Shown one piece after another: positions 1 through 31,038 of a stretch of 31,038 nucleotides of DNA. The position numbers and the translations under genes are program-made. Location of the stretch: NCBI GenBank assembly GCA_014905635.1, contig JABVCE010000002.1:2728001-2759038 (forward strand), given 5' to 3'. Origin of the DNA: Scenedesmus sp. PABB004. Lineage: Eukaryota. Below the pieces are notes generated by a model, which saw nothing but the letters and a program-made list of their open reading frames with translations, was not told the origin of the DNA and ran no database searches. Position 1 is the stretch's first letter. Every line of letters begins with the position of its first letter.

Positions 1-745
1 CTCGAGTGGACGCCCAGGCGCGCGCGGCGCGGCGCGGCGCGGCCGCCCTGCGCGCGCGCGCGCGGCTGCCCTGCGCGCGCGCGCGCGCGCGCCGTACCGC
101 ACCGCCCCGCCCCGCCCCGCGCCGCCGCCCCGCGCTGACGCGCCCTGCTCCCTGCGCCGGCCGCGCCTGCGCCGCGCAGCGCGTCGGAGGCGGTGCGCGT
201 GGCGATCTACCTGAACGACAAGTACCAGCTCGACGGCCGCGACCCCAACGGCTACGTGGGCGTGATGTGGAGCGTCGCGGGCATCCACGACCAGGGCTGG
301 GGCGAGCGCCCCGTGTTTGGCAAGATCCGCTACATGAACTACGCCGGCTGCAAGCGCAAGTTTGACATCCCAAAGTACGTCGCCTACACGCAGAGAGAGG
401 TGACGTGCGAGAGCGCGCGCGCGCGCGCGCGGCGCACACGCGCGAGAGCGCGGCGCGGCGCGCACGCGCGGCGCGGCGGCGCGGGAGCCCCCGCGTGGCG
501 CGGGCCCAGGGCTCAGCCGACGCGCTGCGCCGCGCTGCGCCGCGCCGCGCCGCGCCGCGCAGGAGGCGGCGGCCAAGCGCGGCCAGGCGGGCAGCAGCGC
601 CGCGGCGGCGGGCGGACCGCCGGCGGTCGCGCCCGTGTTTGCGGCGGCGGCGGCGGCGGCCGCCGCGGCGGGCAAGCGGGGCGGCAAGGCGGCGGCGGAG
701 GAGGGCAAGGCGAAGAAGAAGGCCGGCGCGCCCAAGAAGGCGTGA
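1..745 (+). CDS. Class II CPD DNA photolyase, 3' part (gene begins upstream of the window). Exons 1-17, 180-399, 563-745
   Basis: Spliced translation [68 protein letters not shown] is the class II photolyase FAD-binding C-terminus. It is followed by an Ala/Lys-rich tail ending TGA at 743-745. First intron is GC-AG (18-179) with a CTGAC branch point at 135. Confidence 0.93.
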
Positions 746-1229
746 GCGGGCGGCGCAGCCCGCGCGTGTGCAGGCGCGGGGGCCCTTGCCGGCCGGCACT
801 GCATCGCTTTGAGTGCGGGCTGAGCTCGGCTTGACCAAGAGTTGCAACGCGGCCTCGCTGCGAGCGCACGCACACCGATTGTCCCCCGCACCAGCACCCG
901 TTGCCAGCCCGGCCAACCATGTCAGTGCAGAGGGGAGCCGTTGTGAATCTGGCTCTAGAGCCACCCCCGGTTGCCCCCCAGTGCGCCCCCTCGCCCAGCA
1001 AGAGTCCTGCGGCTGGCCGTGTGGCCCGGGCGCCGCCGCGTCGTCAGGCGTAGAAGCTGACCGTGTAGAACAGCCGGTGCACGCTGATGACGTGGCGGTT
1101 CGACCTGCGGGGCGCGGCGGGGGCGCGGCACTCAGCGCGGCGCTCAGCGCGTGGGCGCGCGCCGCGGACGGCGTGCCCGCCAGCCCCCCCCCCCCCCCCC
1201 CCCCTGCGCAGCCCGCCTCGGCCAGCCAC

Positions 1230-1745
1230 TCACATGCCGGTGAAGAAGAGCTGCGCGCGCTCGCCGGGGTAGACGACCGCGCCGGGCGGGAAGTCGTACG
1301 GCGACGTGGGGTCGGGCTGGCAGGGCAGCGCGATGCTGGACGTGCCGCCGCGCGCGTTTGCGACGTTGAGCGTGAGCACCTCGGTGCAGTCCTCGACCTC
1401 GGCGACGACGTCAAACTGCACGCCCGTGAGCTGCATCACGCCCGAGAAGCCGGTGGGCATGATGTCGACCCCCGGGCCCACGACCGGCGCGTCGGCAGCG
1501 ACGGCGTAGGTGAAGCACTGCATGAACACCAGCCCCGTCGCCTCGATCGCCAGGCTCGTGGGGACGGTGCAGGGCGCGGTTGAGGGGTACATGTTGAACG
1601 ACAGCGACGTCCCGCGCTCGCACGTGCCCTTCCCCGCCGGCAGCACGGTGAACACGGGCACGCCCCCGCCGCCCCGGCCGTCGCCCCAGACGACGAGGGG
1701 CCCGCTGGAGGTGACCGACAGGTGGTCGCTGCACTGCTGCCACGT

Positions 1746-1779
<34 letters not shown>

Positions 1780-2801
1780 CGCGCCGGCGGCGGCGGCGGC
1801 GCGCACGCGCACGGCGGGCACTTCTTGGGGCCCGGCGGCGGCGGCGCCGCGCGGCTCGGCGGCGCCGCCGGGGGCACTTGGGAGGCGGCGGGCACGCCGG
1901 CGGCGACGAGGGAGCTGGCGGGAGCTGGTTTGGCTCCGTGCAGCCGAGGTCCCTGCTCGCCGCGCAGATGTGTGCGTCCACGATGGCCTGCGCCGCGCGC
2001 GTGGCGCTCCGGAACGAGGAGCACGCGCCGCTCCAGAGCGCGCACGGGCTGAGCCGCGCGATGGCCAGCTCCAGCCAGTCCGCCGCCTCGGTCGTGCCCC
2101 TGTAGCGGATGGTCGCCCGGTAGGTCGCGCCCTGTGGTGCCAGCGGGCGCGGGCGCGGCGCGCGAGCGGGCGCGGCGCGCGTGTGACGCGGGCGCACCGC
2201 CGGGGCCGCCGCACGCCGCGCGGGGCCGCGGCCTGCCCCGTGCCCGGCGCTGCAGGGCAGCGCGGCGCGCGCGCACCTCCCCGGGCGCGGCGCGGCCGGC
2301 CTCGCACGCGACCGCGACCGTCACGCTGTCGCGCTTGACGCCCGGCAGCGTGAGCACGCTGGCCTTGATGCTGACGCCCAGGGTGCGCCGCCCCGGCGCG
2401 CTGCAGTCGGCGCCGTCAGAGCGCAGGTTGTCGACGACGACGCGCCGGCTGGCCACCTCCCGCCCCGCCGGCGGGGGCGACGGCGGCGGCGGCGGCGGCG
2501 GCGGCGACCGCGGCCAGCCACCCGCGGGCGGCGGGCTGACGTGCCGGGGGTACGGCCAGTAGCCGCCACCGTGGTCGCCGCGGCCGCCCCAGTGCGCGGG
2601 CTCGGCCGCCTGCGCCGCGCCGCCGGGCGCCGCCGGCTCCGGAGTCGGCTCGCCGCCCGGCTCGTCCGCCTGCTGCGCCGCCAAGGTGCTCATTACGCCC
2701 TGCACGCCGCCCGGCTGGGCCCCGGCGGCGCGCGCCAGCAGCAGCTGGAGCAGCACCGCCGCGGCGCCGCGCCAGGGCCGCGAGCGAGCTCGCCGCGGCA
2801 T
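1230..2801 (-). CDS. Putative secreted Pro-rich (cell-wall/HRGP-like) protein with a Cys-containing C-terminal domain. One intron near 2277-2133; apparent 1-nt frameshift near 1870
   Basis: N-terminal signal-like stretch AAAVLLQLLLARAAGA, SPPPP and poly-Pro runs, phase-0 GT-AG intron (APGE|GATYR), non-repetitive beta-rich C-terminal domain with coding-like codon usage. Confidence 0.7.
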
Positions 2802-3149
2802 CCCGAGCTGCTGTCAGGCAACGGGCGTCCCAGCCCGGGCTGCGCGCGGCTCGTGCGTGCGCGCGTGGGACAGCCGGTGAGAGCGAGCCAGGGACGGCCG
2901 AGCCCCAGCTAGCTGCGCGCTGGGCGCACGTGACGCGCGGCGCGTCGAACTATTCAGTTGTGCTGCCCTGGAGCGAATGAGTGGGCGCGGCTGGCCGCGA
3001 CGAGACGGGCTCGCGCGCTCTGTGGCGGGGCGGGCCATCTTCACAGTGGAGCTCGCGAGCCCTGCCCTAGCCCTGCCCCTGCACTCGCCCGCCGCTTGAC
3101 CAGTGTAAGCCCAGGAATGAATGCCGTGCAGCTCAGGGCGTCCAGCGGG

Positions 3150-3709
3150 GAGGCGCTCCGGCGCGCAGGCGGGGTTGGGCTTGACGCAGCGCACGTAGTG
3201 CGGCTCGAGGCGCGACAGCAGCACCATGAGCTCGCCCAGCTGGCGCTTGAACTGGCTGCACACCGACACAAACTGGAACGCCCGCGCCGCGCCGCCCGCG
3301 CTGCCGCGCCCGCGCGCGCCCGCGTCGGCCGGCGCGGCGGCGGCGGCGCCGGCGCTGGGGTCGGCGAAGAGGTCGCCCAGCAGCGGCAGCGCCGCGCCCG
3401 CGAGCAGGCTCGCGTGCTCCGCGACGACGTAGTCCCTGTGCCCCGGCCGGAGACGGCGGCCGGGCCCGGGTAAGGCGCGGGTGAGGCGCGGCGCTCGGCG
3501 CCGCGCGAGCCGCGGCGCGCGCCTGGGGGCGAGGCCCCCCTCGCGGCGCGCCCCGCGCTCGCCTGTTTTTGTCGAGGAAGTTGGACAGGCGGTAGGCGAC
3601 CGGCCCGGCATAGTGCGACAGGGTGAAGCTGTCGGGCGCGCGCTTGGTCCGGCTGAACCGCGGCGACGCGGCGGCCGCGGGCGCGGCAAAGAGCTTGTCC
3701 GCGAGGTCC
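3150..3709 (-). pseudogene. Near-identical 560-bp direct duplicate of myosin gene segment 5957-6516 (one exon, a GC-AG intron and part of the next exon)
   Basis: Constant offset of 2807 bp. Only three differences seen by eye (3157, 3472, 3610). The intron is retained. Confidence 0.92.
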
Positions 3710-4234
3710 GCGCGTGCCTGGTGTGCGTGCACACCATCAGGTGCGACTGGCGGCGTCGCTGGCTCGGGAGGACGCCGCCGCGGACGAGGCGCCGCCCCGT
3801 GCCGTGCCAGCTCGACGGAGAAATGATGCCCGTTGGGTTGGCGGAGCTGCTGAGCGAGCGAGCGTTAGTGTCGCGCGGCTGTGCGCGCGACCGGGCGGGG
3901 CAACTGGTGACGCTGCGCTCAGCAGCCCCAAGCTCTCCGGCGCGGCGGCAGGCACCGCCACTCGGCGGCCCTCACCCGGCATGATGCGCCCCACCCTCGG
4001 CCCCGTTCTGGTGATGTCACGTTGCAGCGCGACGGCAGCGCTGCCGCGACGGCCCACCAATGCCTGCTCTGTCCGCGTTGCAGCGGCGCACGCACACGCG
4101 CCCCACGCGCCAGCCCCGGGGCCTGTTCATCCCTCCTCAGAGGCACCCCCCTGGATTTGCAAAACACAGGCCCACACTGTGCGGTGCTGTCGCTGCTATA
4201 CAAAAGGGCGCGGCGGCAGGCGGCGCTCCAGCGC

Positions 4235-7200
4235 CTACTCGCCGCCGCCGAGGCGCTCCCGGAAGCTGGTCACGAGCTGGGCCACGCGCGGCCGCGACTC
4301 CGCGGCCTCCGCGCCCGCAAGGCTGCCGAGCCGCACGAACAGCCGCTCCTGCGGCGCCAGCAGGCACGAGGCGTCCGCCTTCACCACCTGTGCCGCATCG
4401 GCGCCGCAGCCGCCCGCGCTCGCGCTGCGCCCGAGGCCGGCGCCGGCGCGCACGACGCCGCACAGCGGCCGCGCGCCGCCGGCGCTCGGGCTGCGCGGCC
4501 GGCCTGCCAGGCCCGCGTACTCGACGCCGTAGCCGGCGGCGGGCGGCGGCTCAAACAGGCCCGACCGCCGGCCGCGGCGCTCGCCGGCGCGCCCGCCGCC
4601 GGTGAGCGGGTCCCGGTCGCCATTGATGCCCGCGTAGGCCAGGCCGTACGCGGCGGGCGGCGGCGGCGCCAGCGGGCGCAGCCGGGCCGGCCGCGCGGCG
4701 CCGCCGTCGGGGCTCGCGCGCCCCGCCGCGGCGCCGAGGCCCGCAAACGCCACGCCGTAGGCGGCGCGCGGCGCGCCGGGCGGCGCGGCGCCGCCGGCGG
4801 GGCGGCCGCCTCCGCCGCACGTCGGCGAGGCGCCCCCGCCGTCGCTGGCGCCGCGGCTGGCGCTGCGGCTGAGCTGCGGCGCCGCCGCGCCGTCCTGCGG
4901 CGCCGTGAAGAGCGCCATCTGCGCCCTGAACCGCTCCCGCCGGCCCGCGGTGGCCAGCCGGTCCAGCGCGCGGCGCGCGGCGCGGCAGCGCCACGCGCCC
5001 TGCACGACGCGTGCGGCGCGCGCGGCCGCCAGGCAGTCGCGCACCGCGGCCTGCAGCCGGCGCACGCGGCTGTTGTGCTGGTCGCGCTGCCGCCACACGC
5101 CCTGGATCACGCGCGCCGCGGCCTCGGCGGCCGCGTCGCAGCGGAAGCCGCCGCCGCGCGCGCGCACGTGCGCGCGCCACGCCGCCTGGATCCGGGCCGC
5201 CGCGCGGTGCTGGGCGAGCTGCACGCCAAACACACGCCGCGCCGCCGCGCCGCGCCAGGCCGCCTGCAGCGCCGCCACCGCCGCGACGTCGGCGCGGTGC
5301 GCGGTGCGCGCGCGCGCGCCGCGCCACGCGGCCTGCACCGCGGTGGCCGCGCGCGTGCGGCGAGCGTGCAGCGCCGCGCGGAACGCCCGCCGCGCCGCGA
5401 CGCCGCGCGCGGCCGCCTGCAGCGCCGTCGCGGCGGCGCGGAGCTGCTGGTACGCGACCCGCGCCGCGCGGCGGCGCCAGAGCGCCTGCAGCCGCGTCGC
5501 CGCGCGCTCGCGGCGCGCCGCCGCCGCGCGGCGGCGCCCGAACATGCCGCGCGTGCCCGCCTGCAGGCGCAGCACCGCCGCGCGCGTGGCCGCGTAGCGC
5601 CGCCGCGCGGCGTGGCCGCGCCAGCCCGCCTGGATGCGCGCCGCGGCGGCGGCGAGGACCTCCGCGTGGCGCTGCACGAGCAGCGCCGCGTGGTGGGCCT
5701 TGAGGAAGGCCTGCGTGCTGCCGAGCTGGTAGTCGGCGCCCTCCGCCAGGCCCAGCCCCTCCAGCAGCTCCCCGCACGCCGCCGCGGCGGCGCGCGCGTC
5801 GCCCGACGCCGCGGCGGCGCGGCAGGGCGGGTGCAGCTGCCAGAACTCGTCCAGCAGGTCCGCAAAGGGCCGCCGCACGGGGTAGCCCGCGACGGCGATG
5901 CGCACGGCCTCCATGACGCCGCCGCACTTGAGCTGGTGCAGCGCAAACGCGTCGTCGAGGCGCCCCGGCGCGCAGGCGGGGTTGGGCTTGACGCAGCGCA
6001 CGTAGTGCGGCTCGAGGCGCGACAGCAGCACCATGAGCTCGCCCAGCTGGCGCTTGAACTGGCTGCACACCGACACAAACTGGAACGCCCGCGCCGCGCC
6101 GCCCGCGCTGCCGCGCCCGCGCGCGCCCGCGTCGGCCGGCGCGGCGGCGGCGGCGCCGGCGCTGGGGTCGGCGAAGAGGTCGCCCAGCAGCGGCAGCGCC
6201 GCGCCCGCGAGCAGGCTCGCGTGCTCCGCGACGACGTAGTCCCTGTGCCCCGGCCGGAGACGGCGGCCGGGCCCGGGTGAGGCGCGGGTGAGGCGCGGCG
6301 CTCGGCGCCGCGCGAGCCGCGGCGCGCGCCTGGGGGCGAGGCCCCCCTCGCGGCGCGCCCCGCGCTCGCCTGTTTTTGTCGAGGAAGTTGGACAGGCGGT
6401 AGGCGACCGGCCCGGCGTAGTGCGACAGGGTGAAGCTGTCGGGCGCGCGCTTGGTCCGGCTGAACCGCGGCGACGCGGCGGCCGCGGGCGCGGCAAAGAG
6501 CTTGTCCGCGAGGTCCTGCGCCGCGGGCGGGCGGCGGGCGCCGCGGCGCCGGCGTCGGCGGGGCCGCAGCGGCCGCGCGTGACGCTGCGCCTGTGTGCGG
6601 CGGCGCGGCGCGGCGCCCCTGCGGGTGCGCACCCTGTGCGTGGCGCTGGGGAAGCGGCAGGTCTCGTCGAGGAGGTCGATCAGCCCGAGGCGGCCCTCGA
6701 TGAGGTCCAGCACGTCCTGGTTGTCGGCCCAGCTGATGCGCGCCCAGTCGATGCCCTCGGCCTCATACTCAGCCTGCGCGCGCCGGCGGCGGCAGCGGCA
6801 GCGGTCGCGTGCGGGCGCGCGCGGGGCGCGCGCGGGGCGCGCCGACGATGCCCGTGCGCGCGGCGCACCTGCTCCCACTTGAACACGGACGCGTTGAAGT
6901 GCTGCTGCAGCTTCTCGTTGGCGAGGTTGATGCAGAACTGCTCGAGGTCGTTGGCCTCGAAGCTCTCAAAGCCGTAGATGTCCAGCAGGCCGATCGTGCC
7001 CTCCGGCGCGCCGTCCTGCCCGATCGAGGCGTTGACCGCGGCGACGAGCCAGTCAAAGAGCCGCGCGTACAGCGCCTTGCACGCCGCGTCGCGCGAAGCC
7101 GCCGCGGACGCCGCGTCGAGCGGGCTGGTGATGGGCCCGTCGGGCGTGGCGCGCGTGCGCGTGCCCAGCGCGCGCGCCAGGTCGCCCGCGCCCACGCCCA

Positions 7201-8949
7201 GCAGCTCCGCCGCCGCGGCGAGCGCCGCCGCGGACGCGCCGTCGGGCGCGAGCGGGCAGCCGCCCGAGGCCGCGGCCGCGGCGGCGGCCGCCTCGGCCGA
7301 GCCGGGCGCCGGCTGCGCGGCGCTGGCGGCGGGCGCGGGCGCGGGCCCGTCCGTCCAGGCGACATTGCTGAGGTGCAGCAGCGCGGCGAGCACGCGGAAC
7401 ACGCCCTCCTGCTGCGCCGCGGTGATGCCGAACGAGGCCATCGCGAGGCGCGTGTGCCGGAACGCCTCCGCGTCGTCCACGCCCGGCAGGGAGAACACGC
7501 CGCTGCGGGCGAGGCAGGCAAAGCTGTGCGCGTCGCCCAGCCGCCAGCGCGCGGCCTCCTCCGGCGACGCGCCGGCGCACAGCTGCGGCGGCGGGCGCGG
7601 CCGGCGGTGAGGGCGGCGGCCGCTGCCGCCGCTGCCGCTGCTTCCGCCGCTGCTGCCGCTGCCGTCGCGGCCCCTGCCGCCCCTGCCGCCGCCCCTGCCG
7701 CCCCTGCCGCCCCCCCCCCCCCCACACACACACACAACCAAACACGCCCCGCCCCCCCCCCCCACCTGGTAGAGCACGTGGTAGTTGCGCTCCCCCGGCG
7801 CGGGCGCGACGAGGCGGCTGCGCTCGAGCAGGTAGGTGCGGATGCTCGCGCCGCTGATGCCGCCGGCAGCGTTGAAGCTGATCTCCACGTACTTGCCGAA
7901 GCGGCTGCTGTTGTCGTTGCGCACCGTCTTGGCGTTGCCAAACGCCTCCAGCAGCGGGTTGCTCTCCAGGACCTTGGCCTCCACGCGCCCCCGCCCCGCC
8001 CCGCGCGCCGCGTCCTCCTCCCACGACTCGGCCTCGTACCCGCCCATGAACGCGAGCGCCCGCATCAGCAGCTTGGCCGTCTCCGTCTTGCCCGCGCCAG
8101 ACTCGCCCGTCACCTGCGCCGCGCGCGGCGCAGGTGGCGTCGCGCGGCGTCGGCACGCGGCCGCAGTCGCCGCGCCCGCCGCGCCGCCACCGCCCGCCCG
8201 CGCCGCACCAGGATGGCCTGGCCGCGGCGCTCGCGCCGCATCTTGGCGTACGCCGCGCTCGCGATCGCAAACACGTGCGGCGGGCGCGGGTCGGCGCGCG
8301 GGGCCGCGGCGGCTGCCGCGTACGCGGCGAGCGTGGCCTGGTCGTAGAGGCCCGGCAGGGGCTTGAACGGGTTGACCGCGATGAGGATGGCGCCGGTGTA
8401 GGTGTAGATGTCATCAGCGGCGTAGCGCACCTGTCGCGTGGGGCGGGGGCGCGAGCGAGGCGTGAGAGCGGCGGGGCGCGCGGGCCGCCTCCGGCCACGC
8501 CGCCTGCCGCGCGCGCGCCCCACGGCGCCGCACCTTCAGGTTCCACAGAACGCCCGGCTCGTGCAGGAACGTGAGCTTGGTCATGTCCTGCGAGCGCCGC
8601 GGGGCCGCCCGCGTGGGGCGGCGCGGCAGCTGCGGCAACCGCCGCCGCGCGGCAGCAGCGCCCCTCGCCGCTGGCCGCGGCCGCCTGCAGCGCCGCGGCG
8701 TGGCCTGGGTGACCGCCCCGATCCACCCACATCCACGGGCGTCGCCTTGGCGTGCACCAGCGGCGCGTCCTCCGGCTCGAGCACCAGCGCCTGCTGCTGC
8801 TGCTCGCCGTCCACCGCCACGCCCACGCGGCCGTCGGGGGCGACGCTCGTGACCCGCCCCCGCGCCCAGGCACCATCGCGAGGCACCCAGACCTCGCAGC
8901 CCACGGCATGGGCGCTCCCATCGGGGCGTTCGGCGCGCACGGCCGGCAT
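4235..8949 (-). CDS. Myosin with class XI-like motor, about 10 IQ motifs and a short low-complexity tail (~1283 aa). Exons 8949-8731, 8587-8534, 8430-8209, 8113-7766, 7582-6869, 6773-6633, 6515-6370, 6242-4235
   Basis: N-terminal SH3-like region; DMTKLTFLHEPGVLWNL; P-loop GESGAGKT; switch I NDNSSRFGK; switch II DIYGFE; relay EQFCINLANEKLQQHFN; PHYVRCVKPN; QLKCGGVMEAVRI; repeated IQxxWRG motifs. Exon lengths sum to a multiple of 3. Confidence 0.95.
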
Positions 8950-9344
8950 TGCTCCGCTGCGACTGCTGCCGTGGGCTCAGCTCATCATCACAAGGCCCCT
9001 CAAAGCCCTCCTGCGCCCCGGCGAGCGGCGAATTGCGAGAGTGCCGCAACTGCTGCCGGGGCAGCTGCCGGGAGCGACGCCCTTGCGTTGGGCGTGTGCG
9101 GGACGCCTGGTTGCGTGGGGAGCAGCTGTGGGAGCGCGCCGGCGCTGCGACTGCGCGAGTGGGCGGCGCCGGTGGCGGCGCAGAAGCACGAACGACGTGG
9201 TAGCGTGAGCGAGCGGGGCGGCGTCGCAAGCGGCCGCCTGCAATCCGCCTGTCACCCGGGCCCACCGCGCAACGACAGCGGCCGCCGCCCGCGCGCCCGC
9301 CGCCCTACACCCCGGACGGCCGACGTGCGTGGGCGATGCCGCGC

Positions 9345-10877
9345 TCAACGGTCGGTCTTGGCGCGCTCGACGATCAGGCTGTAGCCGTTGACCGAAGTCC
9401 GGTCCAGCCGCCGGATGCACTGCGGCGGCGCGGGGTGGCGCGGCGGGCGGCGGCGTCGCCGCGCGCCCGGGCACGCCCGGCCGCGCGGGCGCAGCCGCAG
9501 TGCGTCAGCCGCACCTCCTCCACGTCCTCCTCGCGCGCCATGGCGACAAAGGCAAAGCCCTTGCACCGCCCGCTGTAGCGGTCGCGGCTGAGGCGCACGT
9601 CCTCGACCTTGCCGTGCCGCCCAAACATGGCCTCGAGGTCCCTCTCGTGCGCCCGCGCGCCCAGCCCGGCCACAAACATCGTCTTCTCCTTGGGCGGCGC
9701 CGCCGCTCGTGCGCCCCTGCTGCGGCTCCTGCTGCGGCTCCTGCTGCGGCGGCTGCCGCGCTCGCGCTCGCGCTCCCGCTCGCGCCGGTCCCTGGGCGTG
9801 ACCGCGGCCGGCGCACGTTGCTGCCGCTGGGCGGCGCAACGCCAGCCGGCGGCGCGGCGTGCGCCGCCGCAGCACCCCCGCGCGCCAACCCACCTGCTGC
9901 GCGACCGCGAGCGGCGGCTGCGCACGTCGCCCTCCACGCTGCGCGCATGCTCCCGCCCGCGCGGTGAGCGGCCTCTGCGGCGGCGACGCGCGGGGCTGTG
10001 AGCAGGCGACAGCGGCGGCGCTGGCTCGGTGGCTGCCGGCAGCGCTGCCACTCGCGCCGCTGCCCACCTGGCTGGGCTGCGGCGCGGGGCCTCGCGCCGG
10101 CTCCTGCTGCGGCTCCTGCTGCGGCGGCTGGCGCGGTCGCGGTCCCGCTCGCGGTCCCGCTCGCGCTCGCGCTCGCGCTCGCGCTCGCGCTCGCGCTCGC
10201 GCTCCCGCTCCCGCTCGCGGTCGCGCTGCCGCTCCCGTTCGCGGTCCCGCTCGCGCTCGCGCTCGCGCTCGCGCTCGCGCTGCCGCTGCCGGTCGCGGCT
10301 GCGCTCGCGCTCGCGCCGGTCCCTGCGTGCACGTGGTGGCGGGCGACGTGAGTGCCGCGGCTGCGACCCGCGGCGGACGTCGCTCTGCCGCCGCGCCAGC
10401 CCACCTGCTGCGTGACCGCGAGCAGCGGCTGCGCGCGCCGCCCGGGCTGCGCGCACGCTCTCCCGCGCGTGGCGAGCGCCGCCTGTCAGGGCTGCGGCGA
10501 GGCGACCCGCGCCGGTCGCCGCTGCGGCCGCGGTCCTGCTGCTGCTCCTCCTTCGCCGGCTGTGCGCCGTTCACGGCCGGCCCCTGCTCACTGCCCAGCT
10601 CCTCCTCGTCGGCGGGCTCGCTCTCGTACTGGTCGCTGGAGGCGGGGTCCTGCGCACGGGGCGGGGCGGGCCGGCAACAGCGCTCGCGCGGCGGGCTGCG
10701 GCGTCGCGCGGCGCACGGCGGCCCGCACGCAGCGGCGACCCGACCCCGGGCGTCACGGCAACCACGCACCTCGCCCAGGTTGAGGCGCTCCTCGTCCAGG
10801 TCGTCGGCAGCGCCGCCGGCGCTCTGCGCGCTGCCGCTGTGCGCGGCGCCCTTGGAGCTGCCCTGCGAGTTCGACAT
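9345..10877 (-). CDS. SR45a/Tra2-like RS/RE-rich splicing factor with a C-terminal RRM (~353 aa). Exons 10877-10770, 10649-10405, 10322-10068, 9995-9894, 9791-9515, 9419-9345
   Basis: RNP2 MFVAGL and RNP1 KGFAFVAM within KTMFVAGLGARAHERDLEAMFGRHGKVEDV...ECIRRLDRTSVNGYSLIVERAK. RSRS and (RE)n tracts upstream. GT-AG phases are consistent. Confidence 0.85.
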   Translation of the reverse strand: MSNSQGSSKGAAHSGSAQSAGGAADDLDEERLNLGEVRGCRDARGRVAAACGPPCAARRRSPPRERCCRPAPPRAQDPASSDQYESEPADEEELGSEQGPAVNGAQPAKEEQQQDRGRSGDRRGSPRRSPDRRRSPRAGERARSPGGARSRCSRSRSRWAGAAAERRPPRVAAAALTSPATTCTQGPARARAQPRPAAAARARARARARAGPRTGAAARPRAGAGARARARARARARARAGPRAGPRPRQPPQQEPQQEPARGPAPQPSQVGSGASGSAAGSHRASAAAVACSQPRASPPQRPLTARAGACAQRGGRRAQPPLAVAQQVGWRAGVLRRRTPRRRLALRRPAAATCAGRGHAQGPARAGARARARQPPQQEPQQEPQQGRTSGGAAQGEDDVCGRAGRAGAREGPRGHVWAARQGRGRAPQPRPLQRAVQGLCLCRHGARGGRGGGAADALRLRPRGRACPGARRRRRPPRHPAPPQCIRRLDRTSVNGYSLIVERAKTDR

Positions 10878-11320
10878 CCCTGGCCCCCGATCGCACCCGC
10901 CGCGAGCCCACGCCGCGGCCGCGGGGCCCCAGGGGCCGCGTTCAGCCGCGTGGCGAGCGCGCCGCGCTGTTGAGCTCGTCGCGCGGCCGGCGCCAGCAGG
11001 GCCAGCAGGCGGTCCCCGGCAGGGCCCGATCTGCGCAGCGAAGAGCCAGGAGACGGGCCCAGGCCCGCAGCAGGTCAGAACAACAACAACGAGAACGACG
11101 ACGACGGCGACAGCGGCGGCGCACCAACCGCCGCGACGCTTCCCGCGACGCCGCCGCTGCTGCACACAGGTCGTCCGCCCTCCCCCGCGGCAGCGTGCCC
11201 CAGCCGCCTCGAGAGCTCGACGCCCGACCTTGCCGCACGCGCCCGCGCCCGCCGCTGCTGCTGCACGCGCGGCGCCCGCGCTCGGCGCCGCAGCTGCGCA
11301 CAGCCCGCGCGCCGGCGGCC

Positions 11321-13943
11321 ATGTCGCTGCGTGGCAAGCCGCGCGCGGCCGAGCCGCCGGCGGCGCAGGCGCGGGACAAGAAGAGCGGCGTGTTCGGCCG
11401 CCAGAAGAGCAAGCGCAAGATGCACGCCCCGCCCGAGGCCAGCAGCACGGGTGCGCCCGGCGCCGTCGGCGCCGGCGCCACCGCCTGCGCGCCACGCGTG
11501 CGCCAAGTGCGCACCGCGCGCCGCCGCCGCCGCCGCGCGGCGCAGAGCTCGCCAAGCTGCTCGGCAACCGCACGCGCGCGCTGCTGGCGTTTGAGGGCGG
11601 CGGCTTTGACCCGGCCGCGTTCCTCGACGCGTACCTGGGCGCGCTGAGCGAGCAGGCGATCGGCAACGCGGCGCAGGACCTGGGCGCGCTGCTGGCGACG
11701 TGCACGGAGGAGGTCGAGAGCGTCGTCACGGCGCACCACACGCGCTTCCTGGCGGCGTGCGCGGGCGTGGAGGCGCTGGAGGACCAGGTCGCGCTGCTGC
11801 GCAACTACACCAACGGCCTCACCGCGCTCGTGGCGAGCCTCAAGAGCGCGGTCGCCGCGAAGCAGCAGCAGCCGGCGCCACGCGCGGGCGCGGCGGCGTG
11901 GCACCAGCACCAGCAGCTGCCGTTCCAGGCGTCCCCACAGCGGGGCGGGTGCGGCGAGGCGCGGGGCGGCGCGATGGCGTCGATCGAGGAGGACATGGAG
12001 CGCCTGCTGCAGGCGCGGCGCGGCACGCTGCGCGGCGCCGCCCGCGGCGCGCCGCCGCCGCGCGCCCACCCCTGACCTCCGACCTCGGACTTGCGGCGCG
12101 TGGCCCGCGGCGCGCAGGAGCTGGACCTCGCGATCGCGGCGCGCGACCTGCAGGGCGCGGCGGCCTGGCTGCGCGTCGCGCCGGGCGTCGGCGCGCTGCT
12201 GGACCGCGACGCGTCGCTGCTGGGGCTGGAGGTGCCGGACTTCCCGGGCTGGCGGCACTCGTACGACGCGGCCGTCGGGCTGCGCAAGCAGCAGCTGGTG
12301 TGCGCGCCCCGCCCCCTGCCGCGCCTCGGCGCCCCGCCCGCCGCCGACGGCGCCCGCCCCGCGGCGCGCGCCGCGCGCCAGGTGGCGGCGCTGCAGCGGC
12401 AGCTCGCGGACGCCAACGCGGGCGTGCCGGAGATCCGAGCCGCGACGCGCGCGCTCAGCGAGCTGGTCGGCACGGCGCCGGCGCTGACCGCGATGCTGAA
12501 CTGCTACTCCCACAAGATCCAGCTCAGCACGGCGCTGCTGCTCAAGCAGCACACGGCAGGTGCGGGCAGCCGGGCGCGGGGCCGGCGGGCCCCCTCGGGG
12601 CGCGCTTGTCGCGCCGGCCCCTGACCGCCGCCGCGCCGCAGGCTCGGACCCCGACTCCCTGGACTTTGCGGGCGGCCTGGTGCAGCGCGCGCTGCTGGAG
12701 GTGGCGGCGGGCGGCGACGACCTGGTTGCCATCTTTGGCGTGGAGAGCCGCGAGCCCGCCAGCCTCTTCACCGTGTGGGCGCAGCGCGAGGTGCGCGGCG
12801 CGGCCGCCGCCGGGTCGAGCACCGCCCGTCTGCCGCGGGACGGCGGGGCGCAGCACGCCCGCGCACACCCGCCCGCTCGCTCGCGCGCCCGCGCAGGCTC
12901 GCGGCGTCGCGGCTGTCCTGCGCCGGCACGTTCTCGCGCCCGCCGCTGCCGCCAGCACCGGGCTCCACACCACGGTGCAGGTCGTGTCGCTGGCGCTCGT
13001 GCTGGCGGCGATGCTGGAGGCCAGCCACGCCATCAGCCTCTCCGCCACGCTTGCGACGGAGCTGTACCCGCCAGTGGACAGTGAGACGCGCCCCTGCGCG
13101 CCCGCGCCGGCGCTGCCCTGCGTCGGGCGCGATCCGCCCGGACGCACGGCGGCGCCCGCGTACCGCGCGTGCGCAGGCGCGCTGCGGCGGCACCTCAAGC
13201 GCTTCACGGACGAGCTGCGCATGGCCGCGACGGAGGAGGTCAACAGCCTCGTGCTGGGCGCACGCGGCGCGGGCGGCGGCGCAGTGCGCGTGCGTGCGGC
13301 GCGGGCGCCGCGGCCGGGCCGGGCCGCGCACGGCGGCCAGGGCCGGCGGCGGAGACGGCTGCGGCAGCGGGTCGGGGCTGCCTGCGGCGAGCCCGCCCGC
13401 CCTCGCGAGTGAGCCGCGCACGGCCGCGCCGCGCCAGGTGCCCCCACTCGTGAGCGGCGCGAGCCTGGCCAAGGAGGTGGGCATGCTGGCAGAGCTGCTC
13501 GCGCCCATCGCCACGCCCCAGCTCGCGGCGACGCTGCGGAAGGCGCTCACCGACGTCTTTGCCGCGGCGACCCAGGCGCGGCGCGCGGGGTCCGCGCGCG
13601 CGACTGCAGCGGGGCGCCCGCACGGCGCGCCGGCGCGGCTCAGCGCGCCGCGCCTCCTCGGCTCAGCGCGCGCGAGCCGGCTCAGCGCCGCTGCGCCTCC
13701 GGCCGCGCGCAGACGATCAGCCTCACGCTGCGCAGCCACCTGGAGGGCGACGGCGCCGGCGCGCTGGCAGGGCTGCTGCCGGGCGTGATGGAGCGCCTGT
13801 CGGCGCTGATCGAGGAGGGCCTCGTGTCATCGGTCGCGCCCTTTGCCGCGCGCGGAGGGCCCGTGCTGGACGCCAAGGCCATGGACGCCGCGCTGGGCGC
13901 GCTGTACAGCGACTGCACCGCCGGCGCGGCCGGCCGCGGCTGA
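11321..13943 (+). CDS. EXO84: Exocyst complex component EXO84. Exons approx 11321-11450, 11546-12012, 12118-12297, 12382-12559, 12642-12790, 12897-13080, 13177-~13289, 13438-13575, 13713-13943
   Basis: Vps51/Exo84 N-terminal motif FEGGGFDPAAFLDAYL...EEVESVVTAHHTRFL, then ELDLAIAAR, EIRAATRALSEL, DLVAIFG..SLFTVWAQRE, VLRRHVLAPAAAASTGL. These recall plant EXO84 blocks in the same order. The donor near 13260-13290 is uncertain. Confidence 0.82.
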
Positions 13944-15074
13944 CCATTACCCTGTGCACGGGTCATTGGGGGGCCCACCGCCACCGCCACCAGGCGCTGT
14001 TTCGCGGGCGCTGCCGGCAGCGGGGGGAGGTGATCCCAGAGAATGCTGGGTCGCGGCGTGCCAGGCACACCTTCGCCTACCCCCAAGCCAGGCAGCCAGC
14101 CGCGCGAGCGCCGCGTTTCCGCTCCCGCAGCCGCAGCAACAGTGCGCGAACACGCGGGCCGGCCGCCGGCGGCGAGGCCGGCGGCCGTGCACTGCCGGGG
14201 GCTGCTCATCATCTGAGCACGGGCCTTGGCGAGGCCCCCCGAGTCAGCGCAGCGGTCCTGCACGTACTGGCTCCCCACGACGACAGCAGCAGCGCTCGTC
14301 GGGGCCTGCGTGGCGGCGCGGGGGCGCGGGGCAGGGCGGTGGGGATGGCGCCGCGCGGCGTCGTCGCGGCGCGGGCGCTTGGCGGGCTGCGCGCTCCCGC
14401 TCCCCGTGCCGCACCCAGCCTCGACCACGCCCCGGGCACGGCTGCGGCGCGGCGCGTTGCCGGCCGCCCCCGCGCGGCCGTGGCGCCAAGTCCTGCAGTC
14501 AACCCTGCGGCCGCCGGCGGGCGCGCGGGCGGGGGCGTCGCTCAGCGGGGGCGAGCCGAAGGCCCGCGACCGCCCACGCGGCGCGCGGGCTCGCTGACAG
14601 CCGCTGCGCGCCAGGGTCGCCGCTGGCGCACCGCGCATGCGCCCCCCCCCCGCGCCCCGGCCGCGCGCGGGCCCGCCCGCATCCGGCGCGCACCTCCAGG
14701 CCTGCCAACATCTCGTCGGTCCCCGGAGGACGATGAGAGCCCCGGCGGGCGGCCATCCAGGGGGAGGCGGGGGCGCGAAGCGTCGCTCTGGCGCGGCCTG
14801 CGGGGCGCGCCGACGGACGTGCGGGATGGCGGGCGTGAGTCCGGCGGGCGGCGCGGTGCGCGGCGGGCGCCCTGGTCGATGATGCTTCGCGAAGGGCGGG
14901 AAAGCGCCGCCCCCACCGCGGCGCGCCGCGCGTGGCGCCGCGCGCGCCGTCCCCACGCCCGCACACACCTGGCGGCCGGCTGGAAGAGCTTGCGGCGCCG
15001 GCGCCGTCCAGGCGCGGGTCTGGGCGCCCGCCGGGAGGCGGGCGCCCTCGCCGCGTCGCCTGGGGGGCGCGTGG

Positions 15075-15193
15075 GGTCAAGGTCAAGGTCAAGGTCATTT
15101 ACGAGCCTTGGGTGTAACTATCTTTATCTTTATCTTTAAGGTCATTTACCCCGTATGCTCGCGCACATCGGGCCCGCGCCCCTTAAGGACGGT
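15075..15193 (-). mobile_element. 3' end of a 5'-truncated non-LTR retrotransposon (copy A) with a (GACCTT)n tail, interrupted by copy B
   Basis: 15146-15193 matches 15646-15693 at 41/48 nt and encodes TVLKGRGPDVREHTG*. It is followed by ATGACCTT-GACCTT-GACCTT. Confidence 0.65.
15103..15137 (+). mobile_element. 35-bp retrotransposon 3'-end insertion (copy B) with an (ATCTTT)3 tail and 12-bp TSD AAGGTCATTTAC (15091-15102 and 15138-15149)
   Basis: GAGCCTTGGGTGTAACTATCTTT matches the end of copy C (GAGCCTGTGGTGTAACTATCTTT) in opposite orientation. The flanking direct repeat is exact. Confidence 0.75.
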
Positions 15194-15620
15194 AGCTGGT
15201 CCTCTTGACCGTGCAGCCACGCCGCGCAGGCCCTACCGGGCCACAGGGGCAGCGGGGGAAAACCAGCGCAAACCCCGCCTCATCTCACGCAAACGACGTG
15301 GGGCAGGCCAGCAGGGGCACCACACACCAACCCCCCAACCCACACACCAACCCCCCCGCTGGGCGGGGGTCGCCCAGCGGGCGGGGAGGCGTGCGGGCCG
15401 GGGAGAGAGAGAGGACCGGAGAACGACGGCGGGATTTATTGGGGGCGAGGGAAGGAAAAATCGGCGAGGTCTGCGCTGAACCCCTGCTGGATATTTTTGC
15501 AGAAGGCTCCGGCTCGGCCCGCCCAGCCACTGCAGAGCCTTCGGTGACCGCTGGCAAGCCGCTGAGGTGCGCCCCGGGCACGGGCGGGCGGCAGGGGGGC
15601 GCTTGGGGGGAGTGCCTGCT

Positions 15621-15803
15621 CAAGACAAAGATAAGACAAAGATAGTTACACCACAGGCTCGCGCCCATTGGTCCCGCGCCCCTTAAGGACGGTGTCCCGC
15701 ATCTTCCAGATGTCCATCACATAATCTGCCACAGAGTGAACAGCAAGCTGATCCTGCAGCAGGTTACCAAGCAGATAACGCCGAGCCTCCTCCAGTGCTG
15801 CAC
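15621..15803 (-). mobile_element. 3' end of a non-LTR retrotransposon (copy C): LINE ORF2-like C-terminus plus (ATCTTTGTCTT)n-like tail
   Basis: Lower-GC block translating CAALEEARRYLLGNLLQDQLAVHSVADYVMDIWKMRDTVLKGRGTNGREPVV*. This resembles the C..L...R and IW..R pattern after the zinc knuckle of LINE ORF2. A tandem-repeat tail follows the TAA directly. Confidence 0.65.
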
Positions 15804-15824
15804 ACCGACCCACCGCGCCGGTAA

Positions 15825-15941
15825 CAGCAGCCCGAGGGGCCGCCGCACCAGCAGCGACGCCGCTGTCGCTGATGCTGACCGCCGCGCCTGCGTCAGCAGC
15901 CCGAGGGGCCGCCGCGCCAGCCACGACGCCGGGGTCGCTGA
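15825..15941. repeat. Imperfect 69-bp tandem duplication
   Basis: CAGCAGCCCGAGGGGCCGCCGC..CCAGC..CGACGCCG..GTCGCTGA starts at both 15825 and 15894. Confidence 0.8.
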
Positions 15942-16605
15942 CCATTATATACGGCGCGGCGGCGCCGGGACTCGCGTGGCTGCAGCGCCCGCGGCACACG
16001 CGCGTGCGCGCACCCTCCTCCCACACAGCGCGCCGCCGCGTGCCGCAGGGAAGCCGGCGCTTGCGACGGAGCATGCAATCTCGCGTGAGCGCGGCAGGCC
16101 GGCTGTGCCGTCGCCACCTGAGCGTGCTGGGGCCATTATATACCCCGCCGCCGCTGCCGGCGCGCGACGCAGCCCCGCTGGCCGGCGCCGGCGTGGCGTG
16201 GGAGGGCCGGGGCGACCGCTGGCGAGCGCGGCGGGCGGCCGGGCGGGGGCGGGCGCGGGCGGGTCGGCCGCCCGAGCGCGCGTGCCGCCGCGCATGTGGC
16301 GACGACGACGACCTGGCCACGCGGTGCCCCAGTGCGAGCGTGACACGTCACGGCGCGTGATGCTGCTCCGAGCCCCGAGGGGTGGGGCTCAAGGCTAGGC
16401 CCGCTGCGCTCTCGCTGTGACGCTCCCCCGCCCGGCGCAGCGGACACATTCGCGAGCGACGCCTTCCCGTGCCCCAGACCACCCTGCAGCCAGCGCGCCC
16501 GCCCTCCTCGCTCGGCCCCATGGCCCGCGTCGCTTGCGCCCCCCGTCCGCCGCCGTAGCGCGGCCACCGTGTTCAACAGCGGGAGCGACGACGGGCGCGG
16601 GCAGG

Positions 16606-18415
16606 ATGGCCGCGCTGGCCGCGAGCGTGCCCCGCTGCGCCGAGCAGGACCCCTGCCTGCCCAACGGGCCCTGCCTGCACGCCCACGAGAGCGCGTGTGC
16701 CCAGGGAGCCCTGGGCGCGGCCGCCACAGCGAGCCAGGTGCGGCACGGGGGCGCGGCGGGCCCGCGGGCGCGGCATACCGCGGGCCGCGCGCCGCAGCGC
16801 CCTCACGCCGCCCCGCCGCGCCGCGCCGCGCCGCAGGTGTATCGCTGGGACTTCAATGTCTTCGAGTTTGCGCGCAGCTGCCGCGGCAAGCCCCTGTACA
16901 GCGTGACAATGGCACTGCTGGAGGACCAGGGCCTGCTGGTGCGCGGCGCGGCCGCGCAGCCCCCCGCCGCGCGCGCCCCGCCCAGTGGCGCGCCGCGCCC
17001 GGGCGTGTGCCGCGCCGCGGCGCCGCAGCGCCGCGGCCGTGGGGCGCGGGCGTGCGCGCGCGCGCGGGGCAGCAGCGCCGCCGCTGCTCGCGGCGCGCGG
17101 CGCGCGCGCCCTTCAGCGCATTGGCGCGCGCGGCGCCGGCGCTCACGCGCGCCGCCGCCCCCGCCGTGCCGCAGGACGGCTGGCTGCTGGAGCGGCGCAA
17201 GGTCGAGGCGTACCTGGCCGAGGTGGAGGCCATGTACAAGCCAAACCCCTACCACAACAACACGCACGCGGCCGACGTCACGCAGACGTCGGGCGTCATC
17301 ATGTGCGCGCTGGACCGCTTCCTGCGCAGCCCGCGCAGCAGCAGCCGGAGCAGCAGCAGCGGCAGCAGCCCCGGCCGCACGAGCAGCCAGCAGAGCAGCG
17401 GCGCGGCGCCGGCCGGGCAGCCGCCCGCGGGCGCGCCAGGCGCCGGCAGCAGCGGCGCCGCCGCCGCCGAGGACGACGGCCCGGGGCTGAGCAAGCTGGA
17501 GCGGTTTGCGATCATCCTCGCGAGCGCGGTGCACGACCTGGGCCACCCGGGCGTGAACAACGCGTTCCTCATCCGCACGCGCAGCCCCGCGGCGATCACC
17601 TACAACGACCGCAGCGTCAACGAGATGATGCACGCCAGCCTCGCGTTCCAGCTCGCGCTGCAGGACGACGACCTCAACATCTTTGCCGCGTTCGACCAGG
17701 AACAGTACGAGCTGGTGCGCGGGCGCGACGCGGCGCGGCGCGGCGCCCCGCGCGGCGCGCCGCGGCCTGCTGCGCAGCGCCGCCGCCGCGCGCGCGCGCC
17801 GCGCGCAGCGCCGCGCTCAGCGCCGCGCCCGCCTGCCCCGTGCCGCCGCAGGTGCGCAAGCTCGTGTGCGAGATGGTCCTGTCGACCGACATGGACGTGC
17901 ACTTTGCGCTGCTCAAGCGCTTTGACGAGGGCGTCGCGGCGACGCCGGACGTGCGGGACTGGCGCAGCGTGGAGGGGCGCAGCCTGCTGTTCCAGATGCT
18001 CGTGCACCTCGCCGACCTCGCAAACCCCAGCCGGCCGTGGCCCCTCGCGCTCACGTGGGCGGAGTGGGTCGTCACCGAGTTCCTCGGCCAGGGCGAGCGC
18101 GAGGCGGGCGCGGGCATCCCCGTGAGCGACCCCTGCAACGCGGCCAAGGTCTGCATGCCCGCGGCGCAGCTCTTCTTCATCGAGCGCTTCATGCAGCCCA
18201 CGCTGGAGACGTTCCGCCCCGCCGCGCCCGCGTTCTACGCGCTCGCCGCGCCCTGGCTCGCCGACACCAAGGCGCGCTGGGGCAGCTTCAAGGACGCCGG
18301 CGTCAAGCTCCCGCGCAGCGCCTACCCCACCCTGCCCGCCGGCGAGCCGCGCCTGTGCGCCGTGCTGGAGGGCTGCCAGGCGCCCGGGGGCGCCTGCTGC
18401 TGCATGCGCCAGTAG
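16606..18415 (+). CDS. Class I 3',5'-cyclic nucleotide phosphodiesterase (~445 aa). Exons 16606-16737, 16837-16938, 17175-17714, 17852-18415; start codon uncertain
   Basis: WDFNVF, NPYHNNTHAADV, HDLGHPGVNNAFL, YNDRSVNE, LSTDM, HLADLAN, EFLGQGERE and the invariant Gln in QLFFIE. All introns are GT-AG. Confidence 0.95.
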
Positions 18416-19390
18416 TCGCGCGCTGCGCGCCCGGCGGCCGCGGCGCGCGCGCCGGCCGCGCGCCGGCCGCGGCTGCGGCGGCACTGCTCAGCAGCAGGGC
18501 TGAGGGCTAAGGCCGGCCTGCAGCCACGGGCGGGTGCACGAGCCCAGCCCGTGCGCGCTGCGCGCAGCGCGTGCGCGCCGCGTGTGGGCGCCGCGTGTGG
18601 GCGAGCGCCCGCCCGTCTTTGTGCTTTATAGGGTGTGCCTGCATGCGCGCGCGCTGTGCTGCCTGCGGCACGGCGCCGGCTGCAACGCCCGCCGACGGGG
18701 CTGCAGGCGCGGCGCCTGCAGCTGCTGTGTGCGCCGTCGGCCAAGCACGCACCACAGGGGATCACGGCCCCACCTAGAACGACTCGTGGCGGTGGTGCTG
18801 CGCGGCGGGGCCTGGCGCGCTGGCGTTGCTTTCTGAACACGGCCTTGACCACGGTGGCAGCACTGGCTGTGGGCGCATCGCGGCAGCGGCGGCCTCGCCC
18901 CGCTTTGCCCCGCCCGGGCCGGGCGCTCGCGCGCGGCTGGCCGCCTGTATTTGTCCCGTGCCAGGGAGCGCTCGCTGGTGCACTTGGCGACGCCGCACAC
19001 CGTCCCCCAACCCTATTGCACAGCAGCGCGCCAGCCGGCGGCGCGGCGCTGTGCCACGCCCCCCGGCATTCTTTGGACTGCTGCCAGCAGCCGCGGCGCG
19101 CCCGCGATGAGCGCCGCAGCGGCTGCGCCCGCGCGCCGCGCGCGCGCGGGCGCAGCGCTGCGGCTTGTATATATTGCGGGGCGTGGGCTGACGTGGGTGT
19201 ATTGCCCGGCGCGCAACCGCCGAGGCCGATCCTGAGGCCTGTGCGGCGGCATGGTGCTTTCTGCTGCGAATCGGGGGTCGGCGGCGGCCCGGCGCGCTGC
19301 CGGTCAACTACCCTTTCCTTTACTCCCCCCAAGGCTCGCTCGGCCTTTTCCGGCCTCCCGCGCGAGCAGCAGGACGCCACAGCGAGCAGG

Positions 19391-19516
19391 CCGGCAGCCG
19401 CCGCTGCGCCGCTGCGCCGCTGCCGCACCCTCGCCTCAGCCGCGCGGGGCAGCCCGGCAGCCGCCGCTGCGCCGCTGCGCCGCTGCCGCACCCTCGCCTC
19501 AGCCGCGCGGGGCAGC
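19391..19516. repeat. Perfect 2 x 63-bp tandem repeat, intergenic
   Basis: The unit CCGGCAGCCGCCGCTGCG...CGCGCGGGGCAGC occurs at 19391 and 19454. Confidence 0.9.
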
Positions 19517-19774
19517 TCTCCACCAGTCTGTGCGAGCTCCTCCCCTAGACGCCGAGCGCGCGCCGGACCGCGGGAGTTGAGGCGGAGTTTTCACGCCCGC
19601 CACCTGCCCTCAGACCTGCGCATCGCGCGCTCAGCTGCCTAATCACCCCACCAGCACCGTACGCGCGTCTCCCGGCATGCTCGCCGTGACGCCGCAGCGC
19701 TCGGGCAGCGCGCGGTAGCGCATCCCCGAGCGCCAGCGCAGGGAGCGCAGGGAGCGCAGCCCAGGGCGCGTGGG

Positions 19775-22700
19775 ATGCGGGGAGGCGATGGACGAACCAG
19801 CGGCAGGAGGTGCCAGCGGCCCAGGACGCTGCAGGCGCTGCTGGCGGTGCTGCTGCTGTGCGCAGGTGCGGCGGTGGCCGCGGGCGGCGGTGCGCCTGCA
19901 GCTGCGGGGAGCCATGATTGGCAGCTTGACGCGACCCTCTAGGAGCTCTGGCGGCTGCAGCGGCGCCAGCGCCAGCACGCGAGCGGCGCCAGCGCGAGCG
20001 GCGCCAGCGCGAGCAGCAGCGCGAGCGGTGCCAGCGCAAGCAGCGCCTGCGCCAGGGCCAGCGCCAGCCGCGGAGGCCGCAGCGGCAGCGACAGCAGCAG
20101 CCGTGGCAGCGGCAAGACTCGCAGCGGCAGCCGTGGCAGCGGCAGGGCTGGCAGCGGCAGGTCTGGCAGCGGCACCGGCAGTGGCGCCGGCAGCAGCCAG
20201 CGCCGCCGCTGCCGTCGGCGGCCGCGGCAGCCTGCAGGCCGCCGCCCTGCTGACCCGCCTGCGCTCGGCCGCCCACCGCGCGCGCGCAGGGCTGCGCCGC
20301 GGCGCGTGCCGCGCGCTGGCGCAGGCGTCGTGGGAGGTTGACCCGGGCGTGATCGAGGTGGACAAGTCCAACAAGACCATCTACGTAAACAGCACCATCG
20401 ACGCGCCGATCACCAACTCGGCCGTCTTTGTGACCAGCAGCGCGATCGCCAACTACCCAAACCCCGAGGTCGAAAACCCCGAGGGCTGGCACTTCAAGAC
20501 CATCTCCAACTCCTCCGTCGTCGTGGGCAGCTCCACGCCCGCGCTGCTCACGCGCGTGCAGTCGATCGCCAACAGCAAGCTCGCGCCCGCGATCGCGCTC
20601 TCGTCGACAAACCTCGAGGCGCCCGGCGCGGTGGGGGTGCTCGCGCGCACCAACGCGCGCTCGTGGCCGGGCAGCCAGTACGGCGTGACCATGGCCAAGG
20701 CCGACTTCAACGCCGTGTCCACGGCGCCCTTTGCGCCGCTGAAGAAGCTGCGCGCGCCTGTGGTGGTGTTTATGAACCAGGACGTCGAGGCGGGGCAGGG
20801 CAACACGGTCAACCTGGTCAACGTCGACGCGGAGGGCAAGAACCTGGTCATCGGCGACAGCCGCTCCTCCTCCAACGCGGGCCGCTGGTACATGGCGCCC
20901 GGCAACGCGATCATGGGCCAGCGCTTCACGCTGCGCGGCGGGCAGACTGCGGTGTTCTCGCGCAACCGCGTGCGCGCCGACCTCGGCAGCGCGACGTCGG
21001 GCGTGCTGCACATGCTCACCAGCGACGGCATGATCCCGCGGCGCCACATCCGCGGCAACCTCGTGCGCGACGCGTTCTTCCTGGTCGACCACGGCGGCAT
21101 CGCGCGCGTGGACAACCGCGCGAGCGCCGACGCGGGCGCGGCGCAGACGGGCAACATCCAGCTCGTGCGCAGCTCGCACGGCGACTCGACCATGGTCGGC
21201 ATCGCGCAGGCGCGCACGGCCGAGGGCAACGCGATCGCGGGCGGGCTGAACGTCGCGTACGCGGAGGACGGCGACATCTACGAGGGCGACTACTGGGACG
21301 AGCTGAGCAACCCGGGCAACGCGGTCGTGGCGACCAACTACGGCCGCGGGCCCGCGCAGGCGGGGCAGATGAACATCGCCATCTCGCCCAACGGCGACAT
21401 CCGCATCGGCGGCACGACCGCCGCGACCGCGGTGCAGGGCTCCGCCACGGCGGGCGCGTTTGAGCTGGGCAACGCCGCGGGCGAGGTGGAGATTGACCAG
21501 GACGTCACCGCGGTCACGAGCGAGTACTCGGCCACCGCGGGCAACGTGGGCGTCGCGGTCACGCAGGAGCGCGGCGCGGTCATCACTAACTCCATCTCCA
21601 AGTCCGACGCCGGCCCCGCGCTCGGCTACGCCGTGTCTGCGGGCGTCGTGGGCGAGCAGAACAGCGCGATCAGCTCCGCGACAGCGACCACCGCCAACGG
21701 CCCCTCCACGGGCCTGGGCACCAGCGTGTCGGTCAGCGGCGTGCAGTCGGACGCGCAGGGCGCGTCGCTCGCCAAGACCACCATCGGCAACGCGCTCTCC
21801 ACGGGCAGCGCGTTCGCCGGCGCGGCGCTGCAGAGCCGCGCGGTCAGCACCTCCACGGCGGCCACGAGCGACGGCGCCGCGGTGTCCAGCGGCTGGAGCG
21901 GCACCGCGTCGGCCGACTCGGACGCCTCGTCCGCGTCGTCGGGCGTGACCAGCACCGGCAACGCCGCCAGCGTGGCGCAGAGCTACGGCCTGGGCGTGCT
22001 GGAGGGCAAGGCCACCACCGCGTCCACCGCGGGCGCCAAGGAGGGCAGCGCGGGCTCGCTGTCGCTCGGCGTGTCGACCGGCCTGATCCAGGCGCAGTCG
22101 ACTGCCGCGTCCAGCGCGCAGTCGGGGAACGGCAACGCGCAGAGCGTGGCTGGCTCGCTCGCGGCGGGCGCCATCAACGCGGTGTCGCGCGCCATCTCGT
22201 CGGCCGCCTCGGCCACGGGGAACGTCGGCGCGGTGGCCGGCTCGGTGGCGCTGGGCACGCTGCACAGCGAGGCCGTGGCGCAGGCCAGCTCCGCCACGGG
22301 GTGCCCGGACTGCGCGTCCGACGCGGTGGCCAACGCCGTCTCGCTGGGCCTGGTCGCCGACTCGAGCGCGGCGGCCAAGGCCGACACGCCGATCAACCCG
22401 GGCAACGCGCTCGCCAACGCCATGGCCTTTGGCCTCATCTCGCGCACCAGCAACGGCGGCAGCTCGCGCGTCGCGGTGGGGCCGGGCCAGGCCCTCGCGG
22501 GCGGCTTTGCCGTGTCGGTGCCGCGCAGGGCCGCGGGAGCAGCCGCCGCGGCAGCAGGCGCTGCAGGGGCGGCCAGTGCAGCCGGCCTACCGGGCAGGAG
22601 CGGGCTGGCGCTCGCTGGGCGGCCCGGCCTGGGCCCACAGGCGGCGATGCCAGCGGCCCAGCCCGCGGCCGGCGCGCCGCAGCCGCGGCCGGCGGCCGGT

Positions 22701-22832
22701 GCGGCGCCAGCGCAGCCAGCGGCTGGCGCAGCGCTGCTGCAGCCGGCGGCTGGCGCGGCGCTGCCGGCGGGGGCGCAGCAGGCGGGGGCGCAGCAGGCGC
22801 AGCAGGCGCAGCAGGCGGCGCAGCCAGCGTAA
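19775..22832 (+). CDS. Large secreted protein of unknown function with Ser/Ala/Gly/Thr-rich ~29-aa repeats. Exon 1 19775-19865, main exon ~20290-22832; the structure between them is uncertain
   Basis: Exon 1 gives MRGG...RTLQALLAVLLLCA (signal peptide) then G|GTGCGG. A CTGAC branch point at 20250 and a CAG acceptor at 20289 give a phase-compatible join. About 2.5 kb is open with strong coding codon bias. Confidence 0.8.
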
Positions 22833-23668
22833 CTCGTGGTGCGGCGGTGTGGTTGAGGGCCGGCACGTTTGCATTGGGTTTTTTTGTGCGCGAAGCTCGC
22901 GCTGCAAGCAGCGGCTTGCATTGAAACTGGCGGATCCGTCCACACTGCCCGCTGCGCGCTGTGTTGTCGGCGCGCTGCTCGGGTCGAGAATAGTGCAGTT
23001 GGTGAGTCGCAAGCTGGTTGGTTGCTCGCAGAACTTGGCGGGACTGGCGCGGGTCCCTGACGCGTGCGGCTGCGGTCCCGCAGCAGAGCCCGGCCGCCGA
23101 GGCCGGGAGGCCACTCGCACGGCTGAGCTCAGCCGCGAGACTCGAGGCGCCAGCCTGCCGGCCGCCCCAGGGTGGAGGCAAGGCACTGCAAATGTTGCCC
23201 ATGCCCTGCATTGACTGTTGAGGCGCCTGCCAGCACAGGCGTGCTGCGCACTCTGGCGATTGAGCTGGCCGCTGTGCACAGGCTGCAAACTGGCCACGGC
23301 ACTAGCAGTTGACAGCTTAGCTTTGGCGCGCCTGGCCGGGCGCTGGGCGGTGCGCGCTGAGCAGCGGCCCCGACGCGCGTGCGCTGCAACATGACCCACA
23401 CGCCGCGGGCGCCACAGCCAGGAGCAGCAGCACGGAGCCACCGCAGCATCGGCTGCCGTGTGGTTGGTGTGGTGATCCCGCCCCCTCGCCCTCGCCCGCG
23501 GCGCAGCGCGGCCCCGGAGACGCGGCGCCGAGACGCGGCGCGCGCCGCCACCTGCCGCCCCGCGCCTTTGCCCCACCAATCTCCCCTCCCCGCCGACCGC
23601 ACCCGGACGCCCGCCCGACGCGCCCGCCCGCCCGCGCCCGCCTGCCACACGCGCGAGCAGCGGCCACG

Positions 23669-25191
23669 ATGCAGGCGTTCGCCAGCGCCCGCGCCGCCGG
23701 CGCGACCAGCAGTCGCGCCGCGGCGCCATCGCGCCGGGCAGTGGCGGGCAATGCACACGCGCCCCGCGCGCCGGCGGGCGCCCTGGCCGCGCGCCCCGCG
23801 CCGCGCCCCAGCGCGCAGCGCGCGCTGCGCCGCAGCCTGGTCGTGGCAGCAGGTGGGCGCCGGAAATCCCACCACACCGCCGCGGCGCGGCCGGCCGGCG
23901 CGGCGTGGGGGCGCCGGGGCGGCCGACTGATGGATTGCGATGCGGCCACCCGCGCCCCCCACCGACGCGCCCCGCCCCGCGCCGCAGCGTTCTCGCCTCC
24001 CACGGTGGCTGACACCAAGCGCAAGTTCGTGGAGGCCTACAGCCGCCCCATCCCGGCCATCTACAACACCGTGGTGCAGGAGCTGCTGGTGCAGCAGCAC
24101 TTCATCCGCTACGGCATCAACTACAAATACAACGCGGTGAGCAGCCGCCGCCTGCGCCCGCCGGCGCCGCCGCGGCGCTGGGCGCACGGCGCGCGGGGGA
24201 CAGCGCGGCGTCGGCGGCAGCGGCGGGCCGCGCAGCTTGCGGCACCCGCGCGCTTGCAGCCGGGAGCCGGCGCTGCGCGCACGCCTTGCGCGGGCGCGCA
24301 GGCGCGCTGGGCACCGCCGGCGACACTGCCGGCGCGCCGCCCACGCCGCCCCGCCCGGGCGCCCGCCCGCGCGTCGCGTCGCGCGCGTGCGGCAGGTGCA
24401 CGCGCTTGGCTTTGTGAGCGTGTTTGACCAGATCCTGGACGGCTTTGACGGCGGCGACAAGGAGCTGATCTTCACCTCCTACGTCAACGCGCTCGGCGAG
24501 GACCCCGCGCGCTACAGGGTGCGGGAGAGGGGCGCTGCACTGCGCGCGCCGCGCCGCGCGCGCCGTGCGGCCTCTGCCAGGCGGCGGGGCGCGTTGCCGC
24601 GCCGCTGGGCGCGGGCCCCGCGCTCACTGCGCTCACCGCGCTCACTGCCGCGCGCGGGGTGCCGCGCACGGGGTGCCGCTGCAGGCGGACGCTGAGAAGC
24701 TGGAGGCGCAGGCGCGCGGGCTGTCTGGCCCCGACGGCCTGGTGCCGGACGCGGCCGGCAGCGAGCTGCAGGCGGCGCTGGCGGAGGTGGCAGCAGCCAC
24801 GCAGGCCGGTACCTTTGCGTACAACCGCTTCTTCGCGGTGGGGCTGTTCAGGTGCGCGCGCGCAGCGCGCAGCGGCGGCGGCGGCCGGCCGCTCGTGCGC
24901 TCGCGCAGACGCCTGACGCCGCGCCTGCGCACGCGCGCCGCTGCGCTGCGCAGGCTGCTGGAGCTGACGGGCGCCAAGGAGCCGGCGGCGCTTGAGAAGC
25001 TGGTCAATGCGGTGGGCGTGGCGCCTGCGTCTGTGAACAAGGACCTGCTCATGTACAAGGGCGTGCTGTCCAAGCTCAGCTCGGCCAAGGAGATGATGCG
25101 CGACTTCCTGGAGCGCGAGCGCAGGAAGCAGCAGGAGAGGGAGGCGGAGCGCGCGGCCAAGGAGAAGGCCGAGGCGCCCGCGCAGGCGTGA
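23669..25191 (+). CDS. THF1: THYLAKOID FORMATION 1 / Psb29, chloroplast-targeted (~286 aa). Exons 23669-23852, 23988-24136, 24396-24518, 24685-24851, 24954-25191
   Basis: Ala/Arg/Ser transit peptide, then PTVADTKRKFVEAYSRPIPAIYNTVVQELLVQQH, ALGFVSVFDQ, ALGEDPARYRADA, YNRFFAVGLFRLLE, VNKDLLMYKGVLSKL. Confidence 0.95.
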
Positions 25192-25517
25192 GGGGGCCGG
25201 GCCGCTGGGGGACCTGGGGTGCAGCGACGGGCGCCGGGCCTACGCGCTGTGCACGTGCAAGACACACACTTGCAGGCGTGTGCGGCGGAGTTGCGCCGCA
25301 GCGCGGCGCCGGCGCAGGCGCGCGGCAGAGCGCGCAAGCTGCGGCGCGCGCGCATTTTCTTGTTTGCGGGGCGCGGCCGCCCAGTTTTCACCCTCGCGGT
25401 GCGCTCCGACCGCGCTCGGGATTGGCGTGGCGCACACGGTGAAGAATCGGACTCGGTTGAGTAACCGCCTGGCCGTGACCCGGCCGCGCCCGCCTGCGCA
25501 GCCGCCCGCCCGCTGCA

Positions 25518-27577
25518 TCACCAGTCGCGCGCGTCGCCAAAGCCGTCGTGCTCCGCAGCAGCCGCCGCACTCGGGGCCTGCCGCCGCTTGGCCTGCCCGC
25601 TGCGCCGCGAGCCGCCGCCCACTGCGCCGCCGCGCCTCCGGGGGCCTGCCGGCAAGGCTTTGGACACCCCGCCGCTGGGCGCGCCAGGCAGGCCGGCCTG
25701 CCGTGGCGTCCCCGCGCGCGGGGCGGCGAGCTGCTGCTGCGGGCCGCTCCAGAGCACAGCGCCGGGCGCAGACGCAGCCGCGCCGCCGTGCGCGCCGCCG
25801 CCGAGGCTGGCGGGCAGCACGCTGCAGCGCGAGTCCTCGACGACCACTGCGCAGGGCAGGCCGCGGGGCATCGCAGGTCAGCACAACTCGTGCGCGCGAG
25901 ACGAGGCCGAGCGCGCAGCAAGCCGTCGCGCGGCGCGGCGCGCACCTGAGCGCCGGCCGGGGACCAGGCGGCCGCCGCTGGCGCTTGGCATGGCCTCCTG
26001 CACCTCCCGCAGCACGAGGGTCCGCCCGACCGCCGCGCCGCGCCCCGGGGCGCCCCCGCCGCGCAGCGTATGTGTGACCGTCATCTTGCTCACCACCAGC
26101 CGCCCGCGCCGCGCCGCGCCGCCGCTGCGGAGCCCCTCCGCTGCGGCGCCCACGCCCTGCTGTGGCGCGTGCTGGGGCACGTGCACGGCGTGGTGGCTGC
26201 CAGGCTGGCACGGCGCGCCGCGCGGGTCGGGGTCGTCCGGCTCCTCCACGATGTAGGCCTGCCCGGGCGGCAGCCGCGCCGAGCTGGGGGCCTGGTGGGG
26301 CGGCGCCAGCAGGGTCGCGCACGTGGCGGGCAGCGCTGCCGCCTGCCGCGGGGCAGGTGCCGGGCCCAGGGCTTGGATGGTCTTGGCGAGGCTCTGCAGC
26401 TCCTGCCGCTTGCGCGCGACCTCCTGCTGCCTGTGTTGCAGGGTGGTTGCTGCCCTCGTGAGGGCAACGTCCTGCGCTGCGATGCTGGGAGGTGGCGTAG
26501 AGGGTGGCAGGGCGGCAGGCAAGCGTGACACGCGGCCGCGCTCGACCGGCGCGTGCAGGCGCCACCACCGTCACCGCGCCGCCACCTGCACACCACCGCA
26601 CGCGCTCACCTGCACTGCATGCTGCGCAGCTGCGCCTCGCGGTCCGAGATCTCACGCCGCAGCCTGGGCAGCTGCGCCCCCGGTCCCTCGCTGCTTGCCT
26701 GCTCCAGCTGTGCCAGCAGCTCGCTGCTGCTGGCTGACTCTGCCGCGATTCGCTGCTGGAGCTCTGCGGCAGCGGCGGGCGGCACATGCGCGCAGTGCGC
26801 ACCGCCCCGCTGGCGCGGACGACGCTGCCAGCGCCGCCGCCGCTGGCGGCGTGACAGGGGGACGCTGCCACGCAGCCGCACCCACCTTGGACGCAGGAGC
26901 GCGCGTCCGCGACCTGCTGCTGCAGCTCCTCCGCAGCAGCCGCCGCCTGCGCGGTTTGCTTGCGCGCCGCGAGCGCGCGCTTGGCAGCGTCGTGCGTGCG
27001 GCTCTGCGCGGCGTCCGCCTGGCGCGCGACGGCGGCCTTACGCTCCGCGATCTGCTCGGCGCCAAAGCTGGCCGCAAAGGCGTCCGCGCGGGCCTCACAC
27101 GCGTCCACCAGCGCGTGCGCAGCCTGGTGCAGCTCTGCGACGTCGTCCTGCATGGGCGAGGAAGCGGCGCGCGTTGGCGGCGGCGCGCACAGGCGACGGC
27201 GGTGACGGCGCGCCCCTGGCGGCACGGCGCGCTGGCCGTCGGCTGCGCCATCGCGCGGCAGGGCCCCGGAGCCGCGCGCCGCGTTAGCGTGAGCAGCGCG
27301 CCTGCAGGCGCTGCTTGCGCGCGGCCGCGGTCGCTGCCTGCTCGGCGAGGCAGTCCCGCAGCGCCGCCAGGTCGTCCTGGCCGTCCTGCTCCGCGTGCAG
27401 CACGGCGCGCGCCTCCGCCGCCTCTGCCAGGAGCGCGCGCGTCGCGGCGCGCCGCTCTGCGCAGCGCTGCCGCAGCTGCGCGCAGAGCAGCAGATCGCCC
27501 CTCACGCGGCCGTCCAGGCCGTCGAGACCGGTCTGGACTGCCGCTAGAGCGGCGCTGAGCTTGGCGAGCTGATTCAT
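25518..27577 (-). CDS. Hypothetical protein with a long N-terminal coiled coil and disordered C-terminus (~519 aa). Exons 27577-27302, 27147-26886, 26763-26610, 26484-25946, 25846-25518
   Basis: Four phase-consistent introns (first is GC-AG) join heptad-like A/E/Q/L/R-rich segments. No family recognised. Confidence 0.65.
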
Positions 27578-28048
27578 TCGGCCGCTCGCACGCCGCTGCT
27601 GTTGCTGCGGTCCCGAGCCTGTGCGGCTGCGATTGCGGTGCCGGCCGGCGCCGAGACGCGGTGCGTTGGCAGGATGTGTCTGGGTCCAGCCGGGGATAGG
27701 GGCGGCGCTTGTGGGCGCCGCGGCGGCGCGGCGCGCGCCCAAACCGCAGACCCCGACCGCCGCTCTGTCTGTCGCCGAGCGGTGCCCTTGCCGTGCTCAT
27801 TGAGCTTTGAATTCGAGTGGCTAACCACACGCGGCCAGGACCGGCTGCTCAGGGCGCCCTGCAGCCCGCGGCGCTGCGCGAAGCCGCCCGCTGACCGCCT
27901 CTCCGCCCCGCCTGCACGGCCACCGGCTGGCAACAGCGGCAGGCTCTTGCAGATTAAGGCGCTGCAAACGATCAGCTTCGAGCGACCGCAGGCCGCCAGG
28001 GCCCCCCCGCTGCGCTGCGCGCCGCCGCAGCAGCGCCGGTGTCGCAGG

Positions 28049-30657
28049 ATGGCACGCAGGGCTGCCGAGTCCTGGATGTGGCAGGTCTACAGCCACACGG
28101 TGCGGTCAGGCCCTTCGGCACGCCCTGGGAGCGCGGCGCGGCGCCGCCGCTGCCCAACGCCGCCGCACGCCGCGCCGTGCGCCGCCGTGCAGCGCGCGGC
28201 GAGCCCGGACTCGCTGTTCACCTACTTCAGGGGCGCGGCGCGGGGGGAGGACCTGACGGTGAGGCGCTGCAGCGCGTCCAACGGCGGCGCGGCTGGCTTG
28301 CGCCCGCTGCCGGCACCGACTGCCCGGCCGGCGCGCGCGCCGCCTGCGCCGCGACCGTGCCGCGGCCGTGGTCAGGCCGACATCATCAACATGGTCAGCG
28401 CCGCGGTCAAGGCGGTGCTTCCGCCGGGCGGCGCCACGCTGCACGCGCTCGAGGAGGACGGCGGCGCGGGCATGGAGGCGGCGGCGTGCGCGACGTCCCT
28501 CTACTACACGTGCGAACTTGCGCACGGCTGCGCACCTCAGGGCGCAGCACGGGCGGCCGGGGCGCCGCACGCGGCATGGCGCGCGGGGTCGGCCCTCATA
28601 ACCCTGCCGCACGCCCGCCGGCGCCCGCCGCGCTCGCAGCGTGGCGGAGCACCTGCTGCGGCAGCTCTTCCCCCTCGTGCCGCCGGCCACCGGCGCCGGC
28701 CGGTTCAAGGGGCTGGTCAAGGCGCCCGCCGACCCCGCCTGCCACGAGCTGGTGCGGTGCGAGGAGTTCCACCTGCCCCTGGTCGAGGTGGCGCTGCACC
28801 TGGTGTCCCTAGTCGCCGGCCGGGGCGGCCCCGACGCGACCGACATGCTGCAGCGCGGCGCCCACGCGCCGTCGCTCTGGCAGGCGTGCCGGTGCGCGCG
28901 CGGCGGCGCTGCGCCGCGGTGGCCCCCGCGGCGACGGCAAGCCGCAGCCCCGCTCCAGCCCTGGCAGCACCAGCTGGCGTGTGCGCTCCTGCGTCGCCGG
29001 CACTGGGGGCGCGCGCCCGCACTGCGCGGACCGCCTGCCGCCGCCGCTGCCGCCACGCGCGGCGTGTGCGCAGGAGCTTCCAGGAGTGCTTTGGCGCCGA
29101 CAGCCCCTGGCCGCTGCCTGCTGAGCTGGACCTGGAGCTGCAGCGCATGCAGGACTCGCTCCTGGACGCGCGCGCCCTGGCCTCAGGCTCGCAGCTTTTC
29201 AGCATCCTCGTGCAGGGTGCGGCGCCGTGGCGCGCCCACGGGCTCGCCTCGCCGCCGCCGCTGGCGCAGCCGTCGCCGCGTCCGCACGTGACCGCTGCTG
29301 CGTCACCTGCCGCGCGTGCAGGGGGCGGCGCGCACTTCAAGCCCGGGGACGCCTCGCTCGCCGGGCACGTGCTGCAGGCGTATGCGCACCGGGTGCGCGC
29401 CGCCGAGACCCGCGGCCAGGGGTACTCGCCGGACGCGCTGATCAGCGCGTCCGGCGAGTGAGCGCGCCTGCGCAGCACGTGCTGAGGGCTGACTGCCGTG
29501 CGCGCTTCGCGCCGCCGCCGCAGGCGATCAGCCGAGCCCAGATGGCCGGCTGGCAGGTGCTGCAGGGCGCGCTGGCGGCGCCCGAGCAGCCCGCCGCGGC
29601 GCGCGCGCTGCATGAGCAGTGCGCGTGGGTGATGGACCGCCTGCTGATGGAGCACCTCGACCTCTGCTTCGGTGGGTGGCGGGCGGGCGGGGGGAGGGCG
29701 GCCGCCGCGCCCAGCGGCGGCGGCCTGCACCCGCAGCGCAGCCCGGCCCCCGCTCACCCGGCACGCCATGCGCGCGGTGGGCGCGCCCCCGCCCCGCTCA
29801 CACGCTGGCCTGCAGGCCAGCACATGTCGGTGGTGGTTGCGTGCGTCGTGTACGTGGTGGCCAAGGTCGCGCGGCTGAGCGTCACGTTCCAGCGCATCAC
29901 GGAGGCGCGCGGCGCCGCGGCGCGCGGCGCACGCTGATCGCGCGATCGCTCAGCGGCCGCGTGCCGCGGCCAGCTCACGCGCGCGCCCGCTGTTTGCTGC
30001 GTGTCCGCGGCCAGGTGCTGGCGCGCGACGGCACGCCGCCCGACGTGTTTGAGCGCGCCGAGCTGCACTTTGAGCCCGTCGCGTCGCGCCAGCGCCGCGG
30101 CGACGTGAGGACGTTCTACAACACACGGTGCGCGCCGCCGGCGCCGGCGCGTGACCATGCGGGAGGAGGGGCAGCAGTGCGCGCCTCGACCCACACGGGC
30201 GCGCCCGCTGGCGGGCGCCGCGCCCTCGGCGCGCAGCTGGCCCAGCCTCAGCAGCCGTGGCGTCGCCTGCGCGCCCGCGCGCCGCCGCAGGTTCCTGCCC
30301 GCCGTGGAGCGCAGCGTGCACGCGTACCTGCAGAGCTACGCCGCAGCCGGCGACGCCGCGGCCGAGGAGGAGACGGCGGGCCTCGCGCCGAGCGGGGACG
30401 CGGCGACGCCGCGCGCGCGGCGGGGCGGCAGGCAGCCCCTTGCGCGCGTCGACGCCAACTCGCAGCCGCTCGCCGGCGCGCTGCTGCCGAGCGGCGCTGC
30501 CAAGGCACCGGGCGGCGAGCGCGCGCGCACGGCGCCCGCGCCGGCGCGCGCCCGAGGCGGCGTGGTCAGCCCGGGCTTGTTCATGTTGAGCGGCGCGGCG
30601 CCGCCGCCCGGGGGCGCGCGGCAGCCCGGCTTCTCGCCGGCACGCACGATGCGCTGA
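28049..30657 (+). CDS. Divergent retinoblastoma-related (RB/MAT3-like) pocket protein with A and B boxes only (~477 aa). Exons 28049-28099, 28193-28258, 28376-28509, 28640-28891, 29074-29216, 29322-29392, 29524-29671, 29816-29904, 30015-30127, 30291-30657
   Basis: RB_A-like blocks: ATSLYYTVAEHLL, LVRCEEFHLPLVEVALHLV, LPAELDLELQRMQDSLLDARALASGSQLFSIL. RB_B-like blocks: LLMEHLDLCFGQHMSVVVACVVYVVAKVARLSVTFQRI and GDVRTFYNTRFLPAV. The exons sum to 1434 nt in frame. A short extra 5' exon is possible. Confidence 0.82.
29424..29459. repeat. Perfect 36-bp palindrome with no loop, in intron 6 of the RB-like gene
   Basis: ACTCGCCGGACGCGCTGA|TCAGCGCGTCCGGCGAGT is its own reverse complement. Confidence 0.97.
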
Positions 30658-30661
30658 GCGC

Positions 30662-30666
30662 TGTAA
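30662..30666 (+). promoter_or_regulatory. Putative chlorophyte polyadenylation signal TGTAA for the RB-like gene
   Basis: TGTAA begins 5 nt after the stop codon. UGUAA is the established poly(A) signal in Chlamydomonas and relatives. Confidence 0.6.
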
Positions 30667-30700
30667 GCGTGCCGCGTCGGTGCTGAGCGGCCCCGCTCGA

Positions 30701-31038
30701 GGGTTAGGGTTCTAGGTTTTAGTTTTTAGGTTTAGATTTTAGGGTTAGGTTTTAGGTTTAGGTTAGGTTTTAGGTTTTAGGTTTTAGTTTTAGGGTTTAG
30801 GTTTTAGGTTTTTAGGTTTAGGTTTAGGGTTTAGGTTTTAGGGTTTAGGTTTTAGGTTTTAGGTTTAGGTTTTAGGTTTTAGGTTTTAGGTTTAGGGTTT
30901 AGGGTTTAGGGTTTAAGGGTTTAGGGTTTAGGTTTTAGGGTTTAGGGTTTAGGGTTTTAGGGTTTAGGGTTTAGGGTTTAGGGTTTAGGGTTTAGGGTTT
31001 AGGGTTTAGGGTTTAGGGTTTAGGGTTTAGGGTTTAGG
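30701..31038 (+). repeat. Telomere: proximal degenerate variants (TTAGG, TTTAGG, TTTTAGG, TTTTAGGG) grading into (TTTAGGG)n
   Basis: G-rich strand runs 5'->3' to the end of the window, the correct orientation for a right chromosome end. Confidence 0.97.

Follow-up and report, generated by a model that had tools for sequence, protein, structure and literature searches.

An intact pocket-only retinoblastoma-like gene at a chromosome end of Scenedesmus sp. PABB004 and its green-algal relatives

The last gene before the telomere

At 28049–30657 on the plus strand, the window (the whole stretch of Scenedesmus sp. PABB004 DNA that was analysed, 31,038 nt) carries a gene whose ten exons, rebuilt independently from GT/GC..AG sites, join into a coding sequence of 1434 nt, that is, 477 codons and a stop. 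The spliced translation is 100% identical to P0001, which NCBI names 'RBR1 [Scenedesmus sp. PABB004]'. The gene model is thus already known from GenBank, and the ten-exon, ~477-aa frame proposed in the initial annotation was reproduced in full. The nine introns are 93–182 nt long and are bounded by GT-AG in eight cases and by GC-AG in the case of intron 8. The coding signature is strong: GC content at codon positions 1/2/3 is 0.76/0.55/0.95, and that of the introns is 0.83. A protein alignment with the closest relative, P0002, shows the exon junctions to be colinear, which also bears out the exon 8 junction at the GC-AG intron. The pocket-only RB-like gene is real and intact. Searched against Pfam, unspliced single-frame genomic translations yielded only an RB_B fragment at a sub-threshold 15.5 bits.

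All exons lie on the plus strand. Exon 1 (28049..28099) begins with the ATG and encodes residues 1–17 with the first A-box helix, model residues 1–8 aligning with human RB 380–384. It is followed by exon 2 (28193..28258; residues 18–39), exon 3 (28376..28509; residues 40–84, with a conserved LYY inside), exon 4 (28640..28891; residues 84–168, the A-box core helices) and exon 5 (29074..29216; residues 168–216), in which the A box ends. The GGG..GD linker and the first B-box helix are encoded by exon 6 (29322..29392; residues 216–239), and the B box continues in exon 7 (29524..29671; residues 240–289). Exon 8 (29816..29904; residues 289–318), which precedes the GC-AG intron, contributes Y301 and K305 of the LxCxE cleft, and exon 9 (30015..30127; residues 319–356) contributes Y353 and N354. 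Finally, exon 10 (30291..30657; residues 356–477) encodes the last B-box helix and a disordered basic tail and ends with a TGA stop.

Five nucleotides past the stop, the sequence reads TGTAA (30662..30666, plus strand), a candidate poly(A) signal of the type used by green algae. Telomere repeats begin 42 nt after the stop codon and occupy 30700..31038 (plus strand), with variants of TTTAGGG near the gene and perfect TTTAGGG distally; the G-rich strand runs 5′ to 3′ up to the end of the window. The gene is, as had been proposed, the last one before the chromosome end.

The upstream region

On the other side, a divergent intergenic region of 471 bp (27578..28048) with the promoters and 5′UTRs, and without a coding signature, separates the gene from the first ORF of its neighbour (27287..27577, minus strand). 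This ORF of 97 aa, coiled-coil-like and without a match when a Pfam family was looked for, starts with an ATG at 27577, head-to-head with the RB-like gene and at the ~470 bp reported earlier. Its minus strand was assigned from residue make-up alone, GC3 being ambiguous because the pattern is present on both strands. A GC3-window gene scan is too crude for DNA of 78% GC. The E2F-type motif TTSSCGC occurs once in the intergenic region (27876–27882) and is not enriched in the window, where 31 occurrences compare with 54.9 expected.

Might true N-terminal exons lie upstream and have been overlooked? Two features could be taken to suggest this: an acceptor-like CAG/G site stands immediately 5′ of the ATG, and the upstream frame is open for 167 codons. 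However, the sole in-frame ATG in that frame would add at most 125 codons, and the in-frame stretch at 27548–28048 has no coding signature (GC1/2/3 of 0.71/0.69/0.79). The divergent ORF and the unrelated Thf1 gene, which ends near 25.2 kb, also argue against such exons, as does a search for DUF3452, which found this domain at E ≤ 0.01 in none of the 75 stop-to-stop ORFs between 16.3 and 28.8 kb. We therefore consider a truncated gene model very unlikely; further evidence from the fold and from relatives is given below.

When three freshwater-metagenome contig sets were compared with the gene, matches consisted mostly of GC-rich segments of 35–40 nt, with few identical pieces of 150–240 nt. These matches are uninformative on gene structure or expression.

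An A/B pocket without an N-terminal domain

Pfam places RB_B (PF01857) at residues 267–361 of P0001 with 34.6 bits, above the cut-off of 26.9. It returned no match to RB_A (PF01858) up to an E-value of 10, and none to DUF3452 (RbN, PF11934) or Rb_C (PF08934) on this protein; the Rb_C model seems insensitive outside animals, since just one of seven canonical proteins matched it, and weakly. Of the two boxes named in the initial annotation, Pfam thus recovers B; support for A comes from the predicted fold and from profile comparison. The AF2 model of the 477-aa protein (pLDDT 81.9, pTM 0.79) was superposed by VIA-align onto the whole human RB pocket with Z 28.5 and an rmsd of 3.3 Å over 319 residues, model residues 2–412 covering human RB 380–786. 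Each lobe is also recognized individually, the A lobe (1AD6) with Z 14.3 over model residues 1–201 and the B lobe (1GUX_B) with Z 15.6 over residues 227–376. Foldseek at E ≤ 0.001 gave 24 matches, and all 18 of those listed are RB or p107 pockets; in the ESM Atlas, RB families account for all of the ten best named matches. A profile of the clade described below matches the human RB pocket across A and B with an E-value of 4.9e-12, and A-only chains with about 2e-4. As modeled, the A-box cyclin fold packs on the B box, and together they form the pocket.

Because the model superposes from RB residue 380 onwards, the protein starts at the first A-box helix; a fold that begins exactly at this residue is hard to reconcile with missing N-terminal exons. 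The A–B link comprises about 11 residues (216–226), in agreement with the ~10–15 estimated before, is ordered (block pLDDT 95–96) and contains no S/T-P site. Residues 396–477 are disordered in the model. The predicted protein is an A/B pocket (residues 1 to about 390) followed by a disordered basic tail of ~85 residues, and the earlier claim that it has neither an N-terminal domain nor a long spacer is borne out.

Human RB1 and p107 pockets (PDB 1N4M, 3POM, 4ELL and 4YOZ) likewise consist of two cyclin-fold lobes, A and B, forming one pocket, and the model matches them with Z 26–28.5 over ~310–320 residues, at a sequence identity to human RB/p107 of 15–18%. In the human crystal chains, as in the algal protein, the link between A and B is short. 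With ~330–360 residues for RB 380–786, the matching chains are presumably spacer-deleted crystallisation constructs, as judged in part from their lengths. Natural human RB1 and p107, in contrast, possess an N-domain of ~370 residues, a phosphorylated spacer of 65–200 residues and a structured/regulated C-domain, whereas the PABB004 protein starts at the A box, has a short ordered link instead of a spacer and lacks an Rb_C match. Cyclins and TFIIB belong to the same fold superfamily, each pocket lobe being a cyclin fold, and the model matches cyclins K, T and D with Z 8–9.9, cyclin K (Z 9.9) being the best non-RB chain. However, these scores are far below those for RB, and only the RB family matches both lobes in their relative orientation.

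A clade of N-less RB-like proteins

An exhaustive HMMER search showed that the N-less architecture recurs in a clade of related proteins. Scenedesmus sp. PABB004, Raphidocelis subcapitata and Monoraphidium minutum supply the named members of this clade, alongside numerous further relatives. On sequence evidence, the PABB004 protein is one member of a conserved green-algal subfamily of RB-like proteins. The minimal, pocket-only form described in the initial annotation therefore stands as an architecture but not as a one-off, since a whole algal clade shares it. Members start at, or at most ~70 residues from, the first A-box helix, have a short GGG..GD linker between A and B that is conserved and ordered, carry few S/T-P sites and possess a basic C-terminus ending in R. 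They share the motifs QH.SV..AC..Y..AK and R.FYN..FLP, both present in the PABB004 protein (alignment A1). In the tree, a long branch with an SH-aLRT of 100 separates 18 clade rows from seven canonical ones.

Detection by Pfam is uneven within the clade. In the closest relative, P0002, it recognizes RB_A at 10–220 (42.4 bits, cut-off 25) and RB_B at 236–375 (53.4 bits), and P0016 shows a full predicted pocket fold from residue ~51 (Z 27.5) despite an RB_B score of just 21.1 bits. Because several members score below Pfam thresholds, domain-based annotation misses them, and the number of N-less RB-like proteins in algal genomes is probably underestimated. In the literature searched, which comprised one library, we found no description of an N-less or second algal RB. 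DUF3452 was found by Pfam in none of 13 clade proteins, whereas canonical P0085–87 do carry it. In a 13-row alignment, the conserved Trp of the first A-box helix lies 7–61 residues from the N-terminus in ten rows, which again speaks against a truncated model of the PABB004 gene; P0029, P0013 and P0061 lack part of this helix stretch.

The nearest named relatives (SH-aLRT 98) are Rsub_02349 of R. subcapitata (P0005, 'hypothetical protein') and J3K34DRAFT_518208 of M. minutum (P0092), both without any recorded Pfam family. They have the same N-less, short-linker pocket, but differ in having longer disordered tails (698–752 aa in total) and a KEN motif. A KEN box is found in the tail of most clade members; in the PABB004 protein, this motif and most of the relatives' tail are absent. 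Such a loss in a gene only 42 nt from a telomere might point to a decaying or silenced subtelomeric copy devoid of function. We regard this as extremely improbable, given an ORF that is intact over ten exons with consensus splice sites and a GC3 of 0.95, a confident predicted fold and the presence of every clade-invariant residue.

LxCxE cleft, S/T-P sites and comparison with MAT3

The residues that the initial annotation had assigned to the LxCxE-binding cleft, Y and K of VYVVAK and YN of FYN, correspond to Y301, K305, Y353 and N354. They align with the equivalent residues of p107 and RB, which in human RB we take to be Y709, K713, Y756 and N757, and the PABB004 protein thus shares the cleft Tyr/Lys/Tyr-Asn with human RB1/p107. 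The four residues are kept in 12, 12, 13 and 13 of the 13 clade sequences, respectively, and F313, R350 and F357 are likewise conserved in 12–13 of the 13.

CDK-type sites are few. The PABB004 protein has six S/T-P sites, one of them fitting S/T-P-x-K/R, as against 14–23 in each of eight canonical algal and plant RBs (PMC8533097). Expressed per 100 aa, S/T-P frequencies are 0.15–1.49 in 15 clade proteins versus 1.16–2.53 in seven canonical ones. Some CDK control may nevertheless be possible, because six sites remain, half of which lie in the tail (395, 449 and 471).

In volvocine MAT3, S/T-P sites extend from about residue 20–50 to 971–1201, and a TP(I/V)SE site is located at 409–430 (PMC8533097 Table S3). 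We read this site, from its sequence, as the start of the A box; in all five canonical proteins with a complete RB_A match, the match begins exactly at a T-P site. Proteins of the MAT3 type (Chlamydomonas MAT3, Volvox RBR1 and Gonium RB) have at least 1,000–1,200 residues, 14–20 S/T-P sites and ~400 residues before the A box (PMC8533097 Table S3), unlike the PABB004 protein with its 477 residues, six sites and no N region. What they have in common is an RB-family pocket in multiple-fission green algae and a basic extreme C-terminus. Since volvocine MAT3 has ~400 residues before the A box, the N-less clade does not appear to be of the MAT3 type, and none of the 91 phmmer matches was a protein of volvocine MAT3 length.

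Discussion

Our results confirm what the initial annotation had observed and support its interpretation in part; its suggestions that the gene may be a second RB of this genome, may evolve fast and may act as a decoy go beyond these results. For this intact pocket-only RB of a conserved algal subfamily, we judge the chances to be about even that it is a scaffold or repressor acting outside the usual CDK switch and a paralog of a MAT3-type RB. Its strictly conserved LxCxE cleft would bind the predicted partners, and the A–B groove would probably accommodate E2F/DP. Because the protein has no N-domain, no phosphorylated spacer and no counterpart of the human T373 site, it may escape the usual CDK switch, and a canonical MAT3-type RB would be active alongside it. 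From the architecture we infer that the protein binds partners, has lost CDK gating and coexists with a canonical RB.

That the annotators gave the name RBR1 to this very protein speaks against a paralog. The name is in line with a different reading, namely that this is the sole RB of the alga (or of Sphaeropleales), a MAT3/RBR ortholog that has lost the N-domain and the spacer and performs the canonical E2F/DP-repressing, size-control job in a minimal form. We consider this reading possible, though somewhat doubtful. On one hand, both pocket and LxCxE cleft have stayed intact, and name-returning protein searches did not find another RB of this organism. No genome in its family is smaller or more contracted than that of PABB004 (GCA_014905635.1; 39.8 Mb, 7,092 genes; PMC12571836), so the loss of a canonical RB is conceivable. 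Moreover, the basic C-terminus of the clade (..RR....R), when compared by eye, resembles RRQRTP.R(R/K) at the extreme C-terminus of volvocine MAT3 (PMC8533097 Table S3), which hints at descent of the clade from a chlorophycean RB. On the other hand, the name-returning searches are weak evidence of absence, because their candidate lists were filled by low-complexity words; homology searches from P0001 and from alignment A1 returned the query alone or two proteins. The clade is also set apart from all canonical RBs by its long, fully supported branch. Finally, one clade sub-group of six representatives has a residue make-up typical of GC-rich chlamydomonad-type algae, if the taxon is judged correctly from this make-up, and chlamydomonad-type MAT3 bears an N-domain.

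A broader proposal, which we make tentatively and at less than even chances, is that chlorophycean algae, possibly including Chlamydomonas-type models, carry a second, pocket-only RB-like family that lacks the N-domain and spacer as well as most CDK sites. Such a family would have been overlooked because many of its members fall under the Pfam RB_A and RB_B thresholds. The KEN box in most tails suggests control by APC/C-dependent proteolysis instead of CDK phosphorylation. If this proposal holds, the view that algal size control relies on a 'single RB' would be incomplete. Alongside a MAT3-type RB, the protein would be an unstudied second player that could compete for LxCxE partners (D-cyclins, chromatin factors) or for E2F/DP. 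Were it instead the sole RB of the alga, it would represent a minimal RB for dissecting pocket function. A natural pocket-only RB shows what such a protein can do without. Here, N-domain and spacer are missing, as are the phosphosites by which human RB is switched off. Similar short proteins of related algae suggest that the RB family of cell-cycle regulators has a branch not described so far.

A pocket-only member of the RB family

The RB-like gene with ten exons at 28049-30657 (plus strand) is genuine and belongs to the retinoblastoma family as a pocket-only form. In its 477-residue product, P0001, Pfam recognises RB_B (34.6 bits against a cut-off of 26.9; residues 267-361) and no other family even at E 10, so that of the domains considered in the initial annotation RB_B was recovered this way, and RB_A and DUF3452 were not. 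Despite the lack of a Pfam RB_A match, the A box is supported by relatives, profile, predicted structure and fold matches. The best relative, P0002 (E 8.6e-56), is colinear with P0001 over residues 6-458 and has both RB_A (10-220, 42.4 bits) and RB_B (236-375, 53.4 bits). A profile of 13 proteins from the same clade matches the human RB pocket across A and B (E 4.9e-12) and A-domain-only chains at E about 2e-4. The AlphaFold2 model of P0001 (91-row alignment; pLDDT 81.9, pTM 0.79) is ordered over residues 1-395 and disordered over 396-477. Foldseek found 24 matches to this model at E<=0.001, and all 18 listed are RB or p107 pockets. VIA-align superposes model residues 2-412 on RB 380-786 (Z 28.5, rmsd 3.3 A, 319 residues), with Z 14.3 for the A domain alone and 15.6 for the B domain alone; the best unrelated chain is cyclin K (Z 9.9). 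The ten best named matches in the ESM Atlas all belong to RB families, the Atlas model aligning over residues 1-415. The proposed order of an A and a B box with a short joint is thereby confirmed: both domains are present, connected by residues 216-226, which are modelled with high confidence, and the superposition indicates that P0001 begins at the first A-box helix.

A conserved algal subfamily

Searched exhaustively with phmmer against 1.84 billion representative proteins, P0001 returned 91 at E<=0.001, 30 at <=1e-10 and 4 at <=1e-30, the query counted. The longer matches are of two kinds, canonical RBs and a clade of short-start algal proteins. The seven canonical RBs (P0071, P0072, P0074, P0079 and P0085-87; E 8e-5 to 5e-4) have RB_B at 71-131 bits; by Pfam, RB_A is full-length in five of them (140-208 bits), a fragment in P0072 (32 bits) and missing from P0074, and DUF3452 occurs in P0085-87. 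In the clade, at most some 70 residues separate Met1 from the start of the pocket, and none of the 13 proteins scanned with Pfam has DUF3452. RB_B is found at E<=0.01 in 10 of these 13, only five of which reach the gathering score. P0016, P0021, P0040, P0024 and P0029 stay at 21.1-25.7 bits, under the 26.9 cut-off, and P0005 matches no Pfam family at all; domain-based annotation would miss such proteins. Even P0016, with so weak a match (21.1 bits), is predicted to form a full RB pocket from residue ~51 (Z 27.5), with a modelled disordered tail of ~270 residues after it.

The RB-like gene belongs to a conserved algal subfamily: a quick IQ-TREE search places 18 clade rows apart from 7 canonical rows (SH-aLRT 100). 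Within the clade, P0001 groups with P0005 (Rsub_02349 of Raphidocelis subcapitata) and P0092 (Monoraphidium minutum), both labelled 'hypothetical' (SH-aLRT 98), a grouping due perhaps to real relationship, perhaps to similar composition.

Absence of the N-domain

A truncated gene model, with an N-domain encoded further upstream, is improbable. The sole in-frame ATG upstream (27674) would add 125 codons, which lack a coding signature, and GC at the three codon positions of the in-frame stretch before the ATG is 0.71/0.69/0.79. A divergent minus-strand ORF starts at 27577, only 471 bp from the gene, in agreement with the head-to-head neighbour described initially. The stop-to-stop ORFs from 16.3 to 28.8 kb, 75 in all, include none with a DUF3452 match at E<=0.01. 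On the basis of sequence and relatives, the gene thus appears to have no N-domain upstream. The neighbour itself (25243-27577, minus strand) is Ala/Gln/Glu-rich, with a coiled-coil-like reading and no Pfam family; its strand was called on residue make-up only, since both strands show GC3 signals of the same strength. Farther upstream, on the plus strand, lie genes for a 3'5'-cyclic nucleotide phosphodiesterase (16344-18412; PF00233, two exon-frames, E ~2e-27) and the thylakoid-formation protein Thf1 (23321-25188; PF11264, three exon-frames), the latter placed at about 23.9-25.2 kb.

The clade is not of the type of MAT3, the canonical chlorophycean RB. Supplementary Table S3 of PMC8533097 gives the S/T-P sites and their positions in MAT3 of Chlamydomonas, Gonium and Volvox; these extend to residues 1201, 1020, 1099 and 971, and each MAT3 has a TP(I/V)SE site at 409-430. 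Since a complete RB_A match begins exactly at a T-P site in all five canonical hits that have one, we infer that the TP(I/V)SE site marks the A-box start, which leaves about 400 residues ahead of the pocket in MAT3 versus 0-70 in the clade. Of the MAT3 site contexts given in the table, not one was seen by eye in the clade sequences examined.

Paralog or minimal RB, and possible function

Our preferred reading, held at about even strength, is that of a paralog accompanying a MAT3-type RB. That the gene represents instead the sole, minimal RB of the PABB004 alga or of Sphaeropleales is somewhat less likely. According to Fang et al. 2006 (PMC1599770), RB, E2F and DP are single-copy in Chlamydomonas, and in the cell-cycle table of the Gonium paper MAT3 is the only RB entry; in the full-text library searched, neither an N-less nor a second algal RB is described. 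The sole-RB reading would make the gene a minimal RB occurring in nature, the paralog reading a member of a second RB-like family so far overlooked among green algae. The initial interpretation is partly supported: it stands as far as a pocket-only RB with few S/T-P sites and neither N-domain nor spacer is concerned, its second-RB part being the evenly weighted preference.

Retention of the LxCxE cleft, noted at the outset for P0001, extends to the clade: Y301, K305, F313, R350, Y353, N354 and F357 are each retained in 12 or 13 of the 13 alignment rows, and they include the residues aligning with the cleft Y..K and YN of p107 and RB. Such conservation points to binding of LxCxE-type partners. 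The N-domain, a T373-type site and the spacer are all lacking, which speaks against the CDK switch working here as it normally does. P0001 has 6 S/T-P sites and other clade members 1-12, against 10-21 in canonical hits (0.15-1.49 per 100 residues in the clade versus 1.16-2.53).

The tails have features of their own. A C-terminal Arg is present in 14 of 15 clade proteins, and nine of the 15 (P0002, P0004, P0005, P0092, P0016, P0021, P0024, P0029 and P0061) have a single (D/S/E)KEN in the disordered tail, compared with none of the seven canonical hits. P0001, whose tail is among the shortest of the 15, has no KEN. Tail motifs of the clade may be degron or cyclin-docking motifs. An R(R/K)L.V..DD(D/E)-like stretch was also seen in several clade tails.

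Gene model and chromosome end

Rebuilding the gene independently from splice-site candidates gave the intact frame originally reported, a CDS of 1434 nt (477 codons plus stop). A search with exon 4 retrieved the 477-residue NCBI protein 'RBR1 [Scenedesmus sp. PABB004]', identical to the spliced translation; the gene model is thus already in GenBank. The nine introns measure 93-182 nt, eight with G|GTG(C/A/G)G-type donors and CAG| acceptors. Eight are GT-AG, and intron 8 (29905-30014) has a GC-AG boundary (GAG|GCGCGC), its junction confirmed by the gap-free alignment ITEVLAR/ITQLLAR with P0002. GC at codon positions 1/2/3 of the CDS is 0.76/0.55/0.95, with 0.83 in introns and ~78% throughout the window; PMC12571836 gives 78.5% for the genome (39.8 Mb, 7,092 genes). 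Raphidocelis and Monoraphidium, both Selenastraceae, are also very GC-rich, and the composition of P0005 and P0092 was marked as unusual.

Telomere repeats (339 bp, 30700-31038) close the window, the units beside the gene being irregular (TTTTAGG/TTTAGG) and those farther out perfect TTTAGGG. They begin 42 nt past the stop codon, so the 3'UTR before the telomere can hardly exceed ~40 nt; a TGTAA lies at 30662-30666, 5 nt past the stop. For all this proximity, a dead subtelomeric copy is a very unlikely reading of a gene with an intact frame. Three freshwater metagenome contig sets contain a few identical or near-identical pieces of the locus (150-534 nt; 27440-27905 and 28981-29288), which suggests that the PABB004 alga or close relatives occur in these samples at low depth. 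One contig from these sets matches at ~93% and carries 63 additional bases at 27577.
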